Source of the DNA: Scenedesmus sp. PABB004
Taxonomy: Eukaryota
DNA length: 64,000 bases
Direction: 5' to 3'
Assembly: GCA_014905635.1 (NCBI GenBank)
Contig: CM026547.1
Location: 3,534,001-3,598,000, forward strand
Shown here: in pieces, positions 1 to 64,000 of the stretch
Layout: each line of letters begins with the position of its first letter
How positions within the stretch are numbered: position 1 is the stretch's first letter
Position numbers and translations under genes: made by a program
Notes under the pieces: generated by a model
Told to the model about the DNA's origin: nothing
Database searches by the model: none
The model's input: only the letters and a program-made list of their open reading frames with translations

Positions 1-56
1 GCCTGCGGCGGCGGCGCCGCGTCCGACGCGCCCGCGCCGCCGCCGGCGCGCCGCAG

Positions 57-1512
57 GGACCCGCACCAGCGCCCGACCGCCAAGGAGGCGCTGAAGCACC
101 CCTGGCTGCAGGGCAACAGCAGCGAGCGCAGCATCGGCAAGCAGATCGACGTGAGCGTCGTCGCGCGCATCCAGCGCTTTGCTCAGAACAACCGCTTCAA
201 GCGCGGCGTGCTGCGCCTCATTGCGGAGGAGCTGCTCGCGCGCCCCGGCGCGCTCGCTGCCGAGTCGGCGCTCGCCGCCGAGGCGGCGGCCGCCGGCGGC
301 GGCGCCGCCGCGGGCTGGCCCGCCGCGAGCCCGAGCAGCGGCAACCCGATCATCCACGACCCGCACGGCAAGGCGATGCAGGAGATTTTCCGCAGCCTGG
401 AGCTCACGGGCGACGCGGTCGACCGCGAGCGCGCGGCGGTCGCGCTGAGCCGGTCGGGGTACAAGCTTGACCCGAGCGAGGTCGGGCGCCTGCTGGAGCA
501 GGTCGACACGAGCAACAGCGGCAAGGTCCGCCGCGGCGCGCTCGCGGCGAGCCAGATCGACTGGCGCTACCTGCAGCAGAACCAGATGAGCGACTGGCTC
601 GACATCGCGCGCCGCGCGTTTGCCTGCCTCGACAAGGACGCCGACGGCGCGCTGAGCGTGGCCGAGATCATGGACAGCCTGCGCGCCAAGCTGCCGCCCG
701 ACGAGCTGCGCCTCACTGTGCAGCAGGCCATGCTCGACGCGGGGCACGAGGGTGAGCGAGCGGCGCCGCGCGGCGGGCGGCGGCGCCGGCAGCCCGCGCC
801 GGCGGCTGGCTGGCTGCGGCAGCGCCGCCGCCCCGCTCGCGCGCGCGCCCACACCGTGCCCCCGCGCCGCGCCCGCGCCGCAGAGGACGCGGAGCACATG
901 GACTTTGAGGGCTTCCTGCGCATGCTCAAGGTCGGCAGCGTGGACAGCCTCGACCAGTACGACGCGCGCTGGGACCGCCCGCTCGCGTCGTCGTCGATCG
1001 GGTCCATCGACCGCCTGCAGTCGCTGCTCGACGTCTCGCAGCACGGCAGCGACGCCGGCAGCACGCGCGGGCAGGGGCTCTACGCGGGCGTGGCGCCCGC
1101 GGGCGTCGGCGCCGCCGCGCCGGGCGCCGCGCCGGGCGCCGGGGCCGCCGACTACAGCGACAAGTCGTGGCACAAGCCGATGGTCAACTTTAAGTTTGAC
1201 TTTGGGCACGAGTTCATCGGCCGCAAGCTCAACGACGCGCCCGCGGCGGCGGCGCAGGGCCCGCCGCAGACGCGCGGCGCGCCCGACGCGGCGCCCGAGC
1301 TGCCGCCGGCCGCGCCCGCGCCCGCGCCCGCGGGCGGCATCAGCGCGAGCAGCTACTTCAACAACGGCGCCGTGCGCGGCGGCGGGCACTTTGACAAGCG
1401 CATGCACGGCGCGTCGCTCTACCGCAACCAGGTCGTCGCGCCCGGCCCCGCCGCCAAGCACGCGGGCGCGCCCCTGCTCGCGTCGCACGCGCTGCCGACG
1501 GTCAAGGAGTGA
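57..1512 (+). CDS. Calcium-dependent protein kinase-like protein, 3' part (kinase end, junction, degenerate EF-hands); 5' end is upstream of the window
   Basis: After the acceptor at 55-56 the exon reads DPHQRPTAKEALKHPWL (kinase subdomain XI), then junction VVARIQRFAQNNRFKRGVLRLIAEEL and EF-hand-like loops VDTSNSGKV and LDKDADGALSVAE. Intron ~752-883; stop TGA 1510-1512. Confidence 0.8.
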
Positions 1513-2068
1513 GCGGGGGGAGGGGGAGGGGAGGGGCAGGGCAGCCCTCGGCTGCCCCTTTTTTGCGGCCCGCGGCGTGTGCCGCGCCGCCAGAACCTCA
1601 TACACGCGGCTCTGAGCCGCCGCCCGCCTGGCCTGTACACGAGGCTTGATTGATTGGCGCGCAACCGCTCACCCACCGAGCGTGCTGCGGCGCCGCTAGC
1701 GAGTGGCTCGACTGTGTCTGGCAGCGGGCGCTGGGGCGCGAGCGCGCGGGCGGCAAGGCCCTTGTGGCTGTGCCGACCCGCTGGTGATGCGTGGACTGTC
1801 TTGTTGCGTGCGTGGGCTGTTTTGTGCTGCCGGCACTTGAAGCTGGCAGCGGCCCTTCACACGGCGTAGTAAAGTGGGGCGCTTGTGGCCTGCCTTGTGT
1901 GGCCGAGCGCGCCGCGGAGGAGGAGCGTGGGAGGTGAGGGTCCGGCGTGTAGCACAACGCGGCGGCACAACGCGTCAGTTCAGCACGCACACCTCGGGCC
2001 GCCGCCCGCTGAGCAGGCAGAGCCCCCGCAGCAGCCGGGGCCAGGCCCGGTCAGAAGCAAGAGGCTGC

Positions 2069-5000
2069 ATGCGGCGGCACGCCCCACGATGGGCGGCAGC
2101 GAGCGCGTGGCGGGCAGCAGCAGCGGCGGCGGCAGCAGCGCGCTCTGCTGGGCGTGCCGCGGCGCCCCCAGCATGCACCTCCTTGCTGGCAGCGGCGTGG
2201 CCGGCAGCAGGCGCAGCAGCGCAGGCGCGCGGCTGGTTCTCGTTCGCGTTTGGCGGCGGCGACGAGCCGAGAGCGCCGACCTACCCGCAGCGGCCGCATC
2301 GCTTCCGCCTGGGCGAGCTCGAGGTGGAGGACGACCTCAGGTGCGTGTTGCGCGTCCGTCCGGCAGCTGCGGCACGCGCAGGGCGGCACGGCGGCGCGCT
2401 GATGGCGCCGCTGCCACGGCCCGCAGCTGGCTCGCCGACCATGAGGCGGCCAGGCCCTACCTGGAGCAGGAGCAGCGCTACGCCGAAAGCGTCCTGGCCC
2501 GCTGGTCGGGGCTGGCCGACCGGCTGCTGCGCGAGTTGCGCAGCTGCGCGGCGCAGGTGCGGCGCGGCGCGGCGCGGCGCGGCGCGCGGTGCGCGGTGGC
2601 GCGCCGCTCCGTCCTGGGGCGCGCGGCGAGGCTGGGCCGCCGCCGCGTCGGCAGGCCAACGACCCGCCCGAGCGCGTGGGGCCCTACACCTACCTCACCG
2701 CCGCCAACCCGCACGGCCCCGACACCATCCTGCGGCGGTCCGAGATTGGCGCGGAGCAGGTCGTGCTCTCCGCGGCCATCATGGCACGCGACGCCACCCG
2801 CCTCTCGCGCCGCCTGGCCGCGCCGGTGCAAGGCACGGCCGCAGCGGCCACGCCGCGCGCGCGCGCGCGCCGCGGGCGGGGGCTCAGCGCGCGCCGCGCC
2901 GCGCCGCGCCGGCCAGGCGACGTGCTCGGCGGGCTCAAGCTGTCGCGCGACCAGCAGCTGCTGGCGTACAGCCTGCAGGTCGGGCAGGGCTCGGACCGCT
3001 TTGCCGCTGTCGTGCGGGACCTGCGCACTGGTACGGGCCGCCCCGCTGCTGCGCACCCGCCGCCGCGCGCGCCGGGCGCCCGTGGCCGAGAGCGCGCCGC
3101 CGCGCCCCCCCGCAGGGCGCACGCTCAGCAGCTGCGTTCTGCCCAGCGCCAGCAGCTTCGAGTGGTCGGCCGACGGTCGCTGCCTGTATTACTGCGTGCC
3201 GGACGCCGCCGGGCGGCCCAGCAACGTGCGGCATGCGCCGGGGCGCGCTGCCGCCGCCGCCGCGCCGCCGCCCACGCGCCGCCGCCGCGCGGCGGCACCG
3301 CGCGGGGGGGCGCAGGTATACCGCCGGCTGCTGGGCGGCGCCGCGGGCGAGCCGGACGCGCTGCTGTACTCGGAGCCCGACCCCAAGCACTATGTGACGC
3401 TCACGCGCACCAAGGACTGGCGCTACGTGCTCATCAACAGCCACGCCAAGCTCAGCTCCGAGGCGCGCCAACGCCGGCGCGCGCCGCGCAGCGCCGCGCC
3501 GCGCCGCGCGTGCGTGGGCCCAGCCCCTGCCCGCGCCGCCGCGCGCGCAGGTGCACCTGCTCGACGCGGCCGAGCCGGCGGCGGCGCCGCTGTGCGTGGC
3601 GCGCCGCGCGCCGGGGGTTGAGTACTTTGTGGAGCACAGCCGCGGCCACTTGCTGCTGCTCACCAACGCGCGCCTCAGCGGCAGCGCCGCCGGTAGCGAT
3701 GGCAGCGGCGGCGCCGGCAGCGAGGGCAGCGGCGGCGGCGCCGGCAGCGAGGGCAGCGGCAGCGGGCCAGAGCCCGGCTGCGGCGGCGGCGGCGGGCCCG
3801 AGCCCGTCGCCAGCGACTACAGCCTGGCCACCGTGCCCGTCGCAGAGGCGGCGGCGGGGCGCGGCGGCGTGGCGGCGTGGCGGCTGCTCGTGCCGGAGCG
3901 CCCCGGCGCGGCGGTGACCGACATGGATGCGTTCCGGTGCTGCCTGGTGCTGCACGAGCTCGCCGAGGGCCGCCCGCAGCTGCGGCTCGTGCGCCTGGCG
4001 GAGCAGTCGCGCGGGCGGGGGCGGCCGCCCGAGCTGGCGGTCGCGGGCGAGCAGGAGGTGGCGCTGCCGGACTGGGCGCTCGCGGCGCGGCCGGGCATCA
4101 ACCAGGACCACGCCGCCGCGGGGCTGCGGCTCTATGCGAGCAGCCCGGCGCTGCCCGAGGTGCCGCTGGAGCTGGACCTCGCGACGGGGCAGCTGCACGG
4201 CGTGGGGCGGCGCGGGCGGCGCGTGGAACAGGCGGAGCCGCCGCCCGGCGCGGCGGCGCCGCCCGCGGGCCCGCCGCCCGGGCCCGACCAGGGCCTCGAG
4301 TGCAGCCGCCTGTGGGCGACGGCGCGCGACGGCGCGCGCGTGCCGGTGACGCTGCTGCGCGCGCGCGGCGCGGCGGCCCAGGCGGGCGGCGGGCCGCTGC
4401 TGGTGGAGGTGTATGGAGCGTACGGCCAGGCGCTGGAGGCGGACTTCCGGCCGCACCGCCTGCCGCTGCTGCAGCGCGGCTGGTCCGTCGCGCTCGCGCA
4501 CGTGCGTGGCGGCGGCGAGCTGGGCCGCAGGTGCGGGCGAGGGGCGGCCCGGCGGCATGGGGAGGCGCAGGGCTGGGGGCGGGCGCTGCCGCAGCGCGCG
4601 CCGCGCGCGCCGCCGCGTCGCGGCCCGCGACACGCCCGCATCTGCGCGCGCGCGCGCGCAGGTGGCACGCCGGCGGGCGGCAGCTGCTCAAGGCCAACTC
4701 GGTGCACGACCTGCTCGCCTGCGTCGACCTGCTGGTCGATGCGGGCGTGACGAGCCGCGGCCGCGTCGCGGGCCACGCGGCGAGCGCGGGCGCGCTCACG
4801 CTCGCGGCGGCGGTCAACGCGGCGCCGGGGCGTTTGCGGCAATCGTGCTCGAGGCGCCGTTTGTCGACTGGGCGGGCGCGATGGGCGGCGACGGCGCGGC
4901 GCACCCGCTCGCGCGGCACGAGGTCGACGAGTGGGGCGATGCCGCGGCGCAGCCCGAGGTCGCCGCGCTCGTGCGGGGGCTGTGCCCCTTCACCAACCTG

Positions 5001-5285
5001 GCACCGCGCGGCCAGCCGCCCGGCGCGGTGCCGCTGCCCGCCGCGCTGGTGACGGCGGGCCTGCAGGACGCGCGCGTGCCGTTCTGGATGCCGCTCAAGT
5101 GGGTCGCCCGCGCGCGGCGCGCCGCGGCGCTCGCGGCGGCGGCGCGCGGCGCCGACCCGGACGAGGCGCGCCCCGTGGTGCTGCTCTACGACGAGGCCGC
5201 CGGGCACTTCAGCCGGGGGCAGTCGGGCGGCTGCCTGGAGGACACGGCGCAGCAGCTGGCGTTCCTGCTCGGACACGTCGCGTGA
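2069..5285 (+). CDS. Oligopeptidase B / prolyl oligopeptidase family S9A protein with Arg/Ala-rich organellar presequence (multi-exon; apparent 1-nt frameshift at ~4827-4830)
   Basis: Spliced exons give [67 protein letters not shown], nucleophile elbow [18 protein letters not shown] (Asp) and EAAGHF (His). Confidence 0.85.
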
Positions 5286-5699
5286 GCTGCGCGCGCGCGC
5301 GCGCGGCGGCGGCGCGGGCGCGGCGGGCGCGCGCGCGGGCGGCGGCGGTGCAACGTGGTCCGTCACGTCGCCTGCACGACCGGGGCGGGTTGCAAGCCCA
5401 GGTTTTGCAAGCCCGGGCGCCCGTCTACGGCGTGCCCTGCACCCTCGTCGCTCACGCCTTCGCTCAGTCCTCGCTGCTGCTGCGGCAGAGCCATCCTCTG
5501 TGCTGCTGCCTCCCCGGCCCCGCCCGGCCCCGCCCGCCCGCGGCTGCGCTCCCAGAAGCACTCCTCGCCGCCGCCCCGCCCGCCCCGCGCTCGCCTGCGG
5601 GCGCGCGACGCCGCAACCGCCCGGCGCTGCTGCCGCGCCGCCCGAGCGCCGCCACCGCCGTGCCGCCCGCTGGGCGCGGGGCGCGCGCCGCGGGGCAGC

Positions 5700-5858
5700 A
5701 TGGGCATCTGGATGTCGCGCCTGCTCTCGTACTTTGGCGAGAAGGAGGCGCGCATCCTCGTGCTCGGCCTCGACAACGCCGGCAAGACCACCATCCTCTG
5801 TGAGCGCCGCCGCGCGCGGCGCGCGCCACGGCGCGCCCGTGGGCGCGCCGCGGAGCCG

Positions 5859-5890
<32 letters not shown>

Positions 5891-6802
5891 CACCAGCGGC
5901 GGCGGCGGCGAGCAGCAGCAGCGCGAGCAGCGGCGCTGAGCAGCAGCGGCCGCCCCGCCACGCCACGCCGCGCCGCGCGCAGACCGGTTGCAAGTGGGCG
6001 AGGTGGTCTCCACCATCCCGAGTGAGTGCGCGCGCAGCGGCGCCGCCCCGCGCGCGCCCGCCTCGGGCGCCGCCCCGCCCGCGCCCGCCGACGCCGACGC
6101 CGACGCCGCGCCGCGCCGCGCCAGCGATCGGGTTTAACGTCGAGACCGTGTCGTACAAAAACATCAAGTTCCAGGTCTGGGACCTCGGCGGCCAGACCAG
6201 CATCCGGCCGTACTGGCGCTGCTACTACCCAAACACCCAGGTGCGCCCGCCCGCGCCGCGGCGGCCGCCCGCACGGCGGCGGCGGCGGCGGCAGCGGCGG
6301 CGGCAGCAGGAGCCGGGCGGGCGCCGCGCTCAACACTGCGGTGCACGCGCGCGCGGCCGCGTGCAGGCGATCATCTACGTGGTCGACAGCAGCGACGTGG
6401 AGCGCATGGGCATCAGCAAGGAGGAGTTCCACGCCATCGTGGAGGAGGAGGAGCTCAAGGACGCGCTCATCCTGGTCTACGCCAACAAGCAGGCGCGCGC
6501 ACGCACACGCACGCACACGGCCCGCAGCCCGCAGCCCGCAGCCCGCGCCCACAGCGCGCGCCGCGGCGCAGCGGCGGCGCCCCGCCGCGCGGGCGACTGA
6601 GCCGCCGCCGCCGCCGCCGCGCGCCCGCCGCGCGCAGGACCTGCCGGGCGCGCTGTCGGACGCGCAGGTCGCCGAGGCGCTGGGGCTGGCCGACATCCGC
6701 AGCCGCGACTGGGCGATCTTCAAGACCTCTGCCATCAAGGGCGACGGCCTGTTTGAGGGCCTCGACTGGCTGGCCAACACGCTCAAGGCGCGCGGCCGGT
6801 GA
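5700..6802 (+). CDS. ARL1: ADP-ribosylation factor-like GTPase 1 (5 exons)
   Basis: [109 protein letters not shown]. Exons ~5700-5799, 5983-6021, 6125-6240, 6367-6492, 6638-6802. Confidence 0.95.
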
Positions 6803-7381
6803 CGGCGCCCGCTGCGGCTCGGCGCGGCGCGCGGGCGGCGCCGCAGCAGCAGCAGCGGCGGCGGGGGAGCCGGCAACGACGGGGCCGCCAGCGGCGGGTG
6901 CGGGCGCAGCGGCGCCCGCGCGGCAGCTGGCGGCGGGCGTGCAGCTGACGGGAGGGGAGGGGGGAGGGAGCCTTGCAGGGGCGGGCCGAGGATGCAGCCC
7001 ACCAGGCGCGGGTGCGGCGTTCACTGGTGTGCGGCGGCCCGCGGGCGAGGAGGGAGGGCAAGAACCCTGTTACTCGGCCGCAACAGTGCTGCCGGCGCCC
7101 GGCCGTCTCCGCTCAGCAGCAGCAGCATGCGGCCGCCCCGCCTGGCGGCGGGCGCGGCAAAGAAGCCAAAAGGCAGAGTCAAACTCGCTCGCGCGGCAGA
7201 CGGCAGACGCCCAGGCCCCACTCTGGGGCCGCCCTCAGCAGGGCGCAAAGCAACGCCAACGCCCCGCGTGGCATGATGACGGTGTGTTGGTACAAGGCGG
7301 CGCGGCGCCGGGCCGTCCGCCGGCGCGGCCCCGCGCGCCGCGCGGCCGGGTGGCGGGCGCCGCGCGCGCGCGCGGGGCGCG

Positions 7382-8618
7382 TCACGTGGCGACCGCGGCG
7401 TAGCCGGCCGCGTTGAGCGCCTCGAGCGCGTCCGCCTGGCTCTCAAAGAACGCCTGGTAGAGCTCGCCGCTGAGGTTGATGCTCGCGCACCAGCGCCCGT
7501 CGTGCGTCGCCACGACGCTGCTCGTGCCCTCCGGCACGGCCAGCGCCTCGACCGGCGTCACGCGGAACACGCCGTCCACGGGGACCTCGTACTCCTCCTC
7601 CTCGCCGCCCTCCCCCGCGGGGCCCGCGAGCCGCTGCATCGCGCGACGCTTGTTGGACTTGGCCCGCGGCTGCGCGCGGCGGCGGGCGGGCACACGTCGG
7701 CGGCGGCGGGGCGCGGGCGGCGGGGCGCGGGCGCCACCGCCTGCAGCCTGCGGCGCGCGGCGCCGACGCCTGCAGCACGCGCGCGCCGCGGCCCGCACCT
7801 GGTCTCGCCGCACGCCCCTGCTGCCCGGCGTCGGCGACGGCCGCCGCACGGGGGGCTTGCGCGTCGCGTCGGCCTTTGTCGGCGGGCGGCCGGCCAGCAC
7901 GATCGTCGCATCCTCCTTTTGTGCAAAGATGAGCACGTCGCCCATGCGCAGGTGGTAGTGGTGCTGCAGCTCCGCCGTGCCCTCCAGGAGGTACATGCGG
8001 CTCTGGTTGTTGATCCAAAACCTGCGGGCCAGGCGAGGACCAGCGGCGGCGGCGCCGCGGCGCGGGGGTGGGCCGGCTGCCGCCCCGCGCGCGCCGCCGC
8101 TGGCTGCGCGGGCGCTGCCGCGCGCGCGACGGCGCCCGCCGCCGCGCCAGGCTGCGCCCCGCGCCGCGCGCGGCGCCCGCTCCGCGGCGCCAGGCTGCGC
8201 CGCCCGCGCCGCGCGCGCCCCTCGCGGCCACACGCGCCTGAAGCGCAGCGAGTAGAGCTCGCCCGCCGCGTCCTCGACCGCCAGGTCGGTGCCGATGGGC
8301 GTGTCTATCCGCGGGAAGTACTGCTCGGCGATGGCCTGGCGCGGCGCGCGCCCGGGGCGGCGCGGCAGCGGCGTGAGGCAGCGGCGGCGGGCGCGCGGCG
8401 CGCGCCGGCGCCGGCGGCGCGGCGGCCGCGCCGCGCCGCCCGGCGCCGCGCGCCCCCGACCCGGAGGCCCCTCCGCCCGCCGGTGGGCGCACCTTGGGCA
8501 CCACGACGCGCCCCGAGGCGCTGACATCGCTGGAGGTGAGCTGCTTCTCGAAGAACACCTTCGCCCCGATGTCCTCCAGCTGCTTGAACACCTGCTCCGC
8601 GCGCCACTCGTTCTCCAT
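7382..8618 (-). CDS. B3 DNA-binding domain transcription factor (ABI3/VAL-type B3)
   Basis: Spliced: FFEKQLTSSDVSASGRVVVPK-AIAEQYFP...YSLRFR-FWINNQSRMYLLEGTAELQHHYHLRMGDVLIF, matching the LAV-family B3 consensus. Confidence 0.88.
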
Positions 8619-9025
8619 CGCCGGCGCGCCCGCCCGGCGCGCTGCGGCGCGGGCTGCGGCGTGTGTGGCCCCGAGCTCCGCCTCGCCGCGCGTCGCCTGC
8701 GGCCTGCCTGCCCGTCCGGGGGCGCTGCGCAGTCGCTGCGGGGCGGGGCGCCAAGAGCGGGCGCCTGTGGGCGCGGCGCCTCGCGCGGGGACGGGGGCGG
8801 GCGCGGTGGCGCGGTGGTTGTGCGGCCTCCACGCGGGGCAGGACCTGGCTGTGACGTGCGCTGCGCAGCTGCGGTCTGGACAGGACGGCGGCGCGGCGGG
8901 GGGCTCAAAGCGCGCGGTCCAGCCCGCCACCATCCTCCTGCGCCCGCCGAGTTGCCTCACGCCCGCCACCGGGCGCGCTTCCAGTCGCCCCGCGCCTCAC
9001 GCACGCGTCGTCGCTCGCCAGCAGC

Positions 9026-10405
9026 ATGGCCTCCTCCTCAGCGATGCGCGCCGCGGGCGCGGTCGCCCGCCTGGCGTGGGCCCGCGCCGCGCAGGGCGCG
9101 CCCGGCGTGGCCGGCGCGCCCGCCCTGACGCAGCTGCTGCCGGCGCTGGCGCAGGTGCGACGCGCGGCGCGCGGCGGGGACCCGCGGATGGGGCGCGGGG
9201 CGCAGCAGCAGACGGGCCCACGCGCACCCGCACCCGCAGGCGCGCCCCCGGGGCGGCTGGGGCTGCGGCGACGCCTGGACCGGCGTCATGGGCCCGTCCG
9301 GCCGGCACCTGGCCACCGACGGCGGCGAGACGCGGCGCACCGGCGGCGCGCAGGCCGGCGACAGCAGCGGCGACGACGACGCCGGGCCCCGCGCCGCGGG
9401 CGTTGCGGCGGACGAGGCCGCCGGCAGCAGCGAGCTGTCGGAGCTGCAGGCGCTGCTGGACAAGGCGCAGGAGGAGGTGGGGGCCGGCCGGCGGCGGCGG
9501 CCACGGGCGGCGGCCACGGGCGGCCGCGCGCGCGGGCGGCCGCGCGGGCTCCGGCCACTGCTCACGGCGGCGGCGGCGCCCCGCCGTCGCAGGCGACGAG
9601 CTTCAAGGACCGCTGGCAGCGCAGCCACGCGGAGATGCAAAACCTCATCGCGCGGCAGGCGCGGGAGAAGGAGACGATGCAGACGTACGCCGTGCAGGTG
9701 CGGCGGCGGCGGGCGGCGGCGGGCGGCGGGGGGCGGTGGCGCGGGCCAGCGCGCGGGCCAGCCCCCGGCCTCCGACGCCCGCCGGACTCTGGCGCCCGCG
9801 GGTGGCCGGGCGCGCAGAAATTTGCGCAGTCGCTGCTGGAGGTCGCGGACAACCTGGAGTCGGCCGCCAAGGCGGTGCCGCCGGAGGTGCTGCAGCCAGG
9901 CGCGGAGCTGAGCGCTGAGAAGGCGCTGGCCTACCTCAGGGCGCTGCTGGAGGGCGTGCAGGCGACGGAGCGCGTGCTGCTCAAGGTGCGTGCTGCGCCG
10001 GCGGGCGGCCGCGCGGCCGCGGCCGAATCGCTGCCCCCGCGTGCGCGCCATGTGCCGGGCTGAGCCCCCTGCGTGCTGCGGCGCCGCAGACGATGGCGTC
10101 CAAGGGCGTCGAGCGCATCGAGACCGCGCCGGGCGACGCGTTTGACCCCAACGCGCACGAGGCGATGTCGACCGTGCCCGCCGCCACCCCGGACGCCAAG
10201 CCCGGCTCCGTGGCCATCGTCTGGCAGGTGCGCGGCGGCCGCCCCGCGGCGCAGGGGGCCCCGGCGGCTGCCAGTCAGCGCGGGCCCGCGCGCCGGCGGC
10301 CTGCGCCAACCGAGCTGCCGTCCGCCCGCCGCGGCCCCTCAGTCCGGCTACAAAATTCACGACCGCGTCCTGCGGGCGGCCAAGGTCATCGTGGTGCAGG
10401 AGTGA
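9026..10405 (+). CDS. grpE: GrpE nucleotide exchange factor, probably mitochondrial
   Basis: Arg/Ala-rich presequence; DRWQRSHAEMQNL, KFAQSLLEVADNLE, LLEGVQATERVLLK, GDAFDPNAHEAM and last exon SGYKIHDRVLRAAKVIVVQE. Confidence 0.92.
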
Positions 10406-10823
10406 GCGCCGCCGCCGCCCCAGCGCGCGCGGTGCAGCAGCGTGGTGACGCCGCGCCGCGGTCGGGGGCTGCCGTTGTTGCACCGGGCCGCCGCAGCGGC
10501 GCGCGGCCCCGCGGGGTGGCTCTGATGCGGTCACGGCCGTGTAAAGCGCCGGGAGCGGCGGCGCGTGGCACGGTGTCGGCGGCGGTTGCAGCTGGCTGCT
10601 GCGTGTCATGCTGGCCCGGCCCGGCCGACCGCGCGGCCCGTGCCGCGGCGCCGCCCGCGCGCTGGCGCATGGCAGCGGCGTGGGCGCGCGGACGGCGCGC
10701 CGAGGGGGCCTTTTCCGCTGCGCACGGCGCGGGGCGGTCCCGGCCGGCAGAAGCCTGAACTCAAGTTCAAGTTTGCGCAGCAGCCAGGCCCCCCGCCGCG
10801 CCGCCGCCGCCCAGTCGACGCCG
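10323..10823 (+). repeat. Inverted duplication, copy 1 (GrpE last acceptor, last exon, 3' region); partner 15284-15783
   Basis: By-eye comparison: reverse complement of 15284-15783 matches 10323-10823 with only scattered substitutions and small indels (e.g. aagcctgaactcaagttcaagtttgcgcagcagcc in both). Confidence 0.95.
10540..10544 (+). promoter_or_regulatory. TGTAA polyadenylation signal of GrpE
   Basis: Chlorophyte-type TGTAA ~135 nt after the GrpE stop codon. Confidence 0.6.
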
Positions 10824-10843
10824 CGCCGCCAGGCGCCAGCGCG

Positions 10844-12125
10844 TCAGCAGTCCTTGGCGGCGCCGGCGGCATCAAAGTCCACGATGCGCCGCGTGTAGGC
10901 GATCGGCAGCGCGACGACGCCCGCGAGCGCGAGCAGCGGCCGCCAGCGCGCGTCGCCCAGGGCGGGCCAGTCAGCCAGCAGCACGAGGTAGACGGCCAGC
11001 TCGATCAATTGGATGGTCGCGCCCAGGTAGTCGCCAACCACGCCGCCAATGACCGAGGTTCCGTACAGCCCCGCCGCCGCGCTCACCGCCAGCACGGTCG
11101 CGACCACCAGCGCGCCGCGCGCGGCGCCGAGCAGCGCGAGCGGCACCAGCGCGGCGCTCGCGGCGCTCAGCGCCACGCGCCGCGCCGTCAGCAGGCGCCG
11201 GCTCTGCGCGAGGGGGTTGTAGAGGCCCTGCTTGGCGTCCTCCTCGTCCTCCAGGTAGTCGCAGGTGTAGATGAGCGCGGCGCTGCTCCAGCGGCTCGCG
11301 CAGTGCGCCGCCACGAGCGCGGGCGCCGCCGCGCCGCCGAGCGCAGCGAGCGCGGCGAGCTTGAGCTGCAGCACCAGCGCCACGCCGACCAGGGCGTACG
11401 TGCCCACGCTGCGGGCGCGTGGTGGCGCGGCGGCGCGGCGGCGCGGGGCGGTCGGTGACGCTCCCAGCAGCACCGCCGCGAGCGGGGCCGCCACGCCGCC
11501 GGCCGCGTCGGCGCCGCGCTGCTGCGCGTCCCTCTCACCGCGAGTCCTTCATGATGGCCAGGATCTGGCGCTTGCCCCAACCGCCGCCAAAGCCATCAAA
11601 CGAGTCGGCGAGCCCGTCCTCGTGGAAGCAGCCGGTGAGCCAGACCGTCGAGAGCGTGCTGACGCCCGCCGCGACCGCGGGCGGCAGCACCGCCGCGGCG
11701 GCGCGCAGGAACGCGGCGCCCCAGAGGCCGACCACGGCCCCGAGGAGCGGGAACCAGGCCATCGCGCGCATGAGCATCGCGGGGTGGTGGTCAACGTGCC
11801 GCGGCACCGGCAGGCGCGTGATGAACGCGAGGCCTGGCAGCACGCAGCGCGCGGCGTGGGCGCGCTGGCGCGGCGTGGGCGCGCTGGCGCGGCGCGCGCC
11901 CGCACGGCGTGGGCGCGCTGGCGCGGCGCGCGCCCGCCACGGCGCGCCGTGCTGCGCACCCGTGAAGAAGACGCGCAGCTCGCCGTTGCGCAGGGAGGCG
12001 GCGTCGTAGGGGTCCCCGCCGTCGCGCGTGCCCGGGCCGCGCGCAGCAACGTCAGCCGCTGGCACCACGCCGGCCGCCCGCAGCGCGGCCGTCGACGGCG
12101 GCCCGCCGCGCTTGTTCGGCGCCAT
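10844..12125 (-). CDS. cobS: Cobalamin-5'-phosphate synthase (adenosylcobinamide-GDP ribazoletransferase), 3 exons
   Basis: FITRLPVP, AWFPLLGAVVG, LTGCFHEDGLADSFDGFGGG, ILAIMKDSR/VGTYA and IGGVVGDYLGATIQLIE are CobS hallmark motifs; several TM segments. GT-AG introns ~11959-11835 and ~11538-11410. Confidence 0.93.
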
Positions 12126-13067
12126 CGGGCAGCCGCGCCCTACAGGTGCCGCTGCTGGCCGCGCCGATGGCGGGGCTCACTGCAGCGCCGCTGCGGCTCA
12201 ACGCGCCCGGCAGCCGGCGCTGCCGGCCAGGCGGCCGCCGCTGCTTGCGGCTGGTGCCGCCGCTGCCCGGCCGCGGCCTCTGAGCTGCGCGCCTCGTGAG
12301 GATCACACTTGCGCGCTCTGATGCAGTGAGGGCGGCCGGCGGGAGCGCCTGGCGCGCGTGGCAGGGGCGGCGGCGGCACATGAGCAGCTGCGCTCGAACC
12401 CTGCCGCGGCGACGCGCCCGCCCGCCCGGCCTCCCCTGGCTCAGGCCGCGAAGCCAGCAGCTTGCGAGAGCTGTGCGAAGCTGCTCGCGCACCAGGCGCC
12501 TGGTTACCGACCGCGCTCGGCCAGCGCGCACGCGGCGGCCAGCCTCGGGTGCGCGAGTGGCACAGGAGTCGCGAGGCCGCCCGCGCAGCTCGAGTGCAGC
12601 CAGCGCTCCGTGCCAGAAAACTCGCACCCCCACCGCCGTCCCGGTGGCTCGCGGCCCGCGCTGCCGGGCGGCAGCACAGGCGGCACGGCCGCCGCGCGCC
12701 CTCGCTGGACCGCGTGCAAGATGCACCCAAAACACAGCTGCCCGAGCGCCTGGCTGCCGCCAAAAGAACAGACACTCCGCGCAGCGCTCGCACGCCCGGC
12801 GGCGCGCTGCCGCCGCTGGCGGCGTTGCCCGGGACGCTCACGCGCCGTCGCCGCCCGCCCGCGCACCTGCCTAGCTGCCGGCAGCGGCCCGCTGCCGCCA
12901 CCGCCTACCTGCCTGCCTGCCTACGCAGCAACACCCACCACACGCGTGCGCGCGCCGGGGGCGCCGGCTGCGGGACCGGCGCGGCGAGACCGCCCGGCCA
13001 GCCCGCGCGCGCGCGCGCGCGCTGGCCGGCAGCCAGCCGCGCCCGGCGGGCCGCTGGCTGCGGCGCG

Positions 13068-15045
13068 TCACTCGTCGAGGATGTCGAGCGGCGCCGCGAC
13101 CATCGCGGCCTCGCAGAACTTGGTGTTGCTGTACTTCTTGACCACCGCCTGCAGGCTGCTGCCGTGCGCGGCCGCGACGAGGCGCACGACCTCCTTGGCG
13201 ACGTGCAGCACGTCCGCCTTGCCGTGCGCCGCGTGCGCCGCGAGCGCGGGCGGGTAGGGGTCGTCCTTCTTGAACGCGCGCAGCGCGACGTACATGATGC
13301 CCGCCGCGAGCTCGCTGTAGCTGTGCCGCAGCATGCCGTGCTCGACGAGGCAGAGCTCGGCGCAGTACGCGACAAAGAGCGCGAGGTGCTTCTCGTAGTG
13401 CACGCCCGCGGCCTTGAGCAGGCGCGCGAGGAACTGGTAGCTCGTGGGCAGGCTGAGGTTGTAGCCGAGCGCGGCGAGCATGTCCTTCTCGGTCGACAGG
13501 ATCTGCGCGCGCGTGTAGGCCTTGTCGCTGATGTACACAAAGTCGCGCACCTCGGGCGCCCAGATCTCCTCGTACTTGCTCGCCACGAGCATCGCCGTCA
13601 CGCCGACCTGGCGGGGGCGCGTGGCGCGTGGGCGCGGCGCGGGGGCGGCGCGGGCGCGACGGCGGGCGCGGCGCGGGCGCAGCGCGGGCGCAGCGCGGAG
13701 TGGCGCAGCGCGGCACTCACCAGCTGCAGGTTCTTGCGCGTGACTTGCCGCACCGCGAGGTAGCGGTCGATGAGGTTGATGGTCAGGAAGAGCGACTCGG
13801 GCATCAGCTGCGCGGCGGCGTGGCGGCGCGGCGGCGCGATGGCACGTCGGTGCGGCGCGCGGGCAGCGCGGGCAGCGCGGGCAGCGCGGGCAGCGCGGGC
13901 AGCGCGGGCAAAGCGACCCTGCGGCGGCGGGCGGCCCGCGGCGGCGCACCTTGAACTTGAGGTGCACCTCGACGAGCCAGTCAATGAGGATGGCGCGCAT
14001 CTTCTCGTTGATGTCCGGCTGTGCCGCGGCGGCGGCGCGGCGGCGGCGCGGCGGCGGCGCCTGGGCGGCCGCGCTTGCGGGGGCGGCCGCGGGCGCTGCG
14101 GGCGCCGCCGGGCCCGCCGCGGCCGCGCGCGGGTCCGGGCGCGCACCTGGCGGTCCATGTAGTCGACGGGCGCGCGGAAGCGCGGCTCGACGCGCCGAAA
14201 GTAGGCGTAGATGTCGTTGACGTACTGGCACTCGGCCAGGTGGTTGCCGCGGTCGGGGGCGTCGATGTCGGGCAGCGGCTCGCGGCGCGGCGGCGCCGCC
14301 GGCGTGGGCAGCGACCCCGACCGCCGCCCGCCGGCGCGCGGCCGCGGCTGCGTGGTCAGCCCCGCGCCCTGCGCCAGCGCGCGCGCTTTCGAGCGCGTGA
14401 TGCGCACGGGCGCGTCGCCCAGCTGCTGCTGCGCCGCCTCCGGCGCACCGCCGGCGGCGGGCTGCGCGCCCGGCTCGGCCGCTGCTGCTGCTGCTGCTGC
14501 GGGGGCGGGCTTCTGCGCGGCCTGCGACGGTCACAGCGGCGGCGGCGGCAGCACGGGTCACGCGCCGCGGCGGCGGCCGCCCCTAAGGCGCGGCCAGCCC
14601 TGCCGGCGGCTCGAGCGCGCCGCCAACAACGCGCCGGCGCGCGCGCGACTGCCTGGCAGCCGGCGCCAGCTGCTCCACTCGGCGCGCCGTGGCTCCCGGC
14701 GCGGTGCCGGGGCCGGCACGGCGCCCGCCGCGGCGCCGCGCGGCCGCGCCGCGGGCTTGCGCGCCGCCACCGCTCGCGCGCCCCCCACCTTGTCCAGCTG
14801 CTGCTGCTTGCCCGGCGGCGGCGCCTGCACGTTGCCGATGTCGCCGAGCGCCCTGGGAGCGGCGCGCGCGGGCCAGGGGCGGGGGTTGGGGTCAACAACC
14901 ACGCGCAGCAGCATCGATGCTGCCTCCCGGCCGCCCCGCACCTGCGCTTGCTGCTCGGCGCCGCCTTGCCCGCCCGGGCGGCGACGTTCTCGTCCACCGC
15001 CATCGCCCGCGCCGCGGCCAGGCTGGACTTGCGCTTGGGCTGCAT
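13068..15045 (-). CDS. CYCB1: B-type mitotic cyclin
   Basis: D-box RALGDIGN; cyclin box [71 protein letters not shown]. Confidence 0.92.
13856..13910. repeat. 9-bp tandem repeat (GCGCGGGCA) x ~6 in a cyclin B intron
   Basis: Read directly from the sequence. Confidence 0.85.
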
Positions 15046-15283
15046 CGTCCTGCCTCGCTGCGGCACCCGGCCCGCGAGCGCTCGGCCACGCCGCGGCCGG
15101 CTAGCAGGCCATGCTCGTCGCGCGCAAGACAGCGGCGGACACCTCCTCGCGGCGCGGCGAGGCGAGCGGGCGCCCGGGCGAGGCGAGCGGCGCCCGGGTG
15201 TTGTTGCCGCTGGCCGGCGAGCGCAGCGAGGCCTGGGCGCGCCTGGGGTGCTCGGGCGGCGCGAGACTCTAGCGCCCGGCCGT

Positions 15284-15783
15284 CGGCGTCGACTGGGCGG
15301 CGGCGGCGCGGCGGGGGGCCTGGCTGCTGCGCAAACTTGAACTTGAGTTCAGGCTTCTGCCGGCCGGGACCGCCCCGCGCCGTGCGCAGCGGAAAAGGGC
15401 CCTCGGCGCGCCGTCCGCGCGCCCACGCCGCTGCCATGCGCCAGCGCGCGGGCGGCGCCGCGGCGGGGGCCGCGCAGTCGGCCGGGCCGGGCCAGCATGA
15501 CGCGCAGCAGCCAGCTGCAACCACCGCCGACACCGCGCCACGCGCCGCCGCTCCCGGCGCTTTAGAGGGCCGCGGCCGCATCAGAGCCACCCCGCCGGGC
15601 CGCACGCCGCTGCGGCGGCCCAGTGCAACAACGGCAGCCCCCGAGCGCGGCGCGGCGTCACCGCGCTGCTGCACCGCGCGTGCTGGGGCGGCGGCGGCGC
15701 TCACTCCTGCACCACGATGACTTTGGCCGCCCGCAGGACGCGGTCGTGAGTCTTGTAGCCGGACTGAGGGGCCGCGGCGGGCG
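15284..15783 (-). repeat. Inverted duplication, copy 2, carrying an orphan GrpE last exon (~15701-15763)
   Basis: Minus strand encodes SGYKTHDRVLRAAKVIVVQE* after an intact cccctcAG acceptor, with no upstream GrpE exons. The TGTAA of copy 1 reads TCTAA here (15562-15566). Confidence 0.95.
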
Positions 15784-15809
15784 TCACACGGGCTGCTGCC
15801 AGAGGCTCA

Positions 15810-17044
15810 TCACCCACCCGGCGGCGCCGCCGCCAGCACGTCCTCCAGCGACGCCATGCGCAGCAGCGCGGCGGCCGAGCGCAGCAGCGGCAGCGCCAGC
15901 AGCGCGCCCGTGCCCTCGCCCAGGCGCAGCCCCATGTCCAGCGGCGGCGCGCCGAGGCCCAGCTCGGCGACGAGAACCGCCGTGCCGGCCTCGGCGCTGC
16001 GGTGCGACAGGAAGAGGCTGCGCGCCGCCGCGGGCGCCGCGCGCACGGCCGCCAGCGCGGCGGCGCCCGCGACAAAGCCGTCCACAAGGACCGGCATGCC
16101 CCGCTCCGCTGCCTCGAGCACCGCGCCCGCCATCGCAGCGAGCTCGAGCCCACCTGCGCGGCGGCGCGCCGCGCCGCGCCGCGCGGCCGGCGGTGCCCTC
16201 TGCTCAGCGGCGCGCCTCGCCGGGCGCGCCTGCGCCTGCTCTCACCCCCGCTCCCCGCTGCGGCTGGTGCTCACCGACGGCCCGGAGCGCCCTGAGCGGC
16301 CCCGAATCTATCAGCTCCCTGTTGGCCGCCAGCGCGGCCGCCACCACGCGCCGCTTGGCCGCCAGGCCCGCGTCGTCCACGCCTGGGGCACGCGGCGCGT
16401 GCGCGCACGTGAGCGCCGCGCCGCCGCCGGCCGCGGCGCGCGGCGCCCGCCGCCGCCGCCGCTCGCCCACCTGTGCCGCGGCCGCACACGTCCTCCGGGC
16501 TCGCGCCCGAGAGCGCCGCCAGCAGCGCGGCCGCCGCGGTGGTGTTGCCGATGCCCAGCTCCCCGACCGCGAGCGCCCACTCGCCGTCCGCCGCGCCCGC
16601 CGCGCGCGCGGCGCGGCGCGCGGCCGCGACCGCGTCTGCGCCCGCGCCGAGGGCCGCCGCGAGCTCGCCCTCGCTCATCGCGGGTCCCAGCGTGACGCAC
16701 GCGCTCCCGCGCGCGGCCTTGCGGTGCAGCACGTCCGCCGCGCCGGCGCCCGGCGCGCCCGCGCCCGCGCCCGCGGCCGTGACGTCGGCGTCGACGCCGA
16801 CGTCGACGAGCACCACCCCGGCGCCGTTGGCGGCCGCGAGCACGCTGCTCGCCGCCTGTCCGGCCGCGATGGCGTGGAACATCGCAGGCGTGACCGTGCG
16901 CGGGTACGCGCTGATCTCTGGGTGGCTCGCCGCCGCGCCGTGGTCGGCCGCAAACAGCAGCAGGCTGCCGCCCGGAGACACGCGCGGCGCGGCGCTGCGC
17001 TGCAGCGCGGCCAGCCTGGCGCGCGAGCGGCGGCGGGCGCGCGA

Positions 17045-17097
<53 letters not shown>

Positions 17098-17263
17098 GGG
17101 CGTGCGCGTGGCGCTGCGGCGGCGCTGCGGCCGCCGGCACTCACTGCACGGCCCAGGCCTCCAGACCCCCAAGGGATCCAGGCGGCTTGGCCTTAGCGTC
17201 CAGCGCCGTGCGCGCGGCGGCCGCCGCGGCGTCGTAGCCATCATCGCCAGCGTCTGCCGCCAT
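15810..17263 (-). CDS. cobT: Nicotinate-nucleotide:dimethylbenzimidazole phosphoribosyltransferase (4 exons)
   Basis: KAKPPGSLGGLE, LFAADHG, SAYP, VDVGV, GELGIGNTTAAAA, GRGTG-VD, GGLELAAMAG, VLVDGFV, SHRSAEAG and PLDMGLRLGEGTGA (catalytic Glu motif). Confidence 0.95.
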
Positions 17264-17849
17264 GCGCGTGGAGCCGCTGCGTTTGCAGATGGTCGCTTTC
17301 GCTTGGTGGTGGACTGGGCGGGTGAGGGCCAGCGGCGGCGGCAGGGGAATGCGGCGGCGGCGGCGGCGGCGGCGGCGCGGCAGCAGCAGCGCGCGAGGCG
17401 TCGCGGTTTTGACGAGCGGTGCGCTGAGACGCGGCGGCGCAAGCTGGGGGCGCGTCTCCGCCACCCTAGGGACGCTGACACAGCGTGAGCGCGGCTCCCG
17501 GCGCGCCTGGCGGCTCGAGCAGCGCGCACGCCCGCAGCACGCGCCCCCGCCCGCTGCCGCCGCCGCCTGCTGCCGCCCCCTGCCAGCGGCGTCCGGGGAG
17601 GTAGCACTCATTGTGGGAACCTTGCGGGAAGTCCTGCGGCCACGCAGGGGGGCCGGACCGCGCGGGCGCAGGGCGGGCCCGCCCCATCAGGCCTGCCGAG
17701 GCGCGCCTGTCGGCCGCTCAAGGCGCAGCGGCGAGCGCCTCTCGAGCGTCCCGGGCCTGCGCAGGCATGCGGCGCTCCTGAGCGGAGATCGGTGCAGCGC
17801 GGAGCCGCTCGCGGCGCGCGGCGCAGCAGCAGCGGCGCGCCGGCGCGGC

Positions 17850-20229
17850 ATGGAGGAGCCGGGCGTGATGCCGCCGGCGCCGCTCGCCGGCGGCCGGCGG
17901 CGCGGCCGGGGCGGGCGCGGCCGCGGCCGCGGGCGCGGCCGCGCGCGGCGCCGCAGCCCGTCGCCGCCGGCGGCGCACGACGACGGCGACGCGCTGGGCG
18001 AGCCGCATCCCGGCGCCTGGCTGGCGCCGCCGCAGCGCGCGCCGCGCGTGCCCACGGGCGACACCGACTCGGAGGAGGAGGAGTTCCGACGCGAGGCGGC
18101 GCTGCTCGCGCGGCGGGCGCCGCCGGCGGCGCTGCCGGCGGGGCTCGACGCGCGCACGCTGCAGGTGGCGTCGGCGCAGCTGCAGGACGGCGTGGGCCTC
18201 GCGGCCGCGGACGCGCAGGAGGCGCTGCTGGCGACCGCGGAGCACTGGGAGGACCGCGACGGGTGCGCGGCGCGCGGGCCGCGGGCGCGCCGCGCCCCAC
18301 CGCGCCGCGCCCCCCACCGCGCCGCGCCCCCACCGCGCCGCGCGCCGCCGCAGGTGGCTCGACGAGGCGATGCTGTGGCTGGCCCACCGCGCGGAGCAGG
18401 AGCAGGAGGCGGCCAAGATGACGCAGGCGATGGAGGAGTCGCGCAGCGCCGCGGCGGAGCGCGCGGCGGCGGAGCTCGCGGCGCCGCCACTCACCAACCT
18501 GAGCGAGGCGCGCCTGCGCGACCGCTTCGCCGGCTCCGCGCTGCTCGCGCGCCTGGACGCCGCGCTGCCGGCGGGGCTGCTGTTCAGCGAGCGGCCGGCG
18601 CTGCGCGCGGCGCTCAAGGTGCCGCTCGTGGAGCTGCTGCGGCTCGAGAAGGACTGCGCGCGGTGGTTTCCGGACAGCGGCGCGCGCAGCTACTTTGACG
18701 CCCTGGGCGGTGAGCGCGGGCGGGGCTGGGCGGCAGCGCGCGGGGCGGGGGTGCGGGGCGGCGGCGCGGGGCGGCGGCGGCCAGCTGCCGACCGCGCCGC
18801 GCCGCGTGCCCGCAGAGCGCTGCGTCGAGGAGCTGGCGGCCACGCGGAGCAGCTGCAGTCAGGTGCCCGCGCCCTACGGCCCGGGCGCGGCGCCGCAGCA
18901 GGCGCAGCAGGCGCAGCAGGCGCAGCAGGCGCAGCAGGCGCAGCAGGCGCAGCCTGCCGAGCTGCCGCAGCAGGCCGAGCTGCCGCAGCAGGCCGAGCTG
19001 CCGCAGCGTGCCGAGTTGGCGCAGGCAGCCGAACAGGCGCCGGCAGCCGAGCAGGTGCAGCAGCAGGAGCAGCAGGAGCAGCCGGAGCAGCAGGAGCAGC
19101 CGGAGCAGCCGGAGCAGCTGGAGCAGCAGCAGGCGCAGCCACGGGGGTGTTCTGTTGACGCGGAGGGCGGCAGCCGGCGCAGCGGGCGCAGGCGGCAGCC
19201 GCCGGCACGCTTCCGCACGCCCAGCCCCGGGGTGGCGGCGGGCGAGCCCAGCAGTGCCTCGCGCAAGCGCACGGCCACGCCCGAGCCGCAGGCGGCCGAT
19301 GCGGGCGGGGGCGAGCTGGGCGCCGCCGCCGCTGACGCCGCGGCGCCGGTCAAGGTCGCGCGCGTGGCGGGCACCAGCAGCGCGACCAGTAGCCGCACGG
19401 CACTGGGGCAGGGCCCTGCGGACGGGGGTGGCAGCCTGCCGCCCCTGCCCCGCATCTCGCCCGGGCCGGCGCCTGGCGCCGCGGGCGCGCCCTGCGGCGC
19501 GGCGGGCGCCTGCTCGCCAGCCGGCGCGCCGCTCCCCGCCGACCTGGCGCGGCTGCAGGAGGCGCTGCAGCAGGCGGCCGGCGGCGGCGCGCCCCCGCGC
19601 CGCCCGCGGCCGCCATCCACGCGCTGTCGGCGCTGCTGCGCGAGCAGCACCGCGCCGTGTCGACCGCCGTGTTCAGCATGCCGGCGACCGAGTGCGCCGT
19701 CCCCGACATCTTCAAGCGGCTCGGCGCGCCGCCGGCCGGCAGCGACGAGGGCGACAGCTCCGACGTGGAGCTCGTGGACGCGGAGCTGCCGCCCGACGTC
19801 GCGGCCGCGGCGGCGGCGCGGGCCGCGGCGCGCGCGGCCGCGGCGGCCGAGGCGGCGGCCGCGCAGCAGGCGGCGGCGGAGGCGGCGGAGGCGGCGGCTG
19901 CAGAGGCGGCGGCGGTGGAGGCGGCCGCGGCCGCAGAGCAGCAGGCGGCGGCCGTCGCAGAGGCAGTGGCAGCAGCAGCAGCAGCAGCGGCGGCGGCGGC
20001 CACCTTCCCGCCACCGCCGTTGCCGCCGCAGCAGCAGGAGCAGCAGCAGCAGGAGCAGCAGCAGCAGGAGCAGCAGCAGCAACAGCCGCCGCCACCGGCG
20101 CTGCCACCGCCGCCGCAGCAGCAGCTGCCCTCGCCGCATCAGCCGGAAGAGGACCCCTTCGTCGCGGCGCTCGCCGGCGCGATCGCGGCGCGGGTCAGCC
20201 CGGCGATTGAGATTGAGGACGACGACTAG
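17850..20229 (+). CDS. Uncharacterised protein with a helical N-terminal region and Q/A/P-rich low-complexity C-terminus (apparent frameshift ~19592-19596)
   Basis: Coding-like exons (TDSEEEEFRREAALL, WLDEAMLWLAHRAEQE, VELLRLEKDCARWFPDSGARSYFDAL) joined by GT-AG introns; TGTAA at 20297 after the TAG stop. Confidence 0.6.
18895..19135 (+). repeat. Coding tandem repeats (QAQ)n, (AELPQQ)x3, (EQQEQP)n
   Basis: Units gcgcagcag, gccgagctgccgcagcag and gagcagcaggagcagccg read directly. Confidence 0.85.
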
Positions 20230-20510
20230 CGGCGCTCGCGCGGGCGGCGGCGCGGGCAGCGGGGCGCGTGGGCCGCGTCGCAGGAGTTGCCAGGCGTGTA
20301 ACGCACCGCACGACGCCGAAGCCGAGTCTTCAGCAGACCCGGCCCAGCCCCGCGAGCGCAGGCGAGGCACCACGCAGTGCTGCCCATCCCACCCCCTCTG
20401 CTTCCCCACGCAGCATGCCCCCCCCCCTCTCCCCTGCCAGCCACCGCCCGTCGCCCCCGCATGCAGCGCCTCAGCCTCCGGGAACGCGCCAGCAGCCCCC
20501 TCCCGCCTCC

Positions 20511-21066
20511 TCACTCGCTGGCCTTGACCTGGATGCTCGCGAGGTAGTCCGGGTTTGCCAGCTGGCTGATCTCCTGCACCACCGACTGGGCGCGCGGGCG
20601 CCAGCGACGCGGCGCGGGCGGGCGGCGTCGGCAGGCGGGCGCGTGCGCGCGGGCCGCGCGGCGCCGCGGTCGCCGCGCGCACCTTGAGCTGCTTCCAGGC
20701 CTTGTCCCGCGCGGCGTCGGCCTCCTGCTGCTCCTTGCGCAGGCGCGCGAGCTTGTCCGCGAGCTCGGCCACCGGCGCAGCGGCGGCGCGCGGCGCCGCG
20801 TCGCGCTGCCCGCCCGCCGCGGCCAGCTCGGCGCGCAGGCGCGCGATCTCAGCGCGCGCGGCGGCCAGCTCGGCCCGCAGGGCCTCGACGTCCATCGCGT
20901 CCAGGGAGTCCTCCTCCGCGGCCGGCGGCGGCGCAGCGCCGGCGGGTGGCGACTCTGGCGCCGCCGGCGCGGCGCCGGCGCCGCCCGCGTCCGCGCCCGC
21001 CTCCTGCTGCTCACCGCCGTCGCCAGCGGCGGCGGCGGCCTTGCCCTGGCCCTTCCGCTTGGCCAT
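20511..21066 (-). CDS. Small coiled-coil protein of unknown function (2 exons)
   Basis: MAKRKGQGK...LDAMDVEALRAELAAARAEIARLRAEL...DKAWKQLK, GT-AG intron ~20683-20587, then SVVQEISQLANPDYLASIQVKASE*. Confidence 0.7.
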
Positions 21067-21413
21067 GGGGCGTGCGGCGGGGTGGGCGGCGCGCGGCGGC
21101 GCGGCGCGGCGCAGACAGCTGCTGCTGCTGCTGGCGTGCGGGCGGGCTCCGCGGCGGGAGCGTTTGGTTGTGCGTGGAGAGAGAGAGCTGGCGTTTGTGC
21201 GTGGAGCGTGGCGCGCGGAGCTGGCGTTTGTGGTTTTCAAGCGGCCGCATGCCGGCCCAGCTGCCGCTCCGAGATCAAATCGCAGCCCACGCCGCCCGCG
21301 TCGCCGACTCGCCCGCCGAGCCGCTCCCCGCCCGCGTCGACCCGCCGCGCCGCCAGCGCCGCCAGTGCCGCCGCCCGCGCCCGCGCCCGCGCAGCGGCGC
21401 CCGCTGCGGAGAG

Positions 21414-22444
21414 ATGCGGCTCAGCCGCGCCGTGCCCGGGGCGGGGCGCTCGGGTGCCGGTCGGATCGGACGCGCCGCTCGGCCGGCGGCCGCGACGCGC
21501 TGCGCCGCGGCGGCGCGTGCGCAGCAGCAGCAGCCCGCGCCGGCGCGGGGGCGCCCGGCGACCAGCGCTGCGCGAGCGCCGACGACGCGGGCCGGCGCCG
21601 GCTGCTGGCCGCGCTGGCCGTCAATGCAGCGCTCCTGGGCGGCTGCGGCGTGCCGCGCGCGGCCGCGGAGGAGGCGGCCGGCGCGAGCGGCGCCACGCTC
21701 GCGCAGGCCGCGGCGGGCAGCTTCGTGGGGTGGTGGCGCGGCCGGCGGAGCGCCAACGGCGGCGCCAAGCTGCTGGCGCCCATCTACGTGGCGCAGCGGC
21801 GGCTGCGCGAGGCCGATGACATGCTGAGCGCGGCGAGCAGCATCGGCAGCGACGAGGCGCTCGCCGCGCTGCAGCTGGTGCGGGCGAGCTCGCTCAACTG
21901 CTACATGTTTGACGCCCTCGAGTCCGACACCATCGAGACCAAGGCCTCGCTGCTCACGCAAAAGTGGCAGCTCTCGGTGCGGGGCGCGCAGAGAGCGCCG
22001 CCGCCCGCGCGCGCGGCCGCCGTGCCGCCGCCCGCACGCCGCCTCTTCACCCTGCCGCCGCCGCCGCCGCCGGCGCGCGCAGGACCCCTGCACCTTCCGC
22101 ATCGTCCTCAAAAACGTCACCGACCTGGAGCCCGCGGCCACGCAGGCGGCGGCGCAGGCCAAGATGGAGGCGCTCGTGCTGAGCTACCAGAAGCTCGATG
22201 CATACCTCGTGCGCGCGCGCGGCGCCGCGGGGGCGTCTGCACGCGGCCGCCAGGGCGCGCCAGAGCGCGCTCGGGGCCTCGCCACGCGCCCCGGGCGGCT
22301 GAGCGGCGCCGCGAGTCGCCGCCGCAGGACATGGCGCGCGAGGGCAGCGTGGACGCGATCCCCAAGGCGCGCGAGGAGCTCAGGGCGACGATGGTCCTGG
22401 CGGCGGACATCGAGGCGTTCGTCAAGGCCACGCTCGGCGTGTGA
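21414..22444 (+). CDS. Putative thylakoid-lumen protein with transit peptide and twin-arginine signal (apparent frameshift in G run 21547-21551)
   Basis: RRRLLAALAVNAALLGGCGVPRAAA|EE Tat-like signal; mature helical domain LLAPIYVAQRRL...SLNCY...DPCTFRIVLKNV...LVLSYQKLDAYL; two GT-AG introns. Confidence 0.65.
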
Positions 22445-23015
22445 GCGCGCGGCGGCGTGGGGCTTTGCGGGCTTTGCGGGGGTGCGGCAGCGGGGAGCTC
22501 ACGGCGCTTGCAGGACGGCACGCGTCCTGTTTTTTTGTCCTCGGACGCAGCGCACGCCGCCGCGCCGCCCTCATCACGCCCCTGCGCCTGCGGCAGCACC
22601 GCGCCGCGCCGTGGGCGGCCGCGAGCACTGGGCGAACAGCAGGCTTGGTGCTGCTGGGTGGGCGCGCTGCGACCGGTCGGCTTGGCGCGGCGCCGCCTGT
22701 GACCGCCTGCGCTGGTGAGGGGCGCGACGTGTGAACAGTGTGTCCTTCGAAGCGGATCCGCGACCGTGGGGTTCGGCGTGCGGGATGGGCGGGCTGGCTG
22801 TTGCGCAGCGCTACAGCTGTTGGCAAACCCGAGCGGCCAGGACACGCCAGCAGCGCTCCCATTCGCGCCAGCTTTTCCTCGCGACCCCGCCGGAGCCGCT
22901 CGCACTCGCAGACGCCCCTTGTGGCGAGCAGTAGCTCGCGCGTGCGCTGTACGTGGCCCGCGGCGGCGCCCCTGGCGCAACGCCGCGCGTCCTGCGGCCA
23001 GCTGACAGCGCCATC

Positions 23016-24874
23016 ATGACGGTGCAAGGCCCGCGGGCGCCCGCCGCGGCGCCCGGCGACGCGCAGCAGCAACCCAGAAGCGCCGCGGCCGCCGTCGCCG
23101 CGCAGCCGGCCGAGCTGCCGTCGGGCCGGTACGGCCACCTTCCCGAGCCCAGCGTCGTGTTGATGCGCGTGGCGGCGGAGCCGCCGCATCCGACACTGCC
23201 GCGCGCCGCGCGGCCGGCGCCGGCGCCGCCGCTGTCGCGCCACCGCGACCGCAAGCCGCTCACGGCCAGCCTCGTCGGCCCGGGGCGCGCGGGCAAGCCC
23301 GGATTCCTGGCCGGCAGCCAGGGGAGCATTTACGAGGGCGCCGTCCGGGCAGGGCGGCCGCACGGCCGTGGCCGTCTCACCGTGGCGGTGGGTGGGCGCT
23401 GGGTGGGCGCGGCGCGCAATTGGGCTGTGCGGCGTGCCGCTTAGTGGCTCAACGCCGCCGCGCCGCCGACGCGCGGTGTCAGGGCTCTGCGCCGGGCGCG
23501 CCGTCGCGGCTCGCGTACGAGGGCAGCTTTGCCAACGGCGTGCGCCACGGCGACGGCACCGCTCACTACCCCAACGGCGAGGACTACGTCGGCGCGTGGG
23601 AAGCGGGCAAGCGCAGCGGCCCAGGTGCGGCGCTGCAGCGGCGCGCGCCGCGCGTCGGCTGCCGCGGGCTGGCCTGGGCCGTGCGCTGGTGGCAGCGCCT
23701 GCGCGGCGCGCGCCGCGCGTCACGCGTGCACCACCACGCCTGCGCCTGCGGCGCCCCATGCCTGGCCAGGCAAGCTGACGTACACCGACGGCAGCTGCTA
23801 CGACGGCCTCTGGCGCGCGGACCGCCGCCACGGCGCGGGCGTGCTGACCGCGGCGGGCGGCGGCTCGGTGTTTGTGGGCAGCTTTGCGGACGACGTGCGC
23901 GTGGGGCTGGGCACCACCTACATGCCCGCGCGCGGTGCGGGCCAGCAACGAGCGGCGCCGCCGCCCCGCCGCGGCCGCCGCCCGTGCGCGTGCGTGCCCG
24001 CCCCCGTCACGCCGCGCCGAGCCCCGTCACGCTGCGCCGCGCCCGGCGCAGGGCGCAAGTACGTGGCGGAGTATGTAGGCGGCCGGCCCACGTGCGGCGC
24101 GGTCTTTGACCTCTGCGACGCCGACGTGGAGCCGCTGCCGAGCGCGCTGCGCGGCGCGCTCGCGGCGGGCGGCCTGGCGCTGCGCCCCGGCGGCGCGCGC
24201 GCGCCGGCGCCGCTGCCGGCGCTCGGGCTGTGCCAGCCCAGCCGGGTCACGGCGCGCGAGTTTGCGGCGGTGCGGCGGCGAGCGCCGGCGCTCGCGTCCG
24301 CCGACGGCACGTTCACGGCCGAGACGATGGACCTGCTGCGCCACGCCTTTGTGCTCATCGCGGGTGCGGCGCCGCGCGCCCGGGGCGCGCCGGCGCGCGG
24401 GCTTGGCGCGCGCGGCACACGACGCCCGTCGCCCCGCCGCGCCCCACGCCCGGCCGCCGCGCAGGCGGCGACGACCTCGCGGCGGCGGTGCTGCCGCACC
24501 AGCTGCAGGAGCTCGCGGTGCTCGCGGGGCTGGACCCCGCCGCGCCGGCCTGCGTCGCGCTGCTCGACGCGCTCGCCGCGCGCGCCGGCGGCGCCGGGCT
24601 CGGGCTCGACGCGTTCCTGCACGTCGTCTGCTACTTCCGGCAGCGCCCGCTGGAGCTGCCGCCCGAGCTGCAGCTGGAGCTGCCCGAGCTGCAGCTGGGG
24701 CAGGAGCTGCCTCAGCTCCAGGAGCCGGGGCCGGCCGCTGAGGAGAAGCAGGCGCAGGACCAGCGCGACGGCGCGGCGGCGGGTGCCGCGGGCTGCGCCG
24801 CGGCGGACGGCGGCAGCGGCGAGCGCAACGCCGCGGCAGGGGAGGGCCTGGGCGACGGGGGGCTGGCGGCGTGA
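23016..24874 (+). CDS. MORN-repeat protein
   Basis: Repeats YEGAVRAGRPHGRGRL, YEGSFANGVRHGDGT, YVGAWEAGKRSGPG, YDGLWRADRRHGAG and FVGSFADDVRVGLG, followed by a degenerate EF-hand-like C-terminal region. Confidence 0.85.
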
Positions 24875-25085
24875 GGACCTTGCAGCGGTGCAAGCACCAG
24901 CGGTCGGGGTCGTCACGTCAATTTGCTCGCCGTTTGCCGCCGCACCGCCGCTGCATAAAAGCCCGCTCCCGCGGCGCCCCCCGCACGATCGCCTCCCCAC
25001 GAGCCACCCGCGCGACGCAGAGCGCACACAGATAGACTCACCGCGCCGCCGAGAGCAGCCTCCAACGCCGCCAGCGAGGACGGCC

Positions 25086-26499
25086 ATGCAGGCCCGCACC
25101 GTGGCGTCGCGGGGCGCCCCCGCCGCGGCGTCCGCTGGCGGAGCCAGGACGCGCGTGCGCGCACGTGCAGGCGGCGAGACCTTTGCGCGCGGCGTGGCGA
25201 CCGACAGCCGCGAGCGGCGGCCGCAAAACGTCGACGGCGCGTTCTTCGTGGACCACACCTGCATCGGTGCGCCTGCTCCTAGGCCCGCCGCGCCGGGCCG
25301 CCCGCCGGGCCGCCCGCCGGGCCGCCCGCCGCCGCTGCCGCTCGCGCCCGCTCCCACGGGCGCCCGCTCCCACGCCCGCTCCCACGGGCGCTCTCATCGC
25401 GCCCGCTCCCACGCACTGCTGCTGCCGCTCCGCAGACTGCGATACGTGCAGGATGATGGCGCCCGAGACGTTTGGCCGCGTCGACCGTCAGTCCGCGGTG
25501 ACGGCGCAGCCGGCGGACGCCGGCGCGCGCGTGCGCGCGCTGCAGGCGCTGCTCTCCTGCCCGACGTTCTCCATCCACGCCGAGGACCGCACGAGCGCGG
25601 AGCTCAAGGCCGCGCAGCACGCCCTGCCCGCGCCCGTGCCGGGCTGCGGCAGCGTGTTTGCGTGCGGCTGGCGCAGCGCCAAGTCGTACGGCGGCGAGAG
25701 CTTCCTCATACTGCGCCCGGGCGGCAACGTCCTCGTCGACAGCCCCCGGTTCAACCCCGTGCTCGCGGCGCGCCTGCAGGAGCTCGGCGGCGTGCGCTGG
25801 ATCTTCCTCACGCACAGGCGCGCGCGACGCGGCGCGGCGCGCGACGCGGCGCGGCGCCGCCCCGCGCGCGCCGCTCACCCGGCCCCCTCTGCGGCCGCGC
25901 AGGGACGACGTGGCGGACCACGCCAAGTGGGCGGCGCACTTTGGCGCGGAGCGCATCCTGCACACGCGCGAGGTCAACGCCGACACGGCAAGCGTCGAGC
26001 ACAAGCTCGCCGGCGAAGGCCCGTGGCGCCTGCCGGACGGCGGCGACGACGTCGAGCTCATCTTCACCCCGGGGCACACCGAGGGCCACGTCTGCCTCCA
26101 CTTCGCCCCCGACCGCGCCCTGCTGAGCGGCGACCACCTCTCGGCCGGCTACGCGCCCGGGGAGGCGCTTTTCGTCTTCACAGGCGCGCGCCAGCGTGCC
26201 GCCGCGAGGCCCGCAGCGCCGCCGCAGAGCGCAGACCCCCGCGCAGGCGCCCTCACACCTCTCCTTCTGCTTCGAAATGCGCAGAGTTCAATTGGTATTC
26301 GGTGCCTCAGCAGCTCGAGAGCGTCCGCAAGCTGCTGCAGTGGGACTGGCTGCACGTGCTGCCCGGCCACGGCCGCCCGGCGCACCTGCGCGACGCCGCT
26401 CACCGCCTCGCGGCGGTCTCGCAGCTGCTCGAGGCGCACGGCGCGGCCGCCGGCGCGGGCGCGGCGCAGGCGGCGTCACCGGCGGCGCGAGTCATCTAG
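25086..26499 (+). CDS. Ferredoxin-domain / metallo-beta-lactamase fold fusion protein with plastid-type transit peptide
   Basis: NVDGAFFVDHTCI-DCDTCRMMAP...LLSCPTFSIH (CxxCxxC...CP Fe-S motif), then LVDSPRF, FLTHR-DDVADH, TPGHTEGH, SGDH and LPGHG. Confidence 0.88.
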
Positions 26500-26935
26500 G
26501 AGCGTGGCAGCGGGGGTGGGCATGCATGTGCGTGCCAGCGACGCAGTCTGCATCTTCACTGCGCGTTGCGCGGCCAGTTTTGTGTGCGCGTGTCGTTGGA
26601 GCGGCGGGGCGCCTGATCGCGGGCCCCGATCATGCAGCTATGTGGAGGACCGAGTTGATCGTGAGTTGAGCAGAGGAGTGGAGCGCTCGCCGTGCTGCTG
26701 CATCGCAACCGCGTGGCGGTCCGGACGCGTCACGAGCGGTCCTGCGGCGGCGGTCCAGCCGCGGCGGCTTTGACGCAGCAGCCGCTTGCGTCACCGCCCG
26801 CACACAGCCCGCCACGATCGCGGCCAGGGCGAGCCCGCCGCCGCCTGGGGCGCCAGCGGCGCAGGCAGCAGCGCGTGCGCTCGCTGCAGCGCGCCGCGCG
26901 AACGCAACAGCAGCAGCCCCCGTGGGCAGCCGTTC

Positions 26936-28691
26936 ATGGCGCAGCGCGCGTGCCGGCCCTGCGCGGCCGCTGCTGCCGCGACGGCTGCCGCGGCGGGTGC
27001 CTCCGCTGCGCGGCGCGGGCCGCTCCCGCCGCCGCTGGCGCGCCGCTGCCGGCGGTCGCCGGGGCCGTGCGTCGTCGCCGGGGCCGGCGGTGGCGGCGCT
27101 CTGGAGCAGCTGATCACGGACGTCGACGGCTTTGACTCGCCGCGCGCGCTGGCGGCGCACCCGGCGCTCGCGCAGCTGCCGCTCGACGCGCGCGTGCGCG
27201 ACAACCTGGCGCTCCTGGCGGAGCTCGTGCCGCGCGTGCAGGGCAGGCTGCTCACGGAGCACCCGCGCCTGCTGGACGCCGACCTGGCGTCGTGGCTGGA
27301 GTTCCTGGGCGCCGTCGGCTTCGAACGCGCCGCGGTCGCCGAGTGCCTGCGGAGTCAGCCCGAGGTGTTCTTCACGGCTGACATCTACGTCGCCGGCCAG
27401 CTCCTCCTGCTGCTGCGGCACGACCTCGCGCTGCCCGAGGCCGACGTCCTGCGCAGCTGGGCGCGCTGGGCGGTCGCGCTGCGGCCGGGCAGCACGCAGG
27501 CGTCGATGCGGGCTGTCGCTGAGCGGTTGCGGGCGCGGCTGGGCCTGGAAGGCGACGCGCTGCTGGTGGCGCTGCAGCAGTGGCCCGCCGTGCTGGGGTG
27601 GGACGTCGAGGCAGACCTGGAGCCGAAGCTGGCGTTCTTCGCGTCCCTCGGCCCCGCGGGCCAGCGCGCGCTGCCGACGATGTGGGACCCCGACACCGGC
27701 TGGCTGCAGGCAAGCGGGGCGGGGCGGGGCGGGGCGGCGCGGCGCGGGCGGCGCTGGGGCGCGGCGCCCGCCGCGCCGCCCGGCCCAGGGCGGCCGCGCC
27801 ACCGCCGCCGCCGCAGGGCCTGCGCAGCTGGGGCTACAGCGTCCAGCCCAAGCTGGAGCTGCTGGCGGAGGTGCTGGGCAGCTCGGAGGCGGCGGCGGCG
27901 CTGCTGGCGAGCTGCCCCGCGGTGCTCAAGCTGCCGGTCGAGGCCAAGCTGCGCCCCGTGCTCGCTGCGCTCGCAGCGGCCGGGCTCGGCCCCGGCGAGC
28001 AGCTGAGCCAGCTGCTGCGCGCGTGCCCGCAGCTGCTGGCCGAGAGCCGCGAGGCGGTCGTCAGCAAGTGAGCGCGGGCGCGCGCGCGCGCGCCGCCGGC
28101 GGCCAGCCCCGCCGCGCGCCGCCGCCTGCGTGACGGGGCGCGCGCGCGCGCGCGCGCGCGCGCAGGCTTAACTTTCTGTCAGACGTGATCGGCGGCGAGG
28201 CCGCCGACCTGCTCGCGTGGCCGGAGTACCTGTCGCTGTCGCTGCGGGGCCACATCGGGCCGCGCTTCTACTTCCTCGCGCGCGGCGGCCACCTCGACGC
28301 GTTCACCGACCCCGGCAGCGGCGTGCTGCAGCTGCGCCGCGCGCTCGCGCCGAGCCTCGACGCCCTGCTCGATGACGTGGCTCGCGTGCGGCGCCGCGGC
28401 GCCGGGGGCGCGGCGTGCGGCGCGCGGCGGCGGCCCACGGGGGCGACCGCGGGGCGCCCTGCCGCGCCACACCACGCCCCCGCCCCCGCCCCCGCCGCCG
28501 CCGCCACGTCGCAGACGTCGGGCCAGGGCGCGGCAGCGGTGCGCGCCGAGCATGACGCGTGCGCGGCCGAGTGGGAGGAGCTGCTGGGCTGGTGCGCCGA
28601 GGCGGCGTTCGCGCAGCAGGGCTCGGGCAACGGGCGCGTGAGCAGCCTGTACGCGGAGCCTCTGAATCTCTTTTACGCCCTCCTCATGTGA
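26936..28691 (+). CDS. mTERF-family organellar protein
   Basis: Repeated mTERF-like units: LQQWPAVLGWDVEADLEPKLAFFASLG, LASCPAVLKLPVEAKLRPVL, WPEYLSLSLRGHIGPRFYFL. Confidence 0.75.
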
Positions 28692-29088
28692 GGGCGTCCT
28701 CAAATGAGCTCCCACGTGACGCCGCAGTGACTTGAGTGACTCGAGCGCGCGCGCGCGAGCGGCGCGGCAGCGGCGCCCAAGGGCGTGGTGTCGCTGGTTA
28801 CTGCGCGCGCGCGCCCTCGCTCGCTCGTGCCCGCACGCGCCGCAGCGGAAGCCTGCCGGCAACCCGCCGCGCGCGTCTCCTGCCGTCAGTTCCGCAGTGC
28901 TGAGGGAGAGCAGGGGTTGGGTTCGGGGTCAAACAACATGTACAGCCTTCGCTTTGGGGCCGCGCAGCCTGCCGCCCTGCGCATGGCTGCGGCGGCCGGC
29001 CGGCGGCCGCCCCGCCGCCCCGCCTGCGCCTGCAGGCGGGGCGGGGCGCCGCACGCGGCTCGCCGCGGCCTGCGGCCCGCGGCGCTCC

Positions 29089-31997
29089 TCAGGCCTTGGC
29101 CTTCTTTTTCTTCTTCTCCCCCTCCTCGCCCTTGGCCTTCTTCTTCTTGCCCGCCGCCTCGGCTGCGCGCGGGCAGGCAGGCAACGCGGCGGGTCAGCAG
29201 GCCGGCGGGCCGGCCGGTTGGCGGGCACAGCGCGGCGGCGTGCGCACGCGCGCGCGCGCGTCGCGCACCCGGCGCGGGCGCGTCGTCGGCGTCGGCCTTG
29301 CGCTTCTTCTTCTTGTCCTTCTTCTTGCCGCCGCCCTCGTCCAGCACGACCTCCTCGTCCGCGAGCTGGCTCTTGAACTTGTCCATTGCCTCCTGCGCAG
29401 CGACGCGACGCACAGTGCGGCGCCCGCCGTCGGCGCCCGCGCGCCGCGCGCCGCCCCCGCCGCCCTGCCCCAGCCCCGCGCGCCCGCCGCCGCGCCCCGG
29501 CCCCGCGCCCCCGCCGCCCTGTCCCCGCCGCGCGCGCCGCCGCTGCCGCGCCTGCATGACGGCGAGGTTCTTGCGCGGCGCGACGCCGTCCTCGTAGAAG
29601 CGCAGCCGCTCCTCGACCTGGTCGCGCAGCTTCTCGCCAAACGCGCTCGTCGACGCGTCCATGAAGCAGTCGATGCGGCTCGCGATGCTGGCCTTGTTGG
29701 CGAGGTAGCGGCTGATGCGGCCCTTGTTGCGCTGCTTCGCGCGGCCGATGAAGCTCGAGTGGAAGATGAGGCCGTACTTGGGCGTGTTGCCCTTGGTCTT
29801 CAGCGCCCTGCGCACGCGGCGGCGCGCGAGGCGCCGAGGCGCGCGGGCAGCGGAGGGCTCAGCATGCGTGCGTCGGCGGCGGCGGGCGCGGCGGCGCGCG
29901 GAGCGCAGGCGGCGCGACGAGGGCAGGCGGCGCGGGCGGCGCGCGGCGGCACGCGGCGCGCGGCGCGGGCGCGCGCGCCTGAAGAGCGCCTTCTCCGCGC
30001 CCAGGATCTGCACCGTGCTGGCGGGGTACTTGGCGAGGTTGGTGAGGCTGCCCGCGTGGCTGATGAGCCGCGCGCCGACCATCTCGCCAATGAGCGCCGA
30101 CAGGTTGGGCGCGACGGCGTGCATCTTGTCGTTCAGGTACGTGTGCAGCTGCGGCCGGCGGCGCACACGGCGCGGCGGCCGGCGGCTCAGCGGCTCAGCG
30201 CGGCGCGCGCGCGGCGGGCGGCGCTCTGGGCGGCGGCCGCGAGCCGCGCGCGCGCGCCCACCTTAGCGCGGTACTCTGCGAGGCTGATGACGCGGCGCGC
30301 AAAGGTCTCGATGTTGATGAGGTCGATCGGCGAGATGTCCTGCCCCATGCTCGCCTTGGCGGCGTCGAGCACCTCGCGCGCCTTGGCCTCGTCGGCGAGC
30401 ACCTCGGTCAGCGCGGGCAGGTGGGCCTCGCTCAGGCCCGACTTGTCGCCCACCACGAGCGCGACGCGGGCGTAGAGGTAGTTGTCGGGCACGACCTGAC
30501 CCGAGGGGGGGGGGGGCAGGGGCAGGGGGGCACGGCGCGGGGCGGGCGCGGCGGGCGGCAGGTTGGAGGACGGCGGGCTGGGGCGGGGAGGGGCGCGGCG
30601 CGGCGCGGCGCGACACGGCGCGCGGCACAGCACGGTGTGCGTGCGCGCGCGTGCCGCGCCCGCCCCGCCGCCGCCGCCGCCGCACCTTGATGAGCTCGGG
30701 GAAGTGCCAGGAGTACCACTCGCGCACGCGCATGATGAAGGTGTTGATGTCCTTGTCGAGCGTGTCGAGCAGCGCGATCGCCTGGATGACCATGTTGTCG
30801 ACCTTGTTGACGTTGAACTTGACCTTGGCGCGCGAGTACGAGTGCGCGAGCCCGAGCTGCGCCTGGCGCAGGTCTGCGCGCGGCCGCGGCGGCGCGCGCG
30901 CGCGGGGGGCCGCGGCGTCGTCGGCGCGGCGCGCCGCGCGCCGCGCGCCGCGCCCGGCCGCCGCGCGCCGTGCGGCGGGCCCGCCCCCAGCCTGCGCCCC
31001 GCCGCCGCGCCGTGGCCGCGCGCGCGCGCGCCGCGCTGCCGCCGGCACGCTGGTGCGCTGCTGCTGCGCGTGTGTGTGTGCGCGTGGCTCACCCTTATCC
31101 TTGAGGTCAATGAATCGGTTGAAGTGCGCCCGGATGCCGCGCAGCAGCTCGCCGATAAACTCGTTGCACACGCACGGCACCTGCGTGCTCTCCTGGATCG
31201 CGCTCCCGAGCTTGGGCTCCGCGACGCCGAGCTGGAACTTGGCCTTCTTGGCGTCCTTGGCCTGCGCGCGCAGTGCGCGGCGGGCGCGGCGGCATGCGTC
31301 GGCGCGCGCGTCCGGGCGCGCCGCCGGCCCGCACACACCCCCGGGCGCTGCTGCACGACCCCCGCTGCCGCCGCCGCCGCCGCCTCTGCCGCCGCCGCCG
31401 CCTCTGCCGCCGCCGCCGCGTGCTGCGCTGCGCGCCTTGGGCAGGTTCATGGTCAGGAAGTTCTTGAGGTCGTCCGTGAGCTGCGCCTCGCTGACCGCGT
31501 TGATCTGCTCCAGCGCGTCCGCCGCGCTCGCAAAGGGCTTGAACGCCGCGAGCTTCGCGACCTTGCCAAAGCGCTCCATGTCGCTGCGGCGCGCGTGTAC
31601 GCGCGCGGCGGCGGGGCCGCGTGGGCGGGCCGCGCGCCCCACGCCCGGCCGCCCGCCCGCCGCCGCGCGGGCGCAGCAGCAGCGCTGCTGCGGCCGCGGC
31701 CGCTCCGCCCCGCGCCACGCACGTCACGCTCTGCTGGACCTTGTCCGCGGCCGAGCCGATCTCATCGAGGCCCTTGATGTCGAACAGCGCAAAACCGGAG
31801 GCGGACTCGTAGAGAATGAAGAGCGCCTGGCGCGGCGGCCGGCGGCGGCAGCAGCGGCCGCCGGCGCTGTCGGCGCGGCCCCGCCCGCGCCCCGGCGCGC
31901 GCGTGCGGCAGCGCGGCGGCAGGCTGCCAACGCGTGCAGCCGCACAGCGGCGCGCGGCGCGCCCGCGGGCGCCGTGGCGGTGGCCGCCGCGCACCAT
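29089..31997 (-). CDS. NOP56: Nucleolar protein 56 (box C/D snoRNP core)
   Basis: [82 protein letters not shown]...[20 protein letters not shown], and a lysine-rich tail. Confidence 0.95.
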
Positions 31998-32592
31998 GTC
32001 TGCGGCGCGATGGCCGGCCGCCTGTGTGCGGGGGTCGCGCGGTGCCGGGGCGCCGCGGGCCGCGGCCGATCAGGCCCGCTGCGGCGGAGCGCTGACGGCG
32101 GCCTGAGAGACGAGGAGGGCGCCGGCAGAGGGGGGCGCGAGGGCGGCGCTGCTGCTGCTGCTCAAGTCGTGGGCAGGCGCGTGGCGTGCTCGCGCCGTCT
32201 GTCAAGGTCCGCCGGGCGGCGCGCGGAGCAGCAGCAGCGGGCGCGGCAGGCCAGGAGGCGGTCGACCCTTTTCGTGCTCGGAAACATCTCTCGCCGCACC
32301 CGGCAGCTCACACGTCCCCCGTCCCCCGCGGTCGCGGAGGCAGGCGGCCCGCGGTCGCGACCGCGCGCGCCAGCCAAGTCGTGCTCCGGGACCCGCGCCC
32401 GAGCGGCCCCGCCAGGCAGTCCCAGCTCACCCAGGCAGTGTATGTCGCTGCTCCCGAGCGGGCGCCGCGCGCTGGCGCGCCGCTGAGCGCGGACCAGCGC
32501 CCAGCAGCGGCGCGCGCGCAACTGCGGCCGCCGGCGCCGCCACGCCGCCGCGCCGCCCCGCCCGCCCGCGGCCCGCAGCTCTGCCTCACACA

Positions 32593-34191
32593 ATGGGCCT
32601 GCTGGGCGCCTGCTGCGGCGCGCCGGCGCCGGCGTCGCCGGGCGGCGAGTCCGCGCAGTCCGCGCAGCAGCGCGTCGCGCGCCTCGCGCAGCAGCTCGCG
32701 GACGCGCAGCTCGAGGCGCTGGCCGCCAAGGCGGCGCTCGCTGCGGCGCAGGCGGCGGCGGCGCAGGCGGAGGGCGGGGGCGGCATCAAGGCCGTGCGCG
32801 GCCGCGCCGACGCGGCAACGGAGATGCCCGCGTCGGCGCACGCCGGCGTGCAGGCGCAGCCGCCGGTCGCGGTCGAATCGCGCATCCCGCGCCCCGCCGG
32901 CGGCGACGACGGCCCCGCCGCCCCGCCGCGACCGCGGCCGCGGCCGGCGGCGGCAGCCCGTCGCGCATCCCCGCGGGCCGCGGCCGCCCCGCGGGCGGCG
33001 GCGGCGACGCGGAGCCGGAGCCGCTCGCGCAGCAGCTCAGGGTGGCGGAGGCGTTCCGGGCGTCGCTCGAGGCGGCGCTTCGCGACGCGCGCTTTGCCAA
33101 CTCGGCGCTGCAGACGCAGGTGCTCGGCCTGCAGACCAAGCTCGAGGCGGTGGTGGAGGCGCAGGTGGCGGAGCTGGAGAAGCTCAACCGCGTGCGCGCG
33201 GACAACGCCGACTCGCACGACGCGGCGGTGCGCCAGGCCGCGGCGCTGCGGCAGCAGCTCGCGGCGGCGCAGAGCGACGCGGCGGCGGCGGCCAAGGGCG
33301 CGGATGCGGCGGCGCGCGCGCAGCGCGACGCGGAGCAGCGCGCGGCGCAGCTCGAGTCGGAGCTGTCGGGCGCGAGGGCGGAGCTGGCGGCGGCGATGCT
33401 GGAGGTCGCGCGCGCCGACAGCCACACGGGCGAGGTCCTCCAGCAGGCGGCCGCCGCGCAGGGCGCGGCGGCCGCGGCCGAGGAGCGCGCGCGCGCCGCG
33501 GCGGCGGAGCACGCACAGGCGGTGCAGCGGGTGCGCCGCGCGGCGCCGCGCTCCGCGCCAAGCACAGTGCGGGGGCTGGCCGGGGCCGGCCGGGAGCAGC
33601 TGCCTGACGCCGCCGCCGCGCCATCGGCCGCAGCTTGAGGCCGAGGTGCGCGGGCAGCGCTCCATCTACGACGCCACCGTGCAGGAGTTCCTCGCGCTCT
33701 CCGCGCAGCACGCCCAGCTCAAGCAGGCGCACGCGCAGATGGTGTCGGACGCGGCGCACCACGGTGCGCGACGGCCGCGCCCCCGCGCGCGGCGGCCGCG
33801 CGCGGCGACCGCGCCGCCGCCCACGCCGCCTGCCCCGCCGCGCCGCTGTGCGCACACAGGCAACGTCGTGGCGCTGCTGCAGCAGGAGCTGGCGGACCTG
33901 TCCTACTATGCTGCCGCGGGGCGCGCCGCGCTCGGCGTCGCGCCGCCCGCCAAGCTGCGCAGCTTCAGCCAGAGCGAGGGCGGCGGCGCTGGGGCGGCGC
34001 TCACGGCGGAGGCGGAGCCAGCGGCTGCCAGCGGGGCGGGCGTGGCGGAGAGCCGCTGGCAGGTCGCGGACACGGCCGACGAGCCAGAGGCTGCGCCGGT
34101 GCGCGAGCTGGCGGAGCCAGCGGCGGCGGGCGAGCTGGAGCTGATGACGGCGGAGCGCGAGGCGGAGGAGGTGCCGCCGCTTCCGGAGTGA
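32593..34191 (+). CDS. Coiled-coil protein with N-terminal MGLLGACC acylation motif (apparent frameshift ~32921-32924)
   Basis: Long heptad-rich exons (LQTQVLGLQTKLEAVVEAQVAELEKL; LEAEVRGQRSIYDATVQEF) joined by GT-AG introns. Confidence 0.65.
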   Translation: MGLLGACCGAPAPASPGGESAQSAQQRVARLAQQLADAQLEALAAKAALAAAQAAAAQAEGGGGIKAVRGRADAATEMPASAHAGVQAQPPVAVESRIPRPAGGDDGPAAPPRPRPRPAAAARRASPRAAAAPRAAAATRSRSRSRSSSGWRRRSGRRSRRRFATRALPTRRCRRRCSACRPSSRRWWRRRWRSWRSSTACARTTPTRTTRRCARPRRCGSSSRRRRATRRRRPRARMRRRARSATRSSARRSSSRSCRARGRSWRRRCWRSRAPTATRARSSSRRPPRRARRPRPRSARAPRRRSTHRRCSGCAARRRAPRQAQCGGWPGPAGSSCLTPPPRHRPQLEAEVRGQRSIYDATVQEFLALSAQHAQLKQAHAQMVSDAAHHGARRPRPRARRPRAATAPPPTPPAPPRRCAHTGNVVALLQQELADLSYYAAAGRAALGVAPPAKLRSFSQSEGGGAGAALTAEAEPAAASGAGVAESRWQVADTADEPEAAPVRELAEPAAAGELELMTAEREAEEVPPLPE

Positions 34192-34374
34192 GGGTCGGGG
34201 CAAGGGTCGGGTCTGAGCTGTGACTACAGGACTCCCCTGCTGCGCGCCAGCGCCCGGCGCGATCCCGCAGCGCATGCCCCGCCCAGCGCGCCCACCGCTG
34301 ACTGCCAGTCAGACGGCGCCCGCCGCGCCCCCCGTGCGCCCCCCCCCCCGCCCCCACGCGCCTGGCACTGCGTG

Positions 34375-37300
34375 TCACAGCAAGCCGTTGTACTTGAGCA
34401 GCGGCGTCACGCTCGGCGCGCGGCCCCGGAAGTTCTTGAACACCTGCCCCGGCGGCACGGCGCCGCCCGACGACAGGAAGGTCGCGCGGAAGCGCCGCCC
34501 CAGCGCCGACTGGGCGCTGCTGGCGCCGGCCTCCAGGAAGGCGGTGAACGCGTCCGCCGCCATCACGTCGGCCCACATGTAGCTGCGCGGCGCGGCGCGG
34601 CGCGGCGGGCGGCGCCCGGCGGCGGTCGGCGGTCAGCGGTCGGCGGCGGGCCCGGGGCGGCAGCGCGGGCAGCGCGTGACGGCGCGCGGCGGCGCGGCAG
34701 CCGCGGCGGTCCGCGGCGGTGACCGCCGACCGCCGCCGCGCGCCGCGGCGGCGGCGCGCGCGCCTGTAGTAGGCTGCCGCGTAGCCGCCGGAGAAGATGT
34801 GCCCAAAGTTGTTGAGCTGCCTGTCGTTGGGGTTGTGCTTGTACGCCTGCGCGCGCGCACGGGGGTGGGGGCGCGCGCGCGCGCGGCGGCGGCGTCGGCG
34901 CGCGCCCCTCGCCGCGCTGTGCCAGGGCTGCGCGTCAGGGGCTGCGCGTCAGGCTGCGTGTCAGGGCTCACCCCTCCCCCCCTCCCACACACACACGCAC
35001 CATGAGCTTGTCGTACTGGGCCTGGTGCACCGCGTTGGGCGGCGTGGGGCCGGTGGGGTCGTACGTCGTGTGCAGCAGCAGGTCGGTGGTGCCGTACACG
35101 AGCTGGCCCGCCGTGTAGGTGCCTGGCGGGGCAGGGCGCGGCGCGGCGCGCGCGCGGGGCGGCAGCGGGCGGGCGGCCGGGCGTCGGCCAGCCAGCCGTG
35201 GCGGCGTCGTTTGCCGTGCGAGCGGCGGCGCTGTCATGATGCGCGTCGGCGCCCGGTCAGCGCCTAGTCGGCGCCGCACCCTTGCGGTAGGTCAGCGCGC
35301 CCTTCACGGCGTCAAATGTGCCCGGCGGCGCGGGCTTGCCCGTCTGCCAGTGCTTGGCAAAGCTGTCAAACGTGCCCTTGTCGTACACAAACTTTTCCTG
35401 CATCAGGCTCGGCACCTCCACCGCGTCCCACTCGATGCCCCTGGCGGTGGTGGTGGGTGCGCGGGCACGTGGGCGCGCGGCGCGCTGCGGGCACGGCGGC
35501 GTGCTGCGGGGCGGGCGCCGCGCCGCGCCGCGCCACGCCGCGCTGCGGCCCCGGCCGCACCGCATGCCGGAGAGCAGGCCCTCGGACGTGTTGGTCAGCA
35601 TGTGCTGCAGCGCGTGGCCAAACTGCGCGCGCGGCGCGGCGCGCGCGGCGGGCGATCAAGCGCGGCGTCGCGCGCCCCTCCCTGGGCCGGGGCCCCGCGC
35701 GCCCGCACCGCGCGCGGCGTGCGGCGGAAGGGAGGGGGCCCCCGCGCCGCCGCGCCGCCGCCGCACAGCGAGGCCCACCTCATGGAAGACGGTCTCCACC
35801 TCGTCCATTGTCATGAGGCTGGGCTTGCCGTCCGCGGGCGGGTCCTGGTTGGCCACCACGATCGCGAGCGGCAGCCGTCGCGGCGCGCCCGCGAGCCACG
35901 CGCGCGTCGACGCCTCGAGCGGCGCACTCCAGCGCACTGACGCGCTCGCGTTGTTGCGCGCGGCGCCGGGCGCCGCGCCGCCGCGCGCGCCCGCGCCCGC
36001 GCCCGCGGCGGCGGCGGCGGCGGCGGGGCTCGGGTCGAGGCGGTACGCCGCCGCCGCGCCAAAGGGCTGCACCCACGCGCCGCCCTCCTTCTGCCCGGGG
36101 CGGGCGAAGAGGTCGGTATAAAAGTAGGCGAGCGGCGTGTCGGGGGACGCCGCGTCAGAGACGGCGTAGACCTTGACGTCGGGGTGCCACACCGGCGGCG
36201 GCGACGCCACGGGGCGGATCTCGATGCCGTACAGCCGCCGCGCGAGCTGGCGGCGGCGGCGCGGCGGGCGCGGCGGCGTGGTGCGGCGGGCAGGTGAGAA
36301 GGGAGGGAGGGAGGGAGGGAGGGGGGACGGGGCGGGGTGACGGGGCGCCTGCGGGAGGGGCGACGCCGGGCGCGGCGCGCGGCGGCGGCCCGCGCGGGCG
36401 GGCGGCAGCGCCCCGCTGCGCGGCACTGCGCGGCGGGGGAGGGCACCTGGAAGAGCCCCGCCATGACGGAGTCGAGCGGGAGGTACTGGCGCAGCTCCTC
36501 CTGCTTCAGGCTGAACAGCGCCTCCTTGCGCCGCTCAGCCCAGTACGCGCGGTCCCACCAGAGCAGCTCCAGGCCCGCGTCGCCGGTCGCGTTGCGCGCA
36601 AACGCGGTCAGCACCGCGTCCTCGGCCACCGCCGCCGGCGCGACGCGCGGCCGATCTGCGACAGCAGCGACTCGGCCGCGGCGGGCGTGGCCATCTGCGC
36701 GCGCGCGCGCGCGGCGGGCGGCGGCGCGGCGGCGCGCGTGAGCCCCGGCGACGACCCACGACCCAGCCGCGCGGCGCCGCGCGCGCGCCGCCCGCGCCGC
36801 GCCTTGCTGGCGGCCGAGTAGGAGGCGTAGTCCTTGTAGCCCAGCAGGCGCGCCTGCTCGCGGCGCAGCGTCAGGATCTCGCGGATGATCGGCCCGTTGT
36901 CCGACGGCGGCGCCGACGCGATGCGCTGGTACGCCTCGTACACGGCGCGGCGCAGGGACCGGTCCTGCGCGTAGCCCATGATGGCGGAGTAGGTGCTGCC
37001 GTCGAGCGTGAACTTCCAGGGCCCCGCCGCGGTGGTCGCGTTGGCGCGCCCCGCCGCGGCGGCCTTTGCCGCGGCGACGGCGAGCGTGGACTGCTCGAGC
37101 CCCGCGACGCGGGCCTTGTCGGTGATGACCAGGTCAAAGGCCTTGATCGAGTCGAGGCCGTTGTTGCTAAAGTTGGTCGAGAGCTTGGTCAGGCGGTCGG
37201 CGATGGCGTTGAAGCGCGCGCGCGGCGCGGGCGCGAGGCCGACGCCGCTGTCGACAAAGCCCTGCAGCGTGATGTTGACGAGGCGGCGCTGCTCCTCCGA

Positions 37301-37996
37301 GAGGCCGCCCCAGAGGCGCGGCGTGTCGCGCAGCGCCTTGACCGCGGTGTACAGCGGCTTGCTCTGCCCCAGGCGCAGCCCAAACGCGACGCGCAGCGGC
37401 GACACCGCGTCGACCGCGTCGCGCAGCGGCCCCGAGTCCATCACACTCTGCGAGAGAGGGCGGGCGCGCGCGCGGGCGCGTGGGGGCGGCGTCGGTGGGT
37501 GCGCCCGTCACCCGCCCGCCGCTGCCTCCTGTGCGCGCAGCACAGCGCCTCGACCCGTCGGCGCGCCGCGCACCGCGAGGTGGTCGACCTGCCCCAGCAC
37601 CGCGTCCATGCGCAGCGACAGCTGCCGGTAGGGGCCGAACACCTCCTCGTAGCTCACGTTGCCGGCCGCCACGGCGCGGCTGAGGTCCTGCTCGAGCAGC
37701 TCCAGCGACGCCGCCTCCTGCTCGAGCATCGCCGTCACGCCGGGCACGACATGCTCGGGCTTGATCTTGTCCCAGGCCGGAAAGTCGCCGGTCGCGAGCA
37801 GCGGGTTGCCCGCGGCGGCGGCCGCGGGCCGCGGCGACGGCGCGGGCGCGGCAGCAGCGGCGGCGCAGGCCGCGGCCAGCAGCAGGCCTGCGGCGGCCGG
37901 TGGGCGCGCTTGAGGGGTTGCGACAGAGCAAATGCACGCGCCAGCACGCTCAGCGGCGCCCCTACCTAGCCACAGCGCGAGGAAAGAGCGCGGCAT
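34375..37996 (-). CDS. Oligopeptidase A, peptidase family M3A (multi-exon; apparent frameshift ~36637)
   Basis: NPLL..FPAWDKIKPEHVVP, ILTLRREQARLLGYKDYA, YFYTDLFARPGQKEGGAW, zinc motif VETVFHE-FGHALQH, EWDAVEVPSLMQE and FGHIFSGGYAAAYYS-YMWADV. Confidence 0.92.
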
Positions 37997-38368
37997 CGCG
38001 CGTTCTCTGCTGCTGCCACCAGCGCCGCTGCCGAGACGCAAGCAGCGCCGCCGCTCCTCCGGTCTTCAAATGCCGAGTTTGTGTGGCCTCGAGCGAGCGC
38101 GAAACGCGGTCAGGGCGCTCCGGCTGTCGCGAGTGTCGTTTGTTCGCCCCGGCGCGCCGTGCGGCCTCGGAGAGCTGCCGGCCCGCGCGACGGAGTTTTT
38201 GAGGGACCCGGCCAGGCCACGGGGAAACGCGCGCAGAAGCTGCTCGGTCAGTCACACCCGCCGGGCCGCCGCTCGCTGGCGGGCGGTGCAGCTTCCGCCG
38301 CAACCAACGGCGGCGGCGGAAGGCAGCTCGACGCTGAGCTCAATCACTCAACACTCAGCGCTCGCCGC

Positions 38369-39335
38369 TCAGCACGGCGGCGGCGCGAGGCTGGCCGCGA
38401 GGCCGACGACGCGGCGCACGAGCGCGTGCTGTGCCGCCAGCCTGGCCGCGCAGCCCGCCGCCGCGCCCTGCAGCTCCGCGACGGTCGCCGCCAGCTCCGT
38501 GACGGCCGCCTGCAGCTCGACGCGCTCCGCGAGCAGCGCATCCACCACCTGCTCCAGCGCCGCGCCGGCCGGCTGCGGCGCGCCGCACGCGCGGCCCGCC
38601 TCGTCGGCGCACGGCGGCGCGTCCTCAGCCGTCGTGCGCGGCGACACGCCCGACCCCCACGTCGCCAGGCCCGGCGCGCCGCTCGCGCTGCTCAGCACCG
38701 CGAGCCTGCTGCGCGCGCCGCCGCCGGCGTCCAGGACGCCGCCGCCGCCGCCCAGCTCGCCGGCCCCCGTTCCGCTCCGCGATCGGAACCAGCTGACCGC
38801 GCCCCAGCCGCCCCCGTCCTGCCCGCTCTCTCCCACTCTGTCGCGCGCTCCCGCTGCTGCCGCCCCGCCCTGCTGCCGGCGGCGCCCGCGTCCGCATCCA
38901 CCGCCGCCGGCTGGCTGCCCGCGGCGGCGCAGACAGCCCCGACCCCCAGCTCTGCAGCCGGCCCACCGGCAGCTGCAGGCCGGCGGCGCGCCCGCGGCCT
39001 GGCGCGCCGCCGCTCGCGGGCTCGCCCGGCGGGGCGCCGCCGCCGCCCGGCGCCGCGCCCTCCACGGTCGACTGCCGCCCCGAGCGCCGCCCGGGCCGGG
39101 GCATGCCCGCCGGCGTGTCGCGCGCGCTGGCCGCCGCCGCCGCGATGGCGCTGTCCGTGAGGGCCTGCAGCGCTGCAAGGCCCGCCACGAGCTCGGCAAA
39201 CGCGGGCGCGGCCGACGCCGCCTGCTCGCCGGAGCGTGGCGCGCGGGGCTGCCGCCGCCGCCGCCGCCGCCGCCGGACCAGCAGGCAGGCCAGGCCGCTC
39301 GCAGCTGCAGCGACCGCCGCAAGGCGCGCCGCCAT
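38369..39335 (-). CDS. Hypothetical protein (N-terminal hydrophobic anchor plus poly-Arg, C-terminal coiled coil)
   Basis: MAARLAAVAAAASGLACLLVRRRR... and, in another frame after a probable intron, LEQVVDALLAERVELQAAVTELAATVAELQ. Exon structure uncertain. Confidence 0.45.
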
Positions 39336-39801
39336 CGGCTGCCGGCCCAGCCGCGGCAGCGCTCAGCGCGGCCTGCTGCGCCGACCGCCGAGTTGGGCGC
39401 AGCCTGCCCCCCGGACGGCGCTCCAAAGGCAGAAGAGAGCCGGGCTGCGCCCCGCAGCCGGACACGCAGCGTCAGTTTCTGGCGCGGCGGCGGCGCGCTT
39501 TTGACCGGCGCGCATGCCCCGCGCAGCCAGGGGCAAGGCCGTCGTCGCTCCGCCAAAACGCACACCGGCTCGCGTGGGCAGCCGCGTGCGCCACGATTCT
39601 CCGCCAGTCTTGCTGCTGTTGCCGGCGCCGCGCCGCGCTCCCTGCGCTCCCTCCTGCCCGCCCCACGCGTCAGCTGCTTGCGGGCGGCCGCTCGTGCACA
39701 GGGCGGGCGCCGCTTTCGCCGCCACCCGAAGCGCCGCCGCTGTCGCCGCAAACGCCGCCGCGCGGCTGTCGGCGGCGAACGCGTCTGCTGCGCGGCAAAC
39801 G

Positions 39802-41324
39802 ATGGCCGGCGCGGGGCAGGAGTCGTCCGCCGCGGCAGCGAGCTACCTGGAGGTCTGCCAGGAGCTGCGCTGCGCGCCGCTGGAGCCGTTCCTCGCGTGC
39901 CTGCGCGGCGCGAGCTCGGTCTGCCGCGTTGCTGCGCTGGAGGAGGAGCAGCTCTTCGCCGTCGCGTCGCTGCTGCCCTTCGCCCAGCTGGAGGAGCTGG
40001 ACCTGTCGGGCCTGGCGCTGGTGCGCCGCGTGCCGCGCCCTGCCGCGCGCCGCGCGCCGCGCCCAGCCCCCCCCCCCCCCCCAGACGGCCACGCGCCGCC
40101 GCCGCCCGCAGCCGCTGGACAGCTGGTGCACGCTGCTGGAGGCAGTCAGCAAGTGCCAGCTGCAGGTCCTCAGCGTCAAGGGCTGCGGCCTAGGCGCGCT
40201 GGGTGAGCGCGAGCGGCGGCGGGCCTCGCCGGCGGCGGCGCCGGCGCCGGCGCCCGCAGCTGACGCCCCAGCGCCGCCGCCGCCGCGGCGCAGGCGAGGC
40301 GGCGCAGGAGAGGCTCGCGGCCTGCCTGGGCGCGGCGCGGGCGGTCGTGGCCGACCTGAGCCAGAACGGGCTGGGCGACGGCTTTGCGGCGGCGCTCGCG
40401 GCGCAGCCGCTCATCTCGCGCTGCGACTCGCTCACCGTGCTGGACCTCAGCGAGAACGCGATCGGCGACGACGGCGTCACCTCGCTCGCCGCGGCGCTGG
40501 CGGGCGCCGGTGCGCCGCGCCCCGCACAGCGCCGCACGGCGCGCTCGCTGCTCCCCCGCGGCGCGGCGCGACTGCCGCCCCCCCCCCGCGCGCCGCCCGC
40601 CGCCCGCCGCGCGCCCAGGCGCGGGCTGCGCGCTGAAGCAGCTCGACCTGAGCTTCAACGCGCTCACCGACGGCGGCGCGTGCGCGCTCGCGGCGCTGCT
40701 CGGCCGCGTGCCGCTGCTCGCGCTCGAGCTGGAGGGCAACGCCGTGGGCGACGGGGGCGCCCGCGCGATCGCGACGGCGCTGCCGGGCGCGCGCGCGCTG
40801 CACCGCATCAACCTTAACCACAACGCCCTCGGCGCGGCGGCGCTGCCGGCGCTCGCCGACGCGCTGCGCCACGGCGCGGCGCTGCAGGAGCTCGCGGTCG
40901 CGGGCGCCGGCGGCGCCGACGGTGCCGAAGGCGTCGCGGCGCTGCTGCGCGCGGCTGCGTGCAGCCGGCACCTGCAGCTGCTGGACGTGCGCGGCCTGCA
41001 GCTGGCAGGCGTTGCGGTCGAGGCGGCGTGCGAGCTGCTGGCCAGCGCCGCACCGCTCGTCACGTTGCGCCTGGACGTCGCCAGCCGGGAGGCGGCCGAG
41101 GCGCTCGCGGCGGCGCTGCCGCGCAACGCCGGCCTTCAACACCTCATGATGGGCGGGCCCGTGCCAGAGCATGTGCTCTCCTTTGTCGCGGCGAGCCTCA
41201 GCTCCAACACGCTCGCGCGCGCGATGCAGGCGCCGGGCGGCGACGCTCCGGAGGGCCCCGGCCGCCACGACGGCAGCCCCGCCAAGGCCTCGCCGGCGGC
41301 CGGGGTCGGCGGCGCGGGCAGCCG

Positions 41325-41389
<65 letters not shown>

Positions 41390-43718
41390 TGCTGTGGTCG
41401 CCCAACAGCCGGCCCGCGTCGGCGGGCACGCTGCGCAGCTCACAGGGCTCGCTGCGCGTGCGCACGCCCGGCGGCGCGCGCGGCTCGCCTGCGCGCCCGG
41501 CCAGCGCGGGGCTGATGCGCACGACCACGCAGCAGGCCCGCCAGCTCAGCGCTTATGACCCGGCCGGCATCGCGGGCCTCGCCGGCGGCGGCGCCGCCAA
41601 CAAGGCCGCCGCTGTGTTCCGTCGCCACGACAGCGATGCGAGGTGCGCGGCAGCGCGGTGGCGCGGCGCGCCCGCCCGAGCACAGCGCCTCGGCTCCGCC
41701 GACCCCTGACCCAGGCCCGCGCCGCCCCGCCTCACCCCGCCGCGCGCGCCTGCAGCGGCTTCCTGGACGCCGAGGAGATGATGTCCGCCCTGCTGGACCT
41801 CGGCATGCTCGAGGGCATGAAGGCCCGGCAGCTGGGTGAGCGTGCTCCGCTGCCGCGCGCGCGCGCGCGGCGGCGCGCGCGCGCTGCCGCCGCGCCGGCC
41901 CCGCCGCGCCGCCGGCGCCGGCCCGAGCGCCGCGCACGCCGCCGCGCCGCGGCGCCGCCGCAGGCAAGTTCCTGAGCAGCACCATCCGCGAGGCCGACGT
42001 CGACCGTGACGGGCGCGTGAGCCTCGAGGAGTTTGTCAAGTACTACCAGCGCCTCGCGCAGTGAGCAGCCCCGGCTCGCGGCCGCTGCACGCGGCCACGC
42101 CGCGCGCAGCGCGCGCCCCCGCGCCGCCCGCCGGCAGCGCGCGTGCGCGCCGCCCACCCGCCCCGCCCCGGCCCGCCCGCCCGGCCGGCCCGCGGCGCGC
42201 AGCTACTACGCCGAGGCGGCGCGGCAGGGGCGCATCGTGGCGCGGCGCCGCGCGCCGGTGGTGCCGCTCGACGCGGCGAGCGACGACGCGCTGAAGCGCG
42301 GCTTCAGGGCGTACTGCCGCCTGCGGCTGGGCCAGGGGCGCCAGGTCGGCGCGAGCGTGCAGCACATGAACGCGGCGCAGTTCAACGCGATGGCCCGCGA
42401 CGCCGGCCTGCTGGAGCCGCAGGGTGGGCCCGCGCGTGGGCAGCCGGTGCGGCCGCCGCGGGCGCGCGCGCGCCCCGGCCGAGCCCGCCCCGCCGCGCCG
42501 CGCGCAGGCCCGCTGTCCCAGTGCGCCGTGGACATCATCTTTGCGCGCAGCAAGCCCCCGGGCAGCCGGCGGCTGGCGCTGCCCGAGTTTCTGCAGGCCC
42601 TGGCCTCGCTCGCCGACGAGGCGGGCGTGGGCTTTGACGCCGTCGCCGCCGCGGTGCTGGCGGGCCCGGCCGCGCCCGACCGCTGCGCTAGCCCCGCGCT
42701 CGACGAGCGCGGCGGGGCGGGCGGCGGCGGCGAGCGCCGCGCAGGCGCGCTGCCGCGCATCGCAGACCTGCTCGACACGCGCGTCGGCCCCGCGCTGCCG
42801 GGGCGGCGCGGACCGCTGAGCGCGAGCGCGGACTGGGCCGCGCCCGGCGCGGCGGCGCCGTGGAGCGGCGGCGGCGGCGCCGGCTCGCCCGTGGCGGCGT
42901 TCAAGGCGGCGCGCCTGGCCGGCGCGCGCGCGCCCGTGCCGCCGGCCGCGCCGGCGCGGCAGCCCGGCGGCGAGAAGCCCGCGGCCGGCCGCGCCGGCGG
43001 GCGCGACGCGGCGGTGTCAAACCCGCTGTACGAGTGCGAGGGCGAGGCCGACGGCCGCGGCTCGCGGGGCGGCGGGAGCAAGGCCCTGGAGGCGCGGCTG
43101 GAGGCGCTGGAGGGCAAGCTGGTCGCTGGTGCGCGTGGCAGCGACGGCGGCAGCGGCGGCGGCGGCATCGGCGCCGGCCCCGCCATGCCCGGCGACGTGA
43201 TGTCGCGCCTGCTGCTGGCGGAGGCCGCGGTGGCGGAGCAGCAGGCGCAGCTGGCCGCTGTGGTCGGAGAGAACGAGGCGCTGCGGGCCGTGGTGCAGCG
43301 CCTGGTCGAGGGGCTGGAGGCGCCGCAGCGCGCGAGCGCCGCGGAGGGCGCGGCCGCGGATGCAGCGGAGCTGCGGCAGCAGGTGCGCGCGGGGGCGCTG
43401 GCAGTGCGGCCGCCGTGCGCAGCAGCCGGGGCGCCTCGCTCACACCGCCGCCGCCCGCCCCAGGTCGCGGCGCTCGCAGCCGAGGTGGCGCAGCTGCGCG
43501 TGGGCAGCAGCGACGGCGGCGCGGAGGCCGGCGGTGGCGCCGCGCTCGCCGAGCTGGCGCGCCGCCTGGAGGACCGCCAGGCGCGCGCCGAGACGGCGAT
43601 CTACCAGGTGGCCCGCCAGGTGGACGTGCTCGACGCGCGGCTGCGCGACGAGCAGGAGAGCTCGCTCAAGGCGCTCGAGGCGATCCTGGCCAACGCGGCG
43701 GTCCCGTGCGCCGACTGA
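39802..43718 (+). CDS. Multidomain protein: RI-like leucine-rich repeats, EF-hand pair, p25alpha/TPPP-like domain, coiled coil
   Basis: LTVLDLSENAIGDDGVTSLA, LKQLDLSFNALTDGGACALA; EF loops DSDA-SGFLDAEE and DVDRDGRVSLEEF; LKRGFRAYC...MNAAQFNAMARDAGLL...VDIIFARSKPPGSRRLALPEFLQALASLA. Confidence 0.8.
41326..41388 (+). repeat. (CAG)n coding microsatellite, ~21 Gln
   Basis: Read directly; in frame in the LRR protein. Confidence 0.9.
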
Positions 43719-43861
43719 CGGGCAGCGCCGCCCTGCACTGACTGACTGACCGACGTGTGCGTTGCGGTGGGGGTTGGGGAGCGATCGCGGCCCAGCAGCG
43801 GCGCTCGGGATGCCTGCGCCGCCGACGCGCGGCGGCGGCACCGGCCGGCGGTTGCCGCAGC

Positions 43862-44369
43862 AGCGGCGCGGCGTGCGTGCTGGGGCTGGGCGCGCTCGGG
43901 GCGTCGGCCGGGCGCGCTGAGTCGGTGAGGTCAAGTCGGCCGGGCGGCCGCGCGGCAAGTGGCTGCTCCCTCGCCCGCGCAGGCCCCAAACCGCATCGCC
44001 CGAACAGCTGCCGCCCTGGCCGCGCTGCTCCGGGGCGCACTGACGCCGCGGCGCAGCGCATCGGCGGGCCCGGATCCCTGACAGCTCGCACACCTCGCCA
44101 GCCGCCCGCCCGGCGCCCGCGCGCGCGCGGCAGCAGCAGCCGCCCCCGGCCCGCCAGCAGCACGCCGCAGCCCGGGGCGTAGAGCGGGCGTGGCGCGCCA
44201 TGACTGCGACGGCAGAGGTCAACGACCCGCCCGCCGCGGCGGCGGCGGACGGCGAGCAGGTGCGGCGGCGGCGCGGGCGAGCGCGCGGCGGGCGCCGCTG
44301 CTGCCGGCGCGCGGCCCGCCGGCGGCTGCGCTGACCGCGCCGTGCTGCGCCCCCGCAACGGCGATGCAG
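43862..44369 (+). repeat. Direct duplication, copy A (promoter/5'UTR, exon 1, intron 1 of ValRS); partner 52032-52512
   Basis: Core ~43955-44285 is near-identical to ~52123-52453; flanks are more diverged but alignable up to the intron acceptor. Confidence 0.95.
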
Positions 44370-45717
44370 GGTGGTGACTCCAAGGAGCTGGACCCGGAGA
44401 AGGCGGCCAAGAAGGCGCGCGACGGCCGGCGCGCTGGCTCGCATCGGCCGGCGGCTGCAGCGCGCGGCAGCGCCCCCGCGCCTGCGCGAGCTGGCGCCGC
44501 TGCCGCGCTGCCGCGCAGGCGGCCAAGCTGGCCGAGAAGGAGGCCAAGAAGGCCAAGGCCGCCGCAAAGGCCGCCGCCGCGGCGGCCGCCGCCGCGGCCA
44601 AGGCGGAGGCCGGCGGCGCTGGCAATGAGAAGAAGGCCAACAAGAAGGCAGAGGCGGAGGCCAAGAAGGTGGGGGTCGAGTGCGGCGGCGCGGCGGCGCT
44701 GCGGCGGCGGCCACCGCGCGCCATGGGGTGGCTGACCCCTGTCGGCCGCGGCCGCGCCGCGCGCAGGCGGCCGAGGCGGCCGAGGTGGCGCACATCCTGG
44801 AGGAGCTGCGGCGCGTGCCGGCGGGCGACAAGAAGCCGCTGGACGGCGAGATGCACAAGGCCTACCACCCGCAGATGGTCGAGGCGGCGTGGTACGACTG
44901 GTGAGCGCGGCGACACAGCAGCGCAGCGACGGGCCCAGGGACGGGCCCTGGCGGCGGCGGCGGCGGCGGCGGCGGCGTCCCGCGCGCGCCGCGCCGCGCC
45001 GCGCCGAGCGCCCGCGCCGGGCCGCGCGCCGCGCCGGCGGCGGGCAGGTGGGAGCGCTGCGGGTTCTTCAAGCCCGACCCCGACAGCACCAAGCCGCCCT
45101 TTGCCATCGTCATACCCCCGCCCAACGTCACCGGCGCGCTGCACATCGGCCACGCGCTGACCAACGCGGTGCAGGTGCGGGGCCGCACCGCGCCGCGCTG
45201 CGCCGCGCCGCGCCGGGCGCGCACGTCCGCGCGCTGGCCCCGCTGCGCGGCGCGCTGGCCTGCGGCGCGCCCCGCCGCCGACCGGCCCGCTGCCCGTGCG
45301 GCGGCGTGGCGCAGGACACGATCGTGCGCTGGCGGCGCATGAGCGGCTACAACGTGCTGTGGGTGCCCGGCACCGACCACGCGGGCATCGCCACGCAGGC
45401 GCGCGCGCACGCGCGGGGCGGGCAGGCGCAGGCGGCCCGGCGGCCAGGCCCCTCTCCTCGTGCGCGGCGCGGCGCCGCGGCCCGCGCCGCACATGCCGCC
45501 GCGGCCCGCGCCGCACATGCCGCCGCCCCGCCCGCCGCCGCGCGGCGCGCCGCGCGCCCGGCGCTGCCCCCCGCAGAGCGTGGTGGAGAAGAAGCTGGCC
45601 AAGGAGCGTGGCGTGACGCGCCACGACCTGGGTGCGCGGGGGCCAGCAAAGCAGCAGGGCTACGCCCGCCAGAGCGCCGCGGGGTGCCCCACGGGCGGCA
45701 GCATGCAAAACACGCTT

Positions 45718-45766
<49 letters not shown>

Positions 45767-48700
45767 TTGCAGGGCGCGAGGCGTTCCTGGCCGAGGTGTT
45801 CAAGTGGGTCGACGAGTACGGCGGCCGCATCTGCGGCCAGCTGCGCCGCATGGGCAGCAGCGTCGACTGGGACCGCTGCGTGTTCACCATGGACGAGACG
45901 CGCTCGGTACGGCAGCAGCACCGCCCCGCCGCCGCCGCCGCCGCCGCCGCGCGCCGCCGCCGACCGCCCTGCTGCCCCCTCGGCCCCTGTCCCCGCCGCC
46001 GCCGCGGGCAGGCGGCGGTGCTGGAGGCGTTTGTGCGCATGCACGAGGCGGGCTGCGTGTACCGCGACAACCGCCTGGTCAACTGGGACGCGCGGCTGCT
46101 GACCGCGGTGAGCGACATCGAGGTCGACTACATCGACGTCCCCGGGCGCACCGCGCTCTCGGTGCCGGGCTTCGACCACGTGCGCGCACGCCTGGGCGCG
46201 CGCGCGGCGGGGCGTGCTCGACGCGCGGCGGGGCGGGGGCGTGCTGCGCCGCGTGGCGGGGGTGTGGGAGGCCCACGCCGCCCGCGGCTGCACGTGCGCA
46301 GCCGGTCGAGTTTGGCGTGCTGACGAGCTTTGCTTACCCGCTGGAGGGCGGCGAGGGCGAGATCGTCGTCGCGACGACGCGCCCGGAGACGATGCTCGGC
46401 GACACGGCGGTCGCGGTGCACCCGGACGACCCGCGGTGCGGCGCCGCGCCGCGGCGCGCGAGTGGTGGGCGCGGCGACCGACTCGTCGCTCCCACGCCTC
46501 AACACCTCACGCCTCGCGCCGCGGCGCCGCGCGCAGCTACGCGCACCTGCACGGCAAGCACGTGGTGCACCCCGTGAGCGGGCGGCGCATCCCGATCGTG
46601 TGCGACGCGGAGCTGGTGGACATGGCGTTTGGAACGGGTGCGCGTCCGCGCGCCCGCGCGCCCGCGCGCCCGCGCGCCCGCGCGCCCGCCGCCGCCGCGC
46701 GCGCCCCGCTGCGCGCCCGGCCGCCACGGGCCCCCCGCGGCTCGCTCACTCACCCCTGCCCCTCCCTCCCGCGCGCCGCCTCCTCCCGCGCTGCACCCGC
46801 CTCCCCCTGCCGCGCCCAGGCGCGGTGAAGATCACGCCCGCGCACGACCCCAACGACTTTGCCGTCGGCAAGCGCCACGGCCTGGAGTTCATCAACATCC
46901 TCGACGACAGCGGCGCCATCAACGACGCGGGCGGGCCGTTCAAGGGACAGCACCGCTTCAAGGCGCGCGCGCGCCGCGCCACGCCGCGCCCTCGCCCGCG
47001 CCGCGCCCGCGCCGCCGCCGACGTGCGGCAGGGCCTGCGCCTGCGTCCGCGCGCGGACGCGCACGACGAACGCCCACACGCGTGCCCTGGCCGGCCCGCG
47101 CCCGCGTGCCGCGCTGCGCAGGCGCGCGTGACGGTGGTGGACTTCCTCAAGTCTGCGGGCCTCTTCCGCGGCACGGCGGAGAACCCGATGCGCCTCGGCA
47201 TCAGCAGCCGCTCCAAGGACGTCATCGAGCCGCTGCTCAAGCCGCAGTGGTGGGTCGGCTGCGCCGACATGGCCGCGCGCAGCGTCGACGCCGTGCGCGA
47301 CGGCAGCCTCGAGATCATCCCCAAGGCGCGGCGGCGCGGCGCGGCGCGCGGGGGCCGCGCGGCGGGCAGCGCGTGGGGCGCTCGCGCGCGGGCGCTCGAC
47401 AGCCGCGCGGCCGCCCACGCCGCCCCGCCGCCGCCTCGGCCACGCACACGCGCACACCACGCGCACGCGCGCACACGCACACGCGCAGGACTTTGAGGCG
47501 ACCTGGTTCCGCTGGCTCGAGAACATCCGCGACTGGTGCATCAGCCGGCAGCTCTGGTGGGGCCACCGCATCCCAGCCTACTATGTGACGCTGGAGGGCG
47601 AGGCGCCCGAGGACGCGGGCGTGCCGGGGCGGCCGAGCGAGAAGGGCGACCGCTGGGTCGTCGGCCGCACGCAGGCGCGCGCGGCGGGCGGAGGGGCGCG
47701 CCGCGGCGCGTGGCAGGCGCGCCGGCGCGCGCGCAGGACGCGCCGCCGCGCTGACGGCCGGGCGGTCGGGCGCGCGCGCGCCGCGCGCGCAGGAGGACGC
47801 GGCGGCGGCGGCGGCGGCCAAGTTCCCGGGCCAGAAGTTCACACTGCACCAGGACGAGGACGTGCTGGACACCTGGTGCGCCTGGGGGAGAGGGGCGGGA
47901 CGGGGCACGAGGGGACCGGCAGGCCGCGCGCGCTGGCTTGCCCGGGCCGCCCTCCCAAACTCGCCGGCGTGTCAAACCCCCGCCGCCGCCGCGCGCCCCG
48001 TGCGCTCGCCGCGCCCCCCGCCCGCCCGCGCGCGCAGGTTCAGCAGCGGGCTCTTCCCCTTCAGTGTGATGGGCTGGCCGTCGGACACGCGCGACCTCGC
48101 CACGTTTTACCCCGGCGCCCTGCTCGAGACTGGGCACGACATCCTCTTCTTCTGGGTCGCCCGCATGGTCATGATGGGACTGCAGCTCACCGGCAAAGTG
48201 CCGTTCAAGCAGGCGCGGCGGCGCCGCGCCGCGCGGCACGCTGCGCGCTGCGACCGCGGCGCTCAGCGCGCGACGCACGCGCCGCGACCCGCGCTGACCC
48301 GCGCGTGCGCGCGCCTGCGCGGTGCCGCGCGGTGGCGCAGGTGTACCTTCACGCCATGGTGCGCGACGCGCACGGCAAGAAGATGAGCAAGAGCCTGGGC
48401 AACGTGATTGACCCGCTGCACGTCATCGAGGGCATCACGCTGAACGGCCTGCACGACACGCTCAAGGTGGGTGCCGTGGGTGGGTCGTGTGGGTGGGTGG
48501 GTGCGGGTGGGTGGGTGGGTGGGTGGGTGTGTGTAGAGGGGGGGGGGGTGTAGAGGGGGGGGGGGGCGCGAGGCACACGGCGCGGGACGACGCCGCGGCG
48601 CAGCGCGCGTGCGCGCGCGCGCTCACGCCGCGTGTCCCCCGCCGCGTGCGGCGCGCCTGGGCCCACCCCCAGGCGGGCAACCTCGACCCCAAGGAGGTGT

Positions 48701-50703
48701 CGCGCGCCAAGGACACGCAGCGCACCGACTTTCCCGACGGCATCGAGGAGTGCGGCACCGACGCGCTGCGCTTTGCGCTCGTGGCCTACACCACGCAGGC
48801 GCGCGCGCCCGGGCCCTGGGAGTGATGGCAGCCCCGGGGCAGGCGCTCCCCGCGCTGCAGCGCGCCGCCGCCGGCTCCCCCGCGCGCGCCGCCGCCGGCT
48901 CGCCCGCGCGCGCGCGAGCGGAGCCCCCGCGCGCGCCCAGCGAGCCACGCCCCTCCCCCCCCCCCCCCCCCCCCCCCGTCCTTCCCGTCCTCCCCCCAGG
49001 CGCGTGACATCAACCTGGACATCAAGCGTGTCGTCGCGTACCGCCACTGGTGCAACAAGCTCTGGAACGCGATCCGCTTTGCCATGATGAACCTGCCGCC
49101 AGGCTTCACGCCCCTCCCGCGCGCCGCGCTCGCGGACGCGCTGCCGGGGCGCCGCCCGCGGCGCGCTGGGTGCTGAGCCGCCTCAACGCGGCGGTGGAGG
49201 CGATCAACAAGGCGCGCGCGGGGGGGGGGGGGGGGGGGCTCCGGCCCCGCCGGCGCTGCTGCGCGCCGCCCGCCGCGCCCGCACCCCCTCCCGCCCGCCG
49301 CCTCACACCCGCCCAACACTCACGCCCCACCCACGCCCCACCCACGCCCCGCACCACCAGCCCCCCCCCCCCCCACACACACACACACTCACACACACTC
49401 ACACACCGCACACCCACCACCACCACCACCACCCCGGCCGCAGGCGATGGAGGCGTACGACTTTTCTGCCGCGACGCAGACGGCCTACGCGTGGTGGCAG
49501 TACGAGCTGTGTGACGTCTTCATCGAGCTGGTCAAGCCCGTCATGGCCCGCGACGACGGCGAGCCAGGTGGGCTGCAGCCCATGCCCGCCCGCCCGCCCG
49601 CACCCGCCCGCCCGCCACAAGCCCTGCGCAGCGCGGCACAACGCGCGCGCGCGCGCGCGCCGACGCCGACGCCGGCCCGGCCGCCCGGCCGCAGGCGCCG
49701 CGGCGGCCAAGGCGGCCACGCAGCAGGCGCTGTGGGCGTCGCTGGACGCGGGGCTGCGCCTGCTGCACCCCTTCATGCCCTTTGTCACGGAGGAGCTCTG
49801 GCAGCGCCTGCCCAAGACGCCCGACCAGGCGCGTGCGCCGCGCCGCGCACGCGGCGCGCGCAGGACCCGCGCCACCGCCGCGCTCGCCGCCCTCGCCGCG
49901 CTCCCACTCACTCACTCACTCGCTCACTCGCTCACTTGCTCACTCACTCACTCACTCACTCACACCCCCCCCCCCACCCACACACCCACACACACACACA
50001 CGCGGCCCCCCCCCCAGGCGGTCATCCCCAGCATCATGCTCGCGCCCTTCCCCACGCCCGAGCCGGGGTGGAGCCAGCCCGCGCTCGACGCCGACTACGC
50101 GGCCGCGCAGGCGGTCGTCGCGGCGCTGCGCAAGCTGCGCGCCGACTACGGGCTCACGCGGCAGCGCACCAAGGTCTTCCTCACCTGCGCCTCGCCCGAG
50201 CGCGGCGCGGCGCTGGAGGGCCTGGCGGGGGACATCGCGGCGCTCGCGAGCGCGAGCGAGGTGTCGCTGCTGCCGCCCAGCGCCGCGCCGCCGGCGGGGT
50301 GCAGCGTGGCGATCGTGGACGACGCGACGACCGCGCACGTGCTGCTCGCGGTGCGGCGCCGCGCTGGGGTCGCCGCGCCGCGCGCGCTGGGCTGGCCGCG
50401 CGCGGGCCCCGTGCCGCCTCGCGGCGCGTGCCCCGACCGCCGCCCGCGCGCCGCCGCCGCCACCCGCGCCAGGGCATCCTGGACCCCACGCTGGAGCTGG
50501 CCAAGCTGGAGAAGAAGGCGGCCGAGGCGGCGGGGCGCGTGGAGGCGGTGCGCAAGCGCATGGCGATGCCCAGCTACGCCGACAAGACGCCGCCCGCGGT
50601 GCGCGAGGACGACGCGGACAAGCTGGCCAGGGCCGAGGCGGAGGCGGCCGCCGTCGCGGCGCACATGGAGGAGATGCGGAAGATGATCGCCGCGCCGCAG
50701 TGA
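44200..50703 (+). CDS. VARS: Valine--tRNA ligase, cytosolic type (~23 exons; apparent frameshift at 49146-49149)
   Basis: [120 protein letters not shown] and [17 protein letters not shown]. Confidence 0.96.
49905..50000. repeat. Intronic (CACT)n and (CA)n microsatellites
   Basis: Read directly. Similar tracts: (GGGT)n at ~48477-48530 and poly-C/(CA)n at ~49361-49405. Confidence 0.85.
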
Positions 50704-50893
50704 GGCGGCCGGGGCGCGGGCGGCAGCGCGGCGCGGCGCGGCGCGGCGCGGCGCGGCGCGGCGTGCCGGCCGGCCGCTGCTGCGCGTGGGGAGGGAGGCA
50801 GGGCCGCTGCGCGCGCGCGGACCCGGACCCGGACCCCGGGCCGGCTGTGACCGAGTGCTGCGAGGCTCTCGAGGCGCCGGCAGGGCGCTGCCG

Positions 50894-50976
50894 TCACACC
50901 TCGCCCTCCGCCCGGATCTCTCTGATAAGCAGTCGGAACGCCTCGCCAGACTCGGCCGCGCCGCCGCCGCCACCGC

Positions 50977-51016
<40 letters not shown>

Positions 51017-51994
51017 GCCCTCCTCGCCGGCCGCTGCCGTGCCACTGCTGCTGCCGCCGCTGCCGCTGCTGCCCGCGTCGCTGCCGGGCCCGGCCTGCGC
51101 GTCGTGGTGCGCCGCCGCCGCGTGGACGGACACGCCCACGCCGATGACCTTGTCTGCCTGGAACTCCAGCTTGCGCTCCACCAGCTGCCCCTGGTATGTC
51201 AGCGCCAGCGCGTCGATGGGTATCGAGACCGTGCTCCACACGCCAGCCCTGCGCGCGCGCAAGCGCAAGCGCGCGGGTCGCGGCCGCGCAGCCGCACCGC
51301 GCCGCGCGCCGCGCCGCGCGGCGCGGCCGCCCGCCCGCCCGCGTGACGCGCGGCCGGCCGCGCGGCGCGCACCGCGTGCGGAACGGCGCCTGCCAGACGT
51401 CGCCGCCGGTGCCGGCGAGCGAGTCGACGCGCACGGAGGCGATGTAGGTCCGGCCGTCGCCCTTGACCGACCAGAGCAGGTGGCTGAGCCCCGCCAGGTC
51501 TGTGTAGTCGCCGATGGCCGTCACCTTTGACGACGCGACCGCGTAGCCGCCGCGCTTGAGCTCCGCGTCCGCCTCCTGCTCCAGCGTCACGCGCCCGCTG
51601 AACTCCGCCGCCTGCGGTGTGCGTGTGTGTGTGTGTGTGTGGGGGGGGGGGGTTGTCGGCGCGGGCGCGCGCGAGTGCGGGGAGGAGGCCTGCTCCGCCG
51701 CCGCCGACGACCTTCTCTGCCGCGTTGAACGTGAGCGCCGCGCTCGACTTGCCGCCAAAGTAGGCGTCCGTGAAGACGTGCCAGCGCTCCACCACCTCCG
51801 CGCTGTTGAAGGTGTAGAGCGTGACCGGCTTGGGCCCCAGCTGCACTGCGGACTCGGCGCCGGCAGCAGCAGCGGGCGTCGCCGCCGCGCTTGCCGCGCG
51901 CCGGCGGGGGGCCGCGCGCTGGCCTGCGTCGCGCACCTCCAGCCGTCAGGCCCTCTGCCACGGCCTTGGCCGACTTGATGAGGTTGCGCAGCAT
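50894..51994 (-). CDS. CIA30: Complex I assembly factor CIA30/NDUFAF1-family protein
   Basis: LYTFNSAEVVERWHVFTDAYFGGKSSAAL, AEFSGRV, RGGYA, VKGDGRTY, WSTVSIP...LTYQG and FRLLIREIRA. Confidence 0.85.
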
Positions 51995-52031
51995 CGCCGC
52001 CGGTGCCGGCAGCGGCGCCGAGCGGCGCGCG

Positions 52032-52512
52032 AGCGGCGCGGCGTGCGTGCTGGGGCTGGGCGCTCGGGCGTCGCCCCGGCGCGCGGCGTCGGCGAGTTCA
52101 AGTCGGCCGCGCGGCCGCGCTGGCAAGTGGCTGCTCCCTCGCCCGCGCAGGCCCCAAACCGCATCGCCCGAACAGCTGCCGCCCTGGCCGCGCTGCTCCG
52201 GGGCGCACTGACGCCGCGGCGCAGCGCATCGGCGGGCCCGGATCCCTGACAGCTCGCACACCTCGCCAGCCGCCCGCCCAGCGCCCGCCCGCGCGCGGCA
52301 GCAGCAGCCGCCCCCGGCCCGCCAGCAGCACGCCGCAGCCCGGGGCGTAGAGCGGGCGTGGCGCGCCATGACTGCGACGGCAGAGGTCAACGACCCGCCC
52401 GCCGCGGCGGCGGCGGACGGCGAGCAGGTGCGGCGGCGGCGCGGGCGAGCGCGCCGCGGGCGGCGCTGCTGCCGGCGCGCCGGCGGCTGACCGCCGCGCC
52501 GGCGGCGATCAG
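52032..52512 (+). repeat. Direct duplication, copy B (CIA30/TrpRS divergent promoter region, TrpRS exon 1, intron 1)
   Basis: Matches 43862-44369. Confidence 0.95.
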
Positions 52513-54512
52513 GTGATCACGCCCTGGGATGTGGCCGGCGGCGCGGACGGCAAGGTCGACTACAACAAGCTGCTGGAGCAGTTTGGCGTGTCGGCGCTGG
52601 GCGCGGACCTGGTGCAGCGGTGAGCGACGCTCCGCGCTCGGGCCGGCCGCGCGCGCCGGCAGCCGTCGGCGCCGCTCGCGGCCCACCGGCCGGGCGCCGT
52701 GCCGCGCCGCGCCGCAGCATGGAGCGGCTCACGGGGCGGCCGGCGCACCCGTTCCTCAAGCGCGGCATCATCTTTGCGCACCGCGACCTCCACGAAATCC
52801 TCGACTGCTACGAGCAGGGCCAGCCGTTCTACCTCTACACCGGACGCGTGCGCGCAGCATGCAGCAGCGCGCAGCAGCGCACAGCGCGCGGTGCGCCGCA
52901 CGCCACGCGGCTCGCACGCGCACGGCGGCCCCCCGCGCCGCGCCGCGCCGCAGGGCCCGTCGAGCGAGGCGCTGCACCTGGGCCACCTCGTGCCCATCAT
53001 GTTCACGCAGTGGCTGCAGGAGGTGTTTGACGTCCCGCTCGTCATCCAGCTCACGGACGACGAGAAGACGCTCTGGCGCGGCCTCGACCAGGACGAGGCG
53101 CGCCGACTCGCGCGCGAGGTGCGCCGCGCCGCGCCGCGCGCCGCGCCGACGCCCCCGCGGTTGCGCGGCCCCCGCGCCCGCGCTTGCTCGGCCGGCTCGC
53201 CCGGGAACGCCCCTCCGACTCGGCGGCGCGCGCAGAACTGCAAGGACATCATCGCGTGCGGGTTTGACGTCAACAAGACCTTCATCTTCAGCGACTACGA
53301 CTACGTCGGCGGCGCCTTCTACCGACACATCATCGACATACAGCGCTGCGTGTCAATGAACCAGGCGCGGCGCGGCGCGGCGCGGCGCGAGGCCGGGCGC
53401 GGGCGCGGGCGCGCAGAGGCTGCGCCGCCGCCGCGGCGCGCGGGCGCGGGCGGGCGCCGCCGCGGCGTTGCCGGGCGGGGCCGGCGTCCGACGCCCGACG
53501 CCCGCGCGCGCGCGCAGGTGCGCGGCATCTTTGGCCTCACGAGCGACGACAACATCGGCAAGATCGGCTTCCCCGCGGTGCAGGCGGCGCCGAGCTTCCC
53601 GGGCGTCTTCCCGCACATGTTTGGCGCGCGCCGCGACGTGCGCTGCCTCATCCCCTGCGCCATCGACCAGGACCCCTACTTCAGGTGGGCAGGCAGGCAG
53701 GGGGGCAGGCAGGGGGCAGGAGGGGCGGCAGGGAGAGGGGAGGGAGGGGTGGAGTTCAAGAGCGCGCGCGGGGTGGGCGCCGCGCCGCGGCGCCGCGCTG
53801 ACCGCCCGCCCGCGCGCCCGCCCGCCTGGGTCCGTGGCGCCAGGATGACGCGCGACGTCGCGCCGCGGCTGGGCTACGCCAAGCCGGCGCTCATCGAGGC
53901 GCGGTTCTTCCCGGCGCTGCAGGGCGAGAGCGGCAAGATGAGCGCGAGCGACCCCAACAGCGCCGTGTTTGTCAACGACACGCCCAAGCAGATCAAGGAC
54001 AAGGCGCGCCCCCGCCCGCCCGCCCGCCCGCCGCCGCGCCCGGCGCCCGCCGCGCCCGCCCCCCACACACACTCAAACACGCGCACACACACGCGCAATC
54101 ACGCGCGCGCGCAGATCAACAAGTACGCGTTCAGCGGCGGCCGCGTGACGGTCGAGGAGCACCGCCGCTTGGGCGCCAACCTCGACGTCGACGTGCCCTG
54201 GAAGTACCTCAACTTTTTCATGACCGACGACGACAAGCTGTCGCGCATCGGGCGCGACTACGGCGAGGGCCGCATGCTCACGGGTGGGTGGGCAGGGGTT
54301 TCCTTGCGCGCGCCCGCGCCGCGCCGCCTCGCCGGCAGCTCACGGCGAGCCGCCGGGCGGGCCGCGCCGCCGCAGGCGAGGTCAAGGCGGAGCTCATCAG
54401 CCTGCTGACCGACATCGTGGGCCGGCACCAGGCGGCGCGCGCGCAGGTGACGGAGGACGTGGTGGACGCGTTCATGGCGGTGCGGCCGATGGAGGCCGCG
54501 CTCGCGCGGTGA
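52368..54512 (+). CDS. WARS: Tryptophan--tRNA ligase, cytosolic type
   Basis: [76 protein letters not shown] and INKYAFSGG. Confidence 0.96.
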
Positions 54513-55275
54513 CGCGCGCCGGCGGCGGCCGGCGCGCTGCGGGCGCGGCGGGCGCGGCTGCTGCAGCGGCAGCGCGGCGCCCGCCCCCGCCACGCGTTTG
54601 CGGGTTGGGAGCGGCGGGGCCGGGCCCAGCTGGCCGCCGCGGGCGGGCACGGCGGGTCGGCGGCCGCCGCCGCCGCGCCGCGGCGCCGCAGCGCGCCGCG
54701 CGGGCCCGGGCGCGCCCGCGGCGCGGCGCCCGCGCCCGATCGACGCGCCGGGCGCGCGGTAGGCGGCGCGGTGGGGCGTTTCGGGCGCGGCTGGCAAACT
54801 TCGTTCAAACTGCGCAGTCGAACGCCGCGGGCCCGCGGTTGCGCCGCGCGGCCCCGCGCGCCCCGCCAGCGCGCGTGTGACCGCCCGCGCGCCGTCCCAC
54901 ACGCCCGCCCGCGCCTCCCGAGCCTTCGCCGGCGCCCAGCGAGTCGCGGTCGCTCGCCGGCCGCGCCGGTCGCTGAGACACAGCGCCGCCCGAGGCCCCC
55001 CGGCGCCGCGGTTCGGCGTCCCCGGCATTCCCCAGCGACGGTGGCAGGCCTGCGGCGCCCCCCGCCGCCCGCAGCGCGCCGCCCACCGGCCACTGCACCG
55101 GCCCAGCTCTCGCCGGCTACGGGCGCATCAGGGGCCGCGCCGGCGCCGCGGCGGCCGGCGGGAGCAGCCAGAAGCCAGCGCAGCGCACCCATGGCGGCCG
55201 CGCGGCCAGCCCCGGCCTGAGCGCGCGGCGGGCGAGGCGACGCCAGCTGCCGGCGCCCCGGGCGCGGCAGGCGCG

Positions 55276-58200
55276 ATGGGCAACGGGACGGTGGCCATGA
55301 AGGTGCGTCTGGCCCCGCCGCGCCGGACGGGCGGCCCAGCCGCGCCGCGCGGGCGGCGCCTGGGGCGGGGGGGCCCGCATCTCACCTGCTGCTGCCCCGG
55401 GCCGCGCAGACGGGGGCGTGGGACCCGGAGGAGGACGACCTGCTGTACTACTGGCAGGTGAGGCACCCCTGGCGCGCGCCGCGGGGTCAGGGGGCCGCCC
55501 CAGGCGCCCGCCAGCGTCCGTTGAGGCACGGCCAGCACGCCGCCCCGCGCTGGCCGCCGCCCCGTGGCCGCCGTGCGGTGGCGCGGCGGGCGGCCCCCCG
55601 CCGGCCGAGCGCGCCGGGCCAGCGCGCGCCGCCGCGCCGGGCGAGCGCGCGCCGCCGCGCCGGCCCGCCCCGCGCCGCGGCGGCGGTCAAGGTCCACCCG
55701 CCCCGGCCCCCGCGCGGCGCGGCGCCCCGCGCACGCCCCGAGGGCGGCAATCACCCCTGCGCCGCCGCCCGGCGTGCCGCGCGGGGCCGCGCCGCCGCCG
55801 CCGCCGCGCCCCCGCCTGGCCCTGCCCGCACGCTCCGTCGCGGCGCTGACCGCACGCCGCCGCCGCCGCCGCGCCCCGCCCGCAGAGCAAGGTCGGCAAC
55901 AAGTGGTCCGAGGTGGCCAAGCACATCCCGGGCCGCACGGGGCAGCAGTGCGCGCAGCGCTGGCGCCATAAGGTGCGGGCGCGCGCCGCGCCGCCCGCAC
56001 CCGGGGCTGCACGCCGCGCCGTGCCGCGGCAGCAGCCGGCGATCAGGCGGGGGCGGGGGCCTCGTGCGCGCGCTGCCCTGGCCGCGGCCAACCTGGTCCC
56101 TCCGCCTCCCCGTGCGCCCCCTGCCCCCTCCAGGTCAACCCCAACATCCGGCGCGACAAGTGGACGGAGGAGGAGGATGCAAAGCTCATCGAGCTGGTCA
56201 AGACCTTTGGCGTGGGCCGCTGGGCCGAGATCGCGCGCAACTGCAACGGCCGCACCGACCAGCAGTGCATGGGCCGCTGGCGCCGCCACCTCGACCCCAG
56301 CATCCGGCGGGTGAGGCGCGCCGCCGCCCCGCCGCGCCCCAGGCCCGGCCGCGCCGTGCACGCAGCGCAGCCGCGCTCGCGCCCGCCTCGCCCCGAGCCG
56401 ACCCGCCCGCGCGCTGTGCGCGCGCCTCTTGCAGGACTCGTGGTCGGCCGAGGAGGACGCCAAGCTGCGCCAGCTGCACGCGCAGTACGGCACGAGCTGG
56501 TCCCGCATCAGCAAGTGCCTCAAGGGCCGCACCTCGCAGCAGTGCCGCGCGCGCTGGCACCAGATCAACAACGGCCGCAGCAAGTCGGCCGGCGGCGGCG
56601 GCGGCGCGGGCAGCAGCAGCGGCAGCGGCGGCGCCAAGCAGGCCGCGGGCGGCGGCGCGCGGCGCGCGGGCGCGTCGGGCAAGCGCAAGACCGCGCGCCG
56701 GCGCGCAGAGCTCAGCGACAGCGAGGAGGAGGAGGAGGAGCCAGAGGTGGACGACGACGACGACGAGGGCGGCGAGGCTGCTGGCTATTACGACGGCGAC
56801 GAGCGCGGCGGCTCGCCCGCGCTGCACCTTGCGCACGCGGGCGCCGCCGCCGCCGCCGCCCCCCGCCGCCGCCGCGGCCGCGGGCAGCTGCGCGGACAGC
56901 CAGTTTGCGCTCGGCGTGGCCGCGGCGCAGTACAGCCTGGAGGCGCCCGCGCCCGGCGGGCCCGAGGCCGCGGCGCTACTGCAGCAGCAGCAGGCCCAGT
57001 GGGCCAACGCGCTGGGCGTGGCGCTGCCCGGCCACGCCGGCGCCGGCGCGGGGGGCCACGCCGGCGGCGACGTGGCCTACCACACCGACCAGGAGGACGA
57101 CGACGGCAGCGCCGACGCCGACGACAGCGACGGCAGCGCGGCCGCGCCGGCCGGCGCCGCGGGCCTGCGCCCCGCCGGCAGCGCGGCGCGCCCGCCGCTG
57201 CACCGCTTCCGGAGCATGCCGGCGCGCCATGGCGGGGGCGCTGCCGCCGCCGCGGGCACGCCCAGCGGCGACGGCAAGCCTGGGCGCAGCGCGAGCTGCA
57301 CCGTGCCCAAGTATGGCTGGGGCGGCGCGGCCGCGGCGGCGCTGGAGCAGGGCCAGTGGTCGCCCAGCCGGCTGCTGCTGTCGCCGCCGGCGACGCACAA
57401 GCGCGCCGACGCGCTGCGGCGCCGCGGCAGCGGCGTGGGCAGCAGCAGCAAGGGCGACCTGGACGACGAGGAGACGGCGGGTGAGCGCGGCCGCGCCGCC
57501 GCCGCCGACGCCGCGGCTGCCTGCGCGCCAGCTCGGCGCCCGCCCGCCGCGGCGCCGGCCCCGCCGCGCCGACCCCGACCCCGCCGCCGCGCCGCAGGCG
57601 CGGAGACGCTGCTCCAGATGGCCACGCTGCTGCGGCGCGAGTCGTGCGAGTTTGAGCCGCCCAGCCTGCGGCGCAGCGACTTCATCACCGCCTCGACGCC
57701 GCCCAAGCGCCCCGCGGGCGACCGCCCCGAGCCGCGCCAGGGTGACGAGCACAGCCCGAGCCCCTTCAAGCGCGCGCGCAGCTGCGCCGGCGGCGCCCTG
57801 TTTGGGCACGAGCCCGACGGCGGCGCTGGCGACGCGCTCACGCCGCGCGGCAGCCGCGGCGGCGCGCTGGTGGGGCAGCAGCTGGACTTTGGCGACGCCG
57901 CCGCGCCGCGCAGCGGCGGTCGCGCGCAGCAGCGCGCGCCCCCGGCCGAGGACGAGGAGGACGAGGAGGAGGAGGACGAGCAGGAGGAGGCGGCGGAGGA
58001 TGCGCGCCGCGCCGCCGAGCTGGACGAGGCGCGCGACATGCTGGGCCTCGGCGGCAGCAGCTTTGAGCAGGTGCTGCCTGACCCGCCGGCGCGCCCCAGC
58101 AACGCCAGCAGCCTCACCGCCGTGGCGGGGGACGGCGGCGCGGCGGCCGGCGGCGGCGTGGCCGCGGCCTTCCTCTCGCCGCCGCCGGTGACGCGCGTGC

Positions 58201-60557
58201 CGGGGAGCACCAGCCGCTGGGCGGGCGGCGGCGCCATGCAGACGCCGCGCCGGCCCAACCCGCATCAGCAGCACCTGATGAACCTCCTGGGCTCGCCTTC
58301 GTTCGACCGCATGACGGGTGCGCGCCCCCTCGCGTGCGGGCGCGCGGGCGGCACAGTCGCCCGCCCGGCGCGCCCGCTCGCGCGCAGCAGGCGCCCGGCC
58401 GGCCGCCGACCCCCGCCGCCCGCTCGCCCGCTCGCCCGCTGTCGCCGCCGCAGGCTACGCGTCGCCGCCCAGCGCGGGGCGCACGCAGCCGAGCGCGGCC
58501 ACGCTCGCGGCGCTGCAGTCGCCGCAGCCGTCGCGCGTGCACGAGCCGTTCTGGACGCCGTTCACAGGGCTGTTCAAGGTGCGCCCGCCCCGCCCGCACC
58601 GCACCGCGGGCCAGGCAGCAGGCCGGCGGCGCGCCCGCGCGCACGTCGCGCGCCCAAAGCACGTCGCGCGCCCGAAGCACGTGGCCCGCCCACGCCCCGC
58701 CTGCCCGCCCGGCGCGCAGGACTCGCTCTTCACGCGCGGCACGAGCGCCACGCCCGACCTGCCCTCGGGCGGCAAGGCCCGCGTGAGCGGCGGGCTGTTC
58801 AGCCCCGGCAAGCGCAGCAGCAGCGGCGGCAGCAAGGGCCCGCTGTCGCGCCGCGGCCTGCTGGCCAGCCCCGCCAACGGGCGCCTGGCTGACCTCGACT
58901 CGGGGGCGCTCACGGGCAGCCAGCACACGGACGGCGCGGAGGCCAAGCCCGCCGCGCCGGGCGGCGACTGCGAGCCCGGCCCCAGCCCCGCGGCGGCGTG
59001 CGGGCTGCCGCCGCCGCAGTCGGCGCACCACCGCGTCGTGCGGCGGCTGGACCAGCACGAGGCCTGGGGCGCCGCGCCCGGCGCCGCCGCGAGCCCGGGC
59101 GCCAAGGCCGGCTGGGGCGGCGCGGGCGGGGCCGCCAGGGAGGGCCCGCTGGGCACCGGGCTCAGCCTCTTTTCGCCGGTGAAGAAGCAGCGCGTGCCGC
59201 TCTTCAGCGAGGCCCAGCCCATCATCGGCGCCAGCCCCGCCAAGCCCGAGGAGGAGCTGCTGGGTGCGGCGGCTGCTGGAGCCCCTGCGGCTCCCCCCTC
59301 CCGTGCGCGCGCGCGCGCGCCGCTGCTCGTCCGCGCGCGCTGACCGCCGCCGCGCCGCCCGTGCACGACCCGCAGGGTGCTCCCTGACCATCGCGCCGCT
59401 CGTGCACGACCTGCCAAGCAGCAGCGAGAGCCTGCACGGAGCCCTGTGCAGCCCTCCTGGCCAGGAGCCGCACAGCAGCGCCAGGGACGTGGCGGCCGTG
59501 GCTGCGCTGGCAGCCACGGCAGCCGGCCGGCCGCCGGCCGGCCCGCTGGCGCGCCTGGCCGCGGCGCACGGCCTGCTGTCGCCGCCCGGCAGCAGCAGGC
59601 AGGCGCAGCAGCAGCGGCAGCTCGAGGCGGCGCAGGCGGCAGCAGCGGCTGCCGCGGCTGCGGCCGCCGAGGCGGAAGACGGCGCCGAGTGCGTGGGCTC
59701 GCCCATGGCCGTCTCGCCGGAGGCCGCGCCCCCCGAGGCGGCGTGCGCGCCCGCGGCGCGCGGCGCGGGTGCCGCGGCAGCGGAGGAGGCGGCGGGCGAC
59801 GCGGGCGACGACGGCGGCGGCGACGGCGGCCACGACGGCGGCGAGCAGTGCGTCGGCGAGGTCGTGCCCGGCGCGGCGCCCGCGGCGTCGGACGCGCCCG
59901 ACACGCCGGTGCACCTCAAGCAGGCGAGCTGCGACGGCACGAGCTGCTCCGGCACGCCCAACACGCCGGCGGGGCAGCGCGCGCTGCCGCGCGGCGGCGC
60001 CGCGTCGTCGCCGAGCGACTACGTGACGCCCCAGGCGCGCCTGCGGCCGTCGCGGCCGCTCGCGCCGCTGCACAAGGACTGCCTCATCGCCGCGGCGACG
60101 CGCAGCCTGGCGGGCCTGCCGCAGGACGGCGGCGCCGGCCACGCCACGCCCGCGACCGCCGCGACCGCGACCAGCGGCAAGGCGGCGCCCGGAGCGGGCG
60201 GCGCGGCCGCGCCCGCGCCCCCGCCCGCCCACGCCGCGGGCGAGCCGGGGGCGCAGCAGCGCAGCAAGTCGAGCGCGCCCGGCTCGGCCGACAGCAGCAA
60301 GCTACTCTCGCCGGAGCGCGTCATGGACTCGCCGCTGCAGCCGTGCCAGCAGCTGAGCTCGCCGTCGCAGTGGCACCAGGGTATGGTCGCGATGCTGCGC
60401 AGCCTGCAGCAGACGCCGCTGCAGCCGGGCCAGGCGCCACCGGACGCGCCCGGCGCGTGCGCGCGGCCCGGCGGCGAGGCGGGCAAGGCCTGCGACGGCG
60501 GCGGCGCCGTGCGCGCCGGCAGCCGCGCGCTGCGGCGGCTGCAGGACGAGCTCGAGC

Positions 60558-60588
<31 letters not shown>

Positions 60589-61141
60589 GGCTCACAGCCC
60601 GCTCAGCCGCGCGACGGCGGCGGGCGACGCGCAGGTGCCGTTCGCCTCGGCCCTCGCGCCGCCGTCCTGTGCGGCGGCGGGCGGCGCGCCGGTGCTGCTG
60701 CCGCTGTTCGGCGGCCGGGTCGGCGCAGCGCGTGCGGCTGACGGCGGCGCGTCAGGCCGGGCCGTGGTCAGCCTCGCGCCCGCGGTCGTGTCGTGCTCGC
60801 GCGCCGGCGCGCAGGCGTTTGGCCTGCCCGGCGCCGCTCCGGCGCCCGCGGTGGCGTGGCCCGTGCAGCAGCGCCCCGACGGCGGGCTCGTGGTCGCGAG
60901 CGGCGGCGGCGGCGGCGCGGTGGTGCAGCTCACGCCGCCGCCCGCCGCCCGCGGGCCGGGCGGCAAGGACGGAGGCGCGCCGCGCGCGGGCGCCGCCGAC
61001 CTGCTGGCCGGCAGCGGCGCGGGGCAGGCGCAGTGGCCCGGCGGGCGCGTGGCGGTCGTGAGCATCCAGCCGCTGGCGCTGCTCCCCAGCATGGCCGCGC
61101 CGGGGGGCGCGCCCTGCAGCGCCGCGGCCGCCACCAGCTAG
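55276..61141 (+). CDS. Three-repeat MYB (R1R2R3-type) transcription factor with long low-complexity C-terminus (apparent frameshift ~56859-56864)
   Basis: R1 GAWDPEEDDLL..GNKWSEVAKHIPGRTGQQCAQRWRHK; R2 DKWTEEEDAKLIELV..GRWAEIA..GRTDQQCMGRWRRHLDP; R3 DSWSAEEDAKLRQLH..GTSWSRIS..GRTSQQCRARW. Many SP/TP sites downstream. Confidence 0.88.
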
Positions 61142-61331
61142 CTAGCTGGCTGGCTCAGGAGGGTTGACTGACAGACCGCAGCAGCAGAAGTCCTCTGACG
61201 ACGACACTGACGCGCGACGGGCGGGCGGGCAGCGCAGGCGCAGCGGCGGCGCGCGCGCACGTGGCGCCCATTCTTGGGCGGGGCAGCCAGCTAGGCGAGG
61301 CGATCGTGGGCGGTCCACGCGCTCCCACCGG

Positions 61332-61336
61332 TGTAA
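61332..61336 (+). promoter_or_regulatory. TGTAA polyadenylation signal of the MYB gene
   Basis: TGTAA ~190 nt after the stop codon. Confidence 0.55.
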
Positions 61337-62498
61337 CACCAGCACGTAGCGCGACCGCCCCTCCCGCGCGACCCCAAGCCCCCCCCCCCCCCTGGGCTCA
61401 GCAGCGCGCGAACGTCGGCGTGCGTTGCTGAGGTCACCGTCTGCCGCGCGCAGCGTCCACGATTGTGAGTTGGTTGGTTTCGGTCCAGGCCCTCCCCAGG
61501 GGACGTGCGCAGGCACAAACCGCAAGGGGTGCCGACTGCGGCGGCGGGGCGCGCCCCGCCGCGGCGGCGGCGTGAATTAAGTGTTGGGTTGGTGGCGTGC
61601 AAGGCGTGTGGTTCAGCAGCAACCCTGGGCGCGTCGCCGGTTGCGATGGAAGCGCAGTCTCGGAGCGCTGCGCGGCCTTGGGCGCGCGCTCCGCGCACGC
61701 TGTGTGCGCTCACTGCTCCCAGCAGCAGTGCAAGCAAGCCGGCCAGCAAGCAGCCAAAGGCAGCGCAAGGCAGCGCAAGGCAGCGCAAAGCAGCGCCGCG
61801 CGGCCGCCGCAGGGGCGGGCAGCCGCCGCGCGCCGCGGGCACAGGAGAGCCCGACCCTTAGCAGTGAGCGAGATTCAGCAATCAATGTGCCCGTTATTGT
61901 TGTTCGACGCGACCCTGGTTGCGGTTGGTGAAAAGCAAGCAAGTGTAGCGAAGCATCCGCCGGCCGGCGCCCACGCAGGCGAGCGAGCGGCCGCGCGCCG
62001 AGCCAAGGCCGGCGTCGCTCTCTGGTTTGGTTTGGCACCTCCCCTGAAGGCGAGGCGCGTGTGCCCGGGGCCCCTCAGCTGCCCACATAAGCAAGTGCAC
62101 AACCAGGCTGTGGGGCGCCGCCCCCCCCGCGGGGGGGCGGCGCCGTGGGTTGAGTGGCCACCACCGATCTGGGCCGCCGCGCTCCCGGCTCACCAAGAGA
62201 GCCAGACAGGCGCCAGGCGTCCGTGTGTGTGGGGTTTGAGCCGCCGCCTCCCCGCCGCGGCCGCCCAGCAGGCGCGCGGCGGCGCAGAGGCATTCAAGGG
62301 ACAGGCGGCGCTTGGAAAGCCCCAAGGTGCAACGCGCGCGTGGCGGGCACAGAGGTTGGGTTGGGCAACAACGCCCCGTGCAGAGAGCGGGGCGGCGGCC
62401 GGCGCGCGCGCGCGCCCGCGCTCGAGCAGGCTGGAAAGAGAATGCGCCAGCCTCAAACCAAGCACGCGCGGCCTTGAGGTTCGGTCAAGCGCCAGCGC

Positions 62499-64000
62499 CT
62501 AGTAGAGCCAGCCGGTGAAGCCGCCGCCGCCGGGCAGCTGGCCGCTCGAGGGGTCGGCGCTCTGGGGGCCGCTCTGGGGGGCGTGCCTGTAGCCCCTGCT
62601 GCCGTCCGAGGCGGCGTGCAGCTGGTCGAACATGCTGCCGGACGTGGTGCTCAGGCCGCCGCCGCCCTGCACGCCCGGCCACAACGCGCCGCCGCTGCTG
62701 GCCGCGGCCTGCGGCTGGCCGCCGAGGCCGTGCTGCTGCGGCAGCATGTAGAGCAGCTGCTGCATGTCAAACGCGGGGCCGCCGGCGGCGGCGAGCCCCG
62801 TGCCGGGCAGGCCGCCCGTCGCGGGCGGCGGCGCCCACATGTGCATGCCGCCGCCGCTGCCGCCGGCCATGCCGGCGCCCTGCACCACCGCCACGCCCGG
62901 CAGGCCATACACCGCCTGCGCCTCCTGCGCCGCGGCGGCGTAGCCGTACGGCAGCGCCACCTGCTGCTGCTGCTGCTGCGCGTAAAGCAGCTGCGGCGCC
63001 AGCCGGCCGCCGCCGGCGGCGTAGCCGCCGTATGGCGCGCCGAGGCCGCCGGCGCGCAGGCCCGGCTGCGGCTGCGGCTGCGCCGCGCCGCCGGCGCCGG
63101 CGCCGCGGTGGTACCCGGGCGCCTGCACGGCGAGCTTGCGCGGCCCCTCTGGCGTCATGAGCACCGTGTTGCGCAGCGCCGCGAGCGCCGCCTCCGCCTG
63201 GCCGCCGGTCGCGTACCAGACGGCCGTCGGCACGTCGCCGCCGGGCGCGGCGCCGCCCGGCTGCTGCACGACCGCGACGACGCTGCCGTAGGGTGCGAGG
63301 AGCTCCTGCACGTCGCCAGCGGAGTAGGTGCTGGGCAGGTTGGCGAGCACCAGGCGGAACGCGTCGGGTGCGCAGCCCGGCGGCGGCGCGTCGAGCGCGC
63401 CGCCCGGCGGCCCCGCGGGGCCGCCGGGCTCGGCGTAGCGCGACACGCCGCCGCGGTGGCCCTGCTGGTAGCGCAGCCGCACGCCGCCGCCGGGCGGGCC
63501 GGCCTCGGGCAGCACCGGCAGCTGGTGGGGGCCGACGCGCTCCGCGCCGTAAAAGGGCTGCACCAGCAGCGGGCGCTCCGCGCCGGGCCAGGTGAGCTTG
63601 CCGCTCAGCGCCTCCATGGCCGCCAGCGCGGACGCCTCGCTCTCGAGCACGACCAGGCCGCAGCCGCGCGACTGGGGCGGGCCCTCGCGGCGGTGCGCAA
63701 AGGGCACGACCTGCAGTACCACGCCAAAGCGCTCAAACGCCGCGGCGACCTCGCTCGGCGTCACGCGCGTGGGCAGGCAGGAGTAGCTCACGGTGAAGCC
63801 CTTGGGCATGGGCGGCGGCGGCCCGCCGCCCGCGGGGCTGCGCCGCGGCAGCGTGCTCAGCTGCGCCCACGTCACCTGCGCGCGCGGCGCAGGGTGGAGA
63901 GGGGGGGGGGGCGTGGGCGTGGGCGGCGCGGGCGCGCGGGCGCGGGCCCCCGTCTCCGGCCGCCGTCGCGCCGTCGCGCCGCGCACCTTGAGCGGCGCGG
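62499..64000 (-). CDS. RRM-containing RNA-binding protein (CELF/FCA-like), 3' part; 5' end is beyond the window
   Basis: VSYSCLPTRVTPSEVAAAFERFGVV...QSRGCGLV...AAMEALSGKLTWPGAERPLLV, a second RRM RLVLANLPSTYSAGDVQELLAPYGSV, and a Q/G-rich tail. Intron ~63987-63876. Confidence 0.75.
   Translation of the reverse strand, partial: APLKVRGATARRRPETGARARAPAPPTPTPPPPLHPAPRAQVTWAQLSTLPRRSPAGGGPPPPMPKGFTVSYSCLPTRVTPSEVAAAFERFGVVLQVVPFAHRREGPPQSRGCGLVVLESEASALAAMEALSGKLTWPGAERPLLVQPFYGAERVGPHQLPVLPEAGPPGGGVRLRYQQGHRGGVSRYAEPGGPAGPPGGALDAPPPGCAPDAFRLVLANLPSTYSAGDVQELLAPYGSVVAVVQQPGGAAPGGDVPTAVWYATGGQAEAALAALRNTVLMTPEGPRKLAVQAPGYHRGAGAGGAAQPQPQPGLRAGGLGAPYGGYAAGGGRLAPQLLYAQQQQQQVALPYGYAAAAQEAQAVYGLPGVAVVQGAGMAGGSGGGMHMWAPPPATGGLPGTGLAAAGGPAFDMQQLLYMLPQQHGLGGQPQAAASSGGALWPGVQGGGGLSTTSGSMFDQLHAASDGSRGYRHAPQSGPQSADPSSGQLPGGGGFTGWLY

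Follow-up and report, generated by a model that had tools for sequence, protein, structure and literature searches.

The window, the whole 64-kb stretch of Scenedesmus sp. PABB004 DNA that we analysed, carries three genes on its minus strand in the order cobT, cyclin B and cobS (Table 1). The cobS ATG (12125) lies 3,684 bp from the cobT stop (15810), and the sequence between them contains cyclin B together with one of the two arms of a 515-nt inverted repeat. The sequence-only reading had placed CobS and CobT here about 3.7 kb apart, with only cyclin B and a repeat between them and with neither cobC nor cobU/P in view. Pfam matches, intact gene models and the measured spacing agree with this, and among the 400 stop-to-stop ORFs of ≥100 aa in the window none matched His_Phos_1, CobU or any other B12 family (Pfam, E ≤ 1e-5). 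Likewise, no cobC, cobU, cbiZ or METH was found in the 64 kb.

Table 1. Positions, strands and supporting evidence for the genes and repeat arms at the cobT–cobS locus
Feature	Position	Strand	Evidence or detail
GrpE gene, three frames	8855..10405	+	Pfam GrpE in two ORF pieces (hits 8855-10755)
Inverted-repeat arm 1 (GrpE last exon and 3′ flank)	10323..10836	+	Repeat search, blastn
cobS (cobalamin-5′-phosphate synthase / adenosylcobinamide-GDP ribazoletransferase), putative, 341 aa	10844..12125	-	Pfam CobS and checked model
cobS exons	12125-11960, 11833-11539, 11408-10844	-	Stop 10846-10844
cobS introns, predicted		-	GTGCGC..CAG (126 nt, in frame), GTGAGA..CAG (130 nt)
Cyclin B, ~412 aa	13068..15045	-	Pfam Cyclin_N and Cyclin_C (13071-14582)
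Inverted-repeat arm 2 (copy of GrpE last exon and 3′ flank)	15272..15783	-	Repeat search, blastn
cobT (NaMN:dimethylbenzimidazole phosphoribosyltransferase), putative, 371 aa	15810..17263	-	Pfam DBI_PRT and checked model
cobT exons	17263-17145, 17015-16471, 16382-16275, 16153-15810	-	Stop 15812-15810
cobT introns, predicted		-	GTGAGT..CAG (129 nt), GTGGGC..CAG (88 nt), GTGAGC..CAG (121 nt)

The cobS model begins with an ATG, ends at a stop and contains no internal stop. Two minus-strand ORFs matched the CobS profile (PF02654), one at 11538-12176 over profile positions 2-89 (87.8 bits; E 1.5e-24) and one at 10844-11548 over positions 89-207 (56.5 bits; E 5.6e-15), against a cut-off of 23.2 bits. 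Intron 1 corresponds to a gap of 42 residues in the alignment with P0134, a homologue that lacks the interruption, and in the gene models built from the DNA all five cobT and cobS introns are GT-AG, 88-130 nt long and restore the frame. The core stretches HEDGLAD..DG.GGGW and MKDSRxG are present and match invariant columns in the eukaryote alignment (A1; H173, D175, G176, D179, D182, G185-W188 and D199-R201). The gene opens MAPNKRG at 12125, and M1 and P3 of this MAPNxRG opening are nearly invariant in 20 aligned eukaryote-type CobS proteins. Eukaryotic CobS has a conserved N-terminal extension of ~90 aa, whereas the bacterial hits lack it and their matches start near residue 92. With the full profile covered and the core motif in place, we assign the gene to the CobS family.

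The cobT model likewise runs from an ATG to a stop without an internal stop, and it is identical to residues 1-369 of the deposited protein P0001. The DBI_PRT/CobT profile (PF02277) was matched by two exon ORFs, 15810-16241 (E 6.2e-35) and 16274-17140 (E 3.3e-34), at 121.5 and 119.1 bits, covering profile positions 34-324; the first-exon piece (17144-17686) scored 15.8 bits, under the 22.6-bit cut-off. The N-terminus is similar to those of P0004 and P0249. The stretches GELGIGNTT and LGEGTGA correspond to the invariant columns G191/G193/N194 and G332/E333/G336 (alignment A2), and the last exon aligns with the solved CobT chains 1wx1 and 1d0s, LGEGTGA included. This second stretch presumably holds the catalytic Glu, whose role is known from Salmonella structures. 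Full profile coverage and active-site stretches together identify the gene as a CobT (DBI_PRT) member.

Cyclin B has its own ATG and stop, with a destruction-box pattern (RxxLxxIxN) at residue 34; its model is approximate, being drawn from the exon map of P0001 with two intron borders off by 1-2 bases. Cyclin B and cobS are flanked by a 515-nt inverted duplication of the 3′ end of GrpE, the gene convergent with cobS and the source of the repeated segment. The two arms are identical at 490 of 515 positions (95%, blastn). A distance of 7 bp separates the end of arm 1 from the cobS stop, and this arm keeps a TGTAA at 10540, which reads TCTAA in arm 2. On the cobT strand, arm 2 begins 26 bp 3′ of the cobT stop, and it takes up most of the 764 bp that precede the cyclin B ATG. 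This arrangement of the duplication around cobS and cyclin B suggests a recent inversion. Reversing it would leave cobS and cobT tail to tail, ~46 bp apart.

Phylogenies were built from quick searches, with SH-aLRT support only and midpoint rooting. Eukaryotic CobS formed one clade (57 of 110 rows, support 97; 30 of 65 rows, support 95), as did CobT from algae and fusions (33 of 101 rows, support 96; 28 of 65 rows, support 97). The window CobS fell within the eukaryote CobS clade and the window CobT within the algal CobT clade (SH-aLRT 95-99 in these quick trees), both next to other Sphaeropleales. The profile and phylogeny checks proposed for the pair gave matches to PF02654 and PF02277 and eukaryote clades in both trees. 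In the paired 65-row trees, identical sub-clades recur for CobS and CobT. The pair on L001, which is eustigmatophyte-like, nests among green-algal sequences in both trees, and the Polychytrium CobT lies outside the eukaryote clade.

Under the midpoint root, the eukaryote clades are nested among bacteria that carry cobT and cobS as neighbours. Of the bacterial rows with both genes, L007 comes closest in each tree; on this bacterial contig cobT immediately precedes cobS, and in the nearest bacterial loci the two genes abut. The nearest named bacteria differ between the trees, being Gemmatimonadaceae and Rubricoccaceae for CobS and Bacteroidota MAGs for CobT. Of 99 bacterial loci with both genes, about 90 have cobT directly upstream of cobS (88 of 134 loci as scored, plus L033 and L064, misfiled through run-on ORFs). 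Scanning bacterial genomes with P0134 returned no eukaryote-type CobS, only ordinary CobS at ≤44% identity without the N-terminal extension. One JGI sequence, P0234, in which the end of DBI_PRT is followed by CobS, was considered as a closely related algal case of cobT immediately preceding cobS and was rejected; we counted it as bacterial because its best matches (85% to P0180) belong to the bacteria that branch next to the eukaryote clade but outside it.

Linkage of the two genes recurs in other eukaryotes. In Nannochloris, CobS (g03630/KAH7621289) adjoins CobT (g03631/KAH7621290) as judged by gene and accession numbers only, and accession numbers are consecutive in three further protein sets; in Tetraselmis, TSEL_015782 and TSEL_015783 are adjacent, by gene numbers only. 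Raphidocelis carries both on one 796-kb contig (GBF88539 and GBF88556) and Astrephomene on a single 11-Mb scaffold. On L001, a eukaryotic metagenome contig that also encodes tubulin chaperone D, cobS and cobT are convergent (tail to tail) with a 312-bp gap. Fusions extend this pattern: L030 contains a single 912-aa ORF with full CobS and DBI_PRT domains, and both domains were found in 20 of 40 long proteins scanned, 17 in the order CobS-CobT and three in the order CobT-CobS, one of these three being Sphaeroforma SARC_07750. Orientation thus varies by lineage, from same strand (Scenedesmus) to convergent (L001) to fusions in both orders. Seven more CobS/CobT pairs lie on equal-sized contigs (24818, 12785, 6686, 31201, 6043, 4624 and 2697 nt), where chance coincidence is possible among some 20,000 pairings; all six entered in the paired trees fall in matching clades. 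The metagenome scan did not return the 24,818-, 12,785- and 6,686-nt contigs, for which linkage is by equal size alone. Linkage is absent from C. reinhardtii (Cre12.g555500 and Cre01.g036950), from Gonium (scaffolds 217 and 3) and from Pavlovales CCMP2436 (contigs of 345,670 and 438,860 nt).

The synteny survey across algae thus gave a mixed picture, adjacent or fused in some lineages and separate in others. Since some relatives do have the genes linked, the sequence-only proposal of a retained cluster or the relic of a single acquisition survives in its cautious form: linkage recurs, the trees share sub-clades and the nearest bacteria keep cobT beside cobS. The word "cluster" holds in that two consecutive steps are 3.7 kb apart, but is generous, as an unrelated gene (cyclin B) stands between them; the third step, cobC, is absent from the window. 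The literature covered, which included Helliwell 2016 (in part) and a diatom HGT preprint and had subscription journals and bioRxiv supplements outside its scope, yielded no report of algal COBS/COBT linkage or fusion. The novel element is this linkage. The genes themselves are known from other algae and are not new in kind, as C. reinhardtii COBT (Cre12.g555500), COBS (Cre01.g036950) and COBC (Cre05.g232550) are published (Helliwell 2016, available portion).

The earlier statement that Chlamydomonas uses such genes to remodel pseudocobalamin agrees with the accessible parts of Helliwell 2016 and of a 2026 preprint, in which COBT knock-out abolishes remodelling (10.64898/2026.08.07.738727). 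By family membership and analogy with this knock-out, the window genes may have the same activity. CobT would convert dimethylbenzimidazole (DMB) and nicotinate mononucleotide to alpha-ribazole-5′-phosphate, which CobS, a predicted membrane enzyme, would join to a corrinoid; together with a phosphatase encoded elsewhere, the two could place DMB onto a scavenged corrinoid such as pseudocobalamin. Like their Chlamydomonas counterparts, the window genes are nuclear, fall in the same eukaryote clades and are expected to serve DMB activation and loop assembly. In contrast, the Chlamydomonas genes are on different chromosomes and those of Scenedesmus are 3.7 kb apart on one strand.

In bacteria, the cobUST genes of Salmonella enterica represent the cobT–cobS operon segment. 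The algal pair shares with the bacterial operon the same two predicted enzymes, their order (cobT then cobS) and their strand, but has introns, separate starts and stops and another gene between, with no cobU or cobC nearby. In the natural fusions (Sphaeroforma arctica SARC_07750 and the L030 family), each half belongs to the eukaryote clade that also contains its counterpart from the window, although the fusions form one polypeptide where Scenedesmus has two genes with cyclin B between. These fusions indicate that the two predicted activities are coupled in eukaryotes. A possible parallel is the yeast siderophore operon, reportedly described by Kominek and colleagues in 2019 as a bacterial operon kept as linked genes in a eukaryote. 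There too, consecutive steps of bacterial origin are still neighbours with eukaryotic gene structure; unlike it, cobT/cobS comprises only two genes and is spread over several eukaryotic supergroups, which would make the acquisition old or the pair mobile.

In the deposited annotation, record KAF8073024.1 merges cobT, cyclin B and cobS into one 1,223-aa "CYCB2-3" model. We read this model as an annotation artefact and the locus as three separate same-strand genes, because cobT and cyclin B have stop codons of their own, both of which the deposited model splices around, and because cobS has an orthologue-type MAPNKRG start that the model leaves out. One 1,223-aa CobT-cyclin B-CobS protein would suit three genes on the same strand and has the record itself and the CobT/CobS fusions of other organisms in its favour; it is nevertheless very improbable, since it needs splices past two natural stops and the conserved CobS start, the linkers in it are low-complexity sequence that comes from reading through the repeat, and a cyclin domain is missing from every natural fusion scanned. 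According to the accessible part of PMC12571836, PABB004 has only 7,092 annotated genes in a 39.8-Mb genome, which fits gene models having been merged on a wide scale. Least credible of all is the reading of the two genes as bacterial contamination or as a very recent insertion that is non-functional, even though both families are bacterial in origin and the window CobT is ~50% identical to bacterial proteins. The sequence-only reading had already dismissed contamination, and we rule it out on the five GT-AG introns, the host-matched GC, the eukaryotic genes on both sides and the position of both proteins in eukaryote-only clades beside other Sphaeropleales; the reading frames are intact and the contig is 4.85 Mb long. 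Window GC is ~79% (0.75-0.83 throughout in 2-kb bins), as expected of host nuclear DNA with a printed genome GC of 78.5% (PMC12571836, available portion), and the flanking genes include GrpE (split over frames), Arf, Nop56/58, Myb and aminoacyl-tRNA synthetases.

We conclude that the window carries nuclear COBT and COBS, orthologues of the Chlamydomonas genes, as two of three separate genes, and that their linkage is probably a relic of one operon-type acquisition; the enzyme assignments themselves are firm as far as profiles and motifs go. An ancestral cobT/cobS pair would have passed into eukaryotes a single time, from a bacterial donor in which cobT immediately preceded cobS, and would since have been inherited or moved together, ending adjacent, fused or broken up depending on the lineage. 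The Scenedesmus linkage is in all likelihood not chance. Rearrangement clearly affected this spot, and in Raphidocelis, the closest named relative with data, the accession numbers are 17 apart, so a chance or secondary juxtaposition with no signal of ancestry, made for instance by the rearrangement that the inverted repeat marks, has something to recommend it; it is unlikely all the same, as two given genes would lie this close with a probability of only ~2 in 10,000 (arithmetic for a 39.8-Mb genome) and no fewer than four further eukaryotic lineages independently show adjacency or fusion. A less improbable alternative, though still one we doubt, is that selection maintains a true two-gene metabolic cluster through co-regulation, co-inheritance of a trait with a patchy distribution or joint transfer from one eukaryote to another. 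Closeness does persist despite changes of orientation (the window, L001, L030 and Sphaeroforma), fusions exist in both orders, and the L001 pair sits among green-algal sequences in both trees, as co-transfer would give. Yet an unrelated gene separates the pair in Scenedesmus, several lineages holding both genes have them unlinked, and slow decay of ancestral adjacency predicts the same picture.

Beyond this relic of an operon-type acquisition, we tentatively suggest, as a possibility that falls somewhat short of even, that an operon-derived cobT/cobS unit was kept across supergroups, underwent fusion on two or more occasions, in opposite orders, and may move between eukaryotes as a pair, and that a recent inversion in Scenedesmus split a tail-to-tail pair and inserted cyclin B. 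The groups covered by this proposal are green algae, eustigmatophyte-like algae, a haptophyte-allied fusion family and an ichthyosporean. If it were true, alpha-ribazole phosphate would be passed directly from CobT to membrane-bound CobS. This hypothesis of CobT and CobS as a coupled unit touches the question, raised in the available part of the preprint, of whether COBS is needed at all (10.64898/2026.08.07.738727). A complex prediction for CobS (P0134 residues 85-385, A1) and CobT (P0004, A2) scored 0.00, giving no call either way.

The ability of an alga to convert cyanobacterial pseudocobalamin to usable B12 shapes phytoplankton competition, and the conserved cobT/cobS pair with its fusions offers a simple genomic marker for likely remodellers. 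The pair also provides a further candidate case of bacterial operon structure persisting in eukaryotes, and it bears on the broader phylogeny of COB genes called for in the accessible text of Helliwell 2016. A comparative study reports, in its available part, no cobalamin-biosynthesis genes in Sphaeropleales (PMC12571836). The deposited PABB004 "cyclin" record conceals both genes, which may explain this reported absence. According to the same portion of that study, Sphaeropleales make methionine through MetE.

Within a eukaryotic context, the window carries one intact CobT-family gene and one intact CobS-family gene, both interrupted by introns. Both gene models were read from the sequence and then checked by script, and all five introns have GT–AG borders. 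The conserved cores of the two proteins are intact, and the last cobT exon can be aligned, LGEGTGA stretch included, with CobT proteins of solved structure. The predicted CobS opens with MAPNKRG at 12125; when 20 eukaryote-type CobS proteins are aligned, M1 and P3 of this MAPNxRG start show almost no variation. This opening and an EARGxGTxE stretch belong to an N-terminal extension of ∼90 aa common to eukaryotic CobS (same alignment; residues 1–90 of P0134, an uninterrupted homologue), and bacterial CobS matches are without it. The first cobS intron is the exact counterpart of a 42-residue gap relative to P0134; as it is in frame, the sequence by itself does not prove that intron.

The cobS ATG and the cobT stop are 3,684 bp apart, in line with the close spacing claimed in the sequence-only reading. 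GC content is 0.75–0.83 across all 2-kb bins of the window. All 400 stop-to-stop ORFs of at least 100 aa were scanned against Pfam (E ≤ 1e-5), and the matches were ordinary eukaryotic genes: prolyl oligopeptidase, Arf, GrpE, a ferredoxin-like domain, MORN repeats, LRR repeats, Nop56/58, peptidase M3, valyl-tRNA synthetase, CIA30, a class Ib tRNA synthetase, Myb and RRM. That reading had also seen neither cobC nor cobU here and, in agreement, none of the 400 ORFs matched a CobC-type histidine phosphatase, CobU or a further B12 family at this threshold.

Features of the cobT–cobS region (positions within the window)
Feature	Position	Strand	Details	Basis
GrpE	8855-10755	plus		Pfam
Inverted repeat, arm 1	10323-10836		GrpE last exon and 3′ flank; end 7 bp from cobS stop	
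CobS domain	10844-11548 and 11538-12176	minus	two ORF pieces, jointly profile 2-207	Pfam
cobS	ATG 12125 to stop 10844	minus	341 aa; three exons; introns 126, 130 nt	gene model
cobS intron 1	11834-11959	minus	contains a short tandem repeat	
CobS N-terminal extension	12125-11960	minus		
Cyclin_N and Cyclin_C	13071-14582	minus		Pfam
Inverted repeat, arm 2	15272-15783		begins 26 bp past cobT stop; takes up the greater part of the region upstream of cyclin B	
DBI_PRT (CobT) domain	15810-16241 and 16274-17140	minus		Pfam
DBI_PRT (CobT), first exon	17144-17686	minus	weak match	Pfam
cobT	ATG 17263 to stop 15810	minus	371 aa; four exons; introns 129, 88, 121 nt	gene model
GCC/GGC triplet run	17027-17116		long; in cobT intron 1 (repeat family D1)	

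A cobT exon query returned, at 100% identity, the deposited Scenedesmus sp. PABB004 protein KAF8073024.1 ("CYCB2-3"; 1,223 aa, 4.85-Mb contig), residues 1–369 of which are identical to our cobT model. This entry merges cobT, cyclin B and cobS (window 10844-17263, minus strand), which we conclude are three genes, not one: one of its splices bypasses the cobT stop and then runs through low-complexity sequence, a second bypasses the cyclin B stop, the conserved CobS start is omitted, and cyclin B starts at an ATG of its own and shows a destruction-box pattern at residue 34. Gene models may often be merged in this assembly, which is GC-rich and poor in stop codons and for which only 7,092 genes are given in 39.8 Mb at 78.5% GC (available text of PMC12571836); such merging conceals genes from keyword surveys.

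cobT–cobS linkage recurs in other eukaryotes. Searches that used the CobT or the CobS portion as query, together with cluster look-ups, found the two genes adjacent, on the same contig or fused in several eukaryotes and unlinked in others. By gene and accession numbers only, CobS (g03630/KAH7621289) and CobT (g03631/KAH7621290) are adjacent in Nannochloris 'desiccata', where three other protein sets also number the two consecutively by accession, and by gene numbers only TSEL_015782 and TSEL_015783 are adjacent in Tetraselmis striata. The Raphidocelis proteins GBF88539 and GBF88556 come from one 796-kb contig (accession numbers 17 apart), and Agub_g77 and Agub_g26 of Astrephomene from one 11-Mb scaffold. 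The genes are unlinked in C. reinhardtii, in Gonium (scaffolds 3 and 217) and in Pavlovales CCMP2436 (contigs of differing size). Seven eukaryote-type CobS/CobT pairs share an identical contig size and source (24,818, 12,785, 6,686, 31,201, 6,043, 4,624 and 2,697 nt), although equal size by itself is possible by chance among ∼20,000 pairings; six of the seven were put in paired trees and fell into matching clades in both.

Direct DNA evidence of eukaryotic linkage outside the window comes from two loci, L001 and L030. L001 (10.9 kb, 1-10853) is a eukaryotic metagenome contig (GC 0.55) on which cobS and cobT are convergent with a 312-bp gap; tubulin chaperone D and a geranylgeranyl-reductase-like gene lie on it too. 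The L001 CobT is placed as sister to the Nannochloropsis oceanica protein, and the cobS and cobT of L001 are nested among green-algal sequences, which hints that the pair was transferred between algae. L030 (9-2744, plus strand) is a fusion, with one 912-aa ORF encoding a complete CobS domain and then a complete DBI_PRT (CobT) domain.

The L030 ORF was searched against 1.84 billion representative proteins; among the 150 matches listed, 40 were at least 492 aa long and were scanned against Pfam. The order was CobS-then-CobT in 17 of these 40 and CobT-then-CobS in three (P0371, P0375 and P0419), P0371 being Sphaeroforma arctica SARC_07750, which is annotated only as hypothetical. In the CobS–CobT fusion family (L030, P0349–P0373), both halves lie within eukaryote clades, with Pavlovales as the sister group of the CobS half; one member sits on a 3.9-Mb ENA contig. 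Other DBI_PRT fusions were present among the long proteins scanned (P0403, P0421, P0432, P0450, P0482, P0488, P0466, P0475 and P0490), the partners being His_Phos_1 (CobC type), CobU, a nitroreductase (BluB-like, at either end), diphthamide-synthase-like DUF71, zinc alcohol dehydrogenase and an ABC ATPase. Direct hand-over of an intermediate between CobT and CobS is a speculative possibility, on which a complex prediction gave no verdict.

To see how bacteria arrange the two genes, a tblastn script scored gene order in 134 loci obtained with a CobS query (80 from metagenomes, 54 from named genomes). In 88 of these, cobT was scored as lying immediately upstream of cobS on the same strand; nine were scored as reverse order (the L030 fusion among them), two as convergent and 32 as CobS only. 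The reverse order was rejected for L033 and L064, because HSP coordinates show cobT-then-cobS; run-on ORFs in GC-rich DNA had caused them to be misfiled. With this correction, ∼90 of the 99 loci with both genes have the operon order cobT-then-cobS, which is also the order on the minus strand of the window.

All trees came from quick IQ-TREE searches, carry SH-aLRT support and are rooted at the midpoint. The phylogeny proposed in the earlier reading gave one eukaryote clade for CobS and one for CobT; Polychytrium CobT lies outside the latter on a long branch. In the CobS tree (110 rows), all named eukaryotes fall together in a clade of 57 rows (support 97) containing green algae, Ulva, Tetraselmis, two ochrophytes, Pavlovales, Euglena and two Blastocladiomycota; the nearest bacteria are Gemmatimonadaceae and Rubricoccaceae, with further proteins. 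The CobT tree (101 rows) has a eukaryote clade of 33 rows (support 96) with green algae, Pavlovales, Diacronema and Nannochloropsis, and Bacteroidota MAGs are the nearest bacteria. When paired trees were built from the same 47 taxa, 16 eukaryote pairs formed one clade in each (support 99 and 97), and of the paired bacterial rows the contig L007 lay nearest in each tree. Ten fusion proteins were added; both halves of nine fell in the eukaryote clades, and the tenth, the CobT–CobS fusion P0419, grouped with bacteria. Groups recurring in both trees were eight CobS–CobT fusions, Sphaeroforma with P0375, Volvocales, and two sets of the size-matched pairs (ctg24818 with ctg12785; ctg31201 with ctg6043 and ctg4624). 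Co-inheritance of the two genes would be expected to give such recurrence, which is not a formal congruence test. From the comparative pattern we infer a single acquisition, in which an adjacent bacterial cobT/cobS pair would have entered eukaryotes once and would then have been kept, fused or broken up by lineage.

Based on their families and on Chlamydomonas, the two products are predicted to activate DMB and then attach it to a scavenged corrinoid. The available text of Helliwell et al. 2016 describes COBT (Cre12.g555500), COBS (Cre01.g036950) and COBC (Cre05.g232550) in C. reinhardtii and also in 46 further candidate remodellers from marine transcriptomes, ties them to pseudocobalamin remodelling and leaves the origin of the genes open; the gene identifiers place the three on three chromosomes. 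According to the accessible part of a 2026 preprint (10.64898/2026.08.07.738727), a COBT knock-out does not grow on pseudocobalamin plus DMB and a COBS knock-out was not obtained. Since COBT, COBS and COBC are already published, the algal genes themselves are not new. No report of COBS–COBT linkage or fusion in eukaryotes was found in the literature searched, with most subscription journals outside its scope, and we regard the conserved pairing as new in a modest way; public genomes offer a quick check of it. In the available text of PMC12571836, Sphaeropleales are said to be without cobalamin-biosynthesis genes, whereas the late-step genes cobS and cobT are present in PABB004 and Raphidocelis.

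An inverted repeat of 515 nt (490/515 identical, 95%) flanks cobS and cyclin B. We regard arm 1 as the original copy; it contains TGTAA, which is lost from arm 2. Arm 2 still codes for the C-terminal peptide of GrpE, apart from a single change. The layout would be accounted for by an inversion that duplicated its breakpoint, with GrpE and cyclin B each keeping their flanks, and undoing it would leave cobS and cobT tail to tail, ∼46 bp apart. This inversion is speculative; its geometry is shared by any inverted repeat. TGTAA is the usual green-algal polyadenylation word; the two strands of the 64-kb window together contain only three copies of this pentamer, so this word may be replaced or rare in the PABB004 genome.

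Follow-up and report, generated by a model that had tools for sequence, protein, structure and literature searches.

A second copy of the TrpRS 5′ end precedes a GST-less ValRS gene model in Scenedesmus sp. PABB004

Chimeric genes can arise when partial duplication is combined with recombination located in introns, through exon shuffling or the capture of a promoter and first exon, as in the jingwei type of Drosophila. In such chimeras, the donor keeps its 5′ module, and a copied promoter, first exon, and partial intron 1 are joined in phase, through the intron, to another gene. The ValRS and TrpRS genes described here resemble that arrangement. Unlike the jingwei type, however, donor and recipient are essential class I tRNA synthetases of unrelated specificity that were already neighbors, and the copied piece is only ~0.5 kb. 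The recipient is the gene at the ancestral locus rather than a spare duplicate, and both its original promoter and an entire domain appear to be gone.

The recipient shares its catalytic body, lysine-rich linker, anticodon-binding domain, and C-terminal arm with the GST-type cytosolic ValRS of chlorophytes and vertebrates (e.g., Chromochloris Cz05g20150 and Tetradesmus OEZ86_011841). It differs from them in lacking the N-terminal GST-like domain of ~230 residues, with 20 apparently TrpRS-derived residues in its place. In mammalian ValRS, the GST-like domain is said to tether the enzyme to elongation factor 1. The TrpRS, as donor, shows nothing unusual: like the cytoplasmic TrpRS of Sphaeropleales (Tetradesmus, Chromochloris, Monoraphidium), it has a short acidic leader ending in G-E/D-Q before VITPWDV. 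As in concerted evolution by gene conversion, a sharply bounded 356-nt tract (1.1% different) lies inside an older duplication (left flank ~12% different). The locus departs from typical concerted evolution of duplicated segments in having two copies only, and separating conversion from promoter selection would take population or outgroup comparison.

A repeated segment at the 5′ ends of ValRS and TrpRS

Within the window (the whole 64-kb stretch of DNA analyzed), two direct copies of one segment lie 8168 bp apart, at 43862–44309 (copy A, 5′ of ValRS) and 52030–52477 (copy B, 5′ of TrpRS). A repeat finder returned the same spacing for a 300-nt pair with 99% identity, and the duplication itself is real. 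Searching the whole window with copy B, blastn found one other copy only, at 43817–44339 (92.2% over 524 columns); the remaining matches spanned 19–186 columns, and those above 30 columns were at most 88% identical. By gapped alignment, the core of copy A and positions 52122–52477 align over 356 columns with four mismatches (44112, 44121, 44287, and 44295) and no gaps. Two mismatches fall in the 246 upstream nucleotides, two in the first 50 of intron 1, and none in the 60-nt exon, both copies of which encode the same 20-residue peptide. The left flank aligns over 95 columns with seven mismatches and four gap events, and blastn extends its weak similarity to 43817; on the right, 44310–44369 is indel-rich between the copies.

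This uneven divergence (11 events in 93 flank columns versus 4 in 356 core columns) is statistically real, with a Fisher p of 1.2e-5. We infer that later gene conversion between the copies accounts for it best, possibly combined with selection on the promoter. Selection on a promoter common to both loci would yield the same core-versus-flank pattern. If gene conversion caused the 99% core identity, that identity is uninformative on function.

Much of this architecture had been proposed in a first-pass annotation of the DNA. The shared 60-nt first exon, placed at 44200–44259 and 52368–52427, proved identical in sequence and translation; the ~250 bp of near-identical upstream DNA corresponds to the 246 nt of the core, and the estimated separation of ~8.17 kb to the spacing measured here. 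The near-identical core with more diverged flanks is borne out by the test above, and the second exons of ValRS and TrpRS had been correctly started at 44370 and 52513. The proposal of a homologous first intron stands for the 5′ part of the intron but not for its acceptor side, where the resemblance ("cggcgat(g)cag") is no better than that between unrelated intron 3′ ends. The acceptor side scored 13.5, whereas 650 background pairs, formed from unrelated intron 3′ ends of the Scenedesmus sp. PABB004 DNA, averaged 10.2 (sd 3.0), and 15% of them scored as high as the acceptor side. Judged by alignment, homology of intron 1 is secure to 44309 and plausible as far as ~44340, given the end of the blastn match and a shared CTGAC, while the last ~30 nt of the ValRS intron are not demonstrably of TrpRS origin.

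Table 1. Features of the ValRS–TrpRS locus, in window coordinates (slash, exon–intron boundary).
Feature	Position	Strand	Remarks
Upstream gene, last long open frame	42021–43718	+	Weak p25-alpha match, coiled-coil tail; stop 43716–43718
Copy A, diverged left flank	43862–43953	+	~88% identical to 52030–52121; gapped alignment
Copy A, near-identical core	43954–44309	+	246 nt upstream/5′ UTR DNA, exon 1, first 50 nt of intron 1
ValRS gene model	44200–50703	+	23 exons; 1089 residues including X at one break
ValRS exon 1 (apparently TrpRS-derived)	44200–44259	+	ATG plus 19 codons; first ATG after 43810
ValRS intron 1	44260–44369	+	110 nt; cag/GTGCGGCG ... GATGCAG/ggt; CTGAC at 44331
Alternative ValRS start ATG	44364–44366	+	Within the 3′ end of intron 1; shares the exon 2 reading frame
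ValRS exon 2	44370–44414	+	Homologous to internal linker of GST-type ValRS (Chromochloris residues 240–252)
ValRS intron 2	44415–44518	+	GC-AG; aag/GCGCGCGA ... GCGCAG/gcg
Apparent frameshift, ValRS exon 19	49146–49151	+	2 nt in place of one orthologue codon, beside G4 run
CIA30-domain gene	50897–51994	−	Putative ATG 51994–51992, ~35 bp from left edge of copy B
Copy B (apparent original)	52030–52477	+	Intergenic/promoter DNA, TrpRS exon 1, first 50 nt of intron 1
TrpRS gene model	52368–54512	+	9 exons, 407 aa, no break
TrpRS exon 1	52368–52427	+	Sole ATG available to TrpRS; no ATG in 51995–52367
TrpRS intron 1	52428–52512	+	85 nt; cag/GTGCGGCG ... GATCAG/gtg; CTGAC at 52487

The two gene models and the missing GST-like domain

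The ValRS model carries the tRNA-synt_1, Anticodon_1, and Val_tRNA-synt_C domains of a class Ia valyl-tRNA synthetase, is colinear with known ValRS, and matches Tetradesmus ValRS at 879 of 1091 aligned columns (81%); eight of the 11 frames in the region have Pfam matches. The TrpRS model, with tRNA-synt_1b (PF00579) and a V-I-T-P-W motif behind the short acidic leader, conforms to a cytoplasmic, class Ic enzyme and is identical to Tetradesmus TrpRS at 359 of 411 columns (87%). With its only ATG in exon 1, TrpRS must be transcribed from a site upstream of that codon.

At the 5′ end of ValRS, the splice signals between exons 1 and 2 are intact in silico: donor and acceptor (GCAG/g) match those of other introns of both genes, the predicted junction 44259→44370 is in frame (exon 1 is in phase 0), and the frame is open through exons 1–18. 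No ATG occurs in 43811–44199, so that at 44200 comes first for any transcription start site within copy A. If intron 1 were retained, the exon 1 frame would meet a stop at 44332–44334. Use of exon 1 by ValRS transcripts and protein, and of the TrpRS-type promoter, is what this arrangement predicts. The GC donor of intron 2 (GT is absent from 44375–44518) and the apparent frameshift in exon 19 had both been overlooked in the earlier reading.

ValRS of related green algae are 1288–1301 aa long and begin with a GST-like domain. A GST Pfam family (PF00043, PF13410, or PF14497) occurs in 22 of the 30 best matches listed among ValRS relatives, including those of Chromochloris, Tetradesmus, Volvox, Chlorella, Micractinium, and Chlamydomonas incerta, a distribution indicating that the GST type is ancestral. 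Across the whole window, we found no GST-like exon by tblastn with eight N-terminal queries (best E 0.16), nor with a profile of 16 orthologues run on its 793 six-frame ORFs (best E 0.69), in which partial-GST positive controls scored E 5.5e-22, 2.9e-25, and 2.9e-31. A tblastn comparison with Chromochloris ValRS is colinear over residues 240–1300, from residue 240 onward only, and exons 2–3 align to the lysine/alanine-rich linker of P0122, P0123, and P0136. Because the ValRS body begins at this linker and the 64 kb hold no GST-like exon, the module would have replaced both the ancestral ValRS promoter and the GST domain. A different gene ends at 43718, ~100–145 bp before copy A, so almost all DNA from there to ValRS exon 2 is copy A, which on this comparison occupies the site of the promoter and ~230-aa GST-like domain of the relatives. 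We rejected a structure with GST exons farther upstream and the module inside a ValRS intron, given this other gene and the lack of any GST signal in the window. Outside the 64 kb, the genome may contain a ValRS that has the GST domain, or a separate gene for that domain.

Origin of the module and competing readings

TrpRS N-termini of relatives read M-T/A...G-E-Q, followed immediately by VITPWDV. The exon 1 peptide matches that of Tetradesmus TrpRS at 12 of 24 positions (z 4.0–4.4), and it outscores at least 98% of its own shuffles against seven of 12 TrpRS N-termini (z up to 4.9); against 13 ValRS segments, it shows no resemblance (lowest shuffle fraction 0.037). As in 5′ module capture, the segment belongs to TrpRS in related species and is foreign to their ValRS, and the comparison indicates that it is secondary at ValRS, with transfer from TrpRS to ValRS. 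ValRS as the donor is ruled out by the orthologue N-termini. The first-pass annotation had likewise considered the exon native to TrpRS and had ValRS capturing the TrpRS 5′ module; the direction agrees, but the change appears to go beyond an added cassette, with the promoter and GST-like domain replaced as well.

An order of ValRS, one or few genes, and TrpRS recurs in relatives by locus tag (Tetradesmus OEZ86_011841/011845, Sanguina WDW36_002653/002655, and EukProt gene10346/gene10348), so donor and recipient were old neighbors. Since the putative CIA30 ATG adjoins its left edge, copy B spans a divergent intergenic region. A freshwater metagenome (X1, contigs) shares 7% of words with the window. 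Among the eight of 410 metagenome pieces listed, contigs of 100–207 nt with 0–2 differences lie at 45966–46172, 46796–46958, 48305–48467, and 51718–51817, and none of the eight covers either module or the frameshift site; the other pieces are mostly short matches of unrelated DNA with high GC content. An exact 34-nt exon 1 pattern had no matches in the metagenome contigs, and of 594 pattern stretches for a ValRS N-terminal exon, tblastn confirmed none.

We favor, with moderate confidence, a reading in which the TrpRS 5′ module was duplicated, replaced the ValRS promoter and GST domain, and is now used by ValRS, its core being later gene-converted. A local partial duplication would have placed ~450–500 bp of the TrpRS 5′ end 8.17 kb upstream, a piece that takes in all of the promoter region between CIA30 and TrpRS, the exon with the start codon, and 50–80 nt or more from the beginning of intron 1. 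The new copy would end inside a ValRS intron, just before the lysine-rich linker exon, with the ancestral promoter and GST-like domain exons lost. Most likely, a TrpRS-type promoter would then drive ValRS, its translation would begin at the TrpRS-derived ATG at 44200, and splicing in frame would yield a GST-less enzyme of ~1089 aa whose first 20 residues are common to TrpRS. Later gene conversion, possibly with promoter selection, would keep the 356-nt core near-identical. A stronger version, in which a single promoter-plus-leader cassette drives both genes, ongoing conversion keeps it identical, and ValRS traded its GST-like domain for it, is one that we put forward only tentatively.

The copy might instead provide a promoter only, with transcripts starting within or after exon 1 or retaining the intron and translation beginning at the ATG at 44364, so that regulation is shared but not the peptide. 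ATG is rare in the local DNA (~10% A, 10% T), and one placed 6 nt before exon 2 and in frame with it is mildly suspicious; it could be the ValRS start if transcription begins in copy A downstream of 44200, and the last stretch of intron 1, as noted, is not demonstrably TrpRS-derived. We nevertheless regard this reading as rather unlikely. The core shares 99% identity with the TrpRS copy, and since TrpRS has its sole ATG in exon 1, transcripts from a corresponding start site in copy A would carry the ATG at 44200. On an unspliced transcript, that ATG opens a 45-codon upstream frame to 44334, which would hinder a start at 44364, and the splice signals are intact. Nor is decay of the chimeric ValRS, with a normal GST-bearing enzyme elsewhere doing the work, a probable account. 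The single frame break, between 49149 and 49152, and the absent GST domain would fit it, and a genuine frameshift at 49150, as opposed to an assembly indel, could mean that the gene is dying and that the chimera has no relevance. The break, however, lies at a G4 run in 80% GC DNA, where assembly indels are usual; the 23 exons are otherwise open and as close to Tetradesmus as given above, including 294 open codons past the break that are 75% identical (218/290), and the locus retains the ancestral neighborhood of CIA30, TrpRS, and Myb.

Two further explanations seem scarcely credible. Assembly is difficult in low-complexity DNA this rich in GC, and the repeat could stem from a mis-join or duplicated contig end; yet four substitutions separate the copies in the core and numerous substitutions and indels separate them in the two flanks, each flank continues into different unique genes, and the intervening 8.17 kb (ValRS and CIA30) is unduplicated. 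Equally improbable is a mobile or dispersed promoter cassette inserted independently before both genes. Each copy does have short inverted repeats close to its two ends (a perfect 13-nt pair at 43857–43869/44292–44304; a 27-nt pair at 81%, at 52005–52031/52450–52476), but 26–28 such pairs occur per ~600-bp stretch of this DNA, too many to support a mobile element. The 64 kb contain just two copies, the exon has homologues in the TrpRS N-termini of other genera, and Rfam and tRNA scans of 43000–55000 gave no matches.

Implications for synthetase regulation and domain loss

In the parts of the literature covered by our search, we found no paper describing two synthetases with a common first exon; nor did these parts, which include passages of PMC7373986, offer a precedent or any comment on GST domains in algal ValRS. 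The pattern of core versus flank identity makes the locus a compact, clearly delimited case in which to study gene conversion in a genome of extreme GC content. If expressed, the chimeric ValRS would represent a clean, datable natural replacement of promoter and first exon at an essential housekeeping gene that survived the loss of a whole appended GST-like domain, and the ValRS GST appendage would be dispensable in at least one green alga. Its expression would also make the locus a natural test of whether two synthetases gain from identical regulation. Should the cassette reading be true, ValRS and TrpRS would be co-regulated and begin with the same 20 residues, a naturally occurring exchange of a domain for a leader at a gene that is essential and single-copy rather than a spare duplicate.

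The repeated module and its limits

The repeated module, comprising an upstream region, a 60-nt ATG exon and the start of intron 1, forms a direct repeat with a spacing of 8168, recovered by reading the sequence and by three kinds of alignment. Copy A precedes the gene for the valine tRNA-charging enzyme (ValRS) and copy B that for the tryptophan enzyme (TrpRS). As the first-pass annotation had claimed, the first exons match fully. The near-identical core aligns over 356 ungapped columns with four mismatches (2/246 upstream, 0/60 in the exon and 2/50 at the intron start), and the left flank over 95 columns with seven mismatches and four gap events. The contrast drawn earlier between core and flank is borne out, with events in 11/93 flank columns versus 4/356 core columns (Fisher p 1.2e-5). 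Purifying selection keeping 356 nt at 99% identity, synonymous sites and intron included, seems unlikely, and the better fit is gene conversion acting within a duplication that is itself older, given the roughly 12% divergence of the flank. Between two sequences, selection on a promoter shared by both loci would leave a similar contrast.

The proposed homology of the first introns holds for the first 50 nt and is plausible to ~44340, where the blastn match ends. On the acceptor side it is not confirmed, as the likeness is no better than background: when the 3′ ends of unrelated introns are compared, 15% of 650 pairings score as high. CTGAC occurs in intron 1 of both genes around the end of the blastn match (44331 and 52487), and near the acceptor in just 6/30 introns. 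By blastn of copy B against the entire window, copy A alone was recovered, with no third module copy; the remaining matches span 19 to 186 columns, and none longer than 30 columns exceeds 88% identity. Inverted repeats near the copy ends could favor template switching; comparable inverted pairs are common, at 26-28 per ~600-bp stretch of window DNA.

Coordinates of the module copies and surrounding features (window positions)
Feature	Coordinates	Strand	Remark
Copy A	43862-44309		before ValRS
Copy B	52030-52477		before TrpRS
Core	43954-44309 / 52122-52477		copy A / copy B
Left flank	43862-43953		copy A
First exons	44200-44259 / 52368-52427		ValRS / TrpRS
ValRS intron 1	44260-44369
ValRS exon 2	44370-44414		lysine-rich linker
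Inverted repeat, copy A ends	43857-43869 / 44292-44304		13 nt, perfect
Inverted repeat, copy B ends	52005-52031 / 52450-52476		27 nt, 81%
Different gene upstream of copy A	43716-43718 (stop)	plus
CIA30-domain gene	51994-51992 (putative ATG)	opposite	between ValRS and TrpRS; ATG ~35 bp from copy B left edge
Myb gene			3′ of TrpRS
GC donors	44415, 45399, 46963, 47326, 47675, 48213, 48799, 49212, 49829, 53365, 54004
(GCC)n trinucleotide run	45720-45770		within ValRS intron
(GCT)n trinucleotide run	50960-51010		between ValRS and CIA30-like gene
Poly-Q-coding trinucleotide run	41290-41360		in upstream leucine-rich-repeat gene

Gene models and genomic setting

Both synthetase models were guided by orthologues. 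TrpRS (Pfam tRNA-synt_1b) spans nine exons and 407 aa without a break, and is identical to Tetradesmus in 359/411 columns. ValRS (tRNA-synt_1, Anticodon_1, Val_tRNA-synt_C) occupies 23 exons at 44200-50703 and is identical in 879/1091 columns. Its exon 19 carries a single apparent frameshift (49146-49151) beside a G4 run, with 2 nt between 49149 and 49152 in place of one codon in the orthologues. The frame stays open over the 294 codons downstream, which show 75% identity with Tetradesmus; on that basis the frameshift, a caveat on the ValRS model, is probably an assembly indel, or else a very young lesion.

Judged by locus tags, the two synthetase genes have long been neighbors: OEZ86_011841 and 011845 in Tetradesmus (four apart), WDW36_002653 and 002655 in Sanguina (two apart), and gene10346 and gene10348 in a EukProt relative, whose TrpRS is a fused TrpRS+Myb model. 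From tags only, the order ValRS, CIA30-like (opposite strand), TrpRS, Myb (here 44200-56500) appears to be kept across relatives.

G+C is 75-83% in 32/32 two-kb windows, which is extreme for a eukaryote. Long stop-free stretches turn up in each of the six frames, one of them running for 946 aa antisense to ValRS, so ORF length is worthless as gene evidence here. The coding exons around the module have Sphaeropleales green algae as nearest relatives, and among them a TrpRS exon shows 98% identity with Chromochloris and 96% with Tetradesmus. A freshwater metagenome run yielded short contigs with 0-2 differences at depth 2-4 (45966-46172, 46796-46958, 48305-48467 and 51718-51817), so this alga, or one almost identical to it, occurs in that sample. 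In 11/30 orthologue-defined ValRS and TrpRS introns, lying in 44415-54114, the donor is GC instead of GT, always as (A/C)AG|GCGCG. GC donors usually make up roughly 1% in eukaryotes, and the share here is far above that level. The parts of the literature searched held no report of such an excess in green algae; it may reflect a genome-wide shift of donor consensus in a 79% GC genome.

Origin of the exon and fate of the ValRS N-terminus

TrpRS of relatives has a short acidic N-terminal leader whose last residues, G-E/D-Q, directly precede VITPWDV (Tetradesmus, MTAEEQQQATPPAEEAAAAESGEQ). The exon peptide shares 12/24 aligned positions with the Tetradesmus N-terminus (z 4.0-4.4). For 7/12 TrpRS N-termini (14 tried, 12 delimited, two without the motif), no more than 2% of its shuffled versions score as well. 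Its likeness to 13 ValRS segments, taken from N-termini and pre-linker stretches, is weaker (lowest shuffle fraction 0.037). The stretch 51995-52367 offers TrpRS no further ATG. On these sequence grounds, the exon is native to TrpRS, as first proposed, and copy B is the original.

Searching with a ValRS N-terminal exon returned just two proteins, one being Chromochloris ValRS (1300 aa), which carries GST Pfam families. With the first 420 residues of that protein as query, a GST family was present in 22/30 best matches, including ValRS of Tetradesmus (1288 aa), Volvox, Chlorella, Micractinium and Chlamydomonas incerta; lower among the matches, a GST family is also present in vertebrate ValRS. 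Mammalian ValRS is tethered to elongation factor 1 by a GST-like domain. By these matches, the GST-bearing architecture is general. The EukProt relative's ValRS model still begins inside the GST-C part. The window ValRS is colinear with Chromochloris from residue 240 only, and its exon 2 aligns to DEDELDPDKAAKK within the internal linker. A GST-like exon was not found in the 64 kb by tblastn with eight orthologue N-termini (best E 0.16) or by a 16-orthologue profile over 793 six-frame ORFs (best E 0.69); three control proteins with partial GST domains are recognized by the same profile (E 5.5e-22, 2.9e-25 and 2.9e-31). Since another gene stops at 43718, the ~650 bp 5′ of exon 2 is almost entirely TrpRS-derived copy. 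The event thus cost ValRS its own promoter and its GST domain, which the TrpRS module replaced. Because the two genes are old neighbors, the module may plausibly have moved by a local template switch or by unequal exchange.

Probable use of the module by ValRS

Several features argue that ValRS uses exon 1, which we consider somewhat likelier than the contrary. Intron 1 runs from a donor cag|GTGCGGCG to an acceptor GCAG|g, both typical of the other introns here, the exon 1 end and exon 2 start are both phase 0, and an unspliced transcript would hit a stop at 44332-44334. Because ATG is absent from 43811-44199, ATG 44200 comes first for any start site inside the copy. The promoter that the copy matches at 99% identity is one that has to function for TrpRS. 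Against use of exon 1, translation of a shorter ValRS transcript could begin at ATG 44364, which is in frame with ValRS. The organism is at low depth in the freshwater run; neither module is covered among the metagenome pieces listed, and two scans of metagenome contigs gave no confirmed match. Between the stop codon of the upstream gene and exon 1 there is a single ATG, at 43810. It opens a 37-codon arginine/glycine-rich frame to 43918-43920, which could act as an upstream ORF only in ValRS transcripts that start before 43810.

Together, the duplication of the module is confirmed, and its interpretation as capture by ValRS is partly supported. The parts of the literature searched, including PMC7373986, held no account of such a case. 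Partial duplication with intron-located joining is a mechanism shared with known chimeric genes. Unlike those, donor and recipient here are two neighboring essential synthetases, the recipient being the ancestral-locus gene and not a spare copy, and an entire appended domain would have been exchanged for a 20-residue leader.
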